DNA from: an uncultured Methanosarcinales archaeon | GTDB taxonomy: Archaea > Nanobdellota > Nanobdellia > Woesearchaeales > CAZYIM01 | Direction: 5' to 3' | NCBI GenBank assembly: GCA_964647565.1 | Contig: CAZYIM010000001.1 | Coordinates: 40,328-104,327 of the forward strand | Length of the DNA stretch: 64,000 bases | Part shown: in pieces, positions 1-64,000 of the stretch | How positions within the stretch are numbered: position 1 is the first letter of the stretch | Layout of the letters: each line of letters starts with the position of its first letter | Position numbers and translations under genes: made by a program | The notes under the pieces: generated by a model | Database searches by the model: none | Seen by the model: only the letters and a program-made list of their open reading frames with translations | Told to the model about the DNA's origin: nothing

Positions 1-2
1 CC

Positions 3-239
3 CCTGCGGTTTTTGCAAAAGTATTCTCACCTCAAAGAATGCACCTGATCCTTAAGGTAAGTAAGAACAACATCCAGAACATCTATCAGATCGCAAAAGA
101 TCTAAATCGGAAATACGCAGCAGTGCACAGGGATATCTCATATCTGAAAAGCATAGGTATTCTCAAACTCAGGAAGAAGAACAAAAAGGTTATCCCTTAC
201 ATTGCAGAAAATATCATGATGCCAAAGATACCCGCCTAA
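3..239 (+). CDS. HTH transcriptional regulator/antitoxin (HVO_A0114-like), 5'-truncated by the window edge
   Basis: Frame is open from nt 3 (PAVFAKVFSPQRMHLIL...). HTH pattern NIYQIAKDLNRKYAAVHRDISYLKSIGIL. Confidence 0.6.
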   Translation, partial: PAVFAKVFSPQRMHLILKVSKNNIQNIYQIAKDLNRKYAAVHRDISYLKSIGILKLRKKNKKVIPYIAENIMMPKIPA

Positions 240-305
240 GATATCCAAGATATTTCCGGTTTTTCTCCAGAGAGATTTATTAAGCAATCCTTCCAAAATC
301 AATAG

Positions 306-1508
306 ATGTTTTGGCAGATTTTGCTCGCAATAACCCTTGGTGTGACTTCAGGGATTCTTACAGGCCTGATTCCAGGCATCCATGTAAACCTGGTCTCTTT
401 GATAGCTTTATCTCTTTCACCATTGCTTCTGCAGTTTGTCTCTCCAGTCACTATTGCTGTCTTTATCATCTGCCTGGCAGTGACTCATTCGTTTCTTGAT
501 TCGATTCCTTCAATATATTTAGGTGCTCCAGATGAAGCCCAGGCATTGTCTGTGTTACCAGGTCATCGGATGCTATTAGAAGGCAGGGGCTATGACGCAC
601 TCAAACTCACTCTTGTTGGAAGTTTCTTTTCTTTATTGCTTTGTTTGGTACTTGTGCCCCTGTTTCTCCCGCTTGTTGAACTCGTCTATCCGATCATCAA
701 GAATTTCATCGGCTATATATTGATAGCTGTCATGGCTTACCTGATCTTAAAGGACAACAAGAGAAAATATAACTTCCTGGTTTTTGCATTGAGCGGCTGC
801 CTCGGCTTTGTTGTTCTGAACATCCCTAATGTTGATAATGTTCTCTTCCCTCTGCTATCCGGCTTGTTTGGTTTTTCAGTCTTGATAACCAGCATCATGC
901 AAAACTCCAGGATCCCAAAGCAAGAAATCTCCAAGAAAACAGATATTGAAAGAAAGACCATTGCCAAGGCAGTCGCAGGCGCAACCACTGTCGGCTTCAT
1001 CGCTTCTTTCCTTCCTGGTTTTGGCTCCAGCCAGGCAGCTATCATAGCAACACAAGTTCTAAGAAACATCGGCAACAATGGCTTTTTAATTCTAGTCGGA
1101 GGCATTAATACTGTCAACTTCACCTTGAGCTTGATCACATTATATATAATAGACAAAGCAAGGAATGGAGCTGTTGTGGCTATTTCACAAATTGTTGATA
1201 AAACCACACTGACAGAACTAAGCATTTACTTTTCTGGCGCACTTATCGCAGGCAGTATTGCGGTCTTTTTAGCCCTATCCATTGCCAAGATATTCTCAAA
1301 AATGATCTCAAAGGTCAACTACAAAGTCCTTGTTCTCTCAATCATAGGATTCACAATAATATTGGTATTTTATTTCAGCGGAGGGCTTGGCCTTGCCATT
1401 TTAATTACAGCCACAGCCCTTGGCTTCTTTGCAGGCTTGTTAGGCGTTGGCAAGAACCACTGTCTAGGTTGTCTGATTGTGCCCGTTATCTGTTATTTTG
1501 TATTATAG
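306..1508 (+). CDS. Tripartite tricarboxylate transporter TctA-family permease (archaeal type)
   Basis: G.LTGLIPGIHVN motif, FLDSIPSIYLGAP and LPGHRMLLEGRG; many TM helices. Confidence 0.85.
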   Translation: MFWQILLAITLGVTSGILTGLIPGIHVNLVSLIALSLSPLLLQFVSPVTIAVFIICLAVTHSFLDSIPSIYLGAPDEAQALSVLPGHRMLLEGRGYDALKLTLVGSFFSLLLCLVLVPLFLPLVELVYPIIKNFIGYILIAVMAYLILKDNKRKYNFLVFALSGCLGFVVLNIPNVDNVLFPLLSGLFGFSVLITSIMQNSRIPKQEISKKTDIERKTIAKAVAGATTVGFIASFLPGFGSSQAAIIATQVLRNIGNNGFLILVGGINTVNFTLSLITLYIIDKARNGAVVAISQIVDKTTLTELSIYFSGALIAGSIAVFLALSIAKIFSKMISKVNYKVLVLSIIGFTIILVFYFSGGLGLAILITATALGFFAGLLGVGKNHCLGCLIVPVICYFVL

Positions 1509-1523
1509 AAAGCTTTAAATATG

Positions 1524-1579
1524 TGTGGTGACTAACTTAAGAAAAATAGAGAAAATTTTTTATTTGTGGTGACTAACTT
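1524..1579 (+). repeat. 15-bp direct repeat TGTGGTGACTAACTT (1524-1538 and 1565-1579) at the Fic promoter/start
   Basis: Exact repeat read from the sequence. The first copy follows TTTAAATA (1514-1521); the second overlaps the GTG start. Confidence 0.8.
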
Positions 1580-2456
1580 GGTCTTTGTAAGAAAGAAAAA
1601 TATCAAGGGAAGGGAGTATTATTATCTTGTTAAATCTACAAGGCAGGGTAAAAAATGGAAGAAGATAGAGAGATATGTGGGTATTAATCCTCCTTCTGAA
1701 AAAGACATAAACTGTTTCAATCAAGAAATTGATAGTGTTAAGAAATTCCTTGACTCAAAAAAAGAGACTTTGCTAAATATCGAGAGAAAATATCAGGCAT
1801 GGTTAAAATCTGCAAAAACAGATCAGCTGCATAATTATGAAGATGAGATAATCATAAGGTTCACGTATGATACCAGCCGGATTGAGGGATTAAGCTTGAC
1901 TTACAAGGATACCCGTCTCCTGCTCCAACAAGGCATAACCCCTTCCCAAAAGCCAATAAGAGACATAAAAGAGACTGAAAACCACAAGAAAGCATTCTTG
2001 TTCATAAAAGAATGCCTAGGAAAAACAATCACTAAAGATTTCATATTTGAACTGCACAGGCTGCTAAAAGAGGGAGTGTCAGAAGATGCAGGGAGTTTCA
2101 GGAACGCTAATGTAATTGTGGGCGATTTGATTCCAATAAAACCTTCTTTAATAGAGCAAGAGATCAACAATCTTCTTGTCTGGCTGCAAAAGAACAAGAA
2201 CTTGCATCCCCTAGAAAAGGCAGCTATATTTCACAGCATCTTTGAGAGGATACATCCTTTTTTTGATGGCAACGGAAGAGTGGGTCGATTGCTGTTGAAC
2301 TTCATCATGCTAAAGAACAACTTTCCGATAATCATTGTTCAGAACAAAAACAAGAGAAGATACTACACTGCATTAAGAAGGGCTGATCAAGGCAACTATC
2401 TTTTCATGGTTAAGTATCTTTTTTCTGAATTAATAAGGCAGCCTTATTTAAATTAG
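1566..2456 (+). CDS. Fic family protein
   Basis: Canonical Fic motif HPFFDGNGRVGR; N-terminal basic KKNIKGREYYYL domain seen in archaeal Fic proteins. Confidence 0.92.
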   Translation: MVTNLVFVRKKNIKGREYYYLVKSTRQGKKWKKIERYVGINPPSEKDINCFNQEIDSVKKFLDSKKETLLNIERKYQAWLKSAKTDQLHNYEDEIIIRFTYDTSRIEGLSLTYKDTRLLLQQGITPSQKPIRDIKETENHKKAFLFIKECLGKTITKDFIFELHRLLKEGVSEDAGSFRNANVIVGDLIPIKPSLIEQEINNLLVWLQKNKNLHPLEKAAIFHSIFERIHPFFDGNGRVGRLLLNFIMLKNNFPIIIVQNKNKRRYYTALRRADQGNYLFMVKYLFSELIRQPYLN

Positions 2457-2541
2457 AATCAAACCACCTAAAAAAATAAGCGGAATTTTAATGTTTTTAA
2501 AACACAAAATATTATAAGCACTTTCCAAACTCTAAAAGTTC

Positions 2542-4626
2542 ATGAGCAGCGAACTAGACTACATCGGAATATTAAAAGCATTAAGAGACATACCTTTTGG
2601 TGTTGGAAAAAAACTGTTAATAGAATATCTTCAAGGAAAAGACAGCCATGAATCCATAGTTAGAAACAAGCTGGACAAACTAGACTCTTTTGGCAGCCTG
2701 GCATATGATACTGATGAACTTGAAAAGTTGATAAATAATCTGATCTTAAATAGTCTGATTAAGCAAGTGTCAATCAGGGGCAATCGTTTCTGGAAAGTGA
2801 TGGAACTCAGCCGAGAAGGGAGCAAGGAAATAGATAATCCTCAACTATATAAAAAAAAGATATCCTATAACATAAAAACAAAGACAACAAAAATCACTGA
2901 TCAGGATAAAAAGCGGTTCACAGCATTTGGCGTATTCCTTGATAAGTACAACGACGAACAAAAGAAAGCTATAATCTGCAACAACAATCACATCCTATGC
3001 ATTGCAGGCGCAGGATCCGGCAAGACAACAGTTTTGGCAAAGAAAGTTGAGTTCCTGATAAACTATCAATCAATCGATCCAAAAAAGATACTAGCGATCA
3101 CTTTCACAAGAAAAGCCAAACAGGAAATGCAGCGGCGTCTAGAAAACTTTAGTGACGTATCGATTGAGACTTTCAATTCATTCTGTGAAAAAGTCTTAAA
3201 GACGTACAATGATATGGTATATGATCGCGAGGTTCGCATGATAAGTTATCGGGATAAGATACAGATGACCCGCAAGGCTTTAACCAAGCTTGGCACAAGC
3301 ATGAGTTCTGCAATCAACCAGTATTTTTCAGTCGGCCAAAGAAGAGGCAAGACTCAGGAACAGTTGGCGAACATTTTCATGAATGACTGCTTTTTTATAC
3401 GTGATTATCTAAAATCAAAAGGGAAAAACTCAGCAGAATTTGATACGAGCGATCCTGCAGCACAACTGGTTTTTGGCGTAGGCAACTATATAGATGCACA
3501 CATGAAAAGAAACGGCCAGAGGGATTTCACTGACCAACTCATCGATACAATCAGGTTATTTAAAGAAAAGAAGGAATTAATATCAGATTATGATTATGTA
3601 TTAATCGACGAATACCAGGATATCAACCCTTCACAGATAAGCCTAATCGAATTAATAAATCCTGCAGCGTTATTCTGCGTCGGCGATCCGAGACAGTCCA
3701 TTTTTGGGTGGCGGGGATCAAGCATAAAATATATCCTTGATTTTGAGACCAAGTATCCAGGATCAGAGACAATAACATTAACCAAGAACTATCGTTCAAA
3801 CAAGCACATAGTTGAGATGATAAATAAATCAATTACCGAGATGGGCCTCGCAGATCTTGAATCGACCATAGATACAGAAAAAGACATGCACCTTATGACT
3901 TTTGATTCAGAAGCTGGCGAATTTGAATTTGTTACCCAGAAGATCATAGCTTCAACATTACCAAGAGAAGAAATATTTGTTCTTGCAAGAACCAACAGGC
4001 AGCTGGCAGAATTATCAGCCAAACTAAAGACTGTTGGCATAAAACATGTCCTAAAGAGTGATGAGATAAACAGGAGCATCGAGGCCAAAACAGGAGAAGT
4101 GACATTAGCTACGATCCATGCCATAAAAGGCCTTGAAGCAGAGATGGTCTTTGTAATCGGCTGCACATCTCTAAATTTTCCCTGCAGAGGAAGTGAGCAT
4201 CCAGTGATTGACATGGTAAAAGTGGATGAATATGATAAAGAGGAGGAAGAAAAAAGACTTTTTTATGTCGCTATGAGTCGGGCGAAAAATCATCTATTCC
4301 TGACGTATTCAGGAAAAAAGCACACTCATTTTATCACCAAAGACATGCTTGAGTTGATAAGAAAATCCAAGATTGATATTGAGCCTATGCAAAGTTCAAA
4401 AACAGCAGCCAGGGGAGATCTTAACGACAGGTTAAGGGCCTGGCGAAAGCGTGTTAGCTCAGACATGAATGTTGCAGCATTCATGATACTGCATGACAGG
4501 ACACTAATAGATCTTGCACAAAACCCGCCCACAACTAAACAAGAGCTGGAGAATATCCATGGAATGGGTCCTGCCAAGATTCTGAAGTACGGCGATGAAC
4601 TGATTGATGTGATAAATAATAAGTGA
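2542..4626 (+). CDS. UvrD/Rep-family SF1 helicase with N-terminal RQC-like winged helix and C-terminal HRDC domain
   Basis: GAGSGKT, DEYQD, VGDPRQSIFGWRG, LTKNYRS, TIHAIKGLE, EEKRLFYVAMSRAK. N-term PFGVGKKLLIEYLQG...FGSL is RQC-like. C-term RLRAWRKRVS...AFMILHDRTLIDLA...IHGMGPAKILKYG is HRDC. Confidence 0.88.
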   Translation: MSSELDYIGILKALRDIPFGVGKKLLIEYLQGKDSHESIVRNKLDKLDSFGSLAYDTDELEKLINNLILNSLIKQVSIRGNRFWKVMELSREGSKEIDNPQLYKKKISYNIKTKTTKITDQDKKRFTAFGVFLDKYNDEQKKAIICNNNHILCIAGAGSGKTTVLAKKVEFLINYQSIDPKKILAITFTRKAKQEMQRRLENFSDVSIETFNSFCEKVLKTYNDMVYDREVRMISYRDKIQMTRKALTKLGTSMSSAINQYFSVGQRRGKTQEQLANIFMNDCFFIRDYLKSKGKNSAEFDTSDPAAQLVFGVGNYIDAHMKRNGQRDFTDQLIDTIRLFKEKKELISDYDYVLIDEYQDINPSQISLIELINPAALFCVGDPRQSIFGWRGSSIKYILDFETKYPGSETITLTKNYRSNKHIVEMINKSITEMGLADLESTIDTEKDMHLMTFDSEAGEFEFVTQKIIASTLPREEIFVLARTNRQLAELSAKLKTVGIKHVLKSDEINRSIEAKTGEVTLATIHAIKGLEAEMVFVIGCTSLNFPCRGSEHPVIDMVKVDEYDKEEEEKRLFYVAMSRAKNHLFLTYSGKKHTHFITKDMLELIRKSKIDIEPMQSSKTAARGDLNDRLRAWRKRVSSDMNVAAFMILHDRTLIDLAQNPPTTKQELENIHGMGPAKILKYGDELIDVINNK

Positions 4627-4658
4627 ATCTACACAAGAGATGATCATTTAATTAATCC

Positions 4659-5354
4659 CTAACTCTGCTTAAGAATATTGAATATACCCGGATTTTCTAT
4701 TGCTGCTCTGCCTATCATTGCACCTCGCACCCCAATAGATTTCAGATATTGTATCTGCTCATTGTTATTGATATCGCCGTTTGCAATGATGATCTTACCA
4801 GTCTTGACAATCTCGTTGTAGACACTAAAGTCTGCAGGATCATCGTAGCTCTCTTTACCATGTCTTGCATGGATTACAAAGAACTCCGCATCCACTTCAT
4901 TTATCAGGTTAAGATAGGTTTTCTTTTCTTTTTCAAACTGGTTCATGCCCAGTCTTAACTTTATAGATACAGGATAGTCATGATCTTGAATTGTCTGGAC
5001 CATTTCCTGGACTCTGCGTATTCTTTTGATCAAAGCGCAGCCCAGGCCTCTTTGGACCATGTTCATGCTTGGGCAGCCTAAGTTCAGATTAAATCCTAAG
5101 AATCCTTCCTGCGATCTAAAATTCTGCAGAAACTTATCAAGGTCTTTGACACTGGATCCTATCAGCTGGATGTAAGTCGGAATCGGTTTAGGAATCTTTA
5201 TCTTCTCTATTGTGCTTTTATTATTTCTGGCTAGTGCAGATATCCTTGCCATTTCAGTGAATGTTGAATCAGCCCCGTTTTGGTAGCACAGCTCCCTGAA
5301 TTCTGGACCTGTATGGTCTTCCATCGGTGCTACCATCAGTTCGAAGTCTTTCAT
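4659..5354 (-). CDS. dus: tRNA-dihydrouridine synthase family protein
   Basis: VAPMED, QLIGS, NLNLGCP, SIKLRLG, IHARH, IANGDI, MIGRAA motifs. Confidence 0.9.
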   Translation of the reverse strand: MKDFELMVAPMEDHTGPEFRELCYQNGADSTFTEMARISALARNNKSTIEKIKIPKPIPTYIQLIGSSVKDLDKFLQNFRSQEGFLGFNLNLGCPSMNMVQRGLGCALIKRIRRVQEMVQTIQDHDYPVSIKLRLGMNQFEKEKKTYLNLINEVDAEFFVIHARHGKESYDDPADFSVYNEIVKTGKIIIANGDINNNEQIQYLKSIGVRGAMIGRAAIENPGIFNILKQS

Positions 5355-5398
5355 CAGAAATGTTAGTGAGAAGTGATTTAAAAAATATATGAATTCAT

Positions 5399-8110
5399 CT
5401 ATTCAAGCCTGCCCAGAACATCGCCGAGCTTGTCGAAGTTCTCACCAAAGGCAGTCCAGTTATTGCCCATCGATTCAATGATCATGTCATAGTATTCCTG
5501 GGCCTGAGCAATCAACTCTTGGTTGGTCTGCGATTCTGTTCCAGCCTCGACTGGCTTTGGGGTGGGCTTCTTTTTTCCAAACAGAACCTCAAGAGCAATG
5601 TCAAGATTCTCTTCCATCACAACCCTCTCGCCGTCAGAGACAAGCACTCTCTTCAGTTCAGGAAGCTGTCCGGTCTCTGCCTGGATATACAGGGGTTCTA
5701 TATATAGGAGACTGTTTTTTATGGGTATGACCAAGAGGTTCCCTCTTGTGATCCTTGAACCTTGCTGCGACCAAAGTGTCAACTGCTGTGAAATTTCAGA
5801 ATCCTGGTCAAACTTGGCCTCTATTTGCAGAGGACCGTAAACAAGCTTATCTTTTGGAAATTTATAGAGCAGGAGCTTGCCATAGTTCTCATTATCTGAT
5901 CTTGCAGCCATCCAGGCTATCATGTTATCTTTCCTGATAGGCGTAAATGAGCTCATCAGCACAAACTCCTCTTCATTTTCCCCAGGCAGCTTGATTATTA
6001 TATAATAGGGATCAACCTTCACCTTCTGTCCAGTCCCGTATGTCTCAAATGGGATCTGCCAGGCATCCTCTTTATTGTAGAACACAGTAACATCATTCAT
6101 GTGATATGTGCTGTAGATATCTGCCTGCACCTTAAAGAGATCTTCAGGATATCTTATATGCTGTTTCAAGCCCTCAGGCATCATATCAAATGACTTGAAC
6201 TGTTTGGGAAATATCCGGGAATACGTCACAAGCAGAGGATCATCGATATCAACAACATAATATGTGACATCACCATCATAAGCATCTACAACTATTTTTA
6301 AAGAGTTTCTCATATAGTTGATCCGTCCGAATTTCTGTGAATAAGGAAAATTGCCTGTTACAGTATAGGCATCCTGGATCCAGAATAGTTTTCCATTGTC
6401 TATCACCAGGTAAGGATCATGATCTAAAATCAAGAAAGGTGTTATCTTGGATATTCTTTCCTGAATCTGCCTGTCAAAGAGTATTCTGCTCTCAGCATTC
6501 ACATCTGATGAAAGCAGTATCTTTATGTCACTAAACCTTATTGCCATAAACAACTTCTTAAAGAATGAGTTGAGCAAAATGCCACCTGCCCCGTCATATT
6601 GGATATATTCGTTAGAGTTTCCTTTTGGATAGTCAAATTCTTCTGTGCCTGTATTTGCCAATATGAACTCATTGTCATTCTCCCCATAATAAATCTGCGG
6701 CTTATCAATCCTTATTGTCTCTTCATCCACATTATATATAGGAGGTATATCCTTTATCAGGTAATTAGGCAAGCCCTGTTTGGTCACTGAATTCACCGGA
6801 CTCATCACAACGCCATAGCCATGAGTGTAGATCATATGCAGGTTTACCCAGGTCTTGGCATTCTCAGCTATCTGCTTTTGGTTCATCTCTCTTGGTGCAA
6901 GCATGACCTCTGTGTACTTGCCATCGATTTCATACCTGTCAATGTCTATTCCTGACAAGTCATAGTACAATCTTATCTCCTGGGTTTGCTTATAGGTCTG
7001 CATTAGAGGTCTCCAGTCCAGTATCCTCACATTCTCCATTGTTTCAGAAGCGTTCTCAATGGCTGATAGCGTTACCATCTCCACTGAAAAGTCTTTTTCC
7101 TCAACATCAGAAAGGCCATAGGCTATCCTGGTAAATTTGATGTTGTTCTCAATGTAAGGCTTCTCAAGGTTTATCTCGTTGGGCGAGACAACAAGATTCT
7201 GGATAATTCCAGTAAGAATGCCGGGCACTATCAGAAATGCAATAAAATATATTACAACAGCAATCGCCAGGATATGTCTTTTCCTAAGTTTTTGCCGTTT
7301 TGAAATTATAAAGATCCAGATATAGAATAATGCTGCCATAAATATGGCCAGGACCATCAATACTTTAACAAGAGGTAAAAATGCCATTACGTCTGTATAG
7401 CCTGCACCTACAACAATGCCTTTTTCAGAGTACATTATCGAGAACCTCTCAAGATAATGCTTAATCGCGAGCAGGATAAAGAAGAATGATGCCAATACAG
7501 AAAGATGTACAAGCGCTTTTTGCTTTAATTGTTGAAAAACTGTCTTGAAGCTCTTGCCCGCAGACATATCTGGTGTGAACATCTGTACTTTTGGCTGCTT
7601 GATGGAATCTACAATGAAAGACTGCAGGTAATCGATAAGCACAACTATTATTGTCAAGACAACGCAGGCCAGTGCAAAGTCCCAGACTGCAAGCATGAAT
7701 GGAAGAGAGAAAATATAGAAAGACACCTCTTTTAGGAATATAGGATCTGTAAGATTAAAAGGAACCTGGTGAAAGTATTGCAGCACTGTAAACCATTTCT
7801 GGCTACTGCTCATTCCAACAAATAATGCCAAAACCAAGCTGACCAAGAGTTTTATCTTAAATGCGATGATAGATTTATTTAATCTGGTTGATATTGCAAG
7901 GTTGACAAGCATAAATACTAGGAATATGATAACTGATATGAAAAATAGCAAAATCTTGGTCTCTAAGGTAATCATAAATATCTTCTTAAAACCCAAGGCA
8001 TCAAACCAGAAGTAATCAGTCACAAAAGTAGCTATCCTTGAGATTGACATGAAGAAAAGAATTATCAAGGCAATTATTATTGCATATATACCGTTCTTAG
8101 ATTTAGGCAT
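5399..8110 (-). CDS. UPF0182 family membrane protein (start moved to MPKSKNG at 8110)
   Basis: TDYFWFDALG, DPIFLKEVSFYIFSLP, EKPYIENNIKFTRIAYGL, HMIYTHGYG, NYMRNSLK and GNLLVIP are typical of UPF0182. Confidence 0.88.
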   Translation of the reverse strand: MPKSKNGIYAIIIALIILFFMSISRIATFVTDYFWFDALGFKKIFMITLETKILLFFISVIIFLVFMLVNLAISTRLNKSIIAFKIKLLVSLVLALFVGMSSSQKWFTVLQYFHQVPFNLTDPIFLKEVSFYIFSLPFMLAVWDFALACVVLTIIVVLIDYLQSFIVDSIKQPKVQMFTPDMSAGKSFKTVFQQLKQKALVHLSVLASFFFILLAIKHYLERFSIMYSEKGIVVGAGYTDVMAFLPLVKVLMVLAIFMAALFYIWIFIISKRQKLRKRHILAIAVVIYFIAFLIVPGILTGIIQNLVVSPNEINLEKPYIENNIKFTRIAYGLSDVEEKDFSVEMVTLSAIENASETMENVRILDWRPLMQTYKQTQEIRLYYDLSGIDIDRYEIDGKYTEVMLAPREMNQKQIAENAKTWVNLHMIYTHGYGVVMSPVNSVTKQGLPNYLIKDIPPIYNVDEETIRIDKPQIYYGENDNEFILANTGTEEFDYPKGNSNEYIQYDGAGGILLNSFFKKLFMAIRFSDIKILLSSDVNAESRILFDRQIQERISKITPFLILDHDPYLVIDNGKLFWIQDAYTVTGNFPYSQKFGRINYMRNSLKIVVDAYDGDVTYYVVDIDDPLLVTYSRIFPKQFKSFDMMPEGLKQHIRYPEDLFKVQADIYSTYHMNDVTVFYNKEDAWQIPFETYGTGQKVKVDPYYIIIKLPGENEEEFVLMSSFTPIRKDNMIAWMAARSDNENYGKLLLYKFPKDKLVYGPLQIEAKFDQDSEISQQLTLWSQQGSRITRGNLLVIPIKNSLLYIEPLYIQAETGQLPELKRVLVSDGERVVMEENLDIALEVLFGKKKPTPKPVEAGTESQTNQELIAQAQEYYDMIIESMGNNWTAFGENFDKLGDVLGRLE

Positions 8111-8224
8111 ACAGAAGCTAATACAATATGCTATAAAAATGTTGTGAAAACTCGCATATCTTGTCTGCCATTTATTCCTTAAATCAAAAACTATATAAAA
8201 CAGCATTTTAAAAAATATAATAAT

Positions 8225-8707
8225 ATGCATGGATTAGCTCATTTATTGTTTGCAGTCAACATCTGCCTTTTGATCTCGTTGTTCTATCCTTTGCAATTGC
8301 ATAACATCCTGCTCGCTTCAGTCATATTTTCACTTTGCATTGACATGGATCATTGGTTCTCTGAAAAGAGACAAAGATCTAACGATCATCTCAAGACCTG
8401 GATTCAGGAGCCATTCGGCTTAGTTTTTGTTGCTCTGCCGATTGCACTTATACTTTGGTACTTTCTGAGTGTTGAATGGTTCATACTTACGCTAGTCACT
8501 TATGGATCGCACATATTGCTGGATTATCTCTCAAAAAATGAGAGCTCTCCGCTTGCACCGTTTAATAAGAAGGCTTTCAAAAGAGCTGATAGCTGCTTCT
8601 TCATACCAATAGGCGATGAGCATAAGTTCAAGAAAGGCATCCATGAGAATGTCCTCAATGGATTTCTTATTTTGATATTCATCTTTCTTATTCTTATCAA
8701 GTTCTGA
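8225..8707 (+). CDS. Membrane-bound metal-dependent hydrolase (YdjM-like)
   Basis: H..AH, DMDH and GSHILLD metal motifs within TM segments. Confidence 0.65.
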   Translation: MHGLAHLLFAVNICLLISLFYPLQLHNILLASVIFSLCIDMDHWFSEKRQRSNDHLKTWIQEPFGLVFVALPIALILWYFLSVEWFILTLVTYGSHILLDYLSKNESSPLAPFNKKAFKRADSCFFIPIGDEHKFKKGIHENVLNGFLILIFIFLILIKF

Positions 8708-8776
8708 ATTGTTTGACAATTGTCCAGTAGTGACTTTCAGAAAAATTTATTAAGGTTTTAAATTTCCTGATTTTTA

Positions 8777-9643
8777 ATGAACGCAATGGATATAGTTCAA
8801 TCTTTAGAAGGTGAAAAGCGCACCAAAAGAAGAGAGATAATAGTTGGCCAATTGGAAACAATGGATGTCACATATAAAGCCAATAATTTCGGCTTTGGAC
8901 AAAATATTATTGTATCTTCAGGAAAAGAATATAAAATCGGTATCGGATGCCACTATGATGCTGTGCCAGGAAGTCCAGGTGCTAATGACAATGCATCTTC
9001 TGTTGCAGCCACACTTTCACTTATTGAACGGTTTGAAAAAGAGCCGACCAAGAACATCGGAATAAGGTACTTCTTCTTTGATATGGAAGAATCCGGATTA
9101 ATTGGTTCTCATACATATCTTCTCACCCATAAGATCAATAAACTCATCGGATTATATAACATGGAGATGGTAGGCGACGGCAATAGACTGGCACTCTGGC
9201 AATTGAAGGATCAGACTACCAGTTATCTGGCTTCATCCCTGGAGTCTGTGGCCCAAGAGATGGGAATTGGCATAGGGCGTTTTGATAATATTGCTAATAT
9301 AGCTGACTCCGAGCCTTTTGTCATGGCAGGAGGAATGAAGGAAGCATTCACCATCACAGCCATCAATGATGAAGACCTGCCCTATGTTGACGAATACTAC
9401 CAAGCTTATGAAAAGGGCGCATCATTTTTAGAACTTTCAGAGTTACTGCTTAAGGTACCAATGATGAGACACTATCACAAATCTTCTGATAAGTCAGAGT
9501 ATCTTAGGGAAGAATCATTACAGATGACAACAGACGCAGTATTCAATGCTGTCAAAAGGCTTGATGATCAGTGGAAAATACCAGGTTTTCAAGAGAAAGT
9601 CATGGCCAACAGACGCCGTACTCTTTCTAAGCAAAAAACATAA
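8777..9643 (+). CDS. M28 family metallopeptidase
   Basis: CHYDAV, GANDNASS, FDMEESGLIGS, NMEMVG and YHKSSDK zinc-ligand motifs. Confidence 0.85.
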   Translation: MNAMDIVQSLEGEKRTKRREIIVGQLETMDVTYKANNFGFGQNIIVSSGKEYKIGIGCHYDAVPGSPGANDNASSVAATLSLIERFEKEPTKNIGIRYFFFDMEESGLIGSHTYLLTHKINKLIGLYNMEMVGDGNRLALWQLKDQTTSYLASSLESVAQEMGIGIGRFDNIANIADSEPFVMAGGMKEAFTITAINDEDLPYVDEYYQAYEKGASFLELSELLLKVPMMRHYHKSSDKSEYLREESLQMTTDAVFNAVKRLDDQWKIPGFQEKVMANRRRTLSKQKT

Positions 9644-9668
9644 AAACACTTGAAACAAGAAATTTCGC

Positions 9669-10382
9669 ATGGACATAAAAAAGAGTTATCTCATCAACAT
9701 ACTGGTAATCTTCCTTGTTTTTGCGTCAGGCCTTATAAGATTCTGGTTTAAGGCGAGAGATGTAGAATTGAGCATTGGTTCTAACATCGCACCCTTATTT
9801 GGCGGAGGTATTTTTGTAATCATTTTGGTTACTGCGTTCGGATTCTCATATTACAGGAGTAAGAAGGGAAACAAGATCTTTTCTGATTTTGCAATGAGAT
9901 ATGGTCTTAAGCACATTCCGCATTCCACCTTTGGCACAAGAGGTTCGATCTCCGGAAGATACAGGGGATTTTCAGTGGTCATGAGCAATATCACCAAAGG
10001 GTATGGAAAAAGCCGAAAGCAACTATTCTGTATTTCCTTTGGTAATCTCGGATTGCCTACCTATAAGGAGTTTTTAGCGGTTCCAAAATGGCTGAAGAGC
10101 TATTTCACTACATCATCCGCATCTAAGGAGGTCACTAGGGATAATCAGCAAATTGATAAGAAATACAGTCTTACTGCTGATGACCCATCATTATTGAAGA
10201 AGATTCTTGATGACGTCACCATGATAAGACTCATTGAAAACAAATGGCTGTTGGAACTTAAGACCTGCAGCATCAATGTGGTAAAAGAGGGTTATATCAA
10301 GAATGTCTCAGAGATGGAAGAGATCTTCAGGTTTGGCTTGAAGCTGGCTGAAAGATTGAGGGATAGTGTGAATTATAGGTGA
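9669..10382 (+). CDS. Hypothetical membrane protein
   Basis: Two N-terminal TM segments plus a soluble domain; no family recognised. Confidence 0.7.
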   Translation: MDIKKSYLINILVIFLVFASGLIRFWFKARDVELSIGSNIAPLFGGGIFVIILVTAFGFSYYRSKKGNKIFSDFAMRYGLKHIPHSTFGTRGSISGRYRGFSVVMSNITKGYGKSRKQLFCISFGNLGLPTYKEFLAVPKWLKSYFTTSSASKEVTRDNQQIDKKYSLTADDPSLLKKILDDVTMIRLIENKWLLELKTCSINVVKEGYIKNVSEMEEIFRFGLKLAERLRDSVNYR

Positions 10383-10385
10383 AAA

Positions 10386-10595
10386 ATGAGAACTTTTGTG
10401 AAAGTGTGCCCAAAATGTGGAAGTGTTAATATAGCCAATCAAGGCATCAGGATTCTTTTAGAATATTGTAAGGACTGCGGATATGGAATCAAAGATGGCC
10501 AATGCAATCAAGTAATTTTTCCTGAGATAGATTTCAATAAACTGGACAGATTTAGGGAAGAACTAAAAAAGCAAAAAGAAAAAAAGCCGGGCTAA
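10386..10595 (+). CDS. Small zinc-ribbon protein
   Basis: CPKCGS and CKDCGY pairs. Confidence 0.65.
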   Translation: MRTFVKVCPKCGSVNIANQGIRILLEYCKDCGYGIKDGQCNQVIFPEIDFNKLDRFREELKKQKEKKPG

Positions 10596-10596
10596 T

Positions 10597-11178
10597 ATGA
10601 AACCAAAAGATAGAAAGACCAAGAAGATAGTCCTTTTTTCATTGCTAGTCCTGTTTTTAGTTGCGTTGATGAGCCTTCTCCTGTTTATCAGCCCGACAGA
10701 GTTGGTTGATAAGCTCGGTGTTCGAAATGGTTATCTGCTTGCATTCCTTGTTTCCTTCTTCGGCGGTTTTTCTGCTGCAGGCTCTGTCTCATTCATCAGT
10801 TTATTGATCACATTGGTTGCAGGCGGAATGAATCCTGTCATTCTTGGTCTGATCTCAGGTATCAGCCTGGCGATTGGCGACAGTATAATGTTTCTAGCGG
10901 GTTCTAAGGGTAGAGAGTTGGTAAGCGACAAATGGGATAAGAGAATTGAGAATGTCGCTAAATTTATTAAGAAGAGAAAATGGCTTGAGACTTTGGTTCC
11001 ATTACTTGCTTATCTCTATATGGGTTTTGTGCCCCTTCCTAATGATGTGCTTTTGCTATTCCTTGCAGCAATAAAATATCCTAAGAAAAGGATGGCTGTG
11101 ATTATCATCCTAGGTGATATCACCTTTGCCTTGATGATCACTCTTTTGGCTGCAAAAGGCATCACGATATTGCTTTAG
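10597..11178 (+). CDS. Membrane protein (VTT/DedA-like)
   Basis: About 5 TM segments, GLAIGDSIMFLAG and PLPNDV motifs. Confidence 0.6.
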   Translation: MKPKDRKTKKIVLFSLLVLFLVALMSLLLFISPTELVDKLGVRNGYLLAFLVSFFGGFSAAGSVSFISLLITLVAGGMNPVILGLISGISLAIGDSIMFLAGSKGRELVSDKWDKRIENVAKFIKKRKWLETLVPLLAYLYMGFVPLPNDVLLLFLAAIKYPKKRMAVIIILGDITFALMITLLAAKGITILL

Positions 11179-11213
11179 AAAGGTATTTATATTCTTGTTT
11201 ATTCCATTGCTGC

Positions 11214-11480
11214 ATGAGCATCGATGGAATTATATACAGGTTGAAAACAGCTCACGAGACTGGTAAAACTTATGTTCGAAAAGAGATGAGATCAGTAGAT
11301 GCAGAATGGGGATATATCCCTCCTGAACGCCAATACACAGGAAAACCTTTTTGGGATGGATTCATTGACGGCTTCTATATCCTGTTCATTGTCCCTAACT
11401 TAGGATTTGAATACTGTAAAGGCGCTGCTAAAGAGATGTTTAGAAAAGATAATAATATACCACCTCCCAAGAACCAATAA
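11214..11480 (+). CDS. Hypothetical protein
   Basis: ORF preceded by a TTTATA box; no family recognised. Confidence 0.5.
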   Translation: MSIDGIIYRLKTAHETGKTYVRKEMRSVDAEWGYIPPERQYTGKPFWDGFIDGFYILFIVPNLGFEYCKGAAKEMFRKDNNIPPPKNQ

Positions 11481-11549
11481 TCGCAGTATTTCACTTCTAT
11501 TCAGTAAATACTAGAAACATTTATATTCTATGCTTGATTACCTTTTTCT

Positions 11550-12530
11550 ATGGCAGAAGAAAAAGAACTAACTCCTGAACAACAGCAGGCCAGAGCTGAT
11601 CTAAAGACAGGATTCAAGCTTTATTCTGATCGAATTTACCAGCATGCAATAGCCTATTTTGACAAGGCAATTGAGAATGATCCTAAGCTTGAAGAAGCAT
11701 TAATCTGGATGGGCAGGAGTTTTTTGCATTTGGGCGCTCCTGAAGAATATATTGAGTGCTTCAATAAAGCAATCGAGATCAATCCCAAGAACTACTGGAC
11801 TCATTCTGGTCTTGGAACTGTCTATAATAGGATCGGTGAGCTTGAGAAGGCTCTTGAACAGTTTGAGATATCAAAAGAGCTTGCACCTAAAGGTCATGAA
11901 GGCGATCCATATCATGGAATAGGTAAAATACTTGCTCAGCAAGGCAAGACACAAGAAGCAGAGGAAAACCTGCTTAAGGCCAAGGAAATCCATCCTGAAA
12001 AAAAATCATTTCTTTTCACACTCGGCCAGTTTTATTTTGAAAATGAAGATATAGATAAGGCAGAAGAGTTCCTAGAACCTGTGGTCAAAGCTGTTGAATT
12101 AAGTGATGAACACCAAAATACAGGTAACATGATCCTGGCCAAGATCTATCTTGACAGGGAAGATTATAAAAAAGCTGAAAAGCATGTCAGGAATGTTCCT
12201 GAGATAGATCCCTGGATATATACAGTCAGGGCATTCAAGGCCAAGATTGGTTTTGTTGGAAAGAAAGGCGAAATAGAAGAGAACATAGAAACATTGCTTG
12301 AACAAAATGAAAAAGAGCCTAGTGCAGAGAAGTTGAACAAGATTGGCATCATTTATGCTGCTGACGCTTTACCCGAGGCTATTGCCAACTATGAACAGAG
12401 CCTGGAATTCTTTGCGCAGGCGTATGAGATGGACAGGAATCTCAAGGATGCAAGAGAAAACATCTTGACCATAATTAAGATGGACCCAACAAGCGATCTT
12501 AATAAGAACTATTCTCGTAGGCTTTACTAA
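11550..12530 (+). CDS. Tetratricopeptide repeat protein
   Basis: Repeated A..YFDKAIE.DP, G.VY..IG..EKAL..FE TPR patterns. Confidence 0.85.
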   Translation: MAEEKELTPEQQQARADLKTGFKLYSDRIYQHAIAYFDKAIENDPKLEEALIWMGRSFLHLGAPEEYIECFNKAIEINPKNYWTHSGLGTVYNRIGELEKALEQFEISKELAPKGHEGDPYHGIGKILAQQGKTQEAEENLLKAKEIHPEKKSFLFTLGQFYFENEDIDKAEEFLEPVVKAVELSDEHQNTGNMILAKIYLDREDYKKAEKHVRNVPEIDPWIYTVRAFKAKIGFVGKKGEIEENIETLLEQNEKEPSAEKLNKIGIIYAADALPEAIANYEQSLEFFAQAYEMDRNLKDARENILTIIKMDPTSDLNKNYSRRLY

Positions 12531-12575
12531 GCTAGTTCTAGAAAAATATAAAAGCACACTCCTTTTCATGCTATT

Positions 12576-13157
12576 ATGAAAGATGCTCTTCTTGATAAGA
12601 TTAAGATAAAGAATCCTGAAGCAGACATCGATCTGATTGACAAGGCTTATGAATATTCCAAGGAAGCGCACAAGCACCAGTTGCGCAAGTGCGGCACCAA
12701 GCCCTACTTTGTGCATCTCTATGCTGTTGTTGAACTGCTGATTGAATATGATGCCAGTACTGAAGCTATCTGCGCTGCCTTTCTGCATGACACTGTTGAG
12801 GACACAGAGGTTTCTATCGAAGATGTGAAAAAAGAGTTTGGTGAAACGATTGCATTTATTGTCGAAGGCTGCACCAAGATCGAGATCAAGGGTAATAGGA
12901 AGTTAGCTAAGAAAAAGAGCCAGCAGAAGATCATGGAACACGGTGTCAAGGACAAGAAGGTTCTTATAATCAAGGTATGCGACAGATTGCATAACTCACA
13001 TTCTATTCACAATATCGAGGCAGAGTACCAGGAATTGTTTGCCAGAGAGGCGCTTGACTTCTATGTTCCGCTGGCAGAAAGCCTGGGCATGAAAAAAGCA
13101 GCAGAGAAAATAAGAGAAAATGCAGAGAAGCATCTGAAAAAATTGGACAAACTTTAA
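12576..13157 (+). CDS. RelA/SpoT-type HD domain protein (small alarmone hydrolase-like)
   Basis: RKCGTKPYFVH, AAFLHDTVEDT, IKVCDRLHN and YVPLAESLG match the RSH hydrolase domain. Confidence 0.85.
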   Translation: MKDALLDKIKIKNPEADIDLIDKAYEYSKEAHKHQLRKCGTKPYFVHLYAVVELLIEYDASTEAICAAFLHDTVEDTEVSIEDVKKEFGETIAFIVEGCTKIEIKGNRKLAKKKSQQKIMEHGVKDKKVLIIKVCDRLHNSHSIHNIEAEYQELFAREALDFYVPLAESLGMKKAAEKIRENAEKHLKKLDKL

Positions 13158-13182
13158 AAAGAGTCCTTCCAACTTCTAATCT

Positions 13183-14349
13183 ATGCCGGTTCACAGAATA
13201 CATTTCATGCATGATTTCTTTGTAAAGAAGGAGATGAACCTGATCTATCTGTCTTTTTTTATCATAACATTTGCAGAGAGCATGATCGGCATATTCATAC
13301 CAGTCTATCTCTACAAGCTCAACTACCCAATTACAGAGATCATCCTGTTCTACCTGTTGATCAGCCTGTTTTTTGTGGCATTCTCAATATTGGGAGCAAA
13401 GACAGTCTCAAAGGTCGGGGTTAAGCATGCTATCCTGTTTTCAACGCCATTCCTGATTTTATTCTATGTATTGATGAACTATATCCAATATTCAAGATTG
13501 CTTTTTTTTCTATTGCCCTTATTGATATCATTGAACATGATTTGCTTTAACTACGGATTCCACCTCAACTTCATCCTGCATTCAAACCAGAAGAAAAGAG
13601 GCAAGGAGCTCTCTACTCTGGGCATACTATCCATATTTTCTACGGCTCTTGGCCCTCTGTTTGCAGGACTGATAATTGCGTTCTTCGGCTTCACAGCGCT
13701 TTTTGTGGCAGGCGCAATCATATTAGTGGCGGGAGTATTGCCACTCTTCCTGACAGATGAACACTATGAGAAGACAGGAATAGATCCTAAAAAGACCATC
13801 AATTATATTACAGACAGGCGAAACTGGCACAAGTTCTTTAGCTTCACTGGCTATGCCATTGAGGAGATCATCAGCAGGATTCTATGGCCCATCTTCTTAA
13901 TCATCCTTCTTTTGACAACAGAGAAGGTTGGCTTTATCGTGACGCTTACCTTCATCATATCAATCTTTGTCTATTATATAATAGGCAAGTTTACAGACAA
14001 GTACGACAGGGGTAACCTGTTGAAGATCGGATCAATCTTGTATTTCTTTGGCTGGCTGGGCAGGATATTTGCCACCTCAGCTCTAAAGGTGGTGATTGTA
14101 GACTCCTACAAGAACCTCTCCCAAAAAGTGCTTCATGTCCCATGGTCCGCCAAGTCATATGACATAGCAGCCAGGGAGAACTATTACATGTTCATTGTTG
14201 CCAGGGAGATCATATTCAACCTAGCAAGAGTGATTGTATTGCCATTCATAATCATGATTTTCTATATTGGCTTCTATCCATTCATAACATCCTTTTTAGT
14301 CGCAGCATTGTTCACTTTGCTTTATCCGATGTTGAATAAAACAAAATGA
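13183..14349 (+). CDS. MFS transporter
   Basis: About 12 TM segments; IGKFTDKYDR loop motif. Confidence 0.8.
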   Translation: MPVHRIHFMHDFFVKKEMNLIYLSFFIITFAESMIGIFIPVYLYKLNYPITEIILFYLLISLFFVAFSILGAKTVSKVGVKHAILFSTPFLILFYVLMNYIQYSRLLFFLLPLLISLNMICFNYGFHLNFILHSNQKKRGKELSTLGILSIFSTALGPLFAGLIIAFFGFTALFVAGAIILVAGVLPLFLTDEHYEKTGIDPKKTINYITDRRNWHKFFSFTGYAIEEIISRILWPIFLIILLLTTEKVGFIVTLTFIISIFVYYIIGKFTDKYDRGNLLKIGSILYFFGWLGRIFATSALKVVIVDSYKNLSQKVLHVPWSAKSYDIAARENYYMFIVAREIIFNLARVIVLPFIIMIFYIGFYPFITSFLVAALFTLLYPMLNKTK

Positions 14350-14978
14350 AATATAAACTGATAAGTTTGGACATGGATGGAGTCATCTTTAAGAAAGACA
14401 ACTTCTGGATGAATCTGCATAAAGCCTTGGGCACCTATGAACAGGGCAAGGAGCTGACCAGGAAATACCTAAGAGAAGACTATGCTAAACTAGTTGAAGA
14501 GGTTGTCAATAAGCTTTGGAAGGGAAAAAGTGCTGATGCATATTTTGAGCTTGTGAAGACAAGTAAATATAATCCAGGTGTCAAAGAAGCTGTAGCAAGT
14601 ATGAAAAAAATGGGTTTTGAGCTCTGCATCATAACCTCAGGTCCCAGAGGATTGCTGGATAGGGCTAAAATAGAACTGGGTATTGAAGATGGGGTTTCAA
14701 ATGATCTGGTCATCAAGGATAATTTAATCACAGGAGAATTCATATGCCCGATTGCTGCAGACAACAAGCGTCCGATCCTGGCAGAGATCTGCCTGAAACA
14801 TGGAATCAGTGAAAAAGAGGTCATTGCCATCGGCAATGGATACAATGATGTCCCAAAGTTTGAGATGGCCGGCTTTTCCATTGCTTTTAATTCTCATTGC
14901 AAGGAGCTTAACAAGATAGCAGATGTTGTTGTAGAAGGCAATGATATGAGAGATGTTCTGGAAGTACTACCGAAATGA
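14346..14978 (+). CDS. HAD-superfamily phosphatase (phosphoserine phosphatase-like)
   Basis: LDMDGVIF, ITSG, K, AIGNGYNDV motifs. Confidence 0.8.
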   Translation: MKYKLISLDMDGVIFKKDNFWMNLHKALGTYEQGKELTRKYLREDYAKLVEEVVNKLWKGKSADAYFELVKTSKYNPGVKEAVASMKKMGFELCIITSGPRGLLDRAKIELGIEDGVSNDLVIKDNLITGEFICPIAADNKRPILAEICLKHGISEKEVIAIGNGYNDVPKFEMAGFSIAFNSHCKELNKIADVVVEGNDMRDVLEVLPK

Positions 14979-14979
14979 T

Positions 14980-15097
14980 AATTAAGTTACGTTCTACTTC
15001 GCTTTCTTCGGAAAAAAACTCAGAAAACTACGTCGCGCCATGCCACGAATGCCTCGCATTCAGTGGCTATCACGGCAGCGACGGCCGTAATTTAATT
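14980..15097. ncRNA. Candidate structured RNA/ssDNA element, copy 1 (homologous to 60044-60208)
   Basis: Closing stem AATTAAGTTACG/CGTAATTTAATT. Core CTACTTCGCT...AACTACGTCGCGCC...ACGGC-AGCGACGGC. Hairpin GCCAC-GAATGC-CTC-GCATTC-A-GTGGC. Confidence 0.6.
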
Positions 15098-15115
15098 AAT
15101 GCAATCTAAGAAATC

Positions 15116-15658
15116 TTACTCTTCATCCTTGACATAGTGATGGTCAAAGTTCTCGTCAGCAATAGGTGCAAAAGGATCCATATGCAACAAGTTTAGGGCT
15201 GCCTTGGCGCCTGTTTTCAATTGGTGTGCATGACCCGATGCAACCTGCTTTACGCCTTGTTTAAGTTTGTTGGCGACCTTGTCCAGAACAAGAGTGCATT
15301 CTCCTTCAAGATTGATAAAGGTCTCGACCACATTGTTATGGAAATGATGGGAAGTTACACAATTGGGCGGGATTACCTGCACCAAAATCCCCTTCTTCAC
15401 ATGCATGCCAGGATATCTTGCTTGTGATCCTGCAGAGCACTGGAATTTCTCCTCAGAGAGTTCCCTATAATATAACCTATGGTCATGTCCATTGAATTTA
15501 GGAAGAAGGATGGATTTCATGTGCTTGTCAAGAAAGGTCTTTTCCTTGGTCCGAACAGAAATAAAGTCTACGTTATGCTGCATATCAAGAAATTCATCCT
15601 CTGTCAAGTCCCTAGTTATAAGTGTGAACCTGTCCTTGGGAACCAATCTGACCCTCAT
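15116..15658 (-). CDS. Cupin domain protein
   Basis: C-terminal cupin motifs TSHHFHNNVVETF..LEG and VASGHAHQL. Confidence 0.75.
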   Translation of the reverse strand: MRVRLVPKDRFTLITRDLTEDEFLDMQHNVDFISVRTKEKTFLDKHMKSILLPKFNGHDHRLYYRELSEEKFQCSAGSQARYPGMHVKKGILVQVIPPNCVTSHHFHNNVVETFINLEGECTLVLDKVANKLKQGVKQVASGHAHQLKTGAKAALNLLHMDPFAPIADENFDHHYVKDEE

Positions 15659-15712
15659 GAAAGCTTGAAAAAATCACAGTTTTTATAAATCTTTCCCATA
15701 TCTCTTATATTC

Positions 15713-16471
15713 ATGGAAACCGACAAACTTGAATTTGACTTTGTAATTAACCTTCATGAACTGCTTGACAATAAGAATGGTGACGCTGTCAAGGAAGACA
15801 TGCGAAGGGTTGTTGAGACAATACGAGAAAGGGAGCATGGAAACCACATAACCATCAAGTGTATTCTTGAAGTATGTTACCTTACTGATGCTGAGATAGA
15901 GCTTCTATGCAAATGGTGCTTAGAATTGGGCATAGACTTTGTGAAGACATCAACTGGCTTTGGAACTGGAGATATAGATATGCACAAGATCCGCGTAATG
16001 AAAGAATCTGTTGGCGATGAAGCTGAGATCAAAGCTGCTGGCGGAATAGACACCTATGAAGAATTCATGGAAGCAATTGAACTCGGCGCACACAGGATCG
16101 GAGCCAGCAAAGGTGTGAAGCTGGTTGAGATGCATAAAGAACATAAGCACATGGACATGTCTGACAAGCAGTTTGCTTCATATATAGACCACACTTTCTT
16201 ATATCCTGACGGTGAAGCAAATGATATCCAACAAATTGCAAAAGAAGTTGATGAATATGGATTTGCAGCATGCGTATGCAGACCAGAATTTGTAAAGGAT
16301 GCGCTTGTTGTTCTTAAGGACTCAGATGCCAAGATCGGGTCATGCATCGGCTTTTCTGGACTTGTTGCCAAGGACAAGGATGGCAAAACAGGCTTTATGC
16401 GATATAACATCCCAACAGAGCAGAAGATAGCAGAGATCGAGAAGAGCTTCGAGGCCTTGAAAGGATTTTAG
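15713..16471 (+). CDS. deoC: Deoxyribose-phosphate aldolase, circularly permuted
   Basis: EFDFVIN, KCILE, DFVKTSTGF, IKAAGGI and RIGAS come first; the normally N-terminal ASYIDHT...YGFAACVCRP...CIGF segment follows. Confidence 0.85.
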   Translation: METDKLEFDFVINLHELLDNKNGDAVKEDMRRVVETIREREHGNHITIKCILEVCYLTDAEIELLCKWCLELGIDFVKTSTGFGTGDIDMHKIRVMKESVGDEAEIKAAGGIDTYEEFMEAIELGAHRIGASKGVKLVEMHKEHKHMDMSDKQFASYIDHTFLYPDGEANDIQQIAKEVDEYGFAACVCRPEFVKDALVVLKDSDAKIGSCIGFSGLVAKDKDGKTGFMRYNIPTEQKIAEIEKSFEALKGF

Positions 16472-16719
16472 ATTTATTTTTTCTTTAGTTCTTCAAAACC
16501 AATCGTATCATTGGGAAATAGGTGAAGAACATAGTTGCCCTCTGATAGTATCCCTTGCATTGTCCTGTATCTTGTTAAGGCTGCATTTTACGGAAAAGTT
16601 ATGGCGACAAATAATTATTTATCATCTCCTAGTAGTAAATTTACGAAATATTTAAATACAAAAAGCTATTTCTTAGACGATATTTTAAAATAACTATAGA
16701 TTCATTTCAGGCGAGTAAA

Positions 16720-17994
16720 TTGGAAAAGATCATAGATGACCCAAGAAGCGGTAAGATCAAAAAGAGAAAGAAGACCCAGATCACAGATATAAACTCAGCA
16801 CCTTCAGTTACGCGGTCAAAAAAAGGATTTTCAGAAGGAGGGCAACTTCTAAACTATATTGAACATATTGAAAAAAGCCTAGATAATCTGATATTTGAAT
16901 ATGGTTCGAATTCAATCCAGTTCCACATGCATGCCCAGATGTTGAATGTTTTCCAAGCCCAAAAAACCTTGTTCCAACAGTATGGAACCTCTAATTCCAA
17001 AGATTATATGCCAATTATGAGATCTGGTTTACCATCTGTAGACGCATTGAACTCAAATCTTGAAAAAATATGTCGGTTAACAAGAAAAAATCCGGATTTC
17101 AAGATCATTGCCGCCAGGATGAAAAAAGGCCTCACTGGAAAAAACAAAGGCAAGAGCAAGCACATCTACACTCTCGTATCAGAAAATGATTTTAATCTTG
17201 AATTTGAAAACTTCAAGGGTTTCGAACTGCTTTCTCAAAAAGGATTTCAACTAAGCCAGACAGAAAAAGGAGAACTAGTTCTTGATTTCAAAGAAGATAT
17301 CTTTGTAGATGCTCCTGATGAGATCTCGAAGAAATTCCCTGCATTGATACGTGAAGGAAAAGTAACATACAAGATGGCATGGAAGAAACTAATCGATGAA
17401 TTCGAAGTCTCTTATTTCTTGCCTAATACATCATTAGTGCTCCAGGAAAACACTATTGAATCTGAAGAGAAAAATTTCGATGATATTTGCAGGACATACA
17501 AATTCAGGTCAAGTCATTATAATATGTATATACCTCCTTTCTCTTATTGGAGTCCAAAGATGATAAATTATGCTAAATTCTTGGCTTCTGGCCAAAGGGC
17601 AAGGATGGCAAGCACAACAGATATTCTCAATAAATTGTCAGAGACATATGAGCAAAAAGTGGTTTTAAAAGATGTTAAAGAAGAAGCAATGAATGATATT
17701 CTTAAATTTTCTGACGTGCCCTTTGAAAATGCACCTGAGACCGCTCCGAGTGCCAAAGAACTAAAAGAACTGAATATTTCCACTAAATTTGATTTAATGC
17801 TGGAATCTGGCAGTATAAACATCGGAACTCTGGATTTCACATTACCCGGAGTTTACCAAGTATCTGCTTATATAGGAACTGTTAGTAGGTTTCTAAAAGG
17901 CCATATGAGTCTAAAAATCTTCGGCGGTAGTGTTGGAAATGAAACCCAATATAAAACTCTTCAAAAATCACTAAAAACAGTAAAAATGAGATGA
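16720..17994 (+). CDS. Divergent type I phosphoribosyltransferase (UPRTase-like) with a large internal insertion
   Basis: MPIMRSGLPSVDAL resembles UPRT VPILRAGLGMMDG. DLMLESGSINIGTLDF resembles DPMLATGGSVIATIDL. The C-terminal strand-helix-strand order also matches. Confidence 0.55.
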   Translation: MEKIIDDPRSGKIKKRKKTQITDINSAPSVTRSKKGFSEGGQLLNYIEHIEKSLDNLIFEYGSNSIQFHMHAQMLNVFQAQKTLFQQYGTSNSKDYMPIMRSGLPSVDALNSNLEKICRLTRKNPDFKIIAARMKKGLTGKNKGKSKHIYTLVSENDFNLEFENFKGFELLSQKGFQLSQTEKGELVLDFKEDIFVDAPDEISKKFPALIREGKVTYKMAWKKLIDEFEVSYFLPNTSLVLQENTIESEEKNFDDICRTYKFRSSHYNMYIPPFSYWSPKMINYAKFLASGQRARMASTTDILNKLSETYEQKVVLKDVKEEAMNDILKFSDVPFENAPETAPSAKELKELNISTKFDLMLESGSINIGTLDFTLPGVYQVSAYIGTVSRFLKGHMSLKIFGGSVGNETQYKTLQKSLKTVKMR

Positions 17995-17998
17995 TCAT

Positions 17999-18682
17999 AT
18001 GGAAAAATTTCTTTCTAAAATAATCAACGATATCAATAAAAGATATACTATTGAAGCCCTTTACATATATGGATCTTATGTAAATGGGTATTATAGGGCA
18101 GACTCTGATATTGACATTGTTAGTATTTCTTCTCAGGATGCTAAAAGAAAACCTGTAAATATCAAACCAAATATAAGCCTGCATATTATACACCCAACAT
18201 TAACAGACGATTATAATTATACAATCCCTTATTCGCATTTAAGGATGGTCCCGGTCATAAACAAGAAAAAATGTGAAGAGATTTCTGACAAGATGAAGTT
18301 GGAACTGGTCAGAAGGCAGCTTATCAGATTTAAGGATCGTGGGAAAACAGACTTTAATGTTCTGGATCCGATAATCAACTACTTATATTCATACTCATCT
18401 TTAAGGCCCTGGCGTGTAAAACCCATTAAAAGGACATTGGCATCAAAAGACTCCCTGAATATCCTGATGAACGCATACAGGAAAGTATTTGACTTATTGG
18501 AAGAAAAGCGAGTGATAATGAGAAATGGGGGGAGATATAAAATCAATCCAGATCATGTCTTTGATAAAGGCTTTGATAAACAAAAAGACGGTTTTCTCTA
18601 CAAGGTAAGAGAATCATATCTGGGTTATTATTATCTGCGCACATTTCCCGATATTATCAAATTCAACAAGATAAGAATTTAA
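17999..18682 (+). CDS. Minimal nucleotidyltransferase (pol-beta/MNT) domain protein with C-terminal extension
   Basis: YIYGSYVNGYYRADSDIDIV motif. Confidence 0.8.
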   Translation: MEKFLSKIINDINKRYTIEALYIYGSYVNGYYRADSDIDIVSISSQDAKRKPVNIKPNISLHIIHPTLTDDYNYTIPYSHLRMVPVINKKKCEEISDKMKLELVRRQLIRFKDRGKTDFNVLDPIINYLYSYSSLRPWRVKPIKRTLASKDSLNILMNAYRKVFDLLEEKRVIMRNGGRYKINPDHVFDKGFDKQKDGFLYKVRESYLGYYYLRTFPDIIKFNKIRI

Positions 18683-18745
18683 ATTTTCGTCACCATCTTA
18701 TCACAAAGGAATGTTTTTATATAATTCTTCATTACTGGTTTTAAA

Positions 18746-19702
18746 ATGACACTATTTCCAGATTATTATGAACCATATCGAAAAGCTGGCTTTTCATTCG
18801 AAGAGTACCAGGAGATTGAACAAAAATCCATGTGGGAAGCCCTGAAAGTAAAGAGGCAGATGGATAAGGAGAACGAAGAAAGAAGAGTAAAGCTGATTGC
18901 CAGCTACACACCGCAGAAGCTCTTCAAGGAGTTCCTCTCCTTCCAAAAGAAGTTCGAGGAGAATGACCGAAGGAATTTCTGGTATAAGAGCGATGGTGAT
19001 AAAAAAGCACCAAAGAGATTCAAATTGCGAGGGCCTAGAAAGGTAGTCCGAAAAACCCCTAAAGAGAAGGTATTCAATGGAAAATTGCTTATGCAGAAGA
19101 TCCGAGACGGGATTGATACAGTTGTAAGTCCTGTTGAATCCACTATCAGCAGCGGTGTTGATAAGATCAAAAGGGACAACCTTTCAAAGCAGATGAATGC
19201 CTATCTTGCTGACAAATTCGACATCCATCCATACAGCTGGGACGAGCTTCCTGATAAGGCAAAAGAGGATTTTGAACTGAATGGATCATCAGGGTACAAT
19301 CCCTTAGTCATACCATTGCACAAGGGAGAGGACTATGTGCATATGCAGTTCATGGCCAATCTTGACTATCATGAATGGCACTTCTTTGATTTCAAGGGTG
19401 TTGATCATATGCTTTGTTTCCTTGATAGTAAGGATATAGTAAGAAGGACTCATGTGCTCATGGATATTGACCATGCAATGGATGATGATTATCTCTTAGA
19501 TCTAGGTTCTAAGATACAGTCTTATTTTCTGGAGAACAGGAAAAAAGAGCTAAGGGATGCTGTGCTGATTCCGATCAAAGCACATCATATCGAAATCCAG
19601 GAAGCTTTTAGTCTCAAACCTGAAGAAAAGCGAAAAAGAAGAGCAAAGGGAAAGATAGTGACAGTAGATTACAGGTTTGTTGATCCTAAGACTGTAAAGT
19701 AA
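18746..19702 (+). CDS. Hypothetical protein
   Basis: 318-aa ORF with charged N-terminal helices; no family recognised. Confidence 0.65.
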   Translation: MTLFPDYYEPYRKAGFSFEEYQEIEQKSMWEALKVKRQMDKENEERRVKLIASYTPQKLFKEFLSFQKKFEENDRRNFWYKSDGDKKAPKRFKLRGPRKVVRKTPKEKVFNGKLLMQKIRDGIDTVVSPVESTISSGVDKIKRDNLSKQMNAYLADKFDIHPYSWDELPDKAKEDFELNGSSGYNPLVIPLHKGEDYVHMQFMANLDYHEWHFFDFKGVDHMLCFLDSKDIVRRTHVLMDIDHAMDDDYLLDLGSKIQSYFLENRKKELRDAVLIPIKAHHIEIQEAFSLKPEEKRKRRAKGKIVTVDYRFVDPKTVK

Positions 19703-19762
19703 TTCAACAACATTTAAATATGAACCATTTTTTTCTATTCTTATAGCTCAAAGGGTGATAAT

Positions 19763-20170
19763 ATGAAAAAAGCATTAGTTATATTAACTGTTTTAATGGC
19801 GGTCCTTCTGATAGCTGGCTGTGCCACTGTTGAGGTAAACGATGGAACTACAGCAACTGAGAATGATCAGGCTCCAGAAACACTGGATGAAAGGCCTGAA
19901 GATACAGAAGTAGCTGCACAAGCAACTACGTATACCCTGACAGATGTTGATAGCCACAATAATGCAGATGACTGCTGGCTTGTCATAGATGGTAAGGTGT
20001 ACGATGTCACTGATTACGTTGCTTCACACAGGGGCGGCGAGACTATCCTTGAAGGCTGCGGAAGGGAAGCGACTGACTTGTTCGAGACCAGGCCAATGGG
20101 CTCAGGTACTCCGCATTCAGCAGACGCAAGAGTATTGCTTGACGGCTACTTCATAGGCAATCTCGGATAA
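19763..20170 (+). CDS. Lipoprotein with cytochrome b5-like heme-binding domain
   Basis: LIAGC lipobox; HNNADDCWLVIDGKVYDVT..SHRGG...G.EATDLF...PHS. Confidence 0.9.
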   Translation: MKKALVILTVLMAVLLIAGCATVEVNDGTTATENDQAPETLDERPEDTEVAAQATTYTLTDVDSHNNADDCWLVIDGKVYDVTDYVASHRGGETILEGCGREATDLFETRPMGSGTPHSADARVLLDGYFIGNLG

Positions 20171-20433
20171 TGCGGTTTTTAAAAGAAAAGCTTATAGCTG
20201 CTACAGGCGCAATATCCACTCTTCTTGGCGGAGCAGGCGCTGTGTTGGCAGGTATAGGTATCTGTCCGTGTCTTGCAGGACCAATGCTCTCAGTTTTAGG
20301 CATCCTGACCATGTCAGGAGTCTTTCTCTCAAAGCATAAGTTCATCTTTCTTGTAATCGGGCTGGTTTTCCTATTAACCAGCTTTTTTTTCTATCAACAT
20401 AAGAAATCCTGCAAGATCCACAAAAAAGTTTAA
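20170..20433 (+). CDS. Small membrane protein with CPC motif (MerT/MerC-like)
   Basis: Three TM segments with ICPCL in the first; C-terminal SCKIH. Confidence 0.5.
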   Translation: MRFLKEKLIAATGAISTLLGGAGAVLAGIGICPCLAGPMLSVLGILTMSGVFLSKHKFIFLVIGLVFLLTSFFFYQHKKSCKIHKKV

Positions 20434-20458
20434 AAAACAACTCCCAATCTTCTAAAAC

Positions 20459-21607
20459 ATGAAAGCATTTGACAGCATAATCGTACATTATGACGAGATA
20501 GGCCTAAAAGGCAAGAATAGGGGTAAATTCGAAAGGCTTCTTATCAGCAATATACAGAACAAGGCAGGAGAACTTGTAAAGTCTATTGAACGAGAGTCCG
20601 GCCAGATCACTATCGCTACAACTGGAGCTGAGAAACTTAAGCCTATCTTAGAGAAGATTCCAGGCATTGCCTTTTTCTCTTTTGCAAAACAGTGCGACCT
20701 TGACATCAAGAAACTGGAAACTGCTGCTGTAGCTTATGTAAAAGGTCTTGAATATTCTGATTTCAGGATAGATACCAAAAGACATGAGAAAAGCTTCAAA
20801 TATGATACAATGGAGGTCAACAAGAAAGTGGGTCAGGCCATTGTTGACGCTTACAAGAAAAAAGTGACTATGAAAAATCCTGAGTTGAACCTCAAGATAG
20901 AGATAACCCATAAGAATGCTTATCTTTCTCATGAATCTGTTATGGGAATTGGAGGCCTGCCCATTGACCCCAAGCAGAAAGTTGTGGCTTTGCTTTCAGG
21001 AGGCTTTGACAGTCCTGTTGCGGCTTTCATGATGATGAAAAGAGGATGTGAGGTTATTCTAGTTCATTTCAGCAATGCCAACCAATCCACCAAGGCAGTT
21101 GAAGATAAGATCGTACAATTGGCCAAGCAGCTTTCAGGATTCCAGCAAAAAACAACTCTATATATCGTTCCTTTTGAGAATCTGCAAAAAGAGATCATCG
21201 CCAACACAAAGGCCAATGTCCGCATGCTGATATACAGACGGTTCATGTTAAGAATTGCTTCAAAGATTGCCAGGAAAAACAAGGCCAGGTTTCTGGTTGT
21301 GGGCGACAGCCTTTCACAGGTCTCTTCCCAGACCATAGAGAATCTCGAGGCCACCTACCAGGTTTCAGATATTCACGTTCTTTCGCCATTGATAGGCATG
21401 AATAAGAGGGAGATAATGGACATTGCAAATCAGATTGGTACTCACGATATATCTGCAATGCCGTATGCAGACTGCTGCACCTATTTCATGCCCCAGCATC
21501 CAGTATTGAATGCAGACAAGAAGATGCTGGAAGATGCAGAATCTGGTTTTGACATCAACAAATTAGTTGAAGAAGCTGTTGTTAAAGCAAAAAAGAGCAA
21601 TATTTGA
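20459..21607 (+). CDS. thiI: tRNA 4-thiouridine synthase (no rhodanese domain)
   Basis: HYDEIGLKGKNR, THUMP domain, LLSGGFDSPVA, GDSLSQVSSQT, DCC. Confidence 0.95.
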   Translation: MKAFDSIIVHYDEIGLKGKNRGKFERLLISNIQNKAGELVKSIERESGQITIATTGAEKLKPILEKIPGIAFFSFAKQCDLDIKKLETAAVAYVKGLEYSDFRIDTKRHEKSFKYDTMEVNKKVGQAIVDAYKKKVTMKNPELNLKIEITHKNAYLSHESVMGIGGLPIDPKQKVVALLSGGFDSPVAAFMMMKRGCEVILVHFSNANQSTKAVEDKIVQLAKQLSGFQQKTTLYIVPFENLQKEIIANTKANVRMLIYRRFMLRIASKIARKNKARFLVVGDSLSQVSSQTIENLEATYQVSDIHVLSPLIGMNKREIMDIANQIGTHDISAMPYADCCTYFMPQHPVLNADKKMLEDAESGFDINKLVEEAVVKAKKSNI

Positions 21608-21734
21608 TCGCCTGTGCATATTTCTATTAATATTCTGCACCTCTTGAGAATATTTATTAATAGAATATTATTCTGTTTTGAATACAGCGAATTCTTTGCA
21701 GCGTCTGATTTAATAAAAAAAAGAGGTGATTTCG

Positions 21735-22184
21735 ATGGACGTAAAGAATAAAGCTCTGGCAACCATTCTTGGGGTTGGTCTGTTGTATGCCACAGGTATT
21801 GAGGCTTTGGCATCTGAACCATTGCATCCAGGTTCCCTAGAAGCGCAGGTGCAGGAAGTACAAGACAAAAAGGATAAAAAGGAACAGGACAAGTACGATG
21901 CATTGGCAAAGCATCTCAAAGAGATTGGAGCCAAGATGTACGGCACTACCACATGCTCCTGGTGTAAGAAGCAAAAAGAAGAGTTTGGTGGAGCATTGGA
22001 AAAGTACAAGATCTATAAGGAAGCAGACACAGACAAGAAGATTATGCAAGAGGCTAAAGAACTTGGAATAAAAGGCTGGCCAACCTGGGTATTTAAGACC
22101 AAGGAAAAACCAGGCTATAGACTAGTTCCAGGATATCATCCTTATGACCATATTGTCATGATGTCTAAGTTCAAGGCCAAGTGA
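21735..22184 (+). CDS. Exported thioredoxin-fold protein (VKOR-partner-like)
   Basis: Signal peptide; GAKMYGTTTCSWCKKQKEEFG and GWPTW; GAGGTGAT RBS. Confidence 0.75.
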   Translation: MDVKNKALATILGVGLLYATGIEALASEPLHPGSLEAQVQEVQDKKDKKEQDKYDALAKHLKEIGAKMYGTTTCSWCKKQKEEFGGALEKYKIYKEADTDKKIMQEAKELGIKGWPTWVFKTKEKPGYRLVPGYHPYDHIVMMSKFKAK

Positions 22185-22228
22185 ATAGTTTAGAAAAATA
22201 TTAAAGTATGAAGGTTTAACTAGTTAAA

Positions 22229-22744
22229 ATGAACAACAGAATATTAGGCTTGATCATGGTTGCTGTGTGCATAATTATGGGTATATTGATTTTCTCTTTT
22301 AATTCAAAACTCAGTCAGCAGGCAGAGGCTGGCTGCCAATGTGAAACCATGGAAGCTGGCGGCTTCTGTCCGCATGATCAGGGCACCCCCTGGCAGACCT
22401 ATCTTGGAATCGGACTGATGGGTGCTATCTTTGCTTTAGGTATTTTCCTTATCTTCTTTGAGAAATCGCAAAAAGCAATCATATCTACACTGGAAAATCA
22501 GAAAAAGATGCAGACAGAAGAAGAGAAGTTCGATATCCTTCTAAAGGGTCTTGATTCTTATGAACAGAAAGTCATAAAAGCAGTCAAAGAGCAGGACGGC
22601 ATCACACAGCAGACATTAAGACTCAGAGCAGATATGCACAAGTCCAAGCTTAGCATTGTCCTGGACTCTCTTGAGAAAAAAGGCCTTGTCAAGCGTAAGG
22701 AAAAAGGCAAGACCAAGCAGGTATTTCTTAAATTTAAGCTTTAA
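22229..22744 (+). CDS. Membrane protein with C-terminal winged HTH
   Basis: Two TM segments; C-term GITQQTLRLRADMHKSKLSIVLDSLEKKGLVKR..G. Confidence 0.75.
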   Translation: MNNRILGLIMVAVCIIMGILIFSFNSKLSQQAEAGCQCETMEAGGFCPHDQGTPWQTYLGIGLMGAIFALGIFLIFFEKSQKAIISTLENQKKMQTEEEKFDILLKGLDSYEQKVIKAVKEQDGITQQTLRLRADMHKSKLSIVLDSLEKKGLVKRKEKGKTKQVFLKFKL

Positions 22745-22786
22745 ATTCCAAAAGATAAATAAAGGAATAAAGATTCCTTTCTCGAT

Positions 22787-23704
22787 ATGACTTCAGCAAA
22801 TGCAACACAGCTTATCGGAGATATAAATCAACTCAAAAAAGAGAAAGAAGCAGTCATTCTCGTTCATAATTATCAGAGGCCAGAAATATATGAGGTGGCG
22901 GATTATATCGGGGATTCTTTTGGATTGGCAAAAAAAGCATCAGAGCTCAAGGATGTTAAACGGATCATTTTCTGCGGAGTTGACTTCATGGCAGAGTCTG
23001 CAGCAATTTTAAGTCCTGATAAAGAGGTATACCTGCCCACTCTACAAGCCAACTGCCCTATGGCAGCCATGGTTGATTCTAAAAGCCTAAAACAACTGCA
23101 GGAACAACACCCAGATGCTGCAACAGTATGTTATGTTAACACAAGTGCTGATATCAAGGCCATGTCTTATGTCTGCTGCACCTCATCAAATGCTGAAAAG
23201 ATAATCAAGGCCCTGCCCCAAAAAGACATAATCTTTGTTCCAGATAAGAATCTTGCAATGAACACAGCCAAACAGCTGCCTGAAAAGAATATCATCCCCT
23301 GGAACGGCCATTGCTATGTACATCAGAGATTCACTGTTGATGAAATGAAGAAGTCAAAAGAGAATTATCCTGATGCAGAAATCATCGCTCATCCAGAATG
23401 CCCTCCAGAGGTTGCAGAGTTGGCAGATTGTCTTTGCAGCACAAGCCAGATGATAGATTATGCAAGAAACAGCAAGGCAGACACATTCATTGTTTTCACA
23501 GAGGTCGGCATGACAGAGCGACTCAAAAAAGAAGTTCCAGAGAAACAATTCTTAACACCTGTAAAAACATGCCTTCAGATGAAGAAGAATTCCTTAACGC
23601 TGATTAAAAAATCCCTTACAGAAGAAAGGTATAGGATCACAGTGCCAGACGAGATAAGCCAAAAAGCCAAACTAGCTCTAGAAAGAATGCTTAAACTTGG
23701 ATAA
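22787..23704 (+). CDS. nadA: Quinolinate synthase A
   Basis: LVHNYQ, GDSFGL, FCGVDFMAE, CPMA, YVNTS, CCTSSNA, PDKNL, CYVH, AHPEC, C.QMK. Confidence 0.95.
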   Translation: MTSANATQLIGDINQLKKEKEAVILVHNYQRPEIYEVADYIGDSFGLAKKASELKDVKRIIFCGVDFMAESAAILSPDKEVYLPTLQANCPMAAMVDSKSLKQLQEQHPDAATVCYVNTSADIKAMSYVCCTSSNAEKIIKALPQKDIIFVPDKNLAMNTAKQLPEKNIIPWNGHCYVHQRFTVDEMKKSKENYPDAEIIAHPECPPEVAELADCLCSTSQMIDYARNSKADTFIVFTEVGMTERLKKEVPEKQFLTPVKTCLQMKKNSLTLIKKSLTEERYRITVPDEISQKAKLALERMLKLG

Positions 23705-23734
23705 GAAAATAAATAATCAAGCACATTTGCGATT

Positions 23735-24031
23735 TTATCCGCAGCATTTGGTCATTTCGTTCATATCATAAAATATGGTGCAGAAGAAACTGCATGCGGA
23801 TTTTAGTTCTTTTTCTCCTTTCTTGGTCAGAGAATAGGTTTTTTTCTTGTCTGCAATTATAAGACCTTTGCTTTTTAATTCCTTCAATGCAGGATATATT
23901 GTCCCTGGACTGGGTTTTGTGCCTTTTCTTTTTTCCAACTCTTGGGCAATCTCAACCCCTGTCATTTTTTTCTTATTAAGAATCCATAGAATCAGATAAG
24001 ACAGATAACCTTTCATGTCGCAGCATCCCAT
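23735..24031 (-). CDS. PadR family transcriptional regulator with terminal Cys-Cys pairs
   Basis: G.EIAQELE...SPGTIYPALKEL...GLI; MGCC N-terminus and KCCG C-terminus. Confidence 0.85.
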   Translation of the reverse strand: MGCCDMKGYLSYLILWILNKKKMTGVEIAQELEKRKGTKPSPGTIYPALKELKSKGLIIADKKKTYSLTKKGEKELKSACSFFCTIFYDMNEMTKCCG

Positions 24032-24080
24032 AAATACAGTATCGGATAACCTATATATAAGCTTTTCTATATCTAAAAAT

Positions 24081-24102
24081 ATATATCTGATTACAGATAT
24101 AT
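24081..24102. promoter_or_regulatory. Candidate operator: inverted repeat ATATATCTG-N4-CAGATATAT between the divergent padR and arsM
   Basis: Perfect 9-bp inverted repeat in the divergent promoter. The operator role is inferred. Confidence 0.45.
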
Positions 24103-24157
24103 TTAAATATGAGTATCAGTTATACGATATTGGATAGCCGACATCAGGAGGTGGAAA

Positions 24158-24253
24158 ATGAATTGCAAAACAGAAAAGGATGTGAAGACTTTAGGCACGA
24201 TAAAGGGTGCAAATGGAGAACAGGCAACATTACTTGTGTGTGATAGAATTTAA
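24158..24253 (+). CDS. 31-aa small ORF (MNCKTEKD...LLVCDRI) not in the ORF track
   Basis: Strong AGGAGGTG RBS 4 nt upstream; stop is followed by the GAGGT RBS of arsM. Confidence 0.5.
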   Translation: MNCKTEKDVKTLGTIKGANGEQATLLVCDRI

Positions 24254-24265
24254 GAGGTAAATAAA

Positions 24266-25009
24266 ATGGAAAAAGAAAAAATAAAACAAACAATAAAAGA
24301 TACATATGGAAAAATTGCAAGCCAGAAAGATGGCTGCGGTTGCGAATGTGGTTTCGGCCCGTCTGCAGAGGAGGTCTCAAAGAGTTTAGGTTATTCCGAT
24401 AGTGAACTGGATGCAGTCCCTGATGCAAATCTTGGTTTAGGCTGCGGCAATCCAACAGCACTTGGAGAGATAAAAGAAGGCGAAACTGTTCTCGACCTCG
24501 GATCAGGAGCAGGCATCGATGCATTTCTTGCATCAAAAAAAGTGGGTTATTCAGGAAAGGTAATTGGTGTTGATATGACTCCTGAGATGATCAAGAAAGC
24601 CAACAAGAACGCAAAAAAATACGGACACACCAATGTAGAGTTTAGATTGGGCGATATAGAAAACCTGCCTGTAGAAGATAACTCTATTGACGTAATCATC
24701 AGCAATTGTGTGATTAATCTTGCACACGACAAAACAAAGGTTTTCAGTGAAGCCTATAGAGTACTAAAAAAGGATGGCAAGATGTTTATCTCTGATATCG
24801 TCCTATTAAAAGAATTATCTGAAGAGCAAAGAAACGATGCTGACTTAGTTGCTGCTTGTGTGGGCGGCGCCATGTTAAAGGATGATTATCTGAAAACAGT
24901 TAGCGACGTGGGCTTTAAATATGAGATCCTTAGTGAGAATACAGGCGTTGGCGACAATCAATTCAAGGATGTGCCAATCGAGAGCCTGAATCTAAAGATA
25001 TACAAGTGA
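24266..25009 (+). CDS. arsM: Arsenite methyltransferase
   Basis: NLGLGCGNPTA, VLDLGSGAGID, GVDMT, DVIISNCVINL, ACVGGA. Confidence 0.9.
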   Translation: MEKEKIKQTIKDTYGKIASQKDGCGCECGFGPSAEEVSKSLGYSDSELDAVPDANLGLGCGNPTALGEIKEGETVLDLGSGAGIDAFLASKKVGYSGKVIGVDMTPEMIKKANKNAKKYGHTNVEFRLGDIENLPVEDNSIDVIISNCVINLAHDKTKVFSEAYRVLKKDGKMFISDIVLLKELSEEQRNDADLVAACVGGAMLKDDYLKTVSDVGFKYEILSENTGVGDNQFKDVPIESLNLKIYK

Positions 25010-25068
25010 TGAATTATTAGAAACCTTTTTAAATTCTTAAACCAAATGGATGCTCAGAGGTGATATTT

Positions 25069-25260
25069 ATGGGAAAAAAATGTTGTGGTCCTGAATGGGT
25101 CAACTGGCTGATTGCTGAGATTGCATTTTTCGCATTCTTGTTCTATGCCCAATTCTTGTTAGGTGTAGAGGCCAATCTTTGGTTGAGCTCTGTAATATTA
25201 TGGGCATTGATGAATGTTTCAATCATGGCATGTCCAATCACACACAAGTGCTATAAGTAA
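25069..25260 (+). CDS. Small membrane protein with Cys-containing termini
   Basis: GAGGTGAT RBS; KKCC N-term, two TM segments, CPITHKC C-term. Confidence 0.55.
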   Translation: MGKKCCGPEWVNWLIAEIAFFAFLFYAQFLLGVEANLWLSSVILWALMNVSIMACPITHKCYK

Positions 25261-25404
25261 TTTATTTTCTTTCTTTTTTTCAGATATAAACGGTTAGAAA
25301 CCAGAATTTAGGGTTTTAGGCCTTTCTAGATATGTCAGTTTCAGCGCTAAAATATATATCAAACAAGCTTATTACTTCTTTAATAATTGGATCGAGAGGT
25401 AAAA

Positions 25405-25614
25405 ATGGTAATTATGAAATTTCAAACAAAAGGCATGCACTGCCCAAGCTGCGAAATGCTTGTCGAAGATGACTTAGACGAGCAGGAAGGAATAAACCAC
25501 ACAAGTGCAGATCATAAGACAGGCATTGTAGAAGTGGATTTTGACGATCAAAAAATAGATGCTACTAAAATCAAATGTATAATTGAACAAAATGGATTTA
25601 AATTAATCAAATAA
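25405..25614 (+). CDS. copZ: Copper chaperone (HMA domain)
   Basis: GMHCPSC HMA motif, single domain, upstream of copA. Confidence 0.85.
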   Translation: MVIMKFQTKGMHCPSCEMLVEDDLDEQEGINHTSADHKTGIVEVDFDDQKIDATKIKCIIEQNGFKLIK

Positions 25615-25632
25615 TATAATAGGTGTAATGAA

Positions 25633-27135
25633 ATGACTGAAAACAAAGAACAATTCAAGGCAAAGGGCATGCACTGCCCAAGCTGCGAAACATTAATAGA
25701 AAAGCAAGTCAATAAGATTAAAGGTGTGAAACATGTCAAGGCAGATTATGTCACTGAGACAGTTGAAGTTGTCTTTGACTCGAAAATCACCAATCTAAAA
25801 GAGATCTATGAAACTATTGAGAAAAAGGGATATGACTGCCAGCTGCTCATCAAACGCATCCCTCTAAAAGGAAAAAAGAAAGAGGATTCTGATCATTATA
25901 ATATTAACCTCAAATGGCTCGGCATTGTTTTTGGTTTGATCGGATTGTTAGTCGGAGGGTATTTTATTTTCAGGATTGCAGAAGGCATAGCGATCCCGAC
26001 CATAAGCCAGAACATGGGATACGGCCTGTTATTCATCGTAGGCCTTCTTACAGGATTCCACTGCATCAGCATGTGCGGGGGCTTTGTTGTCAGCTATACA
26101 GCAAGAGCTGCCCAGGAAGGAAGAAGTCCATATAAATCACATCTGATGTATGGTGTAGGCAAAGTTATATCTTATACAGTCATAGGTGCTGCATTTGGAT
26201 TGCTCGGCTCCATCATAACATTCACCCCACTAATGAGAGGAATAGCCGGGCTTCTTGCAGGCCTCTTCCTTATCATATTCGGCCTCAACATGCTCAACCT
26301 GTTTCCCTGGCTTAGAAAGATCAGGATAAAGTCACCCAAGTTTGTAAATAAGTTTGTCGGAAGCGAGGTCAACAAGCATAGCAGCCCTCTGATAATCGGA
26401 TTGCTAACTGGCCTGATGATCGCATGTGGTCCATTGCAGGCAATATATATAATGGCGGCAGGTACTGGAAGTGTTGTAGAAGGTGCCCGACTATTGCTTG
26501 TCTTTGCACTCGGAACCCTGCCAGTTATGCTGGGTTTTGGATTTGTCACAAGCATGATATCAAAGAAAGCCACCCACAGGATCCTAAAAGCCTCTGGGGC
26601 CATTGTCATAATACTCGGTCTTGTGATGGTGAACAGAGGTCTTGCATTAACAGGCAGCGGACTAGACACCAACACCTTATTAGCATCAGTCTCAGCAACA
26701 GGCGAAGATGTGACTGGAGATGTAATCAAGATGGACAACGGCTTTCAGGTAATCCGTATGAATGTTACCAGATATGGCTGGGAGCCTGATAAGTTTGTCT
26801 TGAAGACAGGCGTACCTGTCAAATGGATAATCGACGGCCAGGAGATTACTGGATGCAATAATGCAATCCAGGTTCCGAAACTGGGATTAGAATTTGATAT
26901 TAAAAAAGGAGAGCAGACCATTGAATTCACACCAGATTCAGAAGGCATTATACCATGGAGCTGCTGGATGGGTATGATACCCGGCACCTTTATCGTCAAA
27001 GAAGATATTGATCTTGATAATATTGATGAAGTTAAAAAGGAGCTTGAAACAGCACCGACTCCTAAGCCCGCAGGAAGTTGCGGAGGCAGTTGTGGAGGAG
27101 GAGGAGGTTGCGGTTGCGGTTGTGGAGGTAGATGA
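25633..27135 (+). CDS. HMA + TauE/DsbD-like membrane domain + cupredoxin fusion with Cys/Gly tail
   Basis: GMHCPSC; [10 protein letters not shown]; ACGPLQ; C-terminal cupredoxin-like GC...WSCWMGM; tail [20 protein letters not shown]. Confidence 0.85.
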
Positions 27136-29306
27136 TGAGAAAGCTGGAGTTATCTATATCAGGCATGCACTGCCAAAGTTGTGTTACAATAGTAGAGAAA
27201 TCACTTAACAAGTTGGATGGTATTGAAACTGCTGTTGTAAACCTGGCAACAGAAAAAGCCAGTGTGAGTTTCAATGAATCAAAACTGGTTGAACAGGATG
27301 TGATCGAAGCAATATCAAAAAAAGGATTTAAAGCATCTTTGATCAAGGGCTCGCAACAAAAAGATAGAGAAATCAAGAAAAGAAAAGCAGAGATCAAAAG
27401 ACTGAAGAGACTTTTTGTTTTCAGCCTTATCTTTGCAATACCTGCCTTTATCATAGGCATGGTTTTCATGTGGATCGGAGTCAAGATTCCCTATGAAGGG
27501 TACATCCTTTGGGCTCTTGCTACACCCGTACAGTTCATTGCAGGATTTCAGTTCTATAAGGGAGCCTGGGCTGCTCTTAAGAATAAAAGCGCAAATATGG
27601 ACAGCCTAATTGCCATGGGAACAAGTGCAGCATATTTCTATAGTGTATATGTCATGCTTTTCGCGCATGGTTCAGGCCAGTATTTTGAAGCTTCTGCAGT
27701 GCTAATCACCCTTGTGTTGATGGGTAAACTGCTTGAAGCCATAGCCAAGGGTAAGACTTCAGAAGCCATAAGAAAACTGATGCAGCTGTCACCTAAGATC
27801 GCAACTGTAATTAGGGCTGGAAAAGAACAAAAGATTCCTGTTGATGATGTCAAGATAGGTGACATCATAGTAGTCAAGCCTGGAGAAAAGATACCTGTGG
27901 ACGGAAGGATTGTTGAAGGATTGTCAGCAGTTGACGAAAGCATGATCACCGGAGAGAGCATCCCAATAGAAAAGAAAAAAGGGGATGTCGTGATTGGAGC
28001 AACTATCAACAAGACTGGCTCATTTCAGTTCAAGGCTGAAAAGATTGGTGCAGACACAACCCTATCCCAGATAATTAAGCTTATAGAAGAAGCTCAAGGA
28101 AAGAAAGCACCTATCCAAAGATTTGCAGATGTTGTCTCAGCATATTTTGTACCAGTTGTTATCAGCATAGCCATCATCAGCTTCCTGGTCTGGTACTTGC
28201 TTGTTGGAAAAACCTTTGCATTCTCATTGATTGCTGCTGTTTCAGTGCTGGTCATCGCATGTCCCTGCGCTTTAGGCCTGGCCACCCCGACTGCTATAAT
28301 GGTCGGAACAGGCAAGGGTGCTAAAAAAGGCATCCTGATCAAGGGAGGAGATGCTCTTGAGACAGCCCACAAATTAAAATATGTTATTTTTGACAAGACA
28401 GGCACTATCACAAAAGGTGTTCCTGCAGTCACAGACATTGTTTCTCTGAATAATAAATCCAGGGATGAACTTTTACATCTGGCCGCAAGCATTGAAAAGG
28501 ATTCAGAACATCCTTTAGCAGAAGCCATTGTAAGAAAAGCACAAGAAAAGAAGATAAAGCTGGCCAAAGCATCTGCATTCCAGGCAATTCCTGGCTTGGG
28601 AGTCAAGGCAAAAATAGCTAAAAAAGCCTACATCTTTGGTAATGCTAAACTGATGAAACAATCTAAGTTAGACATTTCATCTATCAGGGATCAAATCCAT
28701 GATCTGGAAAGACAGGGAAAGACTGTAATGATAATCGCAGGTCAAAGGAAGATAGAGGGTGTGATCGCTGTTGCAGATACCATAAAAGAGAGTTCTAAAG
28801 CTGCTGTAAGAGCATTGGAGAAGATGGGCATTCATGTTTTCATGATTACAGGAGACAATGAGAGAACTGCCCAGGCAATTGCACAGATAGCAGGCATCGA
28901 CCATGTATTTGCAGAAGTCATGCCAGAAGACAAGGCCAACTATGTCAAGAAGCTTCAAAGAAAAGGAAAGGTTGCAATGGTTGGTGATGGAATAAATGAT
29001 GCGCCTGCACTCGCGCAGGCAGACATAGGCATTGCAATGGGCAGCGGTACTGATGTTGCAATGGAATCTGGAAATATTGTACTGATGAAAAACAACCTTG
29101 ACGATGTTCCAAGAGCAATAAGATTAAGTAGATTGACTATGACAAAGATAAGGCAGAACATGTTTTGGGCCTTGATCTACAACACACTTGGAATCCCGAT
29201 TGCAGCATTAGGTTTATTGAACCCGATGATTGCAGGGGCAGCCATGGCATTAAGCTCAGTCAGTGTTGTCTCAAATTCTTTATTGTTGAAAGCAAAGAAA
29301 CTATAG
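27132..29306 (+). CDS. copA: Cu(+)-exporting P1B-type ATPase
   Basis: [45 protein letters not shown]...MALSS. Confidence 0.95.
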
Positions 29307-29343
29307 GGAATAAGGATAATATATGAGACGGAGGAAAAAACAA

Positions 29344-29790
29344 ATGAAAAAAATAATGATATTATGTTTAGTCTTAACATTAGCCATCCTGGTAGCAGGA
29401 TGCAAGGATAATGTAACAGGAAATGCTGTTGCAGATGGATCTGCATCTGATTATGTAAAGATCCCTCTGGCAGATGTCTCAAAAACAGCCCAATTCTTCT
29501 CCTATGAAGATAATCGGGTTAAGATAAGCTATTTTGCTGTATTGGGCAGTGATGGAAAGCCAAGAGTAGCCTTTGACGCCTGCGATGTATGCGGCGGATA
29601 CCAGGGATATGAACAAAAAGGTAATGACATTGAATGTAGAAAATGTGGGAGAGTATTCAGCATCGACGGCCTTGGCACCAAGAACAAGGGTTATGGATGC
29701 TGGCCCAGCTACCTTCCACACGAGGTACAGGGAGATAACATTATGATAAAAATAAGCGATCTTCAGGAAGGAAGAAAAAGATTCGTTTGA
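29344..29790 (+). CDS. Lipoprotein with DUF2318-type Fe-S domain
   Basis: LVAGC lipobox; AFDACDVC...C.KCGRVF...GCWP. Confidence 0.75.
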   Translation: MKKIMILCLVLTLAILVAGCKDNVTGNAVADGSASDYVKIPLADVSKTAQFFSYEDNRVKISYFAVLGSDGKPRVAFDACDVCGGYQGYEQKGNDIECRKCGRVFSIDGLGTKNKGYGCWPSYLPHEVQGDNIMIKISDLQEGRKRFV

Positions 29791-29853
29791 GGGGTACTGA
29801 GTAGCAAGCTGCTTGTACATGCTAAAATAAAAAATATTTTAGAGGTAATTAAA

Positions 29854-30567
29854 ATGAGTAAAGAAAACAAAGAAAATAATGTAATACGAATCAGCAAATC
29901 GACTTTATGGATGTCAATCTCTGCTATCCTAGCGGTTTTGCTTGTGATTTCAATATTTACCGGCGGTTTTGGGGGAAAGACTTCTGCAACAGGTGCTGTT
30001 GTAGATGATAGTGCCAAAGCAGCCCAATCTCGAGATGCACAAAAGGCGCCTGGGGATTCAACAGACAACACAGCTATCGTGGTTGAAGGTAGAGCATTTA
30101 AGGGAGCTGAAGATGCCAAAGTAACAATAGTGGAATATTCGAGTTTTTCATGTGGATATTGTAATAGGGTAAGAGCAACAATAGACCAAATATTGGAAAA
30201 TTATCCAGATGATGTAAAGATTGTTTACAAGCATTTCACTAGAGGAGGAACCGATAGTATGACTGCTCAAGCAACTGAGTGTGCAGGAGATCAAGGAAAA
30301 TTCTGGGAAATGCACGATATCATATTTGACAAAGGATCCTCTGGCGATGTTAAAGGTTATGCTAAAGATATCGGTTTGGATGCTGACAGTTTTGCAGAAT
30401 GTCTTGATTCAGGAAAATATGCTTCAAGAGTTAATGAAGATACTTCAGAAGGACGTTCTTTGGGCATAAGAGGAACTCCAAGTTTTAATATTAATGGAGA
30501 ACTTGTAGTTGGAGCCCAACCATATAATGCATTCCAACAGGTAATCGATGCAGAGCTCGCAAAATGA
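29854..30567 (+). CDS. DsbA-family thioredoxin-fold protein
   Basis: N-terminal TM; EYSSFSCGYC, QGKFWEMHD, GIRGTPSF.ING, GAQPY. Confidence 0.9.
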   Translation: MSKENKENNVIRISKSTLWMSISAILAVLLVISIFTGGFGGKTSATGAVVDDSAKAAQSRDAQKAPGDSTDNTAIVVEGRAFKGAEDAKVTIVEYSSFSCGYCNRVRATIDQILENYPDDVKIVYKHFTRGGTDSMTAQATECAGDQGKFWEMHDIIFDKGSSGDVKGYAKDIGLDADSFAECLDSGKYASRVNEDTSEGRSLGIRGTPSFNINGELVVGAQPYNAFQQVIDAELAK

Positions 30568-30929
30568 AACTAAAAAGTATTTATTTTTTTTTAATTTTTA
30601 TTCTTTTAATAGTTGTAGTAGTTTTCCTTGTTAACCGCTCCAATGGCCCTGGCAAGTATGACACTTTTGCTCAGTGCCTAAGTGAAAAAGGAGCGGTTAT
30701 GTATGGTACTGAAGCGTGTAAATACTGCCAGTCACAAAAAGAGGATTTTGGCAGATCATTTAAGCATATTAATTATATTGGTTGCGATTATTCAAGAGAA
30801 GCTTGTTTAAGGGCTGACATCACGAACTATCCAACGTGGATTATCAATGAAACAAAACATACTGGAAGGCTACCATTATACAACCTGGCATCATTATCAG
30901 GATGTGAGTTAGTAGAGGATCTAGAATGA
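30564..30929 (+). CDS. Membrane-anchored thioredoxin-like protein (VKOR-partner-like)
   Basis: FAQCLSEKGAVMYGTEACKYCQSQK..FG and YPTW. Confidence 0.75.
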   Translation: MKLKSIYFFLIFILLIVVVVFLVNRSNGPGKYDTFAQCLSEKGAVMYGTEACKYCQSQKEDFGRSFKHINYIGCDYSREACLRADITNYPTWIINETKHTGRLPLYNLASLSGCELVEDLE

Positions 30930-31534
30930 AAAAAACATACAAACTGATCTTACTGGCCATGATTTTTGGCTTATTAGCAGGCACCCTTGCATCCCTGATA
31001 GTATTTAAGATCACAACCTCAGAAAACAATTTAGCTAAAGACTATTATCGAACAGAAACTCTGCTGCATGTAAGTCCTCACCATTTAAGGAAAGCAATGG
31101 ACAAGGGAGATAACAGTTTCATTCTTGTAGACTTAAGGAGTCCCGAAGAGTATGAGAATGAACATATTGTTGGTGCCATAAACATTCCAGCTTATAGGGA
31201 TCCTGATACTTCAGCATATAGTGATGTTGAAAGAATAGTTAAGATGTTCGATGCTCTTCCAAAAGACAAGGATATCATTGTCTACTGTTACAGCATACCC
31301 TGTATGACAGGCCGAAAAATCGGCAAAATGTTGGCAGAGCACGGGATTCTTGTTCAACAGCTGGGAATCGGATGGAATGAATGGAGATATTACTGGGATC
31401 TTTGGAATCATGAACATGAATGGAATGTTACTAATGTCAAAAATTATATCATAAATGGAACCGAACCCGGGATTATTAAGCAAAACATTAATAAGACTGA
31501 AAGTTGTTCTATTAAAGGGGAATATGGTTGTTGA
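30926..31534 (+). CDS. Rhodanese-like domain protein
   Basis: LVDLRSPEEYENEHIVGAINIP and IIVYCYS...C. Confidence 0.85.
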   Translation: MKKTYKLILLAMIFGLLAGTLASLIVFKITTSENNLAKDYYRTETLLHVSPHHLRKAMDKGDNSFILVDLRSPEEYENEHIVGAINIPAYRDPDTSAYSDVERIVKMFDALPKDKDIIVYCYSIPCMTGRKIGKMLAEHGILVQQLGIGWNEWRYYWDLWNHEHEWNVTNVKNYIINGTEPGIIKQNINKTESCSIKGEYGC

Positions 31535-31608
31535 GGGAAATAATCTAAGATTGTCTTTCAACTATGTAAAAAATGGGCTATATTGAAAAGCAAAGAACCC
31601 TGATAAAT

Positions 31609-32172
31609 TTAATGAAACTGCCGGCATTTCTGGTCACAATTTATCTGTTTCTCATTGTCATAGTCAATGTTAAGCGGCAGGATCAGATCATTGGCTGAAC
31701 TGATGACAATATTCATCTCCATGTCCTTGACCTTGGGATTGCCTCTAAGGTGACAGTTGACTATGCCTTCAAGACGTTTTAGATTAGTCGCCATGAAAAA
31801 AAGGCAGAGATTGTACTTGCCAGACATGATAAGTGCATTGATGAAGAAAGGACAGTTCTTGAATTCGCTTATGGTTGCGGCTGTATCTGTAGAGTTGACC
31901 TCTATCTTGGCCAATCTAAGATCGACCTTCCTGAAATTGACTCCGCTAAGATTACATAATATGCCTTTTTTCCTTAATCTCTTCAGTCTAGCTCCAACAG
32001 ATGGCTGCGAAAGCTTGATCTTCTTGGCTATCTCTTCCTGTGAGATATGGGGATCCTTTTGGATCATTGATAAGATGGTGTTATCCCTGTCATCCAGACC
32101 AAGCTTTTCGTTGAATTCCAGGTTTTTCTTGAACTTCTCAATTTTTTTGTAATTTTGTTCTCGTCGAGCCAT
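31609..32172 (-). CDS. Lrp/AsnC family transcriptional regulator
   Basis: LDDRDNTILSMIQKDP.ISQEEIAKKIKLSQPSV.ARLKRL; SGKYNL. Confidence 0.88.
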   Translation of the reverse strand: MARREQNYKKIEKFKKNLEFNEKLGLDDRDNTILSMIQKDPHISQEEIAKKIKLSQPSVGARLKRLRKKGILCNLSGVNFRKVDLRLAKIEVNSTDTAATISEFKNCPFFINALIMSGKYNLCLFFMATNLKRLEGIVNCHLRGNPKVKDMEMNIVISSANDLILPLNIDYDNEKQINCDQKCRQFH

Positions 32173-32307
32173 TTTACAATCATAGATAAATACTAACTAA
32201 TATATAAATTTTTCCTTTGAAATATAAGTTAATATACGATATTCACATAAAATATAGCGGTTATATTTATATATTTATATATTAAATATAGAAATTGGTG
32301 TTAAAAA

Positions 32308-32520
32308 ATGGCTGCAAAACAAAATATCATAAACAAGGATATGCTAATAGGTGACGTAATAAAGAAGCATCCTATGCTTGTTGAGACCATGAGGGACCAT
32401 GGCATGAACTGTGTTGGCTGTCATATTGCCAGTTGGGAAACCATTGAACAGGCAGCCGAGGGACACGGTATCAATGTTAACAGGCTAGTGGATGAACTTA
32501 ACAAGAACAGGAGTGAGTAA
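32308..32520 (+). CDS. DUF1858 (hybrid-cluster-associated redox disulfide) domain protein
   Basis: INKDMLIGDVIKKHP...GMNCVGC..ASWETIEQAAEGHG. Confidence 0.85.
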   Translation: MAAKQNIINKDMLIGDVIKKHPMLVETMRDHGMNCVGCHIASWETIEQAAEGHGINVNRLVDELNKNRSE

Positions 32521-32521
32521 A

Positions 32522-32659
32522 ATGGAACAAGAAATCGTCTGCCAAAAAGGCCATTGCGAAGATGTCTATGATCCGAACACTGAAATAGAACATATTTCTG
32601 ATCCTGACAACATTGTCGATCAGATCGAACAGGATCTGTTTTCCACGATGATCGGATGA
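32522..32659 (+). CDS. 45-aa acidic small ORF (MEQEIVCQKGHCEDVY...) not in the ORF track
   Basis: ATG 1 nt after the DUF1858 stop; CxxxHC motif. Confidence 0.45.
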   Translation: MEQEIVCQKGHCEDVYDPNTEIEHISDPDNIVDQIEQDLFSTMIG

Positions 32660-32776
32660 ATAGCCCCCACGCGCCCCCGCGCCCTTGGCTATTCATCCTG
32701 ATATTCCAAATCTAAAAATACAGTTAGTAAAAACTTACTAGTATTGTCTATAATACAAATCTGGGAGGTAAAGAGA

Positions 32777-33244
32777 ATGACATGGCTATCTGAAATAATG
32801 CTGAATGATCACTGCCAGATTGAACAGCTTCTAAACAGGCTAAGGGTCAGTATGGAAGTAGATGATGGAGATAAAGAAGAGAATTTCCAGAAATTCAAAT
32901 GGGCTCTGGAAAAGCATTTTTTTATCGAGGAAAATGCAGTTTTAGATCTCTTCAAAAACCCACATATCGGAGTATATCGAGAAATTTCAGGAATACTAAA
33001 GGATCATGACAGGATATTAAGGTTATTGAAGGAAAAGGAAAACCAATTTGAGGAAACAGGACAGTTTGAGATGTCAGACCTAATCAAGGTCTTGTTGAAG
33101 CACAAGCAATACGAAGATAAGCATATCTATCCCTTATTAGATACAAAACTCAGTCCTGAACTTAAAAATAAGATAATCCACAGAATCGACAAAGAAAATA
33201 AACGTCAGCAATTCACAAAAATAAATAATCTGACAGGAGGTTAA
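32777..33244 (+). CDS. Hemerythrin domain protein
   Basis: DH..I, HFFIEE, DHD.I and HKQYED hemerythrin ligand pattern; GGAGGT RBS. Confidence 0.8.
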   Translation: MTWLSEIMLNDHCQIEQLLNRLRVSMEVDDGDKEENFQKFKWALEKHFFIEENAVLDLFKNPHIGVYREISGILKDHDRILRLLKEKENQFEETGQFEMSDLIKVLLKHKQYEDKHIYPLLDTKLSPELKNKIIHRIDKENKRQQFTKINNLTGG

Positions 33245-33245
33245 A

Positions 33246-33389
33246 ATGTGTTATGCATGCAGTTCAGCTGAAAGCCAGTATAAGTCAAATGCTGTTTCAG
33301 AACTGGCTAGGAGTATATGGGCGGGCATGACCGTCATAGCAACGTATCATCGAGACGTTTCAATAGGTACAAGTATGTACAAGGGGTGA
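33246..33389 (+). CDS. 47-aa small ORF (MCYACSSAESQ...) not in the ORF track
   Basis: GGAGGT RBS, N-terminal CxxC, fills the gap between two operon genes. Confidence 0.5.
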   Translation: MCYACSSAESQYKSNAVSELARSIWAGMTVIATYHRDVSIGTSMYKG

Positions 33390-33395
33390 GTTGAT

Positions 33396-33677
33396 ATGAA
33401 AAAAACAAGGATGGAGGATATTTTACCGGAATATGAAGGGGCCTGCAGTCCTAGAGTTGAAGCTTATGCAAGAAAAGATCCTGATGAACTGATCATCGAT
33501 CTTAAGAACAAGAGATTCTTACCTGCAAGGGAGATAGGATACCTTATCGGAGTATATAAGAGGTTAGATCAACACGGAGGAGAAGTCAAGCTCGTCAATG
33601 TCAGCAGGCCAGTCGAGAAGGTGCTGAATATACTGAATCTTCAAGATAAACTAATATATAACCAGGAGGTAAGATGA
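33396..33677 (+). CDS. STAS domain protein (anti-anti-sigma-like)
   Basis: LIIDL..KRFL..REIGYLIGVYKRL...GGEVKLVNV...VEKVL.IL. Confidence 0.7.
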   Translation: MKKTRMEDILPEYEGACSPRVEAYARKDPDELIIDLKNKRFLPAREIGYLIGVYKRLDQHGGEVKLVNVSRPVEKVLNILNLQDKLIYNQEVR

Positions 33678-34066
33678 TGGATGCAATCAAAAAACGGAAT
33701 TTTGTCATCACTGGTATGAGCTGCGGACATTGTGAGCAGACTATCGAAGAGATACTTTCTGCCATTGATGGCGTAACAGAGGTTAATGCAAACAGCGGGT
33801 CAGGCGTAGTCAATATAGAGTATGATCTGGGCAAGACCAATTTCCAGGCTGTTGAGAATGCTATTGAGGAATCAAGCTACAAGCTCTCAAAAAAATTCTC
33901 AGAGAAGCAAAAGAGACAAGGGATTCATTTCACAGAGCAGCAGGAGTTTAATAAGATGAACCAATATGAAAAAAACTGCGGTGGTTACAGCTTCAATTTC
34001 TATTGTGGTGAACAAGATAGAAAGCTGACCAACCAGATCGATAAGGTTATGGAGAAACTAAATTAA
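33674..34066 (+). CDS. Heavy-metal-associated (HMA) domain protein with C-terminal extension
   Basis: GMSCGHC motif. Confidence 0.8.
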   Translation: MMDAIKKRNFVITGMSCGHCEQTIEEILSAIDGVTEVNANSGSGVVNIEYDLGKTNFQAVENAIEESSYKLSKKFSEKQKRQGIHFTEQQEFNKMNQYEKNCGGYSFNFYCGEQDRKLTNQIDKVMEKLN

Positions 34067-34116
34067 ATAGATAAAATTTAAAAACATAGGTTACTAAACT
34101 CCAAGCAGGGGGTATT

Positions 34117-34617
34117 ATGATGAATGAGGAACTTGCTAATGCACTAAAGACTGCCTTGGAGTTTGAGGAGAAAGGGTACAAAATCTATGAACAGGCTTCT
34201 AAAAAAACCAACAATCCTATTGTTGCCAAGACCTTTGCATATCTGGCAGAACAGGAACTGAACCATATAAGCGAGATAGAAGGATTTCTGGACAACAATG
34301 AAATTGATCTTAAGGGCGACAAGCCTGAAGAGACCAAGAAATTCTTCATGATGACCACAGATGAATTCAAGGAGAAGACTGAGCTTTCTGATGATGACAT
34401 CCAGGCTCATGAAACCGCAATGGAACTTGAAAAAATTGCATATGAATTCTACAAGAAAGAATTGGAAACTGTTGAGGATTATGATTTGAAACTGTTCTTC
34501 ACATTCCTTATGGAACAGGAAAACGCTCATTTCATGCTCGTGCAAAAGGCTCTCGACTTTATCAAGGATCCTATTGATTTTTTTGCACAGGAGGAGGAAT
34601 GGATGTTTGAAGGTTAA
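34117..34617 (+). CDS. Ferritin-like/rubrerythrin family protein
   Basis: ALEFEEKG..FY, EQELNH, AMELEK..YEFY, EQENAH. Confidence 0.85.
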   Translation: MMNEELANALKTALEFEEKGYKIYEQASKKTNNPIVAKTFAYLAEQELNHISEIEGFLDNNEIDLKGDKPEETKKFFMMTTDEFKEKTELSDDDIQAHETAMELEKIAYEFYKKELETVEDYDLKLFFTFLMEQENAHFMLVQKALDFIKDPIDFFAQEEEWMFEG

Positions 34618-34618
34618 A

Positions 34619-35338
34619 ATGACTGAACATACTGGCGAACTGGTGGAAATCAGGGATGAGACTCTGGATGTAAGGACATTCAGGATAAAACTAGATGATA
34701 AAGTTAATTTTATATCAGGCCAGTACTGCATGGTCTCGATTCCAGGTTCAAACGTAAGTGAGAAAAAACCTCTCACATTTGTAAATTCCCCCACAGAAAA
34801 AGGCTATGTCGAGCTGACTGTCAAGAAGATAGGCAAGTTCACGTCCTCACTTTTTGAGTTAAAGCCAGGAGATGAATTAAAGATTGATGGTCCGATGGGA
34901 GAGAACTTGAATTTTGATGGGCATGTTAAGGAGGATGTTGTGTTCATTGCAGGAGGATCTGGCATAACCCCCTTCATCTCTAGCATAAGATATGCTGTTG
35001 CAAAAGGGCTTTCTAATCATATAATCTTGTTTTTCAGCAACAGGAGTGCAAAAGACATCATTTATAGTGCAGAACTCCAGAGCATTAATAAAGACAATAT
35101 AACAATCATCAATACATTATCAAATGAATGGCCAAAAGATTGGAAAGGTGAGACCGGCTGGATTGACAAGGCCATGATCACGAAGTATGTTAAAAATCCT
35201 GAAAAAAAGATCTGGTATCTCTGCGGTCCGCCACCAATGGTCCATGCAATGCTTAGCCTTCTTCATGAGATGGGTATTTCTGATCAAAATATAAGAGTTG
35301 AACACTGGGAGATACCAGGAAAACAAAGGCAAGAGTGA
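34619..35338 (+). CDS. FAD/NAD(P)-binding ferredoxin reductase-type oxidoreductase
   Basis: F.SGQY, GPMG, IAGGSGITPF, YLCGPPPMV. Confidence 0.9.
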   Translation: MTEHTGELVEIRDETLDVRTFRIKLDDKVNFISGQYCMVSIPGSNVSEKKPLTFVNSPTEKGYVELTVKKIGKFTSSLFELKPGDELKIDGPMGENLNFDGHVKEDVVFIAGGSGITPFISSIRYAVAKGLSNHIILFFSNRSAKDIIYSAELQSINKDNITIINTLSNEWPKDWKGETGWIDKAMITKYVKNPEKKIWYLCGPPPMVHAMLSLLHEMGISDQNIRVEHWEIPGKQRQE

Positions 35339-35862
35339 ATAAAATGGTAAAACTTTGGAGATGTAAGATTTGCGGAGATCCTTATATAGGAGACGAACCA
35401 CCAAGCAAGTGCCCATTTTGCGGCGCTTATCAAAATTTTATAGTTGAAGCTAAAGACTATAAGGAGACTTTTGATATTGAGCTGAATAAAAAAGATAAGG
35501 CCAATGCTACAAAAGCCCTCGAGGTAGAGATATCAAATGCACAGTTCTATTTCTGTGCTGCTGGAAAGACAGATGATCCAGAAGGAAAACAGCTCTTCAA
35601 GGCTCTTGGCAAGGTTGAGGCAGAACATGCATCTATCTGGCGAAAGATCCTAAAACTGCCAAAAGAGTCCAGCCTTAAGTCTGAAGAATGTTCAACCAGC
35701 ACTCACGACAACCTGGAGGAATCTCATGCAAGGGAAGATAGAGCCATAGAATTTTACAGGCAGGCTGCAAAAGAATCTAAGAACCTCAGGGTAAAGCAGA
35801 TATTTATTGCCCTGGTGCAAATAGAAACAGATCATCTAGAGCTTTCAGAAGAGAGACTATAA
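35335..35862 (+). CDS. Rubredoxin-rubrerythrin family protein
   Basis: WRCKICG...CPFCG plus EAEHA/ETDH diiron motifs. Confidence 0.88.
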   Translation: MNKMVKLWRCKICGDPYIGDEPPSKCPFCGAYQNFIVEAKDYKETFDIELNKKDKANATKALEVEISNAQFYFCAAGKTDDPEGKQLFKALGKVEAEHASIWRKILKLPKESSLKSEECSTSTHDNLEESHAREDRAIEFYRQAAKESKNLRVKQIFIALVQIETDHLELSEERL

Positions 35863-35875
35863 GGAGGTAGTCAGA

Positions 35876-36103
35876 ATGACCAAGGTAAAAGTTTATTCAA
35901 CACCGACTTGCCCATGGTGCAAAAAGGTGAAGGATTTCTTAAAAGAGAAAAATGTAGAGTTCGAGGATCTCAATGTGGTGGAGAACCAGGATGCCAGAGC
36001 AGAGATGATCGACAAGTCAGGGCAGATGGGAGTTCCAGTACTTGATATTGGCGGCGAGATCATAGTTGGTTTTGACCAGGAAGCCATTGAGAAGCTTCTT
36101 TAA
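35876..36103 (+). CDS. Glutaredoxin-like protein
   Basis: YSTPTCPWC and GQMGVPV...GFD. Confidence 0.9.
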   Translation: MTKVKVYSTPTCPWCKKVKDFLKEKNVEFEDLNVVENQDARAEMIDKSGQMGVPVLDIGGEIIVGFDQEAIEKLL

Positions 36104-36104
36104 A

Positions 36105-37004
36105 ATGTACGACACAATTATCATCGGCGCAGGCATAGCTGGCTTGACTGCAGCTCTTTATGCAGCCAGGAAAAGGATGAAATATGAGATCATCTCTACT
36201 GATTTTGGTGGCCAGTTCATGGTCAGCGGGGATGTTTTGAACTATCCTGGCATTCCAAAGACCACTGGCGCGGATTTTAGCGCAACTCTTGAAAAGCAGA
36301 TGAAGTTAAACGATGTGCAGGTCAAGATAGAGACAGTCAAGGAAGTCAAGAAAGATGGCAATATCTTCAGGATCATCACCAATAAGGCTGAATATGAAAC
36401 CAAGACTGTTATTATTGCAACAGGTGCTATCCCAAGGAAGCTTAATGTGCCTGGCGAAGAGAGATTGGCCAGGAAAGGAGTTGCCTATTGCTCTATATGT
36501 GACGGACCATTGTTTTCTGGCATGAATGTTGCTATTGTCGGAGGCGGTGATGCTGCATTAGAAGCTGTTGATTTCATGAAGGACATTGCAGCCAAGATCT
36601 TCTTGATTGTCAGGGGAGACGAATTCACAGCCCATGAATACCTGCAGGAGGCTGTCATGAAATTGAAGAACCTCGAAGTGATCTATAACGCCAGCACAAA
36701 GGACGTTCTTGGGAAAAAGTTTGTCACAGGCCTTAAGTATGAGCAGGATGGTAAAGAGAAAGAGCTTGCTCTGCAGGGTGTGATCATTGAGATTGGAAGA
36801 GTACCCAACACAGAAATCTTCAAGGACTTGGTTAAACTGGACGATCATAAACATATCCAGATTGACTGCAGGACCTATACATCTGTAGAGGGCGTCTTTG
36901 CAGCAGGCGACTGCGCCTCAGGCCACGAATACCAGTATGTGATTGCTGCGGGACAGGGCTGTATGGCTCTGATAAAAGCAGCGAGGTATCTGGCAGGAAA
37001 ATGA
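36105..37004 (+). CDS. trxB: Thioredoxin-disulfide reductase family protein
   Basis: IIGAGIAGLTAA, IATGA, YCSICDG, VGGGDAA, FAAGD. Confidence 0.88.
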   Translation: MYDTIIIGAGIAGLTAALYAARKRMKYEIISTDFGGQFMVSGDVLNYPGIPKTTGADFSATLEKQMKLNDVQVKIETVKEVKKDGNIFRIITNKAEYETKTVIIATGAIPRKLNVPGEERLARKGVAYCSICDGPLFSGMNVAIVGGGDAALEAVDFMKDIAAKIFLIVRGDEFTAHEYLQEAVMKLKNLEVIYNASTKDVLGKKFVTGLKYEQDGKEKELALQGVIIEIGRVPNTEIFKDLVKLDDHKHIQIDCRTYTSVEGVFAAGDCASGHEYQYVIAAGQGCMALIKAARYLAGK

Positions 37005-37261
37005 ACAGATCAATACTAAACTATATCATAGATGTGGGATTGGCAATCACCTTTCTTATTTCAGCTGTCACAGGCATCATCAAGTTCCCTGAGCTGACTA
37101 AGTATTTTAGGGCAGTATACTTAACGATCCCAGCAAGGACCCTTAACTTTTTGCATGACTGGTCAGGTATTGTGATGACCGCGTTGGTTTTGGTACATAT
37201 CATTCTTCACTGGAAATGGATAGTTGCCATGACCAAGAAGATATTTGGGAAGAAGAAATAG
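37001..37261 (+). CDS. DUF4405 (cytochrome b-like) membrane protein
   Basis: SAVTGI, LHDWSG..MTALVLVHIILHWKW. Confidence 0.8.
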   Translation: MNRSILNYIIDVGLAITFLISAVTGIIKFPELTKYFRAVYLTIPARTLNFLHDWSGIVMTALVLVHIILHWKWIVAMTKKIFGKKK

Positions 37262-37271
37262 GTGTTCAACA

Positions 37272-38132
37272 ATGAAAAATCTCATATATATTTTAATTAG
37301 TCTGGCACTGATCATAGCTGGCTGTACCTCTGGGCCTGCAAATGATACAACAGGTTCGCCAAAGGGAAGCATCATGATAGAGAAGATCGGCAGCTTTGAT
37401 TTCAATGTTTCAGATATAAAGACCATACGGCCGGATATATTTGTAGATGGGCAGTTCTCTGTCTTTGATATCCTTGCTCATCTTGATGATCAGGGGCTAA
37501 TCGATATGGAATATGAATTTGATCAGACCATGAACACCCACGTCATTGAATCCATCAATGGAGAATCAGATTGGTGGCATATGGTATATTATGACGGCGG
37601 CTGGCCAGAGAACAATGTTTTTAGGATGGACCACTATCCTTACAAGCAGAAGATGTACATAAGGGTGATGAAAGAGGACAAGCCTATGCTGGATGAGATG
37701 TACGACATCTTCAGCAAGGAAGTGATGCGAAAGGAACAGAACAATGAAAAAGTAATAATCCCTGAAGTAATCATCAAGGGTCCAAAGACCAATATCCGGC
37801 TTAATAATGTTGAAGTTGAAGCCCATGATTTGAGAAATGACACATTCCAAAAAGGCGTGATAACTGCTATTGATGTCATCATGAGCCTCCAGGACCAAAA
37901 GGAACTTAGTTATGATCTTCAATGGTATGAATCTATTGGCAGTGCCAGGATTGTCAAGAGCTATTGGGTGGAAAGGATCAACGAGGATCAGGCGCATGGC
38001 AGGTGCGGCTTTGTCTATGAAGCAGGATCAAAGCAGTACTCTGGATTCAGGGGCAACCACATTCACTTGCCATCAGATTCAAGAGTGCTCAACTCACCAG
38101 AATATGTCGAATTTTTTTGGATATGCTTATAA
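37272..38132 (+). CDS. Lipoprotein with an internal two-domain repeat, function unknown
   Basis: IIAGC lipobox; RPDIFVDGQFSVFDIL resembles RNDTFQKGVITAIDVI. Confidence 0.7.
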   Translation: MKNLIYILISLALIIAGCTSGPANDTTGSPKGSIMIEKIGSFDFNVSDIKTIRPDIFVDGQFSVFDILAHLDDQGLIDMEYEFDQTMNTHVIESINGESDWWHMVYYDGGWPENNVFRMDHYPYKQKMYIRVMKEDKPMLDEMYDIFSKEVMRKEQNNEKVIIPEVIIKGPKTNIRLNNVEVEAHDLRNDTFQKGVITAIDVIMSLQDQKELSYDLQWYESIGSARIVKSYWVERINEDQAHGRCGFVYEAGSKQYSGFRGNHIHLPSDSRVLNSPEYVEFFWICL

Positions 38133-38203
38133 AAAAAACGAGGTACTGAGAAATCAAAATAGGTTTGGTACTACAAGAATCAAAGATTAGTGAGGTAAAT
38201 AAA

Positions 38204-38581
38204 ATGGAAAAGAACGATGTATACAAATGTAATTTGTGTGGAAATATTGTTGAACTAGCGCATGTCGGAGGCGGACAACTGGTCTGCTGCGGACAGCCCA
38301 TGGAGGCTTTGGAAGAGAAGACCTCTGAATTAGAAGGCAATGAAAAACACGTCCCTGTGGTTGAAAAGACAGAGAAGGGAGTGCTTGTAAAGGTCGGCTC
38401 TGTTGCTCATCCAATGGAAGACGATCATTTCATAGAGTTCATTGAACTGATTGTAGGGGATAGGGTGCTAAGAAAATATCTCAAGCCAGGCGATGCTCCA
38501 GAAGCACTTTTCTGTGTTTGTTCAGAAAGCGAGATGACTGCCAGAGAATATTGCACCAAGCACGGTTTATGGAAGAGTTAG
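38204..38581 (+). CDS. dfx: Desulfoferrodoxin (superoxide reductase)
   Basis: [10 protein letters not shown]...[26 protein letters not shown]. Confidence 0.95.
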
Positions 38582-38586
38582 TTTTT

Positions 38587-39330
38587 TTATTTTATTTCTA
38601 TCTCTGTAAAAAGAGGATAGTGATCTGAGAACAAGGGCTTTTTTATCACTCTGCTCTTGATTGTTACCCTGTCAGATGAATTTATATTGGCAAGGATATA
38701 ATCTATCTTATCATCTGTCTTTGATGAAAGATTAGATGTCTGGGTTGCATATTTATTTGATAAGGAGTAAGTATTTTCATTATTAAGATCTGGTTCAAAA
38801 AGCACGTTGTTCCTTAAGAAAAGATCATAGGACAAATTTAGATCTCCTGCAAGGATTGAATTATTACCACGACATAACATGGATAATAGCCTGAATTGGC
38901 TGAGTGTAATTTTAAGCTCATTCGGTTGATTAGCTGAGTAAAGATGGGTATTGAGAATCAATAGTGTGCTGTCGCCAAATGGAATCTCTGTCATCAAGAA
39001 TCCCTTTTTAGCCAGTCGCTCGACAAGATTGTATTTTTCAGTGATTCCGAAAAAATGGAATTCAAACAGATAGGGTCTTTCCTTAGTGAATATCACAAGG
39101 CCAGGAGCATTGATGAACCTTTTTGGGAAGGCAGAGACATAATAATCACCCAAGCTTCGATGAAGCCGTTTTATATATTTGCTTAAGAAGACCTCCTGAA
39201 GGGTTATTATATCAGGCTGAAGCTCCTTGACCATCTTGATAAATCGCGCAAATCTTTTTTTCTGGTCTCTTGCAAACGGTTTTGGAAGAAGCCATAGATT
39301 AAGATTTAAAATAGTAATCTTTTTACTCAT
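38587..39330 (-). CDS. Endonuclease/exonuclease/phosphatase family protein
   Basis: NLN, LQEV, NTHL, AGDLN, IDYI, SDHYP. Confidence 0.88.
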   Translation of the reverse strand: MSKKITILNLNLWLLPKPFARDQKKRFARFIKMVKELQPDIITLQEVFLSKYIKRLHRSLGDYYVSAFPKRFINAPGLVIFTKERPYLFEFHFFGITEKYNLVERLAKKGFLMTEIPFGDSTLLILNTHLYSANQPNELKITLSQFRLLSMLCRGNNSILAGDLNLSYDLFLRNNVLFEPDLNNENTYSLSNKYATQTSNLSSKTDDKIDYILANINSSDRVTIKSRVIKKPLFSDHYPLFTEIEIK

Positions 39331-39403
39331 ACAACCACCGGATTTAATTTATGAACAACCTTTTGTGATAATAAATTGAAAATAGTATATTAATCTATTG
39401 GTT

Positions 39404-40639
39404 CTATAGCTCTTCCTCGATCTCTTCTGTGAAATCAGGTTCTGGATAGAACTTGTTGAACAGGTTTATGTAGTCCAATAGATGTCTTGTGGAAAGGAAG
39501 TTTCTCTTGACATGGTCATGACCCTGTTGACCCAGCTTTTGGCGAAGATTGGGATCTCTTAAGAGTTTCAAGCCTTGTTTTATTCCCTCCTGTCGATTTC
39601 TTATCAGAAATCCAGTCTTCCCATTCTTTATCTGCAAAGGGATTCCGCCAACAGGAGTGCCGATGACAGGAGTTTTCTTCCATAAGGATTCTGAAACTGT
39701 CAAAGCAAATCCTTCCTTGACTGAGTTCTGGAAGACAAAAGCTGACTGCTGCTGCAGCACATTGACCAATAGGTCGTTTTTTTCTGTTATCAGGTGCACA
39801 CCAGGTATGGTCTTAGCCAGGTTCTGGATCTTGTTATAGATTATTGGGCTCTGAGGATCATCTGAGGGCATGTCGCCCATCAAGATCAACTGGCAGTCTT
39901 CTTTTTCCCTCATCTTCTGATACATCTTAAGCACACCGACATGATCCTTCCAGGGATCAAACCTTGAAATCTGGGAGATTATAGGCTTATCCATGTCAAT
40001 GCCCTTGCTTGCCAATAGTTGCTTGCATTTGGCATTGGCGACTTTCTTGTTCTTTTGGGACAAAGGATCAATGCTGGGATGTATTATGAACTGAGGTTTT
40101 CTGATGTGTTTGATCTTGAATTTCGGATGAGAAACAATGATGCCGTCATATCGTTTTATGAAAGGTCTGAGAAAGTTTAGCACATCTCTGTTTGGATGCG
40201 AGATGTCTATATGGCATCTCCATATCCAGTTGGTCTTTTTCGCGTATTCTGTGACCATGCCTGCCGGCTGAGGATCGTGGATGACAACAATATCATGGTC
40301 CTTGATATGTGTTACAATAGAGTTCCGCCTGCAGTATTCATTATAGAGCTTCTGCCTGGATGGAGTCATCTTCCATTTTTGGCCCTGCAGCGCATTATGC
40401 ATGCCCTTGGTGATCTTGAAAAAAGAATGGCTTCCAAACATCACACGCCAGCCTGTGTTAATGCCCAGGTCATTCATCAGGAATATCAGGGTATTGAGTA
40501 TCTCAGCGACGCCTCCGCCTGCAGCAGTGGCATTGACATGCACTGCATGCTTGCCTTCTAATGGTTCAGCTGCATGCCTGATATGCTCTATAACTTTTTT
40601 GCCTACAATAGGCTCATAGTCTTTGAGTTTAGGTATCAT
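39404..40639 (-). CDS. treT: Trehalose synthase-like GT4 glycosyltransferase
   Basis: HVNATAAGGGVAEIL, VIHDPQP, WRCHID, SRFDPWKD, EGFALTVSE.LWK. Confidence 0.88.
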   Translation of the reverse strand: MIPKLKDYEPIVGKKVIEHIRHAAEPLEGKHAVHVNATAAGGGVAEILNTLIFLMNDLGINTGWRVMFGSHSFFKITKGMHNALQGQKWKMTPSRQKLYNEYCRRNSIVTHIKDHDIVVIHDPQPAGMVTEYAKKTNWIWRCHIDISHPNRDVLNFLRPFIKRYDGIIVSHPKFKIKHIRKPQFIIHPSIDPLSQKNKKVANAKCKQLLASKGIDMDKPIISQISRFDPWKDHVGVLKMYQKMREKEDCQLILMGDMPSDDPQSPIIYNKIQNLAKTIPGVHLITEKNDLLVNVLQQQSAFVFQNSVKEGFALTVSESLWKKTPVIGTPVGGIPLQIKNGKTGFLIRNRQEGIKQGLKLLRDPNLRQKLGQQGHDHVKRNFLSTRHLLDYINLFNKFYPEPDFTEEIEEEL

Positions 40640-40759
40640 AGATAGATTTTCAGGGTTATTGTTATTTATATTTTGCGATATAGATGAATTAATTATTTTG
40701 CCACTTAAAAGTAGTAAAAAAGCGAAAGATTTATAAATAGTAGTTGACAGAATAGCTAT

Positions 40760-41524
40760 ATGGCGTACCTATTAATGGATCTTGATAACACTATATTGTC
40801 CAAACAGCAAATAGACGATATAGGCTATAAGATAGTCAGCAAGAAAGTATTGGGTAGAGAGATATCCATGCTCAAGCATCCTGTAACTGGCGAACCTGAT
40901 AAAGAGTTCACCAAGCACTCCAATCATGAGATATGGGAATATAAAATACAGCAGGTCAAAGAGAATAATGAAAACCTCGGGAATGCTTACAATATCGACC
41001 AACTCGTAGGCATGGCTGGAGCTGCATCTTGCGAATATATTCGAAGAGGCAAGACCTGGAAGTCGAAGGTTGATGTGTTTCTACAGCCTGTTTCTGTAAA
41101 AAAGCTGAGAAATGCCACTCTAGATATTGGCGTGGCCACATCTGGTGCTAAAGAGGTTCAAACAGAGATCCTCTCACAACTGGGATATTTTGAAGCTGGA
41201 ATCAATCCAGAACTAAGCACATATGCTGACGAAGGTCAGGATAAGATAGAGCTTATCCAGAGATCGATTTCAAAATACCTGGAAATCAACTCAGGATTAC
41301 CCAAGATGCTGATATATATAGGCGATTCTGCAAAGGATATGGAAGCAGTCAGGATTATTCAGGACTCTGAAATGTATCCAACAACTTTTATTCCAATCGC
41401 CGTGCTTACAGGCAATAATAATTCAAAAGAGCTCTTTGAATCAGGAGCCCTCGCAGTATTTTCAACTCTTAAGAATCATAAGAATATTGATGCTTTGAAT
41501 TGTTTCGTGAGGAAATTCAAATGA
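40760..41524 (+). CDS. HAD-superfamily hydrolase
   Basis: MDLDNTIL, VATSG, K, YIGDSAKDM. Confidence 0.8.
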   Translation: MAYLLMDLDNTILSKQQIDDIGYKIVSKKVLGREISMLKHPVTGEPDKEFTKHSNHEIWEYKIQQVKENNENLGNAYNIDQLVGMAGAASCEYIRRGKTWKSKVDVFLQPVSVKKLRNATLDIGVATSGAKEVQTEILSQLGYFEAGINPELSTYADEGQDKIELIQRSISKYLEINSGLPKMLIYIGDSAKDMEAVRIIQDSEMYPTTFIPIAVLTGNNNSKELFESGALAVFSTLKNHKNIDALNCFVRKFK

Positions 41525-42459
41525 AAAATAGAAAATACGATGTTGTCGGACTTGGCGCATGCGGAATCGACCAGATAAGCAATGTTAAGCAGTTTGCAGA
41601 CAATGACAACAAAGTAACCTCTGATAATCATATTAACCAGGAAGGAGGCGTCACTGCCAACAACATTGTTCAGTCTGCAAGATTGAGCATGAAAACTGCC
41701 TGGTGCGGCTGCCTTGGCAAGGATTCTAAAGCAGATCATCTACTCAGGAAATTCAAGAGAAGCAAGGTGAAGGCTTTTGCAAAAAGGCTAGGACAGACCC
41801 AGAACTGCTGGATAGCTGTTGACAAGAATGGAGAAAGACAGATCTATGTCTTTCCTAATTCTACTGCAAGCTTAAATGCATACGCTGTAGAGGAGAAATT
41901 TAAGAAAGTTATAAAACAGTCAAAGCATTTCCACACTGAAATTGCTGTAATACCACTAAATGCTGCTATCCGCGGTGCTGAAATAGCTAAAAGAGCCAAG
42001 TCATGGGTATTCCTCGATGTTGACGGAGATATTGACTATCTTGTGAAAAAAGTAGGTATCGGCTCTATGTATGAAGTTGAAAGGCTCATGGGCCTGGCAG
42101 ATGTTGTCAAGCTGTCAGAGTCAGCTGCAAGACAGTTATCAAGAAAAAAGGATCTTAACGATATCATAACAGAACTGCTAAAAAGTTCAATCATAGTCGT
42201 TGTAACCCTTGGAAACAAGGGCTGCATCATTGCAAGCAAAAAAGAACGGCATATGTGCCCTGCGTTCAATGTGGAGTGTGTTGACAGCACAGGCGCTGGC
42301 GATGCATTCATGGGCGGATTGTCATATGCTATCCTAAAGAAACTTCCATTGAAGGAAGTTGGAATGTTTGCAAATGCTTGTGGAGCCTACTGCTGCACCA
42401 GAAGAGGCGCAAGAGGTTCAGGCAACCTGGATAAGGTAATGAAAGTAAGATTCAGATAG
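41521..42459 (+). CDS. PfkB family carbohydrate kinase
   Basis: GGVTANN, VTLGNKG, VDSTGAGDAF.GG. Confidence 0.9.
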   Translation: MKNRKYDVVGLGACGIDQISNVKQFADNDNKVTSDNHINQEGGVTANNIVQSARLSMKTAWCGCLGKDSKADHLLRKFKRSKVKAFAKRLGQTQNCWIAVDKNGERQIYVFPNSTASLNAYAVEEKFKKVIKQSKHFHTEIAVIPLNAAIRGAEIAKRAKSWVFLDVDGDIDYLVKKVGIGSMYEVERLMGLADVVKLSESAARQLSRKKDLNDIITELLKSSIIVVVTLGNKGCIIASKKERHMCPAFNVECVDSTGAGDAFMGGLSYAILKKLPLKEVGMFANACGAYCCTRRGARGSGNLDKVMKVRFR

Positions 42460-42469
42460 GAGGGAAAAA

Positions 42470-42724
42470 ATGAATGATAATAAAAATTATGACGGAAATG
42501 CTGGAAGCACATATATGCCAATACCAGAAGGAGAAATGTTCCCATCAGGCTCTAGGCCGAAGCTTTGTGCTGAATCCTTAAAGATCATGGAGAGTTATTT
42601 CAGACTTTTAAGGGAACCTGCCGATAAAAGGACTTACCTTATAGTTACAACCAATAACCCGGACAGGATCGATCCAGAAATCAAAAAAAGGTTATTCGAA
42701 GCTCCAAGAAATATCAATTCTTAA
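42470..42724 (+). CDS. Small protein ending in an AAA ATPase sensor-1/SRH-like segment (possible remnant)
   Basis: IVTTNNPDRIDPEIKKR resembles ATNRPD.LDPALLR; no Walker A or B. Confidence 0.45.
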   Translation: MNDNKNYDGNAGSTYMPIPEGEMFPSGSRPKLCAESLKIMESYFRLLREPADKRTYLIVTTNNPDRIDPEIKKRLFEAPRNINS

Positions 42725-42744
42725 ATACAAAAAAGATTATAAAA

Positions 42745-43638
42745 ATGTTAGAAAAAGTAACCACAGAAAGTCTTTCAGAAAAGATTTATAAGCTTGAAAA
42801 GAGAAATGCTACGCTTGAAGACAGCAATAAAAAGCTTGAGAAGGAAAGGGAATTGTTGATCCAGGACAAGGAACTAGCAATGAGATCCCTTGCAGCAGGC
42901 CTCGCTCATAACTTCAATAATAATATGGGCGGCATCCAGGGTTATATAGAGATGTTATTAATGGATGCCAAAGAGGGTGTTTTAGATCCTGCATCCGCAG
43001 CAGAGGACCTCGAAAGAATCATGAAAATATGCAAGAAAACTACCCTGCTAACAAACCAATTGCAGGCATACACTGGCAAGAGTGTCACTAATCAGGTCAT
43101 CAAAGAGCTGAATACAATTGTTGAAAACTTCTTAGATCTGGAGGAAGGTTATGCTAATATTAAACAGTTTGTCAAGTTTGAGCCTAAAGCCAAGAGCTTT
43201 GTAAACAGGGACAAGGGGCAAATAGAGCTTCTTGTTGGAATGTTAGTTGATTATGCAAAGGAGAACATACCTGATGTTGGTTATGTGCATGTAAAGACAG
43301 AAGATGTATCACTCGATAAAAAGATCAAGAACAGGATAAATGATATTCCCAAAGGCGAATATGTGGTTTTATCAGTAAGTTATAATGCTAATAATATAAA
43401 GGATGCAGATATCGGAGTACTTTTTGAGCCTTTCTATTCCAAACAAAACATGATGGAGAATCTTGGATTAGCACCTGTAAAGGGCATCCTGAAGGGCCAC
43501 GGCGCATATGTTGACATCGAACGGTCTGAAGACAAGACTTCTTTTAATATCTATTTCAATTCTGTCAACAAGGAAATGCATGAACTAAGACAAAAACTGG
43601 TTGATACCATCCAGTATGGTGTCGAGAATAAGAAATAA
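42745..43638 (+). CDS. Sensor-less histidine kinase-like protein with degenerate HATPase_c domain
   Basis: H-box LAAGLAHNFNN intact; N, G1 and G2 boxes substituted; LFEPFY and LGL retained. Confidence 0.8.
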   Translation: MLEKVTTESLSEKIYKLEKRNATLEDSNKKLEKERELLIQDKELAMRSLAAGLAHNFNNNMGGIQGYIEMLLMDAKEGVLDPASAAEDLERIMKICKKTTLLTNQLQAYTGKSVTNQVIKELNTIVENFLDLEEGYANIKQFVKFEPKAKSFVNRDKGQIELLVGMLVDYAKENIPDVGYVHVKTEDVSLDKKIKNRINDIPKGEYVVLSVSYNANNIKDADIGVLFEPFYSKQNMMENLGLAPVKGILKGHGAYVDIERSEDKTSFNIYFNSVNKEMHELRQKLVDTIQYGVENKK

Positions 43639-43677
43639 GCCGTAAGTTTTTTATAATTAATCATCTATCTTTTAGTT

Positions 43678-44574
43678 ATGGACATCAAACCTATTTACAC
43701 CCAATCTGAGGGTCCACTGAATGTCATCTGCTTTGGTTCTGGTTCTGGAACAACTATCGAGGCCCTGATTGCTGAGCAGAAGAGGCAGGAATTTATGGGG
43801 GAGCCCTTCTTCATGATCAGGGGCATCTTTGTCAATAAAAAATGTAGATGCATAGATATAGGTGAGAAGAATGATATCCCTGTGATCTATAACAGCAAGG
43901 TACGATTCTTTAAGGATAGAAAAAAGAAGTATTCAGACAGGGATACCCTGATAGAATATGACAAGAAGAATCTTGAGATGCTAAATAAACAGTCTAAAAA
44001 AGATGGCTTCACTATTGACCTGATTGCTCTTGCAGGCTATTGGTCAATTGTTTCAGATCCAATACTAGAAGCGTTTCCTGATAAGATCATCAATAGCCAC
44101 CCTGCAGACCTATCGATCCTTGATAAAAATGGAAAGAGGGTGTATGCAGGAACCTATGGCAGTGATTCGATCTACCAGGCTATGCTGAGAGGGGATAAAG
44201 GTACAAAGACCTGCATCCATCTAGTCACAGCAGGTATTGATGAAGGTGAGATCCTGGTGACTTCTGAGCCCCTCACATTCTTCAAGGAAGTTGAGGAACT
44301 TAAGAATAAAAAATATGTACGGGGTCGAGGTACTCAGCAAGTCTTTAATGCTGTCAAGGAAGCTGGCCTCAGGGCTGCTTCAAGATATCATCAGGAGCTT
44401 CAGAAGCAAAGATGCGACTATCCTGCCTATATTACTGCAATGAACCTGATTGCTTTAGACAGGTTTTCGATTGTGGAAGAAGAGGGTGTCAGGCCTATAA
44501 TCTTCGAAGATGTAGCTGATGAGGTAGAGTTGCCTTATCAAGGATATGACATGGCCAAACGCGGACCTTTCTAG
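43678..44574 (+). CDS. purN: Formyltransferase (GAR transformylase PurN-like)
   Basis: FGSGSGT, LAGY, INSHPADL, HLVTAGIDEG with the catalytic N/H/D residues. Confidence 0.75.
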   Translation: MDIKPIYTQSEGPLNVICFGSGSGTTIEALIAEQKRQEFMGEPFFMIRGIFVNKKCRCIDIGEKNDIPVIYNSKVRFFKDRKKKYSDRDTLIEYDKKNLEMLNKQSKKDGFTIDLIALAGYWSIVSDPILEAFPDKIINSHPADLSILDKNGKRVYAGTYGSDSIYQAMLRGDKGTKTCIHLVTAGIDEGEILVTSEPLTFFKEVEELKNKKYVRGRGTQQVFNAVKEAGLRAASRYHQELQKQRCDYPAYITAMNLIALDRFSIVEEEGVRPIIFEDVADEVELPYQGYDMAKRGPF

Positions 44575-45551
44575 AATACTCCTCCTCTCCAGAGTATGAA
44601 TACAAGATAGATTAAATACATGACCACAAAGATAACTCCCTGATATACATCCAGCTGCTTTTTTTTCTTGCCCACGAACATAAAGGCGAACAATAAGAAT
44701 GTTGCAAAGAGCAGGTAGATGATGTCTATAGATATGTTGCCAGGCACTGCAATGGGCTTGATTAATGCGCTTGCCCCGAGCACATATGCAATATTGAAGA
44801 CATTTGATCCTATTATGTTGCCAACTGCCATGTCAACCTTGTTCTTCTTGGCAGCAACAATACAGGTTACTAGCTCTGGAAAAGATGTGCCCAATGAAAT
44901 TATGGTTGCGCTTATCAGGAATTCTGACATGCCCAACTGCCTTGCCATCACAACCGCCCCGTCCACAATCCATTTGCCACCCAAGAAAAGACCAATAATT
45001 CCTACAACAATCATTCCGATGGAAAGCCAGATATTTCTCTGTTTCACATCAAACATATCACTCTCAACCTGGAGGCGGGTTTTCTTCACCATCTCATAAG
45101 CATAGTAAAGGAAGATGAAAAAGAACGCAAGCATCATAATTGCGTCTGACCTGCTGAATACAGATGTCTGCAGATTGTCAATGACCTTGTCATGCACAGC
45201 AACGAACAATATCAATGTCGCCAGGAAGCTGAAAGGTATCTCTTTCCAGACAGTAGAATGGTGTACGTCGATATGATGTACTAAGGCAGTCACGCCTAAT
45301 ATTAATAAAAGATTGAAGAGATTACTTCCAATGATATTACCAATAGCAATGCCCCCGCTGCCATTCAGGGCTGCAATCACATTAACTACAAATTCAGGCA
45401 TGGATGTGCCAAAAGCAACCACTGTCAAACCAATGACCAATGCAGAGACCTTGAATCTCTTGGCAATAGAAGATGCACCCTCAACAAGAAGGTCTGCACC
45501 CTTGATGATAAAAAAAAATCCTATTACAAACAGTATATAAGTTAATATCAT
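44571..45551 (-). CDS. Calcium/sodium antiporter (CaCA, YrbG-like)
   Basis: Two alpha repeats: GTSMPE...GNIIGSN and GTSFPE...GNIIGSN. Confidence 0.92.
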   Translation of the reverse strand: MILTYILFVIGFFFIIKGADLLVEGASSIAKRFKVSALVIGLTVVAFGTSMPEFVVNVIAALNGSGGIAIGNIIGSNLFNLLLILGVTALVHHIDVHHSTVWKEIPFSFLATLILFVAVHDKVIDNLQTSVFSRSDAIMMLAFFFIFLYYAYEMVKKTRLQVESDMFDVKQRNIWLSIGMIVVGIIGLFLGGKWIVDGAVVMARQLGMSEFLISATIISLGTSFPELVTCIVAAKKNKVDMAVGNIIGSNVFNIAYVLGASALIKPIAVPGNISIDIIYLLFATFLLFAFMFVGKKKKQLDVYQGVIFVVMYLIYLVFILWRGGVF

Positions 45552-45592
45552 ATATGACTCTCTAGAGTTAAGCTTTAAAAAGTTTGTTGTAG

Positions 45593-46081
45593 TTACAGTC
45601 GAATGCTAGGATCCACAACTATCCTTATGTTTGCTTCTCTGACGAATTTCTCAGCAAGCTCAAAGTTATATGACTGATTCTGCAGCTTTGGAAGAAGGAT
45701 ATGGTTAGCCTTATCCTGGTAGATTTCGTCAGGAGTAACCAATTTCTCTATACCTGCCTCGACTATGGCTCCAGCACATGTTGAGCAGGGAAACCATTCG
45801 TTCATATGTATAGTACCTCCGCCCAATACATAACCAGCTTGTGCTGCATGTGAAATGCCTTTTATTTCTGCATGGATGCCAGTACAGAGTTCCATGCCTT
45901 CACCAGAAGGATAACCCGCCCTTAGGCAGCCATCATGCGGAATGCCTCTTGTAGGAGGTCCGTTCCAGCCAAGAATATAATTGTGCGATACAGTCTCGAT
46001 CACAACTGCAACTGCATGTTTCTCGCAAACTTTCTCCAAAAGAGCTTTATTAAGTAAATCTCTTATTTTATTCACTAACAA
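45593..46081 (-). CDS. dCMP deaminase family protein
   Basis: IHAE and PCSTC zinc motifs; GWNG; C.RAG...G...ELC. Confidence 0.85.
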   Translation of the reverse strand: MLVNKIRDLLNKALLEKVCEKHAVAVVIETVSHNYILGWNGPPTRGIPHDGCLRAGYPSGEGMELCTGIHAEIKGISHAAQAGYVLGGGTIHMNEWFPCSTCAGAIVEAGIEKLVTPDEIYQDKANHILLPKLQNQSYNFELAEKFVREANIRIVVDPSIRL

Positions 46082-46137
46082 CCACCCCTGGAATCTAGGA
46101 TAATCAAAATAATATATATTCTTTTCTATGCTCGATA

Positions 46138-46380
46138 CTATAGTTTAGCTTTTGCTTCCTTGCCCCAGCGAACAGAATTCCACGCCCGTTCATGTATATA
46201 GTAGAAGAGCATCTTAAGACTTATCTCAAAGACACTGACACCTAATGTCAATGTGAAGCTGCCAGTAAAGATATAGACCAGGATTGCAGTGGTCAACGAT
46301 GCTATGACCCTCCAGGTTATTGCCTTTACAACGCTCCTTTCATGTTTCTCCTTGAATAGTTTTTTAATCATTGAACGCAC
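46138..46380 (-). CDS. DUF2061 membrane protein
   Basis: RSVVKAITWRVIAS and YYIHERAW. Confidence 0.85.
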   Translation of the reverse strand: MRSMIKKLFKEKHERSVVKAITWRVIASLTTAILVYIFTGSFTLTLGVSVFEISLKMLFYYIHERAWNSVRWGKEAKAKL

Positions 46381-46457
46381 CTCTTGTAAGAGTTATTAGG
46401 AAGTTCTGTTTAATATTTTTCGGTAAGGTTTATATATGTGTTAGATTTAAGATAGTT

Positions 46458-46787
46458 ATGGAAGTGAAGAACAAAGCAGTGGGAACCAAGGGCTTCAAAT
46501 TGTTTATTGAGATAAACGGCAAAGAGCTGGCCAGGGCATATCTTTATGTGCTCAAGAATAACCTGCACCGCCAGCCTTTTGGCCTGATGGAAGATGTCTT
46601 TGTCGCTGAAGAATGCAGGGGTAAAGGTATAGGGTCTGAATTGGTCAAACAAGTCATTGTAAAGGCTATCTCAATGGACTGTTATAAGCTGATCTGTACC
46701 TCAAGGCATTCCAAGCCAAAAGTCCACGAGCTCTATCTCAAGCTGGGTTTCAAGGATCACGGCAGGGAATTTAGGCTGGACTTCTAA
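46458..46787 (+). CDS. GNAT acetyltransferase
   Basis: EDVFVAEECRGKGIGSEL; LYLKLGF. Confidence 0.88.
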   Translation: MEVKNKAVGTKGFKLFIEINGKELARAYLYVLKNNLHRQPFGLMEDVFVAEECRGKGIGSELVKQVIVKAISMDCYKLICTSRHSKPKVHELYLKLGFKDHGREFRLDF

Positions 46788-46824
46788 AAAGCTTTTTATA
46801 TGGACTTGTATTTCCTCTTCTATA

Positions 46825-47127
46825 ATGGAACCTGAAATTAGAGTAGTTGATGGAAAATTGGTCTGTGACTATGGATCACACTGCTGGGCTGAAGGTGTTA
46901 TCGATGGAAATATTTTTAAGATCACTTATCACGAACCAGAACACATAATGATAGGCAGTGTTGAAGGTAATCCTAATGATATTAAAGAATGCACTATCGA
47001 GCACAAACTCGACTGTTTACCCGCAGATCGGATGAAGAGTGCAAGGACAATCTTCAAAAGGGACCTTGGCTATGTTGCCAGGATAAGCGGAGATCAGTTT
47101 CCACCGATGGATTATTTCTTCATGTAG
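46825..47127 (+). CDS. Hypothetical protein
   Basis: 100-aa ORF after a TTTTTATA box. Confidence 0.55.
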   Translation: MEPEIRVVDGKLVCDYGSHCWAEGVIDGNIFKITYHEPEHIMIGSVEGNPNDIKECTIEHKLDCLPADRMKSARTIFKRDLGYVARISGDQFPPMDYFFM

Positions 47128-47795
47128 AACATTCTTTTCTTTTCATCAAACCTTTCTATAGCATATCTAAGCATGGTCCTGGGCATATGCTTGTAGTGTT
47201 TTATTAGGAATCTTTCTTCAACTGCCTGGTCTTTCTTACCTATCTCCCTTAGCATCCAGCCAACAGCCTTGTGGATCAGGTCATGCTTGTCTTTTAACAG
47301 GATTTCAGCGATTTTCAATGAGTCATTGAAATCTTCCTCTCTTATGAAATAGAAGGTTGAGATAATTGAGATGCGTTTTTCCCAAAGGTCTTTTGATCTG
47401 GCTAGTTGGTATAGTATTGATCTGTCCTTGTCAAACAGGTAGTGCCCGACAACATGAGGAGATGTAACATCGACCAAGTCCCAGTTGTTGATTCTATTAG
47501 TGTTTTTTAGGTAGAAATCATAGTATTTTTTCTTGTCTTTTGATTGTTTGTATTTGTTGACTAACACAATCAAACCTGTCATCCTGTGCTCATGGACTTT
47601 ACTGTTGAGCAGGGCTTGGATCTCAGTCAATGAAAGCTGAGTGAATTTTTTTGCTATAGCTCTCTGCTCAGGCATAGTAACTCCGATGAACTTGTCACCT
47701 TCACCATACTGACCCTTGCCTGTCTTGAAGAATCTTTGTAGAATTTTGGCCTTGTCGGGCCTTGCATGTTTTTGCAGCTCTTTTTTTATATCCAT
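47112..47795 (-). CDS. DNA alkylation repair protein (AlkD-like)
   Basis: FFKTGKGQYGEGD.FIG, NNWDLVD, WEKR, HDLIHKAVGWMLRE, RYAIE. Confidence 0.9.
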   Translation of the reverse strand: MDIKKELQKHARPDKAKILQRFFKTGKGQYGEGDKFIGVTMPEQRAIAKKFTQLSLTEIQALLNSKVHEHRMTGLIVLVNKYKQSKDKKKYYDFYLKNTNRINNWDLVDVTSPHVVGHYLFDKDRSILYQLARSKDLWEKRISIISTFYFIREEDFNDSLKIAEILLKDKHDLIHKAVGWMLREIGKKDQAVEERFLIKHYKHMPRTMLRYAIERFDEKKRMFYMKK

Positions 47796-47847
47796 GTTCC
47801 AAGTGTAAAACATATTATTTATAAATTTTGAGAAATTCCCTTTATTT

Positions 47848-48762
47848 ATGTATGATCTGGTTGGTCTGACCAATGCTATCACAGACGTGGTTGTTGGGGT
47901 AAAGGAAAAGGATTTAACAAGGTTTGGTCTAAATAAAGGAGTCTATAATCGAAGAAGTGAAATCCCTTTTGATGAGATTCTCAAATTTATGTCTTTGAGT
48001 GATTCTGTATCCATTCCAGGAGGCTCGCCAGCCAATGTTGTGCACGGAGTTGCTAAACTTGGTGGCAAGACAGCCCTCTTTGGCACTGTTGGCAAGGATA
48101 ACTATGGCACCTTGTTCAGAGAGCATATTGTCAGTGCAGGAATAGATCCATTCATAAGAACAGTCGAGGGAAAAAGTGCGGTATGTTATATTCTAGTTAC
48201 ACCTGATGGAGAAAAGACCCCCTTTGCAGACCTTGGTGTTGCAAACCAGTTTGAATATACTAAGGAACTGATGGCAAATACAAAGATGTTTCACACTTCC
48301 GGCTATGAGCTGGTCAACAATCCAGAGAAGACTAGGGAGCTAATTGAATATGCATTGTCAAGAGGCGCCATTTTGAGCTATGACCTGGCAGCGCCCATTG
48401 AGATTGCAAAAGAGAGGAAACAGGTAGAGGATTTATTGGCTGAGGTTGATGTGCTCTTTTCTACAGAGGAAGAATGCACAGAGATAATGGAGATGGAGCT
48501 TGAGTATGCAGAGGCACAATTAGCAGATATTGTACCGGTCCTGGCCTTGAAAAGAGGTGCAAGGGGATCCACTGTCTATAAAGGCGGGAATAAACAGGAC
48601 ATACCTATAGTTGATGTGAGGATTATAAACAGAAACGGTGCTGGCGATGGCTATGCAGCTGGTTTCCTGAGCGAATATCTCAAAGGCTCAGATGTTGAAA
48701 CTTGCGGCAAGAAAGGCAGTGAATATGCTGCGTATGTTTGTTCTAGAGTGCAGCCGTTTTAA
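47848..48762 (+). CDS. PfkB/adenosine kinase family protein
   Basis: PGGSPAN, GTVGKD.YG, NGAGDGYAAG. Confidence 0.88.
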   Translation: MYDLVGLTNAITDVVVGVKEKDLTRFGLNKGVYNRRSEIPFDEILKFMSLSDSVSIPGGSPANVVHGVAKLGGKTALFGTVGKDNYGTLFREHIVSAGIDPFIRTVEGKSAVCYILVTPDGEKTPFADLGVANQFEYTKELMANTKMFHTSGYELVNNPEKTRELIEYALSRGAILSYDLAAPIEIAKERKQVEDLLAEVDVLFSTEEECTEIMEMELEYAEAQLADIVPVLALKRGARGSTVYKGGNKQDIPIVDVRIINRNGAGDGYAAGFLSEYLKGSDVETCGKKGSEYAAYVCSRVQPF

Positions 48763-51089
48763 GGGTAGGTTTCAGTCTTATGCAAGAAAAGTGAATCATA
48801 ATCTTTAGCTAAACTTACATCATAATAGTGAAGACGCTCACCTAGCTCTTCAGGTCCAAAGAAATGTTTTGTCCCATCTGCTTTTGGAAAGGAAACTGCT
48901 ATATTAAAATAGCTGCATACTGCCCTGAAGAGTTCTTCAGGATATCTGTCAAAAGAACTTGTTCCCAAGCATTTCCCAAGATCATATTCACTCTGGTTAT
49001 GGGTAACCCCGACGAGTTTTGTTTTGTTAATCCTGTCTTCATACATCTCGATCTTGAGTTTTGTGTACTGCAGCTTGAATTGGTCAATGCCTGCAGGAAC
49101 AAGACCTGCTTCATGTGACAAGGGCTCCATTACAGTTACATTATCAGTGTCAAGGTATGACTTGATCATTTCTGATGAATCATTGACATCCTTATAAGGC
49201 AGAACATAAACCTTACCACCTTCTTCAATATGTCTATCAAGATCTGGTTTCATGCAGAACTCATTGTACTGATACCATTCATTGTCTAGATGTGTTTTGG
49301 CCAGATCAGGATGCAAGATGATATAGGCTTCATATTTCCGGTCTGCAGGTTCTGTTTCGCCTGTAAGCATCTTTTCCTGGGTTATTGCTGTGATCTCAAG
49401 AGGTTTTATATCTTCAACGAACTTTTTACTTTTCATTTGTGCAATTCTACCCCTGAGTTCCGGCAAAGGGATGCCCATGTTGAATTCCAATAATCTCAAT
49501 ATGTTTCCACAAGCCTGATCATCCATTTTCTCGAAATACCAATATCTTGCGCCAGATAAAACACCTAAAAGCACATCGTATTGATAAATTTCATCCAAAG
49601 TTTCAGGAGTGACAGTTTCCCCTTTTAGTTCATTCTGAGTGACCTTCAAAAGATGAGCTTTCCACTCTTCCTGATATGGCAGTAAGTTTTCCTCACCACC
49701 ATGTTTATTATAATGACGTTCAGTTGTAACATCTTCACCACTATTTATCTTATCTATATTATCTTGAGATTCTCTACTGTAAACATGACCATTTATCATT
49801 CCCCTGCTAGTGCATTCAAGATAATAATGTATGAAATCACTGCTTAAATTTTCATAATAGTACCTTATCTTTCCTGCCACCTCAGGATTGAACTTGACAG
49901 CTGTATGGCCGATGTCTTCATAGACATAATGAAGGTCATTCCAATTGCCTAATTGGTCTACATTAAGCTGTGTTAATAAATAGTCAAGCAGGCCCATGCC
50001 AATCACTCTCTTTTGGTCTGGAGTGATCTTGTCTTTGATTTTGCTCATTCTAAAATGCATTAATCTGAAATGGATGCTCAGTCCTTGATCGATATTATCA
50101 ATAACCTTATGATAGATTTTTGTAGCTTCTTCGTCTACAGCACCAGTTTCATCAAGCACTTTTTCTTCCAGTGATTTTTTAAGAAGTTCTTTAACTGGAT
50201 TTTTGGTTCCATACAGATGATAGAATGCGCCTATCGGCTCATTAGATCTTTTAACTATGGCTTTTGTTTCTTGTTTGGGTATTTCTACGCCATATTGAGG
50301 GAACAAGGATAATGATTCATCTGACAATGCCCTGAAATCATAAATGCCAAGCCATCTGTCCCAGAGTGAGCTTTGCCCTCTGTGATCAAAAAAGCCTGGA
50401 ATCTGTCTTTTTACCAGTTCCTCATAGAACTTGATATATCTGTCATCAAACTTCTTGATATCCAATGGCTCCAGCTTAACTGATGCTCTCAATGGATTGA
50501 ATGTAGTAGGTAATAGTAAAAGATTGACTCCATAATAATCCTTCAGCTCATCTGGAAGCAGATTATATTCTGGAACTTTTAATAGGGTTTTTTTAAGGTT
50601 TCTAGCAGAAATATCTGGGTTGGTCCAGGTCTTGCCCTTTTTTTCCAAGATGCCTGATTCAAGAAGAGCTCGAGGGATATTACTGGAGATTTCTGTGGCA
50701 GCTGTGTCCAATTCATTAAAAGTCTTGAATTCACCTGAATATCCTTGAAAAGATTTGAAGAGTGATGTTGCAATAGCAAGATATATTGGAAATTTGAAAT
50801 CTGGTAGAAGAATGCCAGGAATCCTATTAAGCCCTTGAGCAAGTTTCCTTATCCTATCCAGCTTGCTCTTATACTCACCTTTTTGAAATTTGTTGTAAGC
50901 CCAGTCAACTTCTTGATCCAGGCCAAAGAATCCAAAGTCCGGCGGTGTATCTGCTGGGAAAAACAGTTCCTGACCATCTTTATCAAGGGCAATGTTCCTA
51001 AGATCTGGAACGTCCGAATTCCTTTTTACAGGTAGCATATATGCAGAAAAACACACTTCCTCTTTATAAAGGTTTTGATTTTTTACCAC
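48759..51089 (-). CDS. Large hypothetical protein (776 aa)
   Basis: Long uninterrupted ORF; no motif recognised. Confidence 0.7.
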   Translation of the reverse strand: MVKNQNLYKEEVCFSAYMLPVKRNSDVPDLRNIALDKDGQELFFPADTPPDFGFFGLDQEVDWAYNKFQKGEYKSKLDRIRKLAQGLNRIPGILLPDFKFPIYLAIATSLFKSFQGYSGEFKTFNELDTAATEISSNIPRALLESGILEKKGKTWTNPDISARNLKKTLLKVPEYNLLPDELKDYYGVNLLLLPTTFNPLRASVKLEPLDIKKFDDRYIKFYEELVKRQIPGFFDHRGQSSLWDRWLGIYDFRALSDESLSLFPQYGVEIPKQETKAIVKRSNEPIGAFYHLYGTKNPVKELLKKSLEEKVLDETGAVDEEATKIYHKVIDNIDQGLSIHFRLMHFRMSKIKDKITPDQKRVIGMGLLDYLLTQLNVDQLGNWNDLHYVYEDIGHTAVKFNPEVAGKIRYYYENLSSDFIHYYLECTSRGMINGHVYSRESQDNIDKINSGEDVTTERHYNKHGGEENLLPYQEEWKAHLLKVTQNELKGETVTPETLDEIYQYDVLLGVLSGARYWYFEKMDDQACGNILRLLEFNMGIPLPELRGRIAQMKSKKFVEDIKPLEITAITQEKMLTGETEPADRKYEAYIILHPDLAKTHLDNEWYQYNEFCMKPDLDRHIEEGGKVYVLPYKDVNDSSEMIKSYLDTDNVTVMEPLSHEAGLVPAGIDQFKLQYTKLKIEMYEDRINKTKLVGVTHNQSEYDLGKCLGTSSFDRYPEELFRAVCSYFNIAVSFPKADGTKHFFGPEELGERLHYYDVSLAKDYDSLFLHKTETYP

Positions 51090-51105
51090 TAATGGGTGAT
51101 AAAAC

Positions 51106-51786
51106 TCAAAGCCTGTTTGTCTTTAAATACCATTCCTTGCGGAACTGGATTAAGAAGGATCTCATAAATGTATGACGATCTTCTGCAAGCTTATGCGCAG
51201 TCTCTGTATTCATGTTATCCTTTAATTTCAGCAGTTTATCATAGAAATGATGTATTGCAGATGGTTCTGCAGCATCATGCTCATCATATGTTGCTTTTTC
51301 CTGTACCAGATCAGGATTCCAAAGAGCCATCTTGTGTGCCCCTGCATAGGAAAAAGCCCTTGAAACGCCTATAGCCCCTAATGCATCAAGGTTGTCTGCG
51401 TCCTGAACAATCAAAGTGTTGATGTCAGTGACCTGGTTGCCTTTTTTAGAGAATGAATAGTTCTCGTGATGTTCTATGCAGTAAAGGATCATTTTTTGCT
51501 TATCCAATGGCATCCTGCACTCATCCAGAATAATCTTGGCTTCACCTAAAGATTCCTTGGGAGAAACATATTGTTCCCTGTCAACAGACATGAACCTGTG
51601 CAGGTCATGGATAGAAAGGGCAGTACCGATCACCAATCTGTCGCCACCTTCACGCTCCTGTATATAAAGGCCTAGATCTCGTGCTCTCTTGTGATGGTAG
51701 AGATCATGATCAGGCGAAAAACAATCAGTATACAACTCCATATGCTTGTCCAGAATCATGAATAATTGTTCAAGCTGCTCTTCCAT
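51106..51786 (-). CDS. HD-domain phosphohydrolase (YedJ-like)
   Basis: HDLYHHKR, IHD, H, VQDADNLDALGAIG..RAF, HFYDKLLKL. Confidence 0.85.
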   Translation of the reverse strand: MEEQLEQLFMILDKHMELYTDCFSPDHDLYHHKRARDLGLYIQEREGGDRLVIGTALSIHDLHRFMSVDREQYVSPKESLGEAKIILDECRMPLDKQKMILYCIEHHENYSFSKKGNQVTDINTLIVQDADNLDALGAIGVSRAFSYAGAHKMALWNPDLVQEKATYDEHDAAEPSAIHHFYDKLLKLKDNMNTETAHKLAEDRHTFMRSFLIQFRKEWYLKTNRL

Positions 51787-52249
51787 AAGATTGGGAAAAA
51801 TTAACTAGTTTATAATCCTTTCTTTTAAGGCGGACATACATCCTCTCGTAAGGGAATTGTTTGGTTCCAAAGCCATGCTCATCCCTAAGATAGAGTGCCC
51901 TGTTTGAGTCAAAAGCCACCTTGAAATGCGGTGTTTTCTGAGCCCATATAGACTCATAGCAGCTTGGTCCAAAATGTATGAATTCGACAAGATGATCTTT
52001 CTGCCATTTCCGTTCCATATGGCAGTATTCTAATACGCTTGGTTTTCCCCAGTCCGGTTGTATATCGTCCTTGAAAAGATCATCAGAAGTGGATGATTTA
52101 CCTTTTCTCGAATAGAATTCTAATTTCGTTCCCTTGGGTTCAAACAGCTGTTTAAGTTGTTCTTCAAAAGCCAGGAAGTTATCATACATAAGATCATAAG
52201 GTTCCATTGAATTAACTAGTTCTACCAATTGATTGTGGTTAAGAGACAT
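51770..52249 (-). CDS. Hypothetical protein
   Basis: 159-aa ORF overlapping the start of the HD gene. Confidence 0.6.
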   Translation of the reverse strand: MSLNHNQLVELVNSMEPYDLMYDNFLAFEEQLKQLFEPKGTKLEFYSRKGKSSTSDDLFKDDIQPDWGKPSVLEYCHMERKWQKDHLVEFIHFGPSCYESIWAQKTPHFKVAFDSNRALYLRDEHGFGTKQFPYERMYVRLKRKDYKLVNFSQSYGRAA

Positions 52250-52322
52250 AAAAAAGGGAAAGATGAGGTAATATTTAATTATTTACGTTAAATTTTTAAT
52301 ATATTTTATCTTTCTCTCCTCT

Positions 52323-52847
52323 ATGAACGTAAAAGAAGCTATTGAAAAAAGAAGGAGTATTAGGAAGTATGATGACAAAGAGGTTACCGAAGAGGTTTTA
52401 AGGGAGCTTATCGACGCTGCTAGACTGGCGCCGTCAGGCAACAATGCCCAGCCATGGTATTTCAAGATAGTTACCAGTGCAGAGGACAAAAAGAAACTGA
52501 AGGATAGTAATATGTATCCGCAGGACTTTGTCTATACTGCACCAGTGCTTATTATTTGTTGTGCAGATCCAAGCGTCTATCCTGCTGGCGAATTCATCAA
52601 GGGCATGGATCATCCAAACCAGGTAAGGGCCATAAGGGACCTGTCGTTGGCTTGCGAGAATTTAGTGTTAAGAGCTGTTGAGCTTGGACTTGGCACCTGC
52701 TATATTGGATGGATGGACAAGGAAAAGGTCAAGGATCTGCTGGATATACCAAAGGATTACATTGTTCCCTACACAATAACTGTAGGCTATCCTGCTGGTG
52801 GAGCCGGTGAGCCAAAGAAGAAGAGTGCTGACGATATTTTACTTTAG
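52323..52847 (+). CDS. Nitroreductase family protein
   Basis: RRSIRKY, AARLAPSGNNAQPW, LRAVELGLGTCYIG. Confidence 0.92.
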   Translation: MNVKEAIEKRRSIRKYDDKEVTEEVLRELIDAARLAPSGNNAQPWYFKIVTSAEDKKKLKDSNMYPQDFVYTAPVLIICCADPSVYPAGEFIKGMDHPNQVRAIRDLSLACENLVLRAVELGLGTCYIGWMDKEKVKDLLDIPKDYIVPYTITVGYPAGGAGEPKKKSADDILL

Positions 52848-52869
52848 TTGAACATATTCAGGTGGTTAA

Positions 52870-53337
52870 ATGCAAGAGCTATACATAGATGATATTATTG
52901 AGAAGACTAAGAAATTAAGCAAAGAGAAGAAGCATAAGAAGACAAAATTCTATAACTTAATTGGTGAAGTCGTGCCTGATGAATGCCACATCCATCTTTC
53001 TACCAAAGAATGCACTATAATCATATTTGACGAAAAAAAACAGAGCTACACGAAAGCAGCAGTAGATTATAAATCAGGATCATATCAAGGTAGAACAATT
53101 CTCCCGACAGATGAAATTTTCAGTCTCGATAACTATAAAGCTACCTCCTCAATTATTCCAAGCTATTGCTTTAATTATCCTTCTAATAAATGGACTGTTG
53201 GCCCGTTTATTCTGTTTGTAAAAAAAATATTCACACACAATCACTCTCCTGTTGCTGAAATCGGACAGTTGATAGATAAAGATTATCCTGTAAAGTATTA
53301 CGCACCAAGAACAGATAAGATACCAACAATAGAATAA
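52870..53337 (+). CDS. Unknown paralog family, array member 1 of 7
   Basis: Starts MQELYIDD, ends RTDKIPTIE. Confidence 0.8.
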   Translation: MQELYIDDIIEKTKKLSKEKKHKKTKFYNLIGEVVPDECHIHLSTKECTIIIFDEKKQSYTKAAVDYKSGSYQGRTILPTDEIFSLDNYKATSSIIPSYCFNYPSNKWTVGPFILFVKKIFTHNHSPVAEIGQLIDKDYPVKYYAPRTDKIPTIE

Positions 53338-53339
53338 AA

Positions 53340-53792
53340 ATGCAAGAGCTATACATAGATGATGTGATTGAGAAAGCACATGATCTAGAAAAACAAAAGA
53401 AGTATAAGAAAAAGATTTTCACAGAACGTCTCTTGGCTTTGATGCCAAAAAAAGGTCACATAGTACTCAGCGGCAAGAGGGGAGATATCATCATTTATGA
53501 TCAGAAAAGCCAGTCCTATAGAAAAGCTTTATTTGATATCGAAGACGGCAATCCGATTGCAGGAAACCAACTTTTTGAGATCGAAGATTACAAACCGTCC
53601 ATACCAATAACTAATGAATACTTGATGGATGAGTTAACCACTGCTAAAGAAGCTGCAAATTTTATTTGTTTTTTAATAGGATTACATGACAAATACAAAT
53701 CTCCAGTCATTGAGTTCGGCAGGAGAGCAAACAGATATTTTCCTATAAAGGCTTACTCTCAAAGAACAGACAGGATACCAACAATAGAATAA
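53340..53792 (+). CDS. Unknown paralog family, array member 2 of 7
   Basis: Starts MQELYIDD, ends RTDRIPTIE. Confidence 0.8.
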   Translation: MQELYIDDVIEKAHDLEKQKKYKKKIFTERLLALMPKKGHIVLSGKRGDIIIYDQKSQSYRKALFDIEDGNPIAGNQLFEIEDYKPSIPITNEYLMDELTTAKEAANFICFLIGLHDKYKSPVIEFGRRANRYFPIKAYSQRTDRIPTIE

Positions 53793-53794
53793 AA

Positions 53795-54286
53795 ATGGAA
53801 ATACCAACAATAGATGACTGGCTGGAAAAAGCAGATCAATTAAGCCAAAAGAAAAAATATAAGAACAAAAACCTAGTTGAGAGACTGGGCAATATAATGC
53901 CTAAAAAAGGTAAGTTTTACCTGTCCGGTAAGCAAGGCACTGTCATATATTTTAATATTCCAAGTGAGAGCTATAAGCAAGCCATCCTGGGATTCAGTAA
54001 TAAACAAGAGGCCCAGTTCGAATATAATTTAGAATATATCTTTCCGGGAGAAAAATCATTCAGTCTTGAAGGCTATAAAGCAACAATTCCAATAACCAAC
54101 AAAGAATTTTTTTATTATCCCTATAAGTCAGAAGAAAAGCACAATGGTGCTCAATTCCTTTATTTTATCCTTAAGTTGTTCAAGGAGTACAAATCACCAA
54201 TCATGCAGATAGGACAAAAAAAGAACAGGTTCTATCCGTTCCAGTTCTACGGCCCAAGAAAAGACAAGATACCAACAATAGAATAA
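53795..54286 (+). CDS. Unknown paralog family, array member 3 of 7
   Basis: Starts MEIPTIDD, ends RKDKIPTIE. Confidence 0.8.
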   Translation: MEIPTIDDWLEKADQLSQKKKYKNKNLVERLGNIMPKKGKFYLSGKQGTVIYFNIPSESYKQAILGFSNKQEAQFEYNLEYIFPGEKSFSLEGYKATIPITNKEFFYYPYKSEEKHNGAQFLYFILKLFKEYKSPIMQIGQKKNRFYPFQFYGPRKDKIPTIE

Positions 54287-54288
54287 AA

Positions 54289-54780
54289 ATGGAAATACCA
54301 ACAATAGATGATTACATTGAAAAAGCAGAAGACCTTAAAAAAGAGAAAAGGTACAAGAAGATGGGAATATGGCAGAGACTTTGCTATGTAATGCCTAAAA
54401 AGGGCAAGTGCCATCTGTCTGGAAAGCACGGCACTGTAATCATCTATGACGAAGAAAGCCAGAGCTACAGGGATGCTATCTTATTTCATTTTGATAAACC
54501 AGAAGAATCATATAATTATAGATCACAGTATTTCCTTGCAGGAGAAAAGACCTTTAGTTTGGAAGGTTATAAGATAGATACTCCAATTATAAATAGAGAA
54601 GAAAGGGGGACTCCTAGTGAAGAAAATGTAAACAAATCTGTAGTGCATTTCCTCTATTTCTTCCTTAATTTGTTTGAGGAGTTCAAATCACCTGTCATGC
54701 AGATAGGCCAGTTTGAGAACCGGTTTTTCCCCTTCCAATTCTACTCATTACGTACAGATAAGATACCGACAATAGAATGA
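54289..54780 (+). CDS. Unknown paralog family, array member 4 of 7
   Basis: Starts MEIPTIDD, ends RTDKIPTIE; same length as member 3 (163 aa) and aligns to it essentially without gaps. Confidence 0.8.
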   Translation: MEIPTIDDYIEKAEDLKKEKRYKKMGIWQRLCYVMPKKGKCHLSGKHGTVIIYDEESQSYRDAILFHFDKPEESYNYRSQYFLAGEKTFSLEGYKIDTPIINREERGTPSEENVNKSVVHFLYFFLNLFEEFKSPVMQIGQFENRFFPFQFYSLRTDKIPTIE

Positions 54781-54799
54781 AAATATATAAGGTGATAAA

Positions 54800-55372
54800 A
54801 TGCAACAAGCAATATTAAACGATTTTTATATGTTAATCATAGACCTGTCAGCAAAAGCAGAAGAAGAAAAGGAAAACAAGCCCAAGGGAAAAAAACAGCT
54901 AGGTTTTAAGTTTCTGAATAAGAAAGATGTTTCAAAATCTGAGACTAACGAAATTTCCAATAAGATTGATGAGCTGCTAAAAAATAAGAAATTTCTGCTA
55001 AAGACTGATTGGGTAACTTATGTTATAGCAGACGAAGAAACAAAGACCTATAGAATTGCAGAATTTGACACAATCAAAGGCCAGCCATGCCCTTCAGGAC
55101 ATTTGGTCAATATGAATGATTACAAGCCGGATACAGAGATGTTTATCACAGGTTTCCCTTGTTCAGAATATCGAAAGGATGGCGGTCCAAAGAATAGGGA
55201 GTCAAATACATTAAATTTTTTCGAATCACTTTTAAAGATGCACAGAGCTGAGATTATAGAGATAGGAACAAATGAGACATTAGTGTCTACCCAAGCAATA
55301 AAAAAAAGATTCTATCCTATGAAATTCTATGGTCAAAGAACAGACAGGATACCAACAATAGAGGAGATCTAA
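54800..55372 (+). CDS. Unknown paralog family, array member 5 of 7
   Basis: Divergent N-terminus; ends FYPMKFYGQRTDRIPTIEEI. Confidence 0.8.
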   Translation: MQQAILNDFYMLIIDLSAKAEEEKENKPKGKKQLGFKFLNKKDVSKSETNEISNKIDELLKNKKFLLKTDWVTYVIADEETKTYRIAEFDTIKGQPCPSGHLVNMNDYKPDTEMFITGFPCSEYRKDGGPKNRESNTLNFFESLLKMHRAEIIEIGTNETLVSTQAIKKRFYPMKFYGQRTDRIPTIEEI

Positions 55373-55863
55373 TGAAAATGGAAGAACTATATATTGATGA
55401 TGTGATTGAAAGGGCAAGAAAACTTCAAAAAGATAAGAAGATGAAGAAGAAAACAGTAGCGCAGCTTATACAGTCTGTATTGCCAACAGAAGGCCATCTC
55501 TATCTGTCAGGAGAGCTTGGGACTGTGATTATTTTCGACGATGAAAACAAGATCTATAAAGAGGCTGTCTTGGATGTTCGAAAATGCCAACCACTTCCCG
55601 GCAATAAGATATTTAGTCTTGCTAATCACAAGTCCAACTCTCCTATAGAGACTGCTTATTATGATGCAGCAGGAAATTGGGGATATGATGATAAAGATCG
55701 CAGGTTACACGCCACAAGTCTAATATTATCCCTAAGGAAAGCACAACATGATTACGACGGCCAGGTTATGGAATTTAGCCGGACCATTGGTGACAGTCAT
55801 AATAGGCAGATATTATTCAAGACTTACATCCTAGACACAGGCAAGATACCAACAATAGAATGA
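55372..55863 (+). CDS. Unknown paralog family, array member 6 of 7
   Basis: MEELYIDD...GHLYLSGELGTVIIFD...; ends DTGKIPTIE. Confidence 0.8.
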   Translation: MKMEELYIDDVIERARKLQKDKKMKKKTVAQLIQSVLPTEGHLYLSGELGTVIIFDDENKIYKEAVLDVRKCQPLPGNKIFSLANHKSNSPIETAYYDAAGNWGYDDKDRRLHATSLILSLRKAQHDYDGQVMEFSRTIGDSHNRQILFKTYILDTGKIPTIE

Positions 55864-56429
55864 AAACACTTAAGATGGCAAAAATCAATCAGATCTATGG
55901 TTCATTGCTCGGATACAAGACAGGAAAGAAGTATCTGGAAAAGGATATCTCAGAGATTAAATCACTTGACGATCTTTCAGATATGTCAGTTAAAATGTTC
56001 AACCAGAGAAAATTTCGTAAAAAGAAGATCAATAAAATCATGGAGATCTTGGTCCCAAAAGAAGAGGAGCTGCTGTTGAGCTGGAACGGTTCGACAATCA
56101 TAATGTATGATAAAGAGCGAAAGAACATGTACACTGCTGCTCTTAATGTCGAGAGATGTTGGCCATTGGTCACTGATCAGGTTGTAAACCTTGGCAATCA
56201 TAGCCCCATCTCAGAGTTGAGCACTGAGATGTTCAAATGCAAGGATAGTATTATCGCAGGTTCCAATCATAAGAACTCTGTAAGATATGTCTTGAAACTG
56301 ATGAACATAATGAAAAGATATAATGCTCCGTTCATCCAGATAAATGATCACAAGGGAGATAATTTTTATAGGCGTTTTGCAAGCAAGGCATATTATCTCA
56401 ACACAGATAGGATTCCGACAATAGAATAG
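55860..56429 (+). CDS. Unknown paralog family, array member 7 of 7
   Basis: N-terminal extension; LLLSWNGSTIIMYD; ends NTDRIPTIE. Confidence 0.8.
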   Translation: MKTLKMAKINQIYGSLLGYKTGKKYLEKDISEIKSLDDLSDMSVKMFNQRKFRKKKINKIMEILVPKEEELLLSWNGSTIIMYDKERKNMYTAALNVERCWPLVTDQVVNLGNHSPISELSTEMFKCKDSIIAGSNHKNSVRYVLKLMNIMKRYNAPFIQINDHKGDNFYRRFASKAYYLNTDRIPTIE

Positions 56430-56435
56430 GCGTAT

Positions 56436-57338
56436 TTAAGGCTGCACTGTTATCTCAGTCTTGACAGATGGGGTGGGGACTCTTATTGAAGGAGACAGGA
56501 TTTTTTGTTTATAGGGTTTTGGTGGTATGGATGCAGAAAGATACCATTTTAGGTTAAAATTCTCACCAAATGTTGTTGGAACGACATCTGAAGGTATTCT
56601 TGTATCGATTGACACCGAGATCTGATCTTCTTCCTGCGGGATGTCCAGAACCTGCTTTATGGTGTCTAGGGTTGTATCATTATGATAGCCTTTTGCAACT
56701 GCACGTTCAACTGAATATAATTGCAGATGCAATTTGCTGTTGTGGGTTTTGGCCCTGTCTGTAATTTGTACTTTACCAGATATATTATCTCCACGATTAA
56801 ATGCAGTCTTTTCGAGAATCAATTGGATCTCAAGATCTTTTGAAGTATAGGGTATTGGATAAAACTTATTGCGTTCTTCTTCTGGCTCATCTTGTTTCTT
56901 TTTTGGGGGAGGTTCCCTTTGTATAGTTATGCCAGAAACATCGACAAGATCAATTCGAAGAGGAATATCTGCTCGTGTTTTTAACTCATAACTTACAGAT
57001 GCTTTTTTACCCTTATAGCTGGGAGTTATCTTTTCAGGCAGTTGGATTGAGAAATCTATCATGTGCACCCCTCTCTTAAAAAGCACATATTGATTCCACT
57101 CACCATTCTGGCGCTTCTTTACCACTGCTTCGAAAAGATTCATCCGAGTTGCCCAGACCTCATTGATTTCCTTGTGTGTAGAACCTGTATAGATCTCTGT
57201 GATTTCTGTTCCTGTAAGCTTAAGGTCCAAATCCCTGATCATAAGTCTGTTGTTGACATCGAACATCAATTGACCTGTTACACAGTCATTTGGAAGATAT
57301 TCTTTCTTCTCAAGCAGTATCTCAAGTTTGTTTGCCAT
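56436..57338 (-). CDS. Arrestin-like / Spo0M-like two-domain beta-sandwich protein
   Basis: LEILLEKKEYLPND.VTGQL and its repeat LILEKTAFNRGDNISGKV; FSIQLPEKITPSY.GK.ASVSYELK. Confidence 0.65.
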   Translation of the reverse strand: MANKLEILLEKKEYLPNDCVTGQLMFDVNNRLMIRDLDLKLTGTEITEIYTGSTHKEINEVWATRMNLFEAVVKKRQNGEWNQYVLFKRGVHMIDFSIQLPEKITPSYKGKKASVSYELKTRADIPLRIDLVDVSGITIQREPPPKKKQDEPEEERNKFYPIPYTSKDLEIQLILEKTAFNRGDNISGKVQITDRAKTHNSKLHLQLYSVERAVAKGYHNDTTLDTIKQVLDIPQEEDQISVSIDTRIPSDVVPTTFGENFNLKWYLSASIPPKPYKQKILSPSIRVPTPSVKTEITVQP

Positions 57339-57399
57339 GCTTAAAATAGAATGCGCTATAATTTAAATAAGTTTCTATCATAACCACTCAAAAGTAACA

Positions 57400-58182
57400 C
57401 TAAATCTCCTTTAACAACAGCTCTTCAGCAAGATGCAAGATGAACCTTAGGCTGTCCTTGAGCTTCTTTGTGTGCCACTTGGGAGCCCACTCCAACTCTG
57501 CGATGATGTCGCTGATGGCAAAGACAGAAGCCAATTCTACTTTGCGGTATTTTGCAACTGCAAACAATGCAGAAGCCTCCATCTCAACAGTAAGCACTCC
57601 ATCTTTTTTATACTGCAGCGTCTCATCAATAGTCTCCCTGTAAGGCGCATCTATTGTCCAACTGGTACCGCAGATGAACTTTTTCTTTTTTTCTTTTAGA
57701 AGTGTTTTTACTTTTTCAGTGAACTCTTTATCAGGAAACGCATATTTAGAAGGCTTGATATAGTGGTAAGAGGTCCCTTCATCTCTAATTGCTCTTTCAC
57801 AGACAATGATATCACCTGCCTTCAGATTGGATTGAAGGCCGCCAGCAGCACCAATGGACATGAACTTTTTCACACCTAAAGCAATGAACTCTTCAAATAC
57901 TGCAGACGCAACAGGAGCACCAATACCAAACCTGCCAACCGCAGCAATCTTTTTCCTTCTGCCTGGAAGATAACAAACTGTCGCACCAAATGCCTTGGTC
58001 TTCTTCACGCCCTTGAGTTTGCATATGTAGTTCATCAGGTTCCTGTCATAGCAAAGGATGACAGCTTCAGGAACCTTTAACAAGGCAAGTCTCAGGTCTA
58101 TCTTCTTGTAATAGTTGACAAACTGTTTAGGCTCCAGAGTAGATTTTTTCAGATGTTTATCCTTGAAGTTTGGATACGCCAT
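57400..58182 (-). CDS. Nucleoside phosphorylase (uridine phosphorylase family)
   Basis: GIGAP, IGAAGG, AIRDEGTSYHY, WTIDAPYRET, VEMEASA. Confidence 0.9.
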   Translation of the reverse strand: MAYPNFKDKHLKKSTLEPKQFVNYYKKIDLRLALLKVPEAVILCYDRNLMNYICKLKGVKKTKAFGATVCYLPGRRKKIAAVGRFGIGAPVASAVFEEFIALGVKKFMSIGAAGGLQSNLKAGDIIVCERAIRDEGTSYHYIKPSKYAFPDKEFTEKVKTLLKEKKKKFICGTSWTIDAPYRETIDETLQYKKDGVLTVEMEASALFAVAKYRKVELASVFAISDIIAELEWAPKWHTKKLKDSLRFILHLAEELLLKEI

Positions 58183-58240
58183 TGCTCAGAAGGATTTTAT
58201 TCTCTTAATAAAGTTTTTCAGAATTAGCAATAGCTCCTAG

Positions 58241-58852
58241 CTAGAGATCTTGATAGTTATGTTTTTCTCTCAGCATATCGATAGCAGAATCAACATGTTC
58301 AACAATAGAATCGTATGTTTTCCTGGAAAGGCCGATATTTGGAAAACCGTAGATGTCCTTTATGACAGAACAATCAGGCTGTTCATGCTTTTTCATCCTC
58401 GAATACATGATCCAGAGCCACTTCACCTTTTTAGGATCATTGACTTTTATTATCTCCCGAATCTCTTCATAATCATGCGCCCCACCTTGATAGAACCTGT
58501 TCTCTAGTTGGGAGCAGATAGCATCCACAGCGCCTGCTTTCATGGCATCTGTATCTGCATGATCATTGGGCTTGTTGAACATCTGATGATGATACTGGTT
58601 AATCTGATGGCACTCGATGGAGGGAAGCACATATTTCTCAAAGAAATCATGATTATGGCTTCTGTACTGCATTGAAAGACCCTCTATTACAGGCCAGCTG
58701 AGCTTGCTGCCCTTGCCATCCAGATCATGAGGCCTCTGCGGATCACGGATACCGACATCCAGATGTTCGTAAAAGAACTCAACTCTGCATGAATGTTTAA
58801 TTGTCTGCAAAATCCAGCTCCTTACTTCGTTTGTGCTAGGCTTTATAACCAT
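58241..58852 (-). CDS. Hypothetical protein, HD-like His-rich (DUF5662-like)
   Basis: KH..RV, HD...SK, CH.INQYHH and VDA pattern; start placed at MVIKP. Confidence 0.55.
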   Translation of the reverse strand: MVIKPSTNEVRSWILQTIKHSCRVEFFYEHLDVGIRDPQRPHDLDGKGSKLSWPVIEGLSMQYRSHNHDFFEKYVLPSIECHQINQYHHQMFNKPNDHADTDAMKAGAVDAICSQLENRFYQGGAHDYEEIREIIKVNDPKKVKWLWIMYSRMKKHEQPDCSVIKDIYGFPNIGLSRKTYDSIVEHVDSAIDMLREKHNYQDL

Positions 58853-58938
58853 ATGGGAAGGGAATATGATCTTAATTAAAGGTTTTTCGAAAAAATTAAG
58901 ATAAATATATAAGTATAAACCCATTTCAATTTTCCAGT

Positions 58939-59325
58939 GTGTTAAAGACCAAATCAATATTGGTTGAGCCAGATGAAGGGGATGGCTTGAGGATATGTGT
59001 AATGCGGAGTCTTCAGGGACTGAATCGAGTCAGAAGAAAATATAATATCCATTATGATATGCATTTTAAATCGTTGGCACCATCAAAGGAATTGATGCAG
59101 CAATATGTTAAAGAAAAGAGCATTTCTTGGCAGGATTATGTTAATAGATACCATGCAGAAGTGCTTAAACTGCAGTTTGATCTGATACATCTGATATCAC
59201 ATATAGCTTTAGAAAAAGATATTACTCTACTATGTTCTGAACGTGAACCTAAATACTGCCATAGGAAATTGCTTGCTGAAGAATGCAAGATATACAGGCC
59301 TGACCTGGAGGTGATTGTAAAATGA
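58939..59325 (+). CDS. DUF488 (YeaO-like) family protein
   Basis: DGLRICVMR, LAPSKEL, ITLLCSE...CHR..L. Confidence 0.85.
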   Translation: MLKTKSILVEPDEGDGLRICVMRSLQGLNRVRRKYNIHYDMHFKSLAPSKELMQQYVKEKSISWQDYVNRYHAEVLKLQFDLIHLISHIALEKDITLLCSEREPKYCHRKLLAEECKIYRPDLEVIVK

Positions 59326-59972
59326 AACTTAAGAATGTAAATTTTGAAAACATGAGCGATCTCGGCTATGTACTGAGAAGACCGATGGATAACATCAAGT
59401 TCCCAGGGGCTAATGAAATGGTTAAGATCATGGAAAATGTTGAGCAGAAGATCACAGTGCATCTCTATTCTGTCTGGGGAGCGCGGAAAAGAAAGAGGCT
59501 TCAGGATTTTGACAACGACGTAAAGGCACAATTATACATAGCCATTGACAATGACCGGATCTATGCTGGCAGGGGAAGCGGTACTGGAAGCGGCACAAGA
59601 GAAGAACACAACCGCTTTATTGACGCTTTTCTTTCAAGGCCAGATTTACAGAAGGATGTTCCGACAGCAATTTTAATAACAGGCTGGGGGAAGCACCTTG
59701 GATATTATTTCTATGAGCATTATGCATACCAGGATAATGTAATTGGATTCAACTGGGATATCAACTCAGATATTTCGATAAGAGACGCCCTAAAAGAGGC
59801 CAACTTACCCCGTTCATACACAGACTATTCTATTAACAAGAGCATATTCCGTAACACAACCATCTTCTTTGAGAACAAGGGCGAGAAGGTATTGGTCTAT
59901 AAGGCGCTAAGAGAGGATATTGTGACTAGGAAGTTCGATAAGACCATAGCCAAGATGAGAGAGAATCCTTAA
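59322..59972 (+). CDS. Hypothetical protein
   Basis: 216-aa ORF translationally coupled to the DUF488 gene. Confidence 0.65.
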   Translation: MKLKNVNFENMSDLGYVLRRPMDNIKFPGANEMVKIMENVEQKITVHLYSVWGARKRKRLQDFDNDVKAQLYIAIDNDRIYAGRGSGTGSGTREEHNRFIDAFLSRPDLQKDVPTAILITGWGKHLGYYFYEHYAYQDNVIGFNWDINSDISIRDALKEANLPRSYTDYSINKSIFRNTTIFFENKGEKVLVYKALREDIVTRKFDKTIAKMRENP

Positions 59973-60043
59973 ACTAGTTAATTCTTTTGTAACAGCTTAA
60001 GCTGAAATCTGAAAAGGTTAGATTAGTTATTCTTTCTAAACAA

Positions 60044-60208
60044 GATGCAGAAAAATCCTACTCCGCTCAACTCGCTTTGCTCGTTGAACTACGCCGCACC
60101 AGTTGCGTTTACTTTGTAAACGACAATCCTAACGGCACTGAGAAATTACTTCGTAATTTCTGGTGTCTCGTTCGTATACTCGGAGACAGCAACGGCTTTT
60201 TCTGCATC
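60044..60208. ncRNA. Candidate structured RNA/ssDNA element, copy 2 (homologous to 14980-15097)
   Basis: Perfect 12-bp closing stem GATGCAGAAAAA/TTTTTCTGCATC. Core CTACTCCGCT...AACTACGCCGCACC...ACGGC...AGCAACGGC. Four internal hairpins. Confidence 0.65.
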
Positions 60209-60224
60209 AAGGAAGGTGATATAA

Positions 60225-60617
60225 ATGACAGTGGATCAATATGTAACCCAAGACTATCCAATTGAATGCAAAGGAAGGGATGCAAATATGCAGGAGGTGC
60301 TTGATGAGGCTTTAGAAGTTACAGTACATATACACAAGAGCCCTGGCAGCAGCATGATATCAAGCAATGTTGACTGTCCATATAATGTTGGCGGCCATGG
60401 AGACAGGTGCAAAGCCTCGCATCCAGATGTGCACAAGATAGGCCGAGGCGTTGGCTGCCCATACAGCTTTGACATCCCATATGCGCTCGAGTACTATCCT
60501 GAAGAAGAAATAAAAGAAAGAGAAACACTTAAGGCACTGCCATTTCCAGTTAAAACAGAGCTGATCAGATGCCTGCCCGATGCATGCCAGACTCGATATA
60601 GACTACTGACGGATTAG
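60225..60617 (+). CDS. Hypothetical Cys/His-containing protein
   Basis: AAGGTGAT RBS; CPY...GHGDRC..SH...GCPY. Confidence 0.6.
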   Translation: MTVDQYVTQDYPIECKGRDANMQEVLDEALEVTVHIHKSPGSSMISSNVDCPYNVGGHGDRCKASHPDVHKIGRGVGCPYSFDIPYALEYYPEEEIKERETLKALPFPVKTELIRCLPDACQTRYRLLTD

Positions 60618-60876
60618 CTACGATCTCTGGAAGCTTGTCATAGGATGTTTGGACAAAATAGAAATTATCTAAAGCAGTTGTCTGCCCGGGAAATTTAAGA
60701 TTATGCTTGCCAGGTTTTGCCTTGATGGACGCATTAAAATACATTCTTCTCACATCCACCTGCCCTATTTCCAGACCAACACCTTCGACCATTCCGTGGA
60801 AGGTATGGTTTATGTGAGCATCAACCTTATCACTTTCTAATGCTTCCAATACACTATCATTTATTATACTATCCAT
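60565..60876 (-). CDS. Hypothetical protein
   Basis: 103-aa ORF; its 3' end overlaps the convergent gene by 53 nt. Confidence 0.5.
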   Translation of the reverse strand: MDSIINDSVLEALESDKVDAHINHTFHGMVEGVGLEIGQVDVRRMYFNASIKAKPGKHNLKFPGQTTALDNFYFVQTSYDKLPEIVANPSVVYIESGMHRAGI

Positions 60877-60928
60877 ATTACCACCTGAAAAACTGAGAAA
60901 AAATAATTATATTTAAATCCTTTGGAAA

Positions 60929-61360
60929 TCAATAGTTTTTCTTAAGAAAAGTAGGAGATATTTGTTTCCTTTCAGATACTACCGGAATAATGCCATTTTT
61001 TTCAAAATCCTGCTTGATTGCAACAGTGATTAATGTTTTTTGCATTCTTTCGCCATAAACCAATCCGCAATTTATACCTACCTCAATTGGTTTATTGTCC
61101 TTATGGACACAGACAGTAGCTGTCGAATTTTGTAGATTAAGCCTTGTAGAATGATAGACAGTCATTTTTTCCCCATCAACAATATATGGCAAAGAAGTAT
61201 TTATGTGGCGAGGTGAAACAATCTCTGTGTGTTCCATACCTAAAGCATTTCTGACAGTGGCATCAATATCGTCTGGATCGCCGTCTGCCCATGCAATAAA
61301 TGCAGCTCTCATGCCGCCATTATCAAGCGGTTGGTAATGTACTAATTTTTCATCAATCAT
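60929..61360 (-). CDS. Hypothetical protein
   Basis: 143-aa ORF after a TTTATAAA box. Confidence 0.6.
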   Translation of the reverse strand: MIDEKLVHYQPLDNGGMRAAFIAWADGDPDDIDATVRNALGMEHTEIVSPRHINTSLPYIVDGEKMTVYHSTRLNLQNSTATVCVHKDNKPIEVGINCGLVYGERMQKTLITVAIKQDFEKNGIIPVVSERKQISPTFLKKNY

Positions 61361-61471
61361 ATGTACTAGAAAAAAATGTCTTTATAAAGTTTGCGATTTT
61401 TTACCACTCATCAATGATAATAATTTCTGTGAACGGATAAATATTAATAAATAAAGAAAAAAAAGAGAAAA

Positions 61472-62158
61472 TTAAATGAGACCAACATCAGACAGTTGTT
61501 TCCACTCAGGATCTTTCATTTCTTCTGGAAGGTTATTATAACCAAGTACACGCTTCTCGATGACCAGGTTCTTACCCGTCTGGTTCCATCGATCATACCC
61601 GCCAACAAGTTCGGTCAGCTTAGGTTCTAAAAGTACAGGCACGACATCATTGTAATCAGCACTATCAGACTTTCCAACACCCTGCGAATATGCTTGTGCA
61701 AGGGTTCCTACAACCCTATCAACAACTTCTGCAGGAAGTGCTTTATCTGCGTAAACATTGCATGATTTTTCCATAAAATATCTTGTACCATTTGGCGATT
61801 CCCTTTGACCACTCCATTCAGGTGCAAGAATGGTTATTTTTGCACCATATTCAGGCAGCTCAAATGAAACACTCTGAGACCAGATAGAACCATCTTCTGT
61901 TTTCACATTAAAAGAACTTACCTCAAGTGGTTTAAGCTCCCCTTTCTTAAAACCAAGGGTATCCCTGCTCGTTATTTGATTAACAACAGTCTGCAACAGA
62001 ATCCCTGCAACCTGACGAGTATTCATTATCACGTTCAAGTCATCTATGCTCTTAACATCTTCTTTCGAATATTGGATTGGAAAGTCTTCATTCAAAGGGA
62101 TTCTCATTTCAGGCAGATTCCTAAAATCTAATTTTTTTTTCATAAAGAGATTAACCAT
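61472..62158 (-). CDS. Hypothetical protein
   Basis: 228-aa ORF with GAGGTG RBS. Confidence 0.65.
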   Translation of the reverse strand: MVNLFMKKKLDFRNLPEMRIPLNEDFPIQYSKEDVKSIDDLNVIMNTRQVAGILLQTVVNQITSRDTLGFKKGELKPLEVSSFNVKTEDGSIWSQSVSFELPEYGAKITILAPEWSGQRESPNGTRYFMEKSCNVYADKALPAEVVDRVVGTLAQAYSQGVGKSDSADYNDVVPVLLEPKLTELVGGYDRWNQTGKNLVIEKRVLGYNNLPEEMKDPEWKQLSDVGLI

Positions 62159-62253
62159 TTTAAATTTTCACCTCAATTTTTAAACCTATTTATATCAATA
62201 TGTTATTTAATCTTTATAAAGTTTTCGGTTTTTTACCACTGGATAGTAGAAAC

Positions 62254-62919
62254 TTACTCGAACTCTATCGCACCCTTGAGAAAGACACCTTTGTCCAATC
62301 TAACAGGCCTCCATTTGTCAAGAATCAGCTTGGCATCAAGCCAGTCTGCGAGCTCCTGCGGATTGCCTATAGTGGCAGAAAGTGCAACCAGTTGAAGTTT
62401 GGGAAGCAACTGCCTCAATAATGTCATGACCACTTCCAGAGTAGGCCCTCTTCCATGATCGTTCAGCAAATGCACTTCATCGATAACAACCACTTTTAAG
62501 TTCTGGATCCATGCAGCCTTGTGTCTCATCAACGAATCCAGTTTCTCACTTGTTGCAATAATCAGGTCATAGTTCTTCAGGTATGAATCTGCGCTGTCAA
62601 TATCTCCAGAGCTGATAGCCACCTTGAAATCCTTGCCATATAATCTCTGGAATTCTTTGTACTTTTCAGATGCCAAAGCTCTCAATGGTACAACATAGAC
62701 TGCCTTGCCTTTATCGTGATAGATTGCATTAAGGATCGCTAGCTCTGCAACCAATGTCTTGCCTGATGCAGTCGGCGTGCAGACAACCAGGTTCTTGTCC
62801 TTGAATAATCCTGCATTAATGGATTTAGTCTGGCAAGGCCTCAGAGTCTTAAAGCCTCTCTTGGAAAGAACAGAGTATATCTTAGCAGGTATCTTTTTTT
62901 TATACTTTGAGAGCTGCAT
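62254..62919 (-). CDS. Stand-alone N-terminal RecA1 domain of a Hel308/Ski2-like DEVH helicase
   Basis: Q motif LRPCQ, TPTASGKT, PLRALASEK, TSEK, IDEVH, LSATIGN, WRPVRL, then a stop. Confidence 0.88.
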   Translation of the reverse strand: MQLSKYKKKIPAKIYSVLSKRGFKTLRPCQTKSINAGLFKDKNLVVCTPTASGKTLVAELAILNAIYHDKGKAVYVVPLRALASEKYKEFQRLYGKDFKVAISSGDIDSADSYLKNYDLIIATSEKLDSLMRHKAAWIQNLKVVVIDEVHLLNDHGRGPTLEVVMTLLRQLLPKLQLVALSATIGNPQELADWLDAKLILDKWRPVRLDKGVFLKGAIEFE

Positions 62920-63013
62920 AGATAATGAAAATCAATGTATGGTTTAAAATTTATTGGTTTTTAAGCGAAAAATTTATATTATATAAGTATATACCATAGT
63001 ATAAATATATAAA

Positions 63014-63283
63014 ATGCAAAAGCAAGTATTACATTATCCCAGATTGGACACAATCTTGAACGTGGAGAATGTTGTTAAACAGGCAAAAGAGCCTCTCTCA
63101 AAAAACGAGATAGATAGACGGCTAAAAAAGAAGATCATGCGACCAACCCTTAATCTTATTCTGAACTATCTGGAAGAGTCCGGAAAAATCGCCATACTCG
63201 AAGAAGGCATAATATGGATTTTCCGGGAAGACATCAGTAAGACACTTAAAGCCAAGCTTCGAAAAGGAGTTAATGTCCTTTAA
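63014..63283 (+). CDS. Winged-HTH antitoxin-like protein
   Basis: Short wHTH (LSKNEI...RPTLNLILNYLEESGKI) overlapping the downstream toxin-like gene. Confidence 0.65.
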   Translation: MQKQVLHYPRLDTILNVENVVKQAKEPLSKNEIDRRLKKKIMRPTLNLILNYLEESGKIAILEEGIIWIFREDISKTLKAKLRKGVNVL

Positions 63284-63653
63284 GACCAAAAAAGAAGTTT
63301 TTGTCCGATTTGATGAAGAAGCCTATAATGAGTATAAAAAACTCAAGGAGGCAGTTTCAAGGGGAGAAAAGTCTAGGCAAGAGCCAACATATGAACAGCT
63401 TCTTAATTCAATTAACAAGGCAATAATAAACCTTAAGATTAATCCCCATTCAGGGGATTTGATACCAAGAAAATATATACCCAAAAGAACTGTGAAAATA
63501 TATGGAACCGATAAAATATTCAAGGTTAACCTTGTCGGTTATTGGAGGTTATTATACACTCTCATCGGTTCAGAATTAAGGATAATTGCATTTATTCTCG
63601 AATATATGGATCATTCTAAATATAATAAATTGTTTGGTTATAAGAAAAAGTAA
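63273..63653 (+). CDS. RelE/ParE-superfamily toxin-like protein
   Basis: L..NPHSGD.I, KVNL.GYWRLLYT...IAFILE.M.H..Y. Confidence 0.7.
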   Translation: MSFKTKKEVFVRFDEEAYNEYKKLKEAVSRGEKSRQEPTYEQLLNSINKAIINLKINPHSGDLIPRKYIPKRTVKIYGTDKIFKVNLVGYWRLLYTLIGSELRIIAFILEYMDHSKYNKLFGYKKK

Positions 63654-64000
63654 TCATTTCCTGTTCAAGATTATTATATTACCCTTGCCTTTCTTAATCT
63701 TATGGAGATAGTTCTTGTCCTCTAGATCTGCAATGATCAGGCTGATCTTGGCTTCTGATTGTGGGAAGTTTTTTCTTATCTCTTTTTGTGTTGTCCGGCC
63801 GCCCTCTTTCTTGATGTACATCAATACCTTCTGGCTTTCCTCGTCTAACTGCCAGAACTTGTTTATCCTTTTCCTTTGCTTCTTGATTAGGACAATCAGG
63901 ATAATAATGCCTATGATCAGGGCTGCAAGCACTATGCCTAATACAGTAAAGTTAAAGCCCTTCTCAGAATATGTCACATCAGGGATGACAACATCCTCAT
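63654..64000 (-). CDS. Membrane-anchored protein with C-terminal winged HTH, 5' part outside the window
   Basis: Frame stays open to the window edge; TM segment then EGGRTTQKEIRK...EAKISLIIADLEDK...KGKGN. Confidence 0.75.
   Translation of the reverse strand, partial: EDVVIPDVTYSEKGFNFTVLGIVLAALIIGIIILIVLIKKQRKRINKFWQLDEESQKVLMYIKKEGGRTTQKEIRKNFPQSEAKISLIIADLEDKNYLHKIKKGKGNIIILNRK

Follow-up and report, generated by a model that had tools for sequence, protein, structure and literature searches.

The 118-nt element at 14980-15097, which lies in the spacer between two convergent genes of the window (the whole stretch of 64,000 nucleotides that was analysed), is a genuine member of a large, dispersed, non-coding superfamily of three-armed (Y-shaped) repeats in Woesearchaeota/Nanoarchaeota-type DPANN archaea. 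The reading that we favour, with a probability of about 0.6, is that it is a copy of this Y-shaped repeat whose relatives are in part IS5-type MITEs, and that the copy itself has neither TIR nor target duplication (TSD) and has kept its fold.

Fold and composition of the element

The closing stem P1 is formed by AATTAAGTTACG (14980-14991) and CGTAATTTAATT (15086-15097), here as below written for the + strand; it comprises 12 pairs including one G-U, exactly as originally predicted, and the T-A pair 14979/15098 adds a 13th. P1 is followed by the junction strand TT-CTACTT-CGCT (TTCTACTTCGCT, 14992-15003), which aligns to the positions CCUACUC of the family model. CCUACUY is the most conserved motif of the family, its CT and A being invariant or nearly so across 30 genomes. 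The arm hpY (15004-15025), predicted to fold on both strands, has the stem TTCT/AGAA and a loop containing A7, which on the - strand is a U7 tract (15011-15017); relatives carry a mini-hairpin, a long two-part hairpin or large modules at this position. In P3 the 5' strand CGTCGC-GCC (15031-15039) pairs with 15074-15076 and 15078-15083 of the 3' strand GGC-A-GCGACG (15074-15083), leaving A15077 as the bulged A of the family, and P3 is closed by the arm hpZ (15040-15073) with GCCAC/GTGGC, GAATGC/GCATTC, a bulged A and the loop CTC. All motif strings named in the original prediction are present: its first hairpin spans 15003-15026, AACTACGTCGCGCC is found at 15026-15039, the GCCAC..GTGGC hairpin at 15042-15067, ACGGC at 15072-15076 and AGCGACGGC at 15077-15085.

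All helices of the element are intact, with about 36 pairs, no mismatch and one G-U. The predicted folding energy is -41.5 kcal/mol for the + strand (z -4.46, 1 of 200 dinucleotide shuffles as good) and -44.9 kcal/mol for the - strand (z -4.65, none of 200 as good). The GC content is 0.46, or 0.52 for the core without the closing stem, so that the claim of a much more GC-rich element holds against the mean intergenic DNA of the contig (0.31) but is overstated with respect to the coding flanks (0.42-0.44).

The fold does not correspond to any RNA class in the collections searched. Rfam 15, which includes hammerhead, twister and other self-cleaving classes, gave no match in the window at the gathering score, only chance-level matches at E <=10 around the two window copies described below, and nothing at E <=1 in four rod-form loci; a tRNA/tmRNA scan of the window was negative as well. 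Inspection of both strands by eye revealed neither a bulge-helix-bulge splice motif, since both bulges lie on the same strand, nor a K-turn, tandem G·A being absent, nor a hammerhead or twister core.

The locus

As predicted, the element lies 3' of both neighbouring genes. The upstream neighbour, a HAD-family hydrolase (14346-14978, + strand), has a TGA stop that ends 1 nt before the element, and the stop codon of the convergent neighbour, a weak cupin-like protein (15116-15658, - strand), is 18 nt away from it. Homologues of the HAD protein align up to residue 208 of 210, indicating that the end of this gene is native, and with stops only 1 and 18 nt away there is no room for lost outer ends of the element. 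The stable structure, together with the U7 tract on the - strand about 100 nt past the stop of the cupin-like gene, may end or stabilise the convergent transcripts, and a local side effect as a terminator is possible.

We searched metagenome contigs for an orthologous empty site using the neighbouring proteins as queries and found no syntenic HAD/cupin locus: the HAD homologues had 43-69% identity and none was syntenic, and the cupin-like protein retrieved nothing. In contigs of the same population the locus sequence is identical, and the metatranscriptomes of studies that hold this organism contained no sequence from it. One HAD homologue with 64% identity (L027:1136-1455, metagenome contig Ga0114934_10042952) has its frame split by an insert of ~320 nt made up of many short hairpins, which could be a mobile element or an intervening sequence in a protein gene of a related archaeon.

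A three-way junction in two circular permutations

The conserved part of the family is a three-way junction composed of CCUACUY, the variable arm hpY, P3 (CGYC-NN-GCC/GGC-A-NN-GACG with its bulged A) and a third helix, present either as the hairpin hpX or as the open closing stem P1. Two circular permutations of this one junction are found. The rod form has the order GGC-A-CAGACG, hpX, CCUACUC, hpY and CGCCUG-GCC, enclosed by long pairing arms with A- and T-runs, so that P3 is extended by the arms, which open to the flanking DNA. In the window-type order, to which 14980-15097 belongs, P3 is closed by hpZ and the element opens to its flanks at P1, the equivalent of the hpX helix of the rod form.

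The architecture GGC-A-NN-GACG is common to 32 copies from 30 genomes. Among these copies, compensatory changes on both sides affect 13 of 18 pairs, over 84 cells; the observed values were not attained in any of 500 shuffles and lay far above those of slid controls, indicating that the structure has been selected. Two compensatory double changes separate P3 of 14980-15097 itself from the commonest family form, CGCCTG/CAGACG. The hpZ of this copy is similar to those of two paralogs in this genome (C35:3453-3559 and C28:29777-29882) and to those in four other genomes (G140, G377, G209 and G102), to which the core is 66-81% identical over aligned columns, and the GAATGC/GCATTC part of hpZ has its match in the terminal arms of this genome's rod-form copies. 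Sequence conservation in the family sits in the junction strands and in helix-closing pairs, away from the ends. Variable terminal arms around a conserved interior junction are the reverse of what is found in a classical MITE and are typical of a functional structured RNA.

Covariance model R1 detected 31 rod-form copies in this genome and the rod form in 30 of 401 genomes of the order, usually with several copies per genome. The window-type order has about 8-10 copies in this genome and, with model R2, matches in 80 of the 401 genomes, some of which are parts of rod-form copies. A genome-wide count by covariance model, proposed along with the original prediction, thus yielded dozens of relatives, so further family members exist. 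All records that contained a pattern of the core independent of the permutation bore the label Woesearchaeota, Nanoarchaeota, Nanoarchaeia or Pacearchaeota, apart from doubtfully labelled MAGs and a small number of short contigs with a bacterial label.

Larger elements of 220-280 nt (G000:C2:77739-78018 and G000:C11:14903-15125) have the same rod-form shell (GGCACAGACG, hpX, CTACYC ... CGCCTGGCC, with the arms ATGAATGCTTATTTT), in which a module of 90-150 nt replaces hpY. Two genomes of one genus differ at one and the same intergenic spacer (L045:1449-1620 and G172:C7:664199-664432, L097), which holds one rod-form copy in one genome and two different, inverted copies with GC-rich arms in the other, suggesting an insertion hot spot or rapid turnover. 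This same-genus comparison of a rod-form locus (G075 against G172) thus revealed different family members at the spacer and no clean empty site.

Recognition of the window element by a permuted rod-form model

The relation between the two permutations was probed with model R2, which was built from 30 rod-form copies of 29 other genomes by cutting them at the hpX loop and joining the arm stubs; neither sequences of this genome nor natural window-type copies went into it. With filters off, its best match in the 64-kb window was 14988-15089 on the + strand, at full length and with 31.9 bits (E 4.7e-7). Two rod-form copies stand in tandem about 50 nt apart at G000:C48:2311-2499, and R2 scores 39 bits across their junction; such a tandem pair is one way in which the window-type order could arise.

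The second copy in the window (60044-60208, + strand) has the same arm order as 14980-15097 and carries two extra hairpins inside the 3' strand of P3. It folds better than shuffles (z about -5.4), lies 17 nt upstream of a start codon and has a closing stem, GATGCAGAAAAA, that resembles the inner part of an IS5-type TIR (..TGTAGAAAAA). Significance of the alignment between 14980-15097 and 60044-60208, on which the original prediction had staked the kinship of the two, proved borderline against dinucleotide shuffles (z 1.4-2.4), and as plain pairwise alignment is marginal their relationship was judged by the family models. R2 placed the 60-kb copy third in the window, with 10.5 bits (E 2.1), and as modelled 14980-15097 is nearer the family consensus than the 60-kb copy. 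The collinear pattern CTACTYCGCT-N8-38-RCTACGYC has five matches in the 2.68-Mb genome, where about 0.006 are expected by chance in our composition-based estimate, and none for a reversed control. All five are family members, and the three beyond the window copies revealed the wider family; only 2 of 100 other genomes of the order contain the pattern. The extra hairpins are thus indeed present at 60 kb and absent at 14980-15097, yet the latter is not the minimal core that had been proposed, the smallest version in the family being the junction of about 52 nt.

The probable folded strand and the genomic context

The non-Watson-Crick combinations at paired positions are strongly asymmetric. Read on the CCUACUY strand, the 32 copies from 30 genomes contain 25 A·C cells and one G·U, and in this genome the same count gives 31 A·C and 9 G·U. 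A·C on this strand is G·U on its complement, which indicates that the complementary strand folds; in the clearest case, a pair in GACG/CGYC, 17 copies have A-U and 15 have A·C. Judging from these mismatches, the folded strand is probably the complement of CCUACUY, which for 14980-15097 is the - strand of the window, as RNA or single-stranded DNA (ssDNA), and the + strand for which the structure was first described is probably not the one that folds.

The orientation of the copies relative to neighbouring genes is random, and more than 60 copies are distributed over co-directional, divergent and convergent spacers. From this it follows that the fold is not a cis-regulatory signal of the host in the transcript of a neighbouring gene. 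The argument against a simple riboswitch, first drawn from the two window copies, is therefore borne out by a family that occurs in every orientation and intergenic context.

Mobile relatives and an IS5-family partner

Like MITEs, the element is short (118 nt, the usual bound being about 300 bp) and non-coding, and it has many dispersed copies. True MITEs are found among the window-type copies, in many of which the closing stem is a GGC-type TIR of 17-18 bp that resembles those of IS5/IS903 and has a 9-bp target duplication at its flanks. Six near-identical copies in genome G029 share the TIR GGCTCTGTCCTAAATCTC and have perfect 9-bp TSDs, TIR and TSD are present in a copy of genome G072 (L009), and five further loci (L067, L068, L075, L077 and L079) have GGC-type TIRs with TSDs matching at 8-9 of 9 positions. 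Within this genome, a transposon-type TIR is found in the relatives on C40, C8 and C28 and at C35:3439-3567 and C25:26036-26156, and TSDs are seen at C40:2679-2867 (TCATTCTAC), C8:38019-38207 (GAAAACCTG) and C28:29765 (7 of 9 positions).

A candidate partner resides in the same genome, namely a single copy of an IS5-family element of about 890 bp at G000:C3 (L088:1131-2020) with a 17-bp TIR, GGTTGTGTAGAAAAAGT, and a perfect 9-bp duplication, GTTTTTTAT. Its transposase matches PF01609 and NF033579 and is the sole DDE_Tnp_1 match in the genome, and its TIR is close to the GGBTTTGTAGAAAA TIRs of the MITEs described above. A published census (PMC11602168) counts a Woesearchaea genome among the most MITE-dense archaea.

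Other MITEs were encountered alongside. A second IS903-like family in G029 (L018-L021, on C45, C9 and C23) has the TIR GGCTCTGTTGCAAATCTC, perfect 9-bp duplications and a GC-rich interior, and the arm ACCCCGCAGGGGGCATCCCCC is common to it and the family of 14980-15097. In this genome, at least five copies (G000:C5:74971-75113, G000:C8:7605-7748 and others) belong to yet another MITE family, about 140 bp long, in which IS903-like ends, GGCTTTGTCCAAAAA ... TTCTGGACAGAGCC, flank an interior that is unrelated.

Transposon ends at 14980-15097 and in TSD-less relatives

The hallmarks of the IS903 group (9-bp duplication, GGC TIR and DDE_Tnp_1) are all found in the relatives and the IS at C3, and none of them is visible at 14980-15097. 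Its P1 arm occurs nowhere else in the genome and matches the IS903-like TIR of the nearest paralogs, C35 and C28, at only 6 of 18 positions; in comparison with the TIRs of C35/C28, G029, L009 and L067 the matches number 6-11 of 18, at or near chance. No 9-bp TSD was detected with several choices of boundary, the flanks CCGAAATGA and ATGCAATCT being different. The element has thus lost or never had transposon ends and is probably immobile. Of the proposal of a dispersed or mobile element, dispersal of the family and relatives with TIRs and 9-bp TSDs have been confirmed, but 14980-15097 itself exhibits neither TIR nor TSD. Its 12-bp closing stem is nevertheless perfect despite about 20-30% divergence from its relatives, and its intact helices are unlike the prediction of simple MITE decay.

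In genome G140 copies (L186-L191, on C5, C31, C6, C15 and C59) with 97%-identical cores have unrelated closing stems, each of them well paired, and no TSD. Their 3-nt hpZ loop varies (TTT, TCT and GTT) and all 30 nucleotides of the hpZ stem are identical. No TSD was found in rod-form copies either, where even the outermost stem pairs covary. The G140 copies and the TSD-less rods imply that part of the family spreads or persists otherwise than by IS5-type cut-and-paste.

Interpretation and rival explanations

In the model that we favour, TIR-bearing copies are mobilised in trans by IS5-family transposases, and 14980-15097 would most likely be an immobilised derivative; alternatively, it may have arrived by a second insertion route that leaves no TSD, as in G140 and the rod form. 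In both cases the fold has been retained. The fold would act on the - strand as RNA or, less likely, as ssDNA, and would serve the propagation or persistence of the element itself rather than the regulation of neighbouring genes. Several observations fit a MITE poorly: the strand-specific wobbles are not accounted for by a cut-and-paste transposase of the DDE type, the copy in question has no IS5-type TIR or 9-bp TSD and yet a perfect closing stem despite its divergence, the G140 cores carry unrelated paired stems, the TSD-less rods covary up to their outermost pairs, and throughout the family the arms vary around a conserved interior junction. The main rival reading is a free-standing functional small RNA, i.e. 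a multi-copy RNA gene family of Woesearchaeales in which carriage by MITEs is secondary and 14980-15097 would be a functional paralog, with pairing as the sole demand on its closing stem; a trans-acting RNA, as the original prediction had suggested, is conceivable. Conservation of the junction while all helices covary, the strand-specific wobbles, the wholly different closing stems on 97%-identical G140 cores with a varying hpZ loop on a fixed stem, the intact helices of 14980-15097 at about 20-30% divergence and the tolerance of circular permutation, as in some ribozyme classes, all argue for such an RNA. We nevertheless regard it as rather unlikely in view of the patchy distribution and high copy number (30-80 of the 401 genomes, with as many as 31 copies in one), the clear TIRs and TSDs on many members, and the failure to see a conserved promoter or an Rfam match. 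Equally tentative is the proposal that the junction itself, on the strand complementary to CCUACUY, is a functional RNA or ssDNA module, enzyme-recruiting or catalytic, which tolerates permutation, is spread by IS5-type MITEs, TSD-less rods and TIR-less copies, and gains a closing stem peculiar to each copy when it inserts; this gain is most clearly suggested by the unrelated, perfectly paired stems on the G140 cores.

The strand-specific mismatches and the conserved bulged bases would also suit a folded ssDNA site captured by IS5-type MITEs and recognised by a recombinase that needs no TIR or TSD. The enzyme could be of the Y1/HUH type, by analogy with REP/RAYT or IS200/IS605, or a tyrosine recombinase like that acting on integron attC. 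Such a site would account for the absent TSDs in the rod form and several window-type copies, circular permutation would fit a circular intermediate, and the complementary strand has two GTAG motifs, as REPs do; since neither an array organisation nor attC R/L boxes were seen by eye, and the arms pair mutually instead of forming separate end hairpins, we consider this improbable. Still less can be said for an ordinary bidirectional terminator or 3'-end stabiliser whose likeness to the 60-kb element is due to chance. The stops 1 nt and 18 nt away, U7 on the - strand and small terminator-like hairpins inside the element, found in a consensus scan, agree with it, but the family model recognises the element with E 4.7e-7 and dozens of relatives lie mostly at non-convergent sites, some of them between divergent genes, making chance likeness very improbable; a terminator without other family members, which the original prediction had named as an outcome against itself, is rejected on the same grounds. 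Least probable of all is a riboswitch or another ligand-sensing cis-regulator, for which a structured, GC-rich intergenic fold and the position of the 60-kb copy 17 nt upstream of a start codon could be quoted: 14980-15097 lies 3' of both its neighbours, the context is random across more than 60 copies, and neither an Rfam match nor a link to one gene class was found.

Implications and comparison with known systems

If the favoured reading as a Y-shaped repeat with partly MITE-type relatives is true, DPANN archaea with small genomes carry a widespread mini-transposon family in which an internal three-way junction is conserved and not the ends. This junction would be kept by compensatory change on one strand and in two circular permutations, which is unusual for MITEs and suggests that the element depends in some phase of its life on a folded single strand of RNA or DNA. 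For annotation, such copies resemble new riboswitches or small RNAs and need to be identified as repeats. The consequence for the locus is modest, namely a U-tract and a stable structure in the spacer of a convergent gene pair.

Among intergenic repeats, Correia elements of Neisseria, ERIC, RUP/BOX and the Sulfolobus MITEs SM1-SM4 are, as far as is known, simple rods, and such structured repeats can provide terminators or processing sites to the transcripts of nearby genes. The family of 14980-15097 is like them in being intergenic and multi-copy with long terminal pairing, but has no sequence similarity to them, with Rfam silent, and to our knowledge none of them has been reported to have a conserved three-way junction, strand-specific wobbles or circular permutation. 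REP/REPIN elements (RAYT, Y1 HUH) share a strand-specific fold, the absence of TSDs, here in part of the family, and GTAG on the folded strand; unlike their single imperfect palindrome, however, the fold described here is three-armed, and many members have DDE-type TIRs and TSDs. Inspection of the arms by eye showed none of the R''/R' boxes (RYYYAAC/GTTRRRY) of integron attC sites, and the copies are scattered in both orientations. Permuted self-cleaving ribozymes (hammerhead types I-III and twister) provide a parallel for one junction core with its open end in different helices, but their conserved core sequences are absent from the family, which has no Rfam match to them at any threshold.

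The IS5 MITEs of the IS903 group have in common with the family that they are small, non-coding and dispersed; many relatives of 14980-15097 have the corresponding GGC TIRs of 17-18 bp and 9-bp TSDs, and the same genome contains an IS5-family element that has a 9-bp duplication and a TIR of similar sequence. The copy at 14980-15097 departs from these MITEs in having neither that TIR nor a duplication, and the family as a whole differs from them by conserving an internal three-way junction in two permutations, one of which, the rod form, lacks a duplication altogether.

Follow-up and report, generated by a model that had tools for sequence, protein, structure and literature searches.

2-Deoxyribose-5-phosphate aldolase (DERA, the product of deoC), a textbook example of a class I aldolase, serves in industry as a biocatalyst for making statin side chains and nucleoside analogues. 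Circular permutation is rare in nature, and most of the cases inferred for TIM barrels relate families that diverged long ago. The catalytic (β/α)8 barrel of the GH70 glucansucrases is permuted with respect to that of the GH13 α-amylases, with the catalytic residues retained; these are large multidomain proteins of another superfamily with another chemistry, and no aldolase is involved. In the class I aldolase superfamily, transaldolase is a circular permutant with respect to FBP aldolase (PMC2213659, citing Nagano et al. 2002). The pair shares with the protein described here the natural permutation of a Schiff-base (β/α)8 barrel and an alignment shifted by whole units, but the two families diverged anciently, catalyse different reactions, are shifted by two units and reveal their relationship only by structure. 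The permuted DERA lies within one family, has about 40% identity to unpermuted members and is shifted by three units; both states can therefore be compared directly. No report of a permuted DERA was found in a full-text literature search, which misses many subscription journals. The family and its chemistry are already known; what is new is a conserved chain topology with a clade-specific loop.

The window, the whole stretch of 64,000 nucleotides analysed here, corresponds to C1:40328-104327 of a metagenome-assembled genome (MAG; G000). An earlier note, made from the sequence alone, had read one of its genes as a naturally circularly permuted DERA and had taken the organism for a member of DPANN, and the genome is indeed assigned as Woesearchaeota-type. 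We consider it very likely that the gene (Table 1) encodes a real and functional DERA-type aldolase, circularly permuted and of single origin in DPANN archaea.

Table 1. The permuted DERA gene, its parts and its flanking signals; positions are counted from the first nucleotide of the window
Feature	Position	Strand	Evidence
Permuted DERA gene, complete (252 aa + TAG stop)	15713..16471	+	ORF; TIGR00126; PDB DERA matches in swapped order; AF2 model
aa 1-143, β4-α4 to β8-α8, canonical C-terminal ~60%	15713..16141	+	Matches 3ngj 110-235
Codon of K78, predicted Schiff-base Lys	15944..15946	+	K invariant in FVKTSTG, 63/63 aligned sequences
Linker, aa 144-156, old C-terminal tail + old N-terminal head	16142..16180	+	Least conserved segment; spacing
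aa 157-214, β1-α1, β2-α2, β3, canonical N-terminal part	16181..16354	+	3ngj 23-88, 5dbu 6-67
β3-α3 loop insert, aa 215-234 (SGLVAKDKDGKTGFMRYNIP), replacing GFPxG loop	16355..16414	+	Alignment; spacing; pLDDT 92-96
Helix α3, aa 235-252, now C-terminal element	16415..16468	+	AF2 helix 235-247; K238 invariant
TATA-like archaeal box TTTTTATAAA, 24-33 nt upstream of ATG	15680..15689	+	Read from sequence
T-rich tract TTTATTTTTTCTTT, directly after stop codon	16473..16486	+	Read from sequence

The collinear order from β1 to β8 of a canonical DERA is absent from the window protein and is rotated instead. The full set of β/α units is present, each once, in one polypeptide, cyclically rotated and with the ancestral termini joined. 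The rotation amounts to three β/α units and puts the new termini between α3 and β4; permuted chains begin at β4, 2-9 residues ahead of the catalytic Asp. The motifs quoted in the earlier note are located at residues 7-13 (EFDFVIN), 128-132 (RIGAS) and 155-161 (ASYIDHT), with KCILE at K49, KTSTG at K78 and KAAGG at K107. Residues 1-143 carry D9, K49, K78 (in FVKTSTG), K107 (in KAAGG) and RIGAS, and residues 157-214 carry IDHT, CVCRP (with R190 in place of the canonical N) and IGF. The chain stops where a canonical DERA would go on into β4.

Comparison of each half with DERA by phmmer against all PDB chains shows the swapped coordinates that the sequence had suggested: each short DERA is matched by two significant stretches whose order is reversed. 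For 3ngj, query residues 6-138 match chain residues 110-235 (90.6 bits) and query residues 150-215 match 23-88 (27.3 bits); for 5dbu, residues 7-138 match 90-214 and residues 154-215 match 6-67. The C-terminal segment, which the earlier note placed on DeoC residues ~1-85, therefore aligns to DERA residues ~6-88. The identity of the window protein to canonical short DERAs is 41-45% in each half. The NCBIfam equivalog for deoC, TIGR00126, gives 146.1 bits (cut-off 117.3) as the sum of two non-collinear stretches, and Pfam DeoC (PF01791) gives 32.3 bits (cut-off 23.8) in a partial match of residues 30-134 to profile positions 110-219. At the DNA level, TIGR00126 positions 86-210 (C1:56058-56453) precede positions 2-63 (C1:56499-56684). 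Upstream of the ATG the open frame is only 8 codons longer (260 versus 252 aa), so there is no hidden canonical N-terminus. M147 and M149 were considered as a relic or internal start codon and rejected, since neither is conserved among the other permuted members.

The TATA-like box, if it acts as a promoter, would give a leaderless or short-leader transcript starting from the permuted N-terminus. A/T boxes 25-35 nt upstream of the permuted start are also found at three other loci (L014, L015 and L009), with a weaker one at L017. The T-rich tract is likely to be an archaeal transcription terminator. A scan for σ70 promoters and intrinsic terminators performed no better than on shuffled sequence and was set aside, as a σ70 model is not meaningful for an archaeon.

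The structure of the window protein was predicted with AF2 from an alignment of six permuted members and 57 canonical DERAs, of which the canonical ones cover only residues 1-145. The model has a mean pLDDT of 96.0 and a pTM of 0.92, with pLDDT 86 for the block 141-150. Strands at residues 6-11, 47-51, 76-78, 105-109, 128-131, 158-161, 186-189 and 207-212 alternate with helices, and the chain order is β4α4-β5α5-β6α6-β7α7-β8α8-linker(144-150)-α0-β1α1-β2α2-β3-[insert 213-234]-α3. A second model, of a 232-aa member with 37% identity and the shortest insert, has the same topology (pLDDT 96.5, pTM 0.93), with β4 starting from residue 2. The permuted proteins are thus predicted to form a complete closed (β/α)8 barrel, which is the outcome of the AlphaFold modelling that the earlier note had proposed. 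Foldseek against the PDB returned only DERAs as top matches (3ngj, 8qps, 5dbu, 5h91, 6d33, 1mzh, 1j2w and 3r12). These superpose at 1.5-2.5 Å RMSD, but the alignments comprise no more than 129-145 columns, about half of the model (TM ~0.48), as would be expected when an order-dependent aligner is applied to a permuted barrel. No solved structure in the PDB matched the whole chain at low RMSD in this search. Together, the two-stretch matches to PDB chains and TIGR00126 and the AF2 topology bear out the proposal of a barrel cut between α3 and β4 with its old termini religated in one reading frame.

A chimeric join or a collapsed tandem repeat could mimic a permuted ORF, and the window does come from a MAG of 86 contigs. 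The earlier note had itself pointed to the junction as the place where a misassembly would lie. The identical protein, with the same neighbours, is present on JGI 3300009374 Ga0118720_1003545 (18.7 kb) and on ENA ERZ23499040 SUTE22-1_SAMN10231904 scaffold_14647 (4.7 kb). The JGI contig is 100% identical to the window over 6.8 kb (0 nt differences) and the ENA scaffold 99.98% over 4.7 kb (1 nt difference); the three assemblies sample essentially one population. Diverged collinear homologues from at least seven other independent sources are decisive; with the separate assemblies that reproduce the junction, they argue that it is real and not a misassembly. Composition is unbroken between the two halves of the gene, which have equal GC and GC3 (0.425) and similar divergence, and promoter-like and terminator-like signals stand at the ends of the ORF. 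We regard the probability of an assembly artefact as practically negligible.

The genome has a size of 2.68 Mb, with 87% completeness and 1.9% contamination. This is unusually large for a Woesearchaeota-type genome, as more than 400 genomes of the same order span 0.6-2.1 Mb. Downstream of the aldolase, two window ORFs have no Pfam match (16720-17994 (+), 424 aa, and 18746-19702 (+), 318 aa); the 424-aa ORF is found in all three assemblies of the locus. ARAGORN reports tRNA-??? genes of 85-98 nt with four-base 'anticodons' at C1:106831-106928, C8:10028-10115 and C26:36385-36469, which are probably intron-containing archaeal tRNAs that were mis-parsed.

The earlier note had described the catalytic residues as intact in the window protein, and they are invariant across the permuted clade. 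The invariant positions are D9, N13, K49, I51, E53, C55, K78-T-S-T-G, K107, G110-G111, G130, S132, D159-H160, R190-P191, G213-F214, L217, K220, Y231 and K238. The Lys of the Schiff-base motif on β6 (F-[VI]-K-T-S-T-G) does not vary in any of the 63 aligned sequences, nor in any of the 11 permuted ones. In the window protein it is K78, which we take to be the equivalent of K167 in E. coli DERA from the alignment range and the established DERA literature. The Asp on β4 in E-x-D-x-V-I-N (D9), the Lys on β7 in K-[AS]-[AS]-G-G (K107) and the Lys on β5 in K-x-I-x-E (K49), residues whose functional roles are known from work on E. coli DERA, are all invariant, and so are the residues of the phosphate-binding loops, GG after β7 (G110, G111) and [RK]-[IL]-G-x-S after β8 (G130, S132).

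The identity of the homologues to the window protein is 34-45% in the β4-β8 half, 22-36% in the β1-β3 part, 26-43% in the insert with α3 and 8-46% in the linker. Of these segments the linker is for the most part the one with the lowest conservation, as one would expect if the protein is functional and its linker passive. The His-rich linker (HKEHKHMD) to which the earlier note drew attention is present, but it is specific to this species; the linkers of the other members are unrelated to it. Given the presumed origin by duplication and truncation, a non-functional remnant of a tandem deoC duplication, in decay but still with an open frame, would look superficially the same. Such a remnant is highly improbable here. 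Homologues at 32-42% identity keep the catalytic residues, the open frame and exactly eight β/α units, none doubled or missing; the permuted gene is the sole DERA in each genome; and the AF2 confidence is very high.

The canonical short DERAs (TIGR00126; 3ngj, 5dbu, 8qps, 3r12 and 1j2w) have in common with the permuted form the Asp/Lys/Lys set, FVKTSTG, the GG and IGxS loops and the eight β/α units, and in the aligned half they superpose on the model at 1.5-2 Å. They differ in that the permuted form is rotated and has its old termini covalently joined, which makes a free C-terminal tail impossible. A further difference is located in the β3-α3 loop. The earlier note had described the GFP.G loop as replaced by a longer insert; this is real in the window protein (GFSG with 14 extra residues), but it is a hallmark of the whole clade. 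Of 210 canonical DERAs, 195 have GFPxG; of 14 permuted ones, none has it. The Pro of GFP is never present in the permuted clade, which has G-F-x-x-L-x-x-K-D…R-Y-[ND] instead, with an insert of 10-23 aa. The spacing from GFP to ExD is 25 residues in 153 of 156 canonical DERAs; in the permuted clade the equivalent spacing takes in the insert, α3 and both termini and amounts to 32-55. In CVxP, the residue ahead of the Pro, most commonly N in canonical DERAs, is always R in the permuted clade (CVNP to CVRP). The changes in the loop and at CVRP sit on the catalytic (C-terminal) face of the barrel, beside the new C-terminal helix. They may stabilise the now-terminal α3 or may modify the entrance to the active site.

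The earlier note had suggested looking for the same permutation in other DPANN, and diverged collinear homologues were found, with three other DPANN genomes among their sources. When 401 genomes of the same order were surveyed, G331 (40%, query 2-250) and G307 (32%, query 5-242) gave full-length collinear matches, and a normal-order DERA was present in about 20 other genomes. A phylum-level sample of 401 genomes gave no further permuted copy and a normal-order DERA in 22 genomes. An exhaustive HMMER search of 1.84 billion representative proteins yielded 4,957 DERA-like proteins. Among the best 150 of these, P0121, P0122, P0123, P0126 and P0127 (232-257 aa) match the window protein in a single full-length stretch at 35-42% identity. 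Assemblies from JGI, ENA, Logan and NCBI all contributed permuted homologues. The G331 protein is MBI3032972.1, from a "Candidatus Woesearchaeota" MAG, and one of the clusters includes MFQ6009560.1, from a "Candidatus Aenigmatarchaeota" MAG; both phyla lie within Nanobdellati (DPANN). NCBI names both proteins "hypothetical protein" (their loci are L009 and L014, respectively), whereas the normal-order DPANN DERAs are correctly named. G000, G331, G307 and the Aenigmatarchaeota-labelled G596 contain no DERA homologue other than the permuted gene.

The permuted clade is rare, with at least about six clusters at 50% identity. Two motif searches were also made. The universal motifs D[FY]VKTSTG and ExDFVxN, applied to 186k species genomes, gave among the matches listed 80 loci that are all canonical, and hold no information on distribution. 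The insert-motif pattern, which does recover L009, L013 and L019, gave a single locus in a metagenome collection, a chance match without a DERA, and this shows rarity or absence in that collection only. One normal-order DPANN DERA (L011 1602-2465 (+), on G394:C3; 287 aa) contains several large inserts; they include a stretch rich in His and Asp (HNSEDHSDKDHHK) that follows β2, and an acidic insert that precedes RIGAS.

For phylogenetic analysis, each permuted sequence was un-permuted in silico by cutting it 8 residues before DHT and rejoining the pieces in canonical order, and the resulting sequences were placed in an alignment that also contained 70 canonical DERAs and several from DPANN. The permuted sequences group in a single clade (SH-aLRT 99), whether all 14 are used or the 8 without near-duplicates, which argues that the permutation arose once. 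The window protein is the earliest and longest branch of this clade. A normal-order protein from a Nanoarchaeia MAG, named DERA (MDD5417897.1, G584; L021 818-1525 (-), on G584:C33), is a candidate for an unpermuted sister lineage, both being on long branches. The AU test does not reject the tree that groups it with the permuted clade (p-AU 0.82), and the likelihood of this tree is 37.9 units better than the result of a quick free search. The G584 protein and the permuted clade have in common the HTNL and CVRPE motifs, and the G584 protein likewise has an insert, placed after GFP. They differ in that the G584 protein has the canonical N-to-C order, keeps the Pro of GFP and has an insert of unrelated sequence.

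The permutation would have arisen once, in a DPANN archaeal ancestor, where it would have replaced the canonical gene. The most likely route would lead from a tandem duplication through in-frame fusion to loss of the outer parts. The permutation goes together with a remodelled β3-α3 loop, in which GFPxG is lost and a conserved insert is present. If the gene arose by duplication, fusion and truncation, its linker should be made up of the former C-terminal tail followed by the former N-terminal head. Canonical DERAs (186 sequences) have a median of 11 residues ahead of DHT and of 14 behind IGxS; the two segments add up to a median of 25 (IQR 21-30). The distance from IGxS to DHT is 21-28 aa in the permuted clade and 26 in the window protein, in agreement with this expectation. 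No tandem or fused DERA-DERA intermediate was found among the best 150 of the 4,957 representatives, and we therefore infer the duplication route from linker length only. That absence would also suit fission of the gene into two pieces that were later fused again in swapped order. We consider this decidedly unlikely, as no split DERA genes were found in ~800 DPANN genomes and the linker keeps the full length of the old tail and head, a specific signature of head-to-tail fusion of complete copies.

Two proteins were considered as possible duplication or fusion intermediates and rejected. P0124 (355 aa, three stretches) proved to be a DERA of normal order in which an internal segment is repeated exactly. 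The repeat is in frame and comprises ~130 residues, so that β2 to α6 are doubled; it reflects either an artefact of assembly or a partial tandem duplication that occurred very recently. P0201 (505 aa) is a DERA with an unrelated C-terminal extension.

Despite the rotated chain, barrel and active site are predicted to be as in an ordinary DERA. Lys78 would form the Schiff base, assisted by Asp9 and Lys107, and the GG and IGxS loops would bind the phosphate. Since the catalytic residues are all kept and the predicted barrel is ordinary, the reaction, as deduced from the sequence, is most likely the reversible cleavage of 2-deoxyribose 5-phosphate (dR5P) to glyceraldehyde 3-phosphate and acetaldehyde. 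The best reading of its role would be salvage or catabolism of nucleosides and deoxynucleosides. Each of the three genomes tested encodes nucleoside phosphorylases of the PNP/UDP family. Four are present in G000, and one of these lies in the window (57496-57945 (-); PNP_UDP_1 family, 110.7 bits). G331 and G307 also encode a DeoA/AMP-phosphorylase-like protein and PGM/PMM-type mutases, and G307 encodes RuBisCO. In G000, which is 87% complete, no DeoA-type phosphorylase and no RuBisCO were found, and the match to a PGM/PMM-type mutase is sub-threshold.

No conserved operon with nucleoside metabolism was seen in the lineages examined, as the neighbours differ in every one: HAD and cupin, PhoU and radical SAM, CorA and GTPase, or ThyA. 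Neighbours so unlike one another argue against functional linkage. At L017 (766-1614 (-)) the permuted gene is convergent with the gene for thymidylate synthase (ThyA) and slightly overlaps it; this is the only neighbour tied to deoxynucleotide metabolism.

Because of the differences on the catalytic face (no GFPxG, an insert with K220 and Y231, and N to R at 190), the substrate could have shifted. The protein would then be a real, folded class I aldolase whose substrate or role has changed and for which dR5P is not the primary substrate, and the insert (K220, Y231) with R190 would make a new lid or binding element on that face. The constant absence of GFPxG, the new invariant residues L217, K220, Y231 and R190, the long branch of the window protein and the lack of clear DeoA and phosphopentomutase partners in G000 would fit such a change. 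However, all residues for DERA chemistry and phosphate binding are invariant, the gene is the sole DERA in four genomes that encode nucleoside phosphorylases, and the normal-order G584 protein, named DERA, already has CVRPE and a loop insert. A changed substrate is thus unlikely, and cleavage of dR5P remains the preferred reading.

The permutation may in addition be an adaptation with a mechanistic coupling to the remodelled β3-α3 loop, whose insert would be a replacement lid or proton shuttle; this is speculative and we would not expect it to hold. In some DERAs a Tyr of the C-terminal tail is delivered to the active site, and a terminal Tyr is present in 33 of the 210 canonical sequences. 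If the coupling is true, joining the termini removes the free tail and the insert with K220 and Y231 substitutes for it. Altered substrate scope, aldehyde tolerance or oligomerisation would be expected, and the protein would be a naturally re-engineered scaffold for which the G584 protein is a built-in control.

The permuted DERAs are a clean natural system for the tolerance of a barrel to moved termini, one of which is located 2-9 residues from a catalytic Asp, and they show which compensating changes are needed. The linker, which still shows the old termini, and the candidate normal-order sister allow the model of duplication, fusion and truncation to be tested. As NCBI files these proteins as "hypothetical protein", metabolic reconstructions of DPANN archaea would wrongly count DERA as absent from the lineages concerned.

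Follow-up and report, generated by a model that had tools for sequence, protein, structure and literature searches.

Array layout and neighbouring genes

Seven co-oriented open reading frames of 150 to 190 aa each lie at positions 52870 to 56429 of the window (the whole 64,000-nt stretch of DNA analysed here) and constitute a seven-paralog tandem array (Table 1). The initial annotation had described seven co-oriented paralogs with a common skeleton and an invariant C-terminal IPTIE, and both the open reading frames and an alignment of their products confirmed this description. Pairwise identity among the paralogs ranged from 20 to 54%, all of the skeleton motifs were recovered, and IPTIE was present in 7/7 paralogs, running on as IPTIEEI in paralog 5. 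A profile of the seven paralogs searched against the 2.68-Mb genome, that of a small-celled DPANN-type archaeon, retrieved exactly these seven (E values of 1e-52 to 1e-67, far beyond chance) and no further copies of the family. No transmembrane segments or signal-peptide-like hydrophobic stretches were observed, every 19-residue window having a Kyte-Doolittle score of 0.9 or below, as had been claimed from a reading of the sequence.

Table 1. Features of the array and its flanks (positions within the window; SD, Shine-Dalgarno sequence)
Feature	Position	Strand	Remarks
TATA-like box TTAATATATTTT	52296-52307	+	16-27 nt upstream of nitroreductase ATG
Nitroreductase-family gene	52323-52847	+	Pfam PF00881, E 1.6e-32; 22 nt upstream of paralog 1
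SD AGGTGG for paralog 1	52860-52865	+	complementary to 16S 3' end GGATCACCTCCT
Paralog 1	52870-53337	+	155 aa; tail codons 53320-53334, perfect ATACCAACAATAGAA
Paralog 2	53340-53792	+	150 aa; no SD; tail 53775-53789, perfect
Paralog 3	53795-54286	+	163 aa; no SD; +2 nt junction; head MEIPTIDD; 10-aa insertion in hairpin; tail 54269-54283, perfect
Paralog 4	54289-54780	+	163 aa; no SD; +2 nt junction; head MEIPTIDD; tail 54763-54777, single synonymous change (CCG)
SD AGGTGAT for paralog 5	54790-54796	+	inside the 19-nt gap that is the array's one true spacer
Paralog 5	54800-55372	+	190 aa; most divergent of the seven; IPTIE 55349-55363, GAG replaces GAA, followed by extra codons EI
SD-like GAGGAGATC for paralog 6	55361-55369	+	1 mismatch against anti-SD complement GGAGGTGATC
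Paralog 6	55372-55863	+	163 aa; tail 55846-55860, perfect
Paralog 7	55860-56429	+	189 aa; no SD; final array gene; N-terminal extension of ~30 aa; tail 56412-56426, two synonymous changes (ATT, CCG)
T-run TTTTTTGTTT	56501-56510	+	~70 nt past paralog 7, within convergent arrestin-like gene

The neighbouring genes encode a nitroreductase, an arrestin-like protein, a PNP/UDP phosphorylase and a DUF488 protein; no toxin, defence, mobile-element, integrase, shell, protease or unfoldase gene was found among the annotated neighbours. The nitroreductase gene is probably the first cistron of the array transcript, and its adjacency to the array recurs in two other metagenome contigs (L029 and L030). No SD was read between the TATA-like box and the nitroreductase ATG, and we take TTAATATATTTT, given the general features of archaeal promoters, to be a candidate promoter from which eight genes would be transcribed as a leaderless operon. 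The T-run downstream of paralog 7 is presumably a candidate archaeal oligo-T terminator.

Relatives, fold and age of the family

The family had gone unrecognised in the initial annotation, and systematic searches left it so. The best Pfam and NCBIfam matches (10 to 15 bits, E > 0.01) fell far below curated cut-offs, and neither eight distant relatives nor the G335 pair matched any entry in these libraries. No significant match was obtained in PHROGs (best E = 0.0025, over 40 residues, to a family of unknown function) or PADLOC (best E = 0.0097, one paralog only), and none by sequence search of the PDB. Library and PDB matches such as FAIM1, DUF1985 and PDE4 lay below cut-off and were discarded as noise.

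An AlphaFold2 model of paralog 2 (pLDDT 90.1, pTM 0.83) and a second AlphaFold model of the same topology (pLDDT 88.0) confidently predict an alpha/beta fold with no detectable relative. Foldseek searches of the two models against PDB and BFVD folds returned best E values of 0.86, 0.13 and 0.53 and TM scores of at most 0.29, where a match required E ≤ 0.001 or TM ≥ 0.5 from a confidently modelled query; weak matches to sortase, CAT, YdgH and split-PH structures (TM < 0.3) were rejected. In the order of secondary structure (a short beta strand, two helices, a six-strand antiparallel meander and a long helix) the models resemble the SRPBCC/Bet v 1 helix-grip proteins, but they add a C-terminal beta-hairpin after the long helix. 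No SRPBCC chain was present among the PDB matches listed by Foldseek, all of which had TM < 0.3, and there was no SRPBCC-type Pfam match; we treat this likeness as a lead that the searches did not support. The novelty of the locus is that of a protein family and predicted fold that could be assigned to nothing known, and does not refer to a demonstrated mechanism. An orphan family with a confident model is well suited to structure determination.

Approximately 15 distant relatives emerged when the profile was run against 1.84 billion proteins. Those whose genomic context was read were single-copy and had no conserved neighbour; two resided in archaeal settings, and one was located between MazE/PIN and ParE toxin-antitoxin genes. 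Apart from the proteins of the window itself, just two distant ones were retrieved when 5.8 billion proteins were queried through a word index. Pattern scans found no relative in genome contigs or viral contigs and one in metagenomes. The family is sporadic, a scan of 400 genomes from the phylum giving 1 weak match. A further tandem pair, only very distantly related and with its stop and start overlapping, was present in another genome of the same order. Two candidates were set aside: P0019 (E 3e-5), an FN3-like repeat protein of 1486 aa, as spurious, and P0009, which was judged to be P0008 joined to PyrD in a chimeric fusion. A literature search on DPANN paralogs produced nothing relevant. 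Unannotated genes abound in DPANN archaea and few come with an experimental handle; the array locus offers one.

In a phylogenetic tree the seven paralogs formed one clade, within which paralogs 3 and 4 were sisters (support 100/99). Synonymous sites were saturated among them (pS 0.65-0.95) and dN/dS was 0.22-0.45, from which we conclude that the duplications are ancient and that purifying selection acts on the copies. Since synonymous sites are saturated, per-site dN/dS is unusable as a measure of diversifying selection. JGI and ENA samples supplied ten further metagenome contigs that match the window at 99.4-100% identity; the only two that span the locus (L029 and L030) carry all seven genes and the same neighbours. 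The array is therefore not an assembly artefact, and the comparison of array content that the initial annotation had suggested showed no variation in the ten other assemblies. Apparent strain differences in paralog 5 (L031 and L032) were traced to N-gaps in the scaffolds, located at a poly-A run. Taken together, the age of the paralogs, purifying selection and near-identity across contigs indicate an old and stable expansion as opposed to a fast-diversifying repertoire, and the retention of seven old copies under purifying selection argues that each is non-redundant.

Constant ends around variable middles had also been proposed, and the identities of individual segments bore this out. The two variable segments had mean pair identities of 0.11 and 0.07, with indels, and map on the model to a beta-hairpin tip and to the loop preceding helix 3; they are, as modelled, indel-prone surface loops. 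Helices H2 and H3 were almost equally variable (identity 0.15 and 0.17). The length of the second loop also differs among the single-copy relatives in other organisms, suggesting that this loop is just weakly constrained.

Gene junctions and the C-terminal tail

The six junctions of the array measure +2, +2, +2, +19, -1 and -4 nt. In H. volcanii, a spacing of -8 to +10 nt between co-oriented genes predicts termination-reinitiation (PMC10666635), and 5/6 junctions fall within this interval. The start of paralog 2 lies 2 nt past the stop of paralog 1 (TAAAAATG), paralogs 5 and 6 share 1 nt between stop and start (TAATG), and paralogs 6 and 7 overlap by ATGA. No SD precedes paralogs 2, 3, 4 or 7, which start at +2 or -4 nt; this indirectly supports a dependence of downstream on upstream translation. 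The SDs of paralogs 1, 5 and 6 match the 16S 3' end of the genome, that of paralog 6 being encoded by the tail end of paralog 5 together with its EI extension. Genome-wide, 3' ends preceding coupled starts were A-rich and SD-rich. A frameshift or readthrough fusion of adjacent cistrons was also considered: the -1 frame stays open over the +2 junctions, and no slippery site was found ahead of the stop at these junctions.

Conservation within the protein peaks in the IPTIE tail, whose identity is 1.00 compared with at most 0.50 in any folded element; the tail is disordered in the AlphaFold2 model of paralog 2 (residues 147-150, pLDDT < 50). The four substitutions that separate the tails were all synonymous (4/4, P = 0.0036), which argues that the tail peptide itself is under selection. 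IPTIE is still exact in paralogs 4, 5 and 7, whose tails precede no SD-less coupled start, and the linker before it (R-T-D-K/R) is kept as protein with mixed codons. A disordered tail of five residues that is the most conserved part of its protein provides an immediate bait for a partner.

The junctions are additionally homogenised at the DNA level. The 15-mer was perfect in the 4 tails before SD-less coupled starts and altered in the other 3 (Fisher P = 0.029), a contrast drawn from seven tails only. Where residues were the same, codon identity was 0.79 in the tail and 0.64 in the head compared with 0.42 in the body. All exact repeats of at least 14 nt within the array lay at junctions, including a 44-nt tract and a 30-nt tract that genes 2 and 5 share at their 3' ends although their proteins are just 30% identical. 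A 14-mer of the tails occurs again in the MEIPTIDD heads of paralogs 3 and 4, and its genome copies are confined to the array. The initial annotation had missed that the constant ends are also constant as nucleotides, and that the tail is derived. A selected peptide that overlaps the reinitiation region of the next cistron would be a clear-cut example from nature of two constraints on one coding sequence at translationally coupled junctions.

The tail was absent from all outside relatives and is, by this comparison of sequences, a derived feature. It may have originated from a neighbouring head; no simple head-to-tail duplication path could be reconstructed, the 12-nt spacer being unrepeated on either side. 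As a general C-terminal tag IPTIE was rejected, no other ORF in the genome ending with the motif, and as a genome-wide DNA motif ATACCAACAATAGA was likewise rejected, 7/7 exact copies lying within the array. No similarity of the tail to known targeting peptides was found, and the literature matches to IPTIE were all noise from OCR or Dutch-language text.

Possible roles of the array

We favour, at a probability of roughly one in three, a reading in which the paralogs are translationally coupled subunits working jointly and their common tail serves as a docking peptide. At the locus a very rare archaeal family has expanded sevenfold in tandem, long ago and within one lineage; the seven genes are probably co-transcribed, likely together with the upstream nitroreductase. 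At the five close junctions, coupling by termination-reinitiation would fix the stoichiometry of seven non-redundant paralogs, which may form a hetero-oligomeric assembly in which the tail, (R)T(D)(K/R)IPTIE, docks onto a neighbouring subunit or one common partner. The 15 nt encoding IPTIE would double as the reinitiation region for the next SD-less cistron. Subunits of a hetero-oligomer were among the options of the initial annotation, and it is this option that the stop/start-coupled junctions fit best, albeit indirectly. The sporadic distribution of the family counts against a complex, being commoner for accessory or conflict genes than for core complexes, and the relatives elsewhere, single-copy and with no conserved neighbour, give no sign of an ancestral oligomer.

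Support for coupling comes from H. volcanii, where the final 15 nt of the upstream gene suffice for termination-reinitiation and coupled pairs are 8.1-fold enriched for subunits of heteromeric complexes, with ~55% of tightly spaced pairs encoding no complex (PMC10666635). Like the coupled complex operons already described (Huber et al. 2019, 2023; PMC6728339, PMC10666635), the array is co-oriented at -4, -1 and +2 nt and has SD-less downstream genes with the last 15 nt as a putative initiation region, and the host genome has the expected junction composition bias. It differs in that a single orphan family supplies all the partners as paralogs, whose complex formation we infer, and in that the 15-nt region encodes an invariant peptide which is itself selected.

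Proteasome alpha/beta subunits, Lsm/Sm rings and CCT/thermosome are paralogous hetero-oligomers that arose from homo-oligomers via duplication. The array resembles these in its old, non-redundant paralogs of one predicted fold, under purifying selection and apparently made together; in contrast, its family has no sequence or fold similarity to them, the genes form a single tandem array, and a ring or other oligomer is our conjecture. If a hetero-oligomer does form, the locus records subunit diversification through tandem duplication inside a prokaryote. A more specific version strikes us as improbable: a fixed-order ring or short filament of unseen fold, in which the tail is a DNA copy of the neighbour's IPTID(D) head and docks in the head-strand site of the next subunit, the 15-nt element serving as assembly peptide and reinitiation signal alike. 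Such an ordered assembly would mean that a DPANN-archaeal homo-oligomer was turned into an ordered hetero-oligomer via tandem duplication.

The initial annotation had preferred a diversified repertoire, such as orphan immunity proteins, and we consider it unlikely that the variable loops recognise different host, virus or toxin targets while the common tail plugs into one hub. A constant scaffold and tail around two poorly conserved loops of differing lengths is what such binders would display, the lineage-specific distribution is typical of accessory or conflict genes, and one distant relative does sit among toxin-antitoxin genes. The paralogs are nevertheless ancient and constrained, their content and sequence do not vary in the ten other assemblies, H2 and H3 are nearly as variable as the loops, and the PADLOC, PHROGs and neighbourhood results gave no link to toxins, defence or mobile elements.

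About equally doubtful is an explanation of the constant ends as a nucleic-acid by-product of reinitiation needs and short-tract gene conversion, with IPTIE functionless and the proteins acting independently. They could, for example, be small proteins of the cytosol that are redundant in part and are co-expressed with the nitroreductase. The raised codon identity of tails and heads, the confinement of long repeats to junctions, the array-specific 14-mer and the genome-wide compositional bias before coupled starts would all follow, and the presence of the 14-mer in the heads of paralogs 3 and 4 fits DNA copying over convergent peptide function. The identical junction tracts of 30-44 nt amount to homogenisation, which could partly maintain the tail without peptide function. 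Against this explanation, the tails of paralogs 4, 5 and 7 retain exact IPTIE through purely synonymous change, the linker is conserved as protein, and conversion tracts limited to ~15-45 nt beside saturated bodies would be unusual.

C-terminal docking motifs on disordered tails include the bacterial SSB tip, the EEVD-TPR system of Hsp70/Hsp90, the HbYX motif of proteasome activators and encapsulin cargo-loading peptides. The array tail is also invariant, predicted to be disordered and carried behind a linker on a diverging folded domain, but IPTIE matches none of these and is limited to one family in one species. We think it improbable that the tail is a sorting or turnover signal, a degron or cargo-loading peptide, addressing the paralogs to one machine, such as a protease, an unfoldase, a compartment or a shell, with no mutual complex. 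Its place at the extreme C-terminus, behind a short conserved linker, and its restriction to the seven paralogs within the genome would suit such a signal, as would the format of encapsulin peptides and C-terminal degrons, but it resembles no targeting peptide that we found, the annotated neighbours include no shell, protease or unfoldase gene, and a general sorting system would not typically reserve its tag for one family.

Orphan immunity genes of polymorphic toxin loci likewise form tandem, co-oriented arrays encoding small cytosolic proteins that lack signal peptides and come from sporadic, accessory-looking families, but here there is no toxin gene, toxin-tip cassette or PADLOC match, 2-nt spacers leave no room for a cassette, and a single family, in place of the usually heterogeneous immunity families, forms an ancient, constrained array that is invariant between samples. 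An integron cassette array was rejected, the spacers of -4 to +19 nt being too short for attC sites (imperfect inverted repeats of ~60-140 nt); the only repeat in the array is the 14-mer, which lies inside coding sequence.

The array, its family and its relatives

Alignment of the array proteins with MAFFT recovered every motif of the common skeleton listed in the initial annotation, and the ORF listing confirmed seven co-oriented genes. The C-terminal IPTIE, described there as invariant, was present in 7/7, with member 5 running on as IPTIEEI. Pairwise protein identity ranged from 20 to 54%, genes 3 and 4 being the closest pair, and pI from 6.1 to 9.6. TM segments were absent, as had been stated; no 19-residue window was hydrophobic enough for a TM helix. 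A seven-member profile matched exactly the array's seven genes in the 2.68-Mb, 87%-complete genome (E 1e-52 to 1e-67), and no further family copy was found with this profile or with local hmmsearch/jackhmmer over all ORFs.

The window was matched at 99.4-100% by ten other metagenome contigs (JGI and ENA samples), and the two spanning the locus (L029 and L030) retain the same seven genes and the same flanking neighbours. This shows the locus to be genuine and constant in content; the between-strain comparison of array content that had been proposed revealed no variation among these assemblies. Apparent differences in gene 5 (contigs L031 and L032) were rejected as scaffold N-gaps at a poly-A run rather than biological variation. 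N-runs fall exactly at this run in two independent assemblies, marking it as an assembly weak spot.

Coordinates of the array, its surroundings and two outside loci (window positions unless a locus or contig is named; array genes from the ORF listing)
Feature	Position	Strand	Details
Nitroreductase gene	22 nt upstream of array	+	same strand as array
Array gene 1	52870-53337	+	155 aa
Array gene 2	53340-53792	+	150 aa
Array gene 3	53795-54286	+	163 aa
Array gene 4	54289-54780	+	163 aa
Array gene 5	54800-55372	+	190 aa
Poly-A run in gene 5	55282-55313		AAAAAAAA
Array gene 6	55372-55863	+	163 aa
Array gene 7	55860-56429	+	189 aa
Arrestin-like protein	56436-57338	-	300 aa; Arrestin_N E 2e-14, Arrestin_C E 5e-12
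Flanking ORF	48759-51089	-	776 aa; no Pfam match at E <= 1e-3
Flanking ORF	51106-51786	-	226 aa; no Pfam match at E <= 1e-3
Flanking ORF	51770-52249	-	159 aa; no Pfam match at E <= 1e-3
Flanking ORF	58241-58957	-	238 aa; no Pfam match at E <= 1e-3
Locus of relative P0010	L024 6230-8224		
G335 paralog pair	L015 513-1932; contig C12 about 32296-33715		conserved PHTHYK and YHDxADM

The proteins had been assigned to no recognised family, and searches of Pfam, NCBIfam, PHROGs and PADLOC, together with a profile run against every PDB sequence, indeed returned sub-threshold noise only. An AlphaFold2 model of member 2, built on an alignment of the seven array sequences only (pLDDT 90.1, pTM 0.83), predicted a fold in which a short strand at the N-terminus and two helices lead into an antiparallel meander of six strands, followed by a long helix and, last, a beta-hairpin. 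The distant relative P0007, modelled independently (19-sequence alignment, pLDDT 88), displayed the same topology. Foldseek comparison of both models with the PDB, and of member 2 also with BFVD, gave no match at E <= 0.1 or TM >= 0.3; the predicted fold is novel relative to solved and viral structures. In membership tests the array proteins possessed none of the defining features of known families, and their relatives are annotated only as hypothetical. Thus, family and fold are new relative to all libraries tested. The array is not yet a new system; its novelty rests in this family and fold.

A HMMER search through all of 1.84 billion cluster representatives (cut-off E <= 1e-3) yielded 22 proteins, comprising six clusters of the window itself and sixteen others. 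One of the sixteen, an FN3-like repeat protein, is probably spurious, and P0009 (245 aa), in which a dihydroorotate-dehydrogenase-like N-terminus is joined to the last ~130 residues of another relative, P0008, is probably a chimeric contig or gene-call artefact. The credible relatives are mostly 165-198 aa in length and contain the core motifs ILPxEGxIxLSG, VIIYD, YxxAxxD, GQPxP, AAxFLE, PVxEIG and NRYFPxxxY. Their N-terminal region is longer and opens M-x-D-x-T-I-D-D, and they stop two to four residues past the last strand, with an IPTIE tail in none. No Pfam match was obtained for these outside relatives. Those with readable context are single-copy with no recurring neighbour, and one adjoins spt5 and secE in a typical archaeal arrangement. 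P0010 has a MazE/PIN pair on one side and a ParE-like pair on the other; no other relative's surroundings hint at an accessory or toxin-antitoxin-rich location.

A survey of the phylum gave a weak match in 1 of 400 genomes (G335), consisting of a tandem overlapping paralog pair (228 and 247 aa, 45% identical) with remote kinship to the array family (hhalign probability 91%, E 1e-6). Among the 400 genomes the pair is restricted to one species, and it is absent even from a genome of the same genus. The superfamily is rare, sporadic and wholly unannotated.

Age of the duplications and the variable segments

In a maximum-likelihood tree of the seven array members and twelve outside relatives, a branch with support of 72/50 set the seven apart, and a single origin for them suffices in 74% of bootstrap trees. 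Genes 3 and 4 pair as sisters (100/99), and the terminal branches of the tree are long. Since synonymous differences between array pairs are saturated (pS 0.65-0.95) and dN/dS is 0.22-0.45 where dS was computable, the duplications are old and each copy is under purifying selection.

Two internal segments had been flagged as differing wholly between neighbours and taken to suggest a diversified repertoire. Both are real (mean pair identities of 0.11 and 0.07), but helices H2 and H3 come close to them in variability (0.15 and 0.17). The first segment is the tip of a beta-hairpin (hairpin residues 59-79) with insertions of 0, 5 or 10 aa; the second is a loop of 6-13 aa before helix 3, the length of which also varies strongly among the single-copy relatives. 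This pattern suggests weakly constrained surface elements rather than a dedicated hypervariable system. A repertoire of binders using these loops would be in keeping with the sporadic distribution of the family, which argues for an accessory role. However, the age and constraint of the copies, their invariance between samples and the coupling of the genes favour co-functioning subunits instead, and we consider a repertoire unlikely.

The C-terminal tail and the gene junctions

Conservation in the array proteins peaks in the tail, where identity is 1.00, against 0.58 in the preceding linker and at most 0.50 in any folded element. The tail is predicted to be disordered, as the last four residues of the member 2 model fall under pLDDT 50. 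Conservation extends to the DNA: where the residue is shared, codon identity is 0.79 in the tail, 0.64 in the N-terminal head and 0.42 in the body, and the tail codons ACA and ATA are each used in 7/7, compared with genomic usage of 0.39 and 0.35. The genome contains seven copies of the 14-mer ATACCAACAATAGA, every one within the array: five in tails and one in each of the MEIPTIDD heads of genes 3 and 4. All exact repeats of at least 14 nt within the array lie at junctions; tracts of 44 nt, 30 nt and 26 nt are common, respectively, to junctions 2/3 and 3/4, to the 3' ends of genes 2 and 5 (whose proteins are 30% identical) and to the 5' ends of genes 1 and 2.

With the 3' end of the genome's 16S rRNA (GGATCACCTCCT) as anti-SD reference, good SD motifs were found for genes 1 (AGGTGG), 5 (AGGTGAT) and 6 (GAGGAGATC, encoded by the extra 'EEI' codons of gene 5). 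Genes 2, 3, 4 and 7 have no SD and begin 2 nt past the preceding stop (TAAAAATG) or overlap it (ATGA). According to Huber et al. 2023 (PMC10666635), termination-reinitiation is predicted by distances of -8 to +10 nt and needs no more than the final 15 nt of the preceding gene, and in H. volcanii such close pairs are 8.1-fold enriched for subunits of heteromeric complexes, 45% vs 5.6% (PMC10666635). Genome-wide, ~430 co-oriented ORF pairs are tightly spaced (start -1 to +5 nt from the first base of the upstream stop codon), with ATGA overlaps dominating (281). Over the last 15 nt upstream, the 429 other tightly coupled pairs display third-position A at 0.44 vs 0.34 and SD-like 4-mers in 45% vs 16%. 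Given these close pairs with A-rich, SD-rich upstream ends, this archaeon appears to make heavy use of translational coupling.

The last 15 nt of the array genes are precisely the IPTIE codons. This 15-mer is perfect in the four tails preceding SD-less coupled starts (genes 1, 2, 3 and 6) and altered in the three lacking such a start after them (genes 4, 5 and 7; Fisher P = 0.029, n = 7). The alterations are synonymous in 4/4, vs 24% of possible single changes (P = 0.0036). Selection acts on the tail peptide itself, while its codons carry an added nucleic-acid constraint and the junctions are also locally homogenised. Homogenisation and codon constraint lend some credence to the view that the constant ends are mainly a DNA- or RNA-level by-product and that the proteins act independently; selection on the peptide itself speaks against this, and we regard it as improbable.

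The tail is a derived feature. Outside relatives carry a head of the form x-[LIV]-T-I-D-D, and because the IPTIDD heads of genes 3 and 4 keep the ancestral T-I-D-D and are identical in nucleotide sequence to tails over 14 nt, the tail may, speculatively, derive from a neighbouring head by copying. Two bases separate IPTIE-stop (GAA TAA) from IPTIDD (GAT GAT). No simple duplication path from head to tail could be reconstructed.

Possible joint function and genomic setting

The array is an ancient, constrained sevenfold tandem expansion with a coupled gene architecture. A single transcript may begin at a TATA-like box lying 16-27 nt before the SD-less nitroreductase ATG and end at a T-run ~70 nt past gene 7, with termination-reinitiation probably operating at five junctions of the array. 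The seven products would act together in a hetero-oligomeric assembly, the tail serving all of them as docking peptide, a tentative reading to which we assign a probability of about 0.35. That the tail is a degron or cargo signal seems very doubtful. The locus represents a well-defined portion of DPANN dark matter that is amenable to experiment and bears an unusual terminal element of dual use.

The genome encodes ribosomal protein L31e and an archaeal SSU rRNA, its order comprises many small genomes (0.6-2.1 Mb, each its own family), and NCBI annotates one outside relative as 'hypothetical protein [Nanoarchaeota archaeon]'; the host is therefore a DPANN-type archaeon. At 2.68 Mb the genome is unusually large beside the same-order genomes listed, and it is the sole member of its family among the genomes compared.

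The neighbours of the array are ordinary chromosomal genes, with no integrase, transposase, toxin or defence gene seen among them. In addition to the nitroreductase, they encode a PNP/UDP phosphorylase, a DUF488 protein, PfkB, a DNA-alkylation repair enzyme, a GNAT acetyltransferase, a deaminase and a DEAD helicase, together with several ORFs without a Pfam match. The arrestin-like gene is convergent to the array and lies 6 nt from the gene 7 stop, an adjacency also present in other assemblies; arrestin-fold proteins are unusual for a DPANN-type archaeon. Judged by eye, the flanking 226-aa and 238-aa ORFs contain HD-phosphohydrolase-like His/Asp motifs.

Follow-up and report, generated by a model that had tools for sequence, protein, structure and literature searches.

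The window, by which we mean the whole stretch of 64,000 nucleotides analysed here, carries two small folded elements, a long copy that ends close to the start of the gene at 60225 and a short copy that sits between convergent genes. Each is bounded by an inverted repeat whose arms form a closing stem (P1); the interior holds a junction strand (J1), a first hairpin (HP1), a second hairpin (HP2) and a long-range helix (P2) that spans HP2. Strands are those of the window, and the two copies are assigned to the minus strand, where selection appears to act on the fold:

60044-60208, minus strand: long copy of a probable folded MITE family (sequence and folds)
60044-60055, no strand: left terminal inverted repeat, 5' arm of P1, GATGCAGAAAAA
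60056-60066: conserved junction strand J1, UCCUACUCCGC on the plus strand and GCGGAGUAGGA on the minus strand
60067-60087: hairpin HP1, 5 bp, loop TCGCTTTGCTC (family consensus loop UCGCUUUGCUC)
60092-60100: 5' strand of P2, CGCCGCACC, with its partners at 60189-60194 and 60134-60136 (read by hand)
60102-60127: hairpin HP2, 11 bp, with a 3-nt loop and a bulged A on the 3' side
60134-60136: 3' strand of P2, inner part, GGC
60137-60188: two-hairpin insert at the bulged-A position of P2 (hairpins at 60141-60161 and 60164-60188)
60189-60194: 3' strand of P2, outer part, GCAACG
60197-60208, no strand: right terminal inverted repeat, 3' arm of P1, TTTTTCTGCATC
14979-15098, minus strand: short copy, near the minimal architecture of the probable family (sequence, fold and profile match)
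14979-14991, no strand: left inverted repeat of the short copy, TAATTAAGTTACG
15031-15039: 5' strand of P2 in the short copy, CGTCGCGCC, with its partners at 15074-15076 and 15078-15083
15086-15098, no strand: right inverted repeat of the short copy, CGTAATTTAATTA

The architecture that a sequence-only reading had described for the long copy, with a perfect 12-bp inverted repeat at its ends, can be read directly from the letters: inside the repeat come TCCTACTCCGCT, HP1, AACTACGCCGCACC, HP2, ACGGC, two extra hairpins and AGCAACGGC. The TCC that follows the left repeat lengthens the P1 pairing in most members of the family presented below, and AGAAAAATCC, the inner part of the repeat, matches the family as well; the tip of the repeat resembles the AGCTGCAT-TCAAAATC type of another genome (G102), where a target duplication is seen. 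The copy indeed ends just before the ribosome-binding site of the gene at 60225, as had been noticed, i.e., directly before AAGGAAGGTGAT and 16 nt ahead of the ATG. Hardly any other member of the family carries the two-hairpin insert, and modules related to it (CACTGAGAAATTA..TAATTTCTGGTGTCTC..) are found at two other places in the same genome (contig C3 at ~30280 and contig C29 at ~16066); the insert is thus probably nested in the long copy, and may be a small repeat of its own.

The short copy repeats the motif order of the long one, as had been claimed, with the two extra hairpins missing; the span first given for it, 14980-15097, has to be extended to 14979-15098 by its 13-bp stem. The stop codon of the upstream gene (TGA, 14976-14978) abuts its left repeat, and its insertion may have reshaped the 3' end of that gene. 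An internal TCG..CTC motif had been reported at three places: at two of them it is the HP1 loop of the family, the third (60172-60181) being part of the unrelated insert. Against dinucleotide shuffles, the folding energies of the long and short copies give z = -5.4 and z = -5.3, respectively. No recognisable target duplication lies beside either copy, and their tips (AGATGCAG... and TAATTAAG...) are not of the GGC type found in some relatives; both copies are old, their target duplication being gone and their tips having diverged from that type. Both are nevertheless full-length members, still fully folded on the minus strand.

An exact motif pattern had no match in 60 relatives, and in the window's own assembly (2.68 Mb, 38% G+C) exact motifs retrieved only the two window copies and one odd copy on contig C61. 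As the 3' half of the raw copies was misaligned by MAFFT, we built the search model from trimmed natural rows and synthetic rows. This covariance model, R1, comprises the two trimmed natural copies, the C61 copy in re-ordered form and five synthetic rows with random compensatory stems; one has to keep in mind that it is a search device only, and that its synthetic rows carry no evidential weight. The covariance search of DPANN genomes that the sequence-only reading had suggested did bring out a large covarying family: of the 401 genomes searched in the same order, with nine candidates scored in each, 27 gave a match to R1 at E <= 1 and about 20 of these did so below 1e-5, many with several copies, the best foreign match standing at 8e-19. 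A nhmmer profile built from foreign copies, with the long copy left out, matched the long copy at E = 2e-10; the best match to the natural-copy profile was the short copy, at E = 3e-16, which is itself a row of that profile.

The elements are 105-165 bp long and non-coding, and their number varies widely from host to host. According to a profile of natural foreign copies, there are at least 15 in the window's own genome; BLAST finds no fewer than 36 in a genome of 0.9 Mb, and 9 and 1 in two congeneric species; two genomes, G029 and G093, contain near-identical bursts of copies. No copy of the family was found in viral contigs. In public records, the exact core occurs in MAGs labelled Woesearchaeota or Nanoarchaeota, two out of five carrying the label “Methanosarcinales”, which is probably a mislabel. 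Five loci of our collection (L101, L102, L104, L107 and L108; CAYFOH01 and CAZJZJ01) come from records titled “uncultured Methanosarcinales archaeon”, which match genomes placed in the DPANN order of the window.

Comparison with Rfam, proposed from the start, gave no match on either strand: none for the whole window at the gathering score of Rfam 15, and, with both strands of the window copies and of eight foreign copies searched, nothing relevant at E <= 10 or E <= 1. ARAGORN predicted no tRNA gene in the window and 22 loci. A permuted tRNA or tRNA-like gene, hinted at by CCA after GCRCCA, was rejected, there being no room for D and T arms and ARAGORN being silent; 5S rRNA, RNase P RNA, C/D and H/ACA RNAs and K-turns were discarded as well, their box or core motifs being missing on inspection and Rfam being silent. 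A bulge-helix-bulge splicing motif was also sought in P1 by hand, and is not present in the stem of G029.

According to the family alignment, the element folds into a three-way junction made of P1, HP1 and the long P2-HP2 arm. Read on the plus strand, P1 with UCC/GGA is followed by UACUUC, HP1 (closed by GCU/AGC), UA, CGUCNN-GCC, a small internal loop, HP2 and GGC-A-NNGACG, the 3' strand of P2 running directly back into P1; the junction strands are therefore UACUUC and UA on the plus strand, or GAAGUA and UA on the minus strand. P2 pairs CGYCNN-GCC with GGC-A-NNGACG, both in the MFE fold of the short copy and in the family alignment; this is the register that replaces the GCCG/CGGC pairing previously taken to be conserved. 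In this fold, P1 is stacked on the long P2-HP2 arm and HP1 stands out as a side arm.

We measured the pairing on 60 related copies (56 distinct sequences), in an alignment that was fitted to P1, HP1 and HP2 of the model and favours those helices: 88% of the cells hold standard pairs, whereas shuffles reach 60% and slid partners 33-42%; both sides change in 32 of the 37 pairs; the covariation score is 0.59, that of shuffles 0.14 and that of slid partners about 0.1; and covariation is seen at all 7 pairs of HP1 and all 11 pairs of HP2. P2 is not part of the search model, and yet it covaries. One of its variable pairs is UA (23) or GC (18), also GU, another is GC (24), CG (10) or UA (7), and a third pair changes from CG to UA three times. 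The selection on structure that the two window copies alone had suggested is thus upheld by the pairing and by the changes on both sides.

The different parts of the element do not vary to the same extent. Within genomes, recent bursts being left out, identity is 49% for P1, 55% for HP2, 76% for J1 and 78-88% for P2, and these values are almost equal to those between genomes; within and between genomes taken together, J1 stands at 74-76%, the stems at 35-57% and HP2 at 40-57%. HP2 is the arm most variable in sequence, yet it is always paired. Variable helices with constant junctions and P2 inside one and the same genome are the pattern of a structured RNA rather than that of transposon relics decaying uniformly.

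The sequence-only reading had placed the fold on the plus strand; the mismatches point to the complement. At paired columns read on the plus strand, A.C outnumbers G.U by 80 cells to 20, or by 54 to 18 when column-by-genome combinations are counted (binomial p = 3e-5), with A.C in excess at 18 columns and G.U at 6. An A.C on the plus strand is a G.U on the minus strand, which indicates that the fold is selected on the minus strand; since the orientation of the copies in the genomes is random and Infernal rewards G.U, this bias comes neither from mutation pressure nor from the search. This is the case, for example, for P2 of the long copy, examined by hand: on the plus strand, CGCCGC/GCAACG and ACC/GGC contain three A.C mismatches, whereas on the minus strand CGUUGC/GCGGCG and GCC/GGU are fully paired, with three G.U. 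The MFE, too, is lower for the minus strand, in all 49 colinear copies and in 7 of the 8 permuted ones (see below). We did not retain folding energy as a test of the strand, for the minus strands of shuffles are lower too and the z-scores are similar on both strands; the energy difference being partly compositional, the strand is called from the A.C/G.U counts.

P1 is at the same time the terminal inverted repeat of the element, 12-13 bp long in the window copies and 15-25 bp in their relatives. In G029 there are six 142-bp copies, nearly identical, that open with GGCTCTGTCC and close with GGACAGAGC; all six are flanked by a 9-bp direct repeat that is different for each, such as GTAAGAATA, GTTTTGATA, TATAGCATT or ATTAGCCCT. 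We compared the sequences that abut the inverted repeat on either side in 57 copies of 20 genomes: they agree at 9/9 positions in 10 copies and at 8/9 in 10 more, where a control joining left and right flanks from different copies predicts 0.24 and 2.5, respectively. Target duplications accompany several tip types and were seen in at least eight genomes; moreover, in one genus a copy lies just upstream of the promoter of a GTPase gene, and the orthologous spacer is empty in two other species. The non-coding RNA that had been envisaged for the window elements, if taken as a fixed gene, thus gives way to a dispersed mobile element with inverted repeats and 9-bp duplications.

Some copies have other surroundings. 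At one locus of G102 (L064, C11:4525-4640), the flanks carry a 17-nt direct repeat, GTTTATTCAAACACAAT, and not a 9-bp one. Two copies of the window's own genome (C40:2701-2835 and C8:38041-38175) and one of G055 (L019) have the same core inside a different, longer inverted repeat, GGCTAWTATGAAACCCT..., showing that the fold is combined with several kinds of transposon ends.

A likely partner is found in two genomes. In G029, the GGCTCTGT tips and 9-bp duplications recur on an 888-bp element and on other small elements; the former codes for a DDE transposase, which scores above the cut-off of PF01609 and matches the IS5-family model NF033579 at E = 4e-34 with 118 bits, below the cut-off of 140. 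The window's own genome has an 890-bp element (C3:36514-37403) with tips GGTTGTGTAGAAAA and duplication GTTTTTTAT, whose transposase is 43% identical to that of G029, together with family copies tipped GGCTTTGTAGAAAA. In these two genomes, the tips GGCTCTGT / GGCTTTGT / GGTTGTGT, followed by AGAAAA, and the 9-bp duplication are common to the MITE and the IS of ~890 bp; GGC termini with a 9-bp duplication are seen in G029 and G000, on the IS as well as on the MITEs, a combination that we take to characterise the IS903 group within the IS5 family as defined in ISfinder. Other copies have tips AGCTCCAT, AGCTGCAT or ACACTGTC. The IS6 family, our first guess from GGCTCTGTTGCAAA, was dropped, the transposase being of the IS5 type and the duplication being 9 bp and not 8. 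G029 also hosts an unrelated 134-bp MITE family (L042:1017-1150, L045:1989-2122 and L047:2004-2137) with a GC-rich interior and 9-bp target duplications; its tips, GGCTCTGTTGCAAATC, are common to the 888-bp IS and the folded family.

An IS5-family DDE transposase would presumably move the element in trans. No PF01609 (IS4/IS5-type) transposase was detected in six copy-rich hosts, which include the genome where no fewer than 36 copies occur and an assembly with a completeness rating of 100%; the link to IS5 is thus drawn from two genomes and from the 9-bp duplications elsewhere. A single-stranded-DNA element akin to REP/REPIN or IS200/IS605, moved by an HUH (Y1) transposase, had also been put forward, and a strand-specific fold is typical of such elements. 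We hold this to be very improbable: Y1_Tnp (PF01797) is missing from eight host genomes, whereas control genomes score, and such systems have neither target duplications nor terminal inverted repeats, both of which are present here.

The position of the long copy, 16 nt before a start codon and next to a ribosome-binding site, together with a closing stem and conserved junctions as in aptamers, could speak for a riboswitch or another cis-regulatory leader of the gene at 60225. The genomic setting of the family leaves this hardly any credit. The genes downstream of 15 copies are functionally unrelated (among them are thioredoxin, cytidylyltransferase, GTPase, sugar kinase, deacetylase, HIT, desaturase and Nudix genes), and copies between co-directional genes show no orientation bias, with 17 in sense and 15 of the 32 in antisense; 18 further copies lie between divergent genes and 3 between convergent ones, the latter being the setting of the short window copy. 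A typical site is 4-40 nt past a stop codon and about 50 nt ahead of the next start, the long window copy with its 16 nt being an exception, and in most copies the TATA-like box of the next gene lies between element and gene. Inverted repeats and 9-bp target duplications are, finally, the mark of a MITE and not of a riboswitch. As a separate observation, a BRE/TATA-like box (AAAnnTTTATAnA) directly follows the 9-bp duplication at L011, L014, L016, L017, L035 and other right flanks, so that these insertions border the promoter of the next gene on its upstream side.

The family also exists in a circularly permuted form (type B), the colinear one being type A. The window's own genome has at least nine permuted copies, on contigs C61, C11, C19, C24, C6 and C4 and, for three of them, on C3; a strict pattern of the permuted order retrieved three further genomes from three genera, with 0 matches for a reversed-pattern control, so that the form is known from four genomes in all. 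The order is then P2/J4 strand, a short capped P1 hairpin, J1, HP1 and J2/P2 strand, and HP2 is opened into a closing stem of 15-20 bp that ends in a T-run. In some of these copies the capped P1 resembles two abutted transposon tips (CCAGAGC-n-GCTCTGT), in others its sequence is unrelated with the pairing kept; pairing is hence maintained where P1 is not a transposon end. We saw no target duplication beside permuted copies. One may conjecture that an excised circle, re-opened in the HP2 loop, would yield the permuted order. In one permuted copy of another genome (L094 in G243, C27 ~4131-4175), the closing stem carries ACAAAGCC ... GGCTTTGT, which are outward-facing transposon-tip sequences, and the left flank resembles a right-end repeat (TTTTTTCTA..CAAAGCC).

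The permuted copies bring to mind free-standing small RNA genes, in which P1 would be a processing or terminator stem and of which a few copies would have been captured by transposon ends. Those of the window's own genome have AT-rich, TATA-like sequence upstream, and their closing stem runs straight into a T-run; the family is conserved in the manner of a structured RNA, and six hosts lack a PF01609 transposase. Nevertheless, we judge such genes to be quite improbable, given target duplications that were seen with several tip types and in no fewer than eight genomes, a copy number that goes from 1 to at least 36 within one genus, both orientations, typically 4-40 nt after stop codons, and the near-identical bursts in G029 and G093.

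The same permuted copies bear on the opposite view, that of an ordinary palindromic MITE whose fold has no function, the pairing being kept by processes acting on DNA or by the needs of the transposase: stems would be restored by quasi-palindrome correction through template switching, and the junction would be a protein-binding site on double-stranded DNA. Hallmarks of a MITE are there, and MITEs of G029 with other interiors use the same tips, which means that the interior is not needed for end recognition. We still find this view unlikely. The 3:1 excess of A.C is strand-specific, which is unexpected for a feature of double-stranded DNA or for a symmetric correction; P2, a long-range helix spanning HP2, covaries; junctions are conserved among old copies in genomes without a detectable transposase; and the pairing of P1 persists in permuted copies, in which P1 does not form a transposon end.

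We thus favour with good confidence the following identity: the window elements are non-autonomous MITEs of Woesearchaeota-type DPANN archaea, whose interior fold is kept on the minus strand. The single-stranded form that folds would most likely be an RNA read from the element. As the orientation to neighbouring genes is random, such an RNA would serve the persistence or spread of the element itself and not the host genes next to it. It is possible, although we remain rather doubtful, that the unit under selection is itself a structured RNA of a new class, which would be read off the minus strand and carried within IS5-type ends in type A, and in type B in permuted form without transposon ends around it. 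Such an RNA could recruit or titrate a transposase or a host factor in the propagation or control of the element, or process itself, and the element would then be an RNA-bearing DNA transposon of archaea.

MITEs are usually viewed as inert deletion derivatives with drifting interiors. The interior of the folded family seems to behave like a functional structured RNA, judging from its covariation, its constant junctions, its strand preference and its survival in genomes where no transposase was detected; it has also come through a circular permutation. If the fold does work as RNA, these tiny host-dependent archaea would harbour a mobile RNA module at a density of up to one per 25 kb. For annotation, the family accounts for recurring GC-rich “structured intergenic elements” in Woesearchaeota genomes, and a model to find them is supplied.

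Several known systems share features with the family. Hammerhead ribozymes of types I-III and twister also combine a three-way junction, conserved joining strands and variable helices with natural circular permutation and an association with repetitive elements; the joining strands are, however, GAAGUA, UA and none here, as opposed to the hammerhead core CUGANGA/GAAA, and the family has no match to the ribozyme classes or any other family of Rfam on either strand at E <= 10. In REP/REPIN-RAYT systems and the ends of IS200/IS605, the fold also matters on one strand only; the folded family differs in that eight of its hosts have no HUH transposase and in having inverted repeats with 9-bp duplications. 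Correia/NEMIS in Neisseria, ERIC/IRU, BOX, RUP and bcr1 in the Bacillus cereus group are repeats of 100-200 bp scattered between genes, which fold as RNA if co-transcribed, some of them with target duplications and inverted-repeat ends. These are bacterial, whereas the folded family is archaeal and without orientation bias to host genes; we know of no report for them of multi-helix covariation across family-level divergence or of circular permutation.

A further likeness is to MITEs derived from the IS903 group (IS5), which are also small and devoid of an ORF, with inverted repeats starting GGCTYTGT and a 9-bp duplication, and for which an IS of ~890 bp with the same tips and a DDE transposase exists in two hosts. 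The folded family departs from them by its deeply conserved, strand-specific three-way junction, by its several tip variants (non-GGC in the window copies), by six hosts without a detectable transposase and by a transposase that scores below the NCBIfam IS5 cut-off. A census of prokaryotic MITEs counted 105 MITEs per Mb in one Woesearchaea genome (PMC11602168); the host group is the same, and the parts of that census available to us do not describe the folded family, its fold or the permutation. The family is undescribed in Rfam, and a MITE with IS5/IS903-like ends is in itself a known kind of element; what is unusual is that a deeply conserved fold is kept by selection on one strand, that it persists in genomes lacking a transposase and that it occurs naturally in circular permutation.
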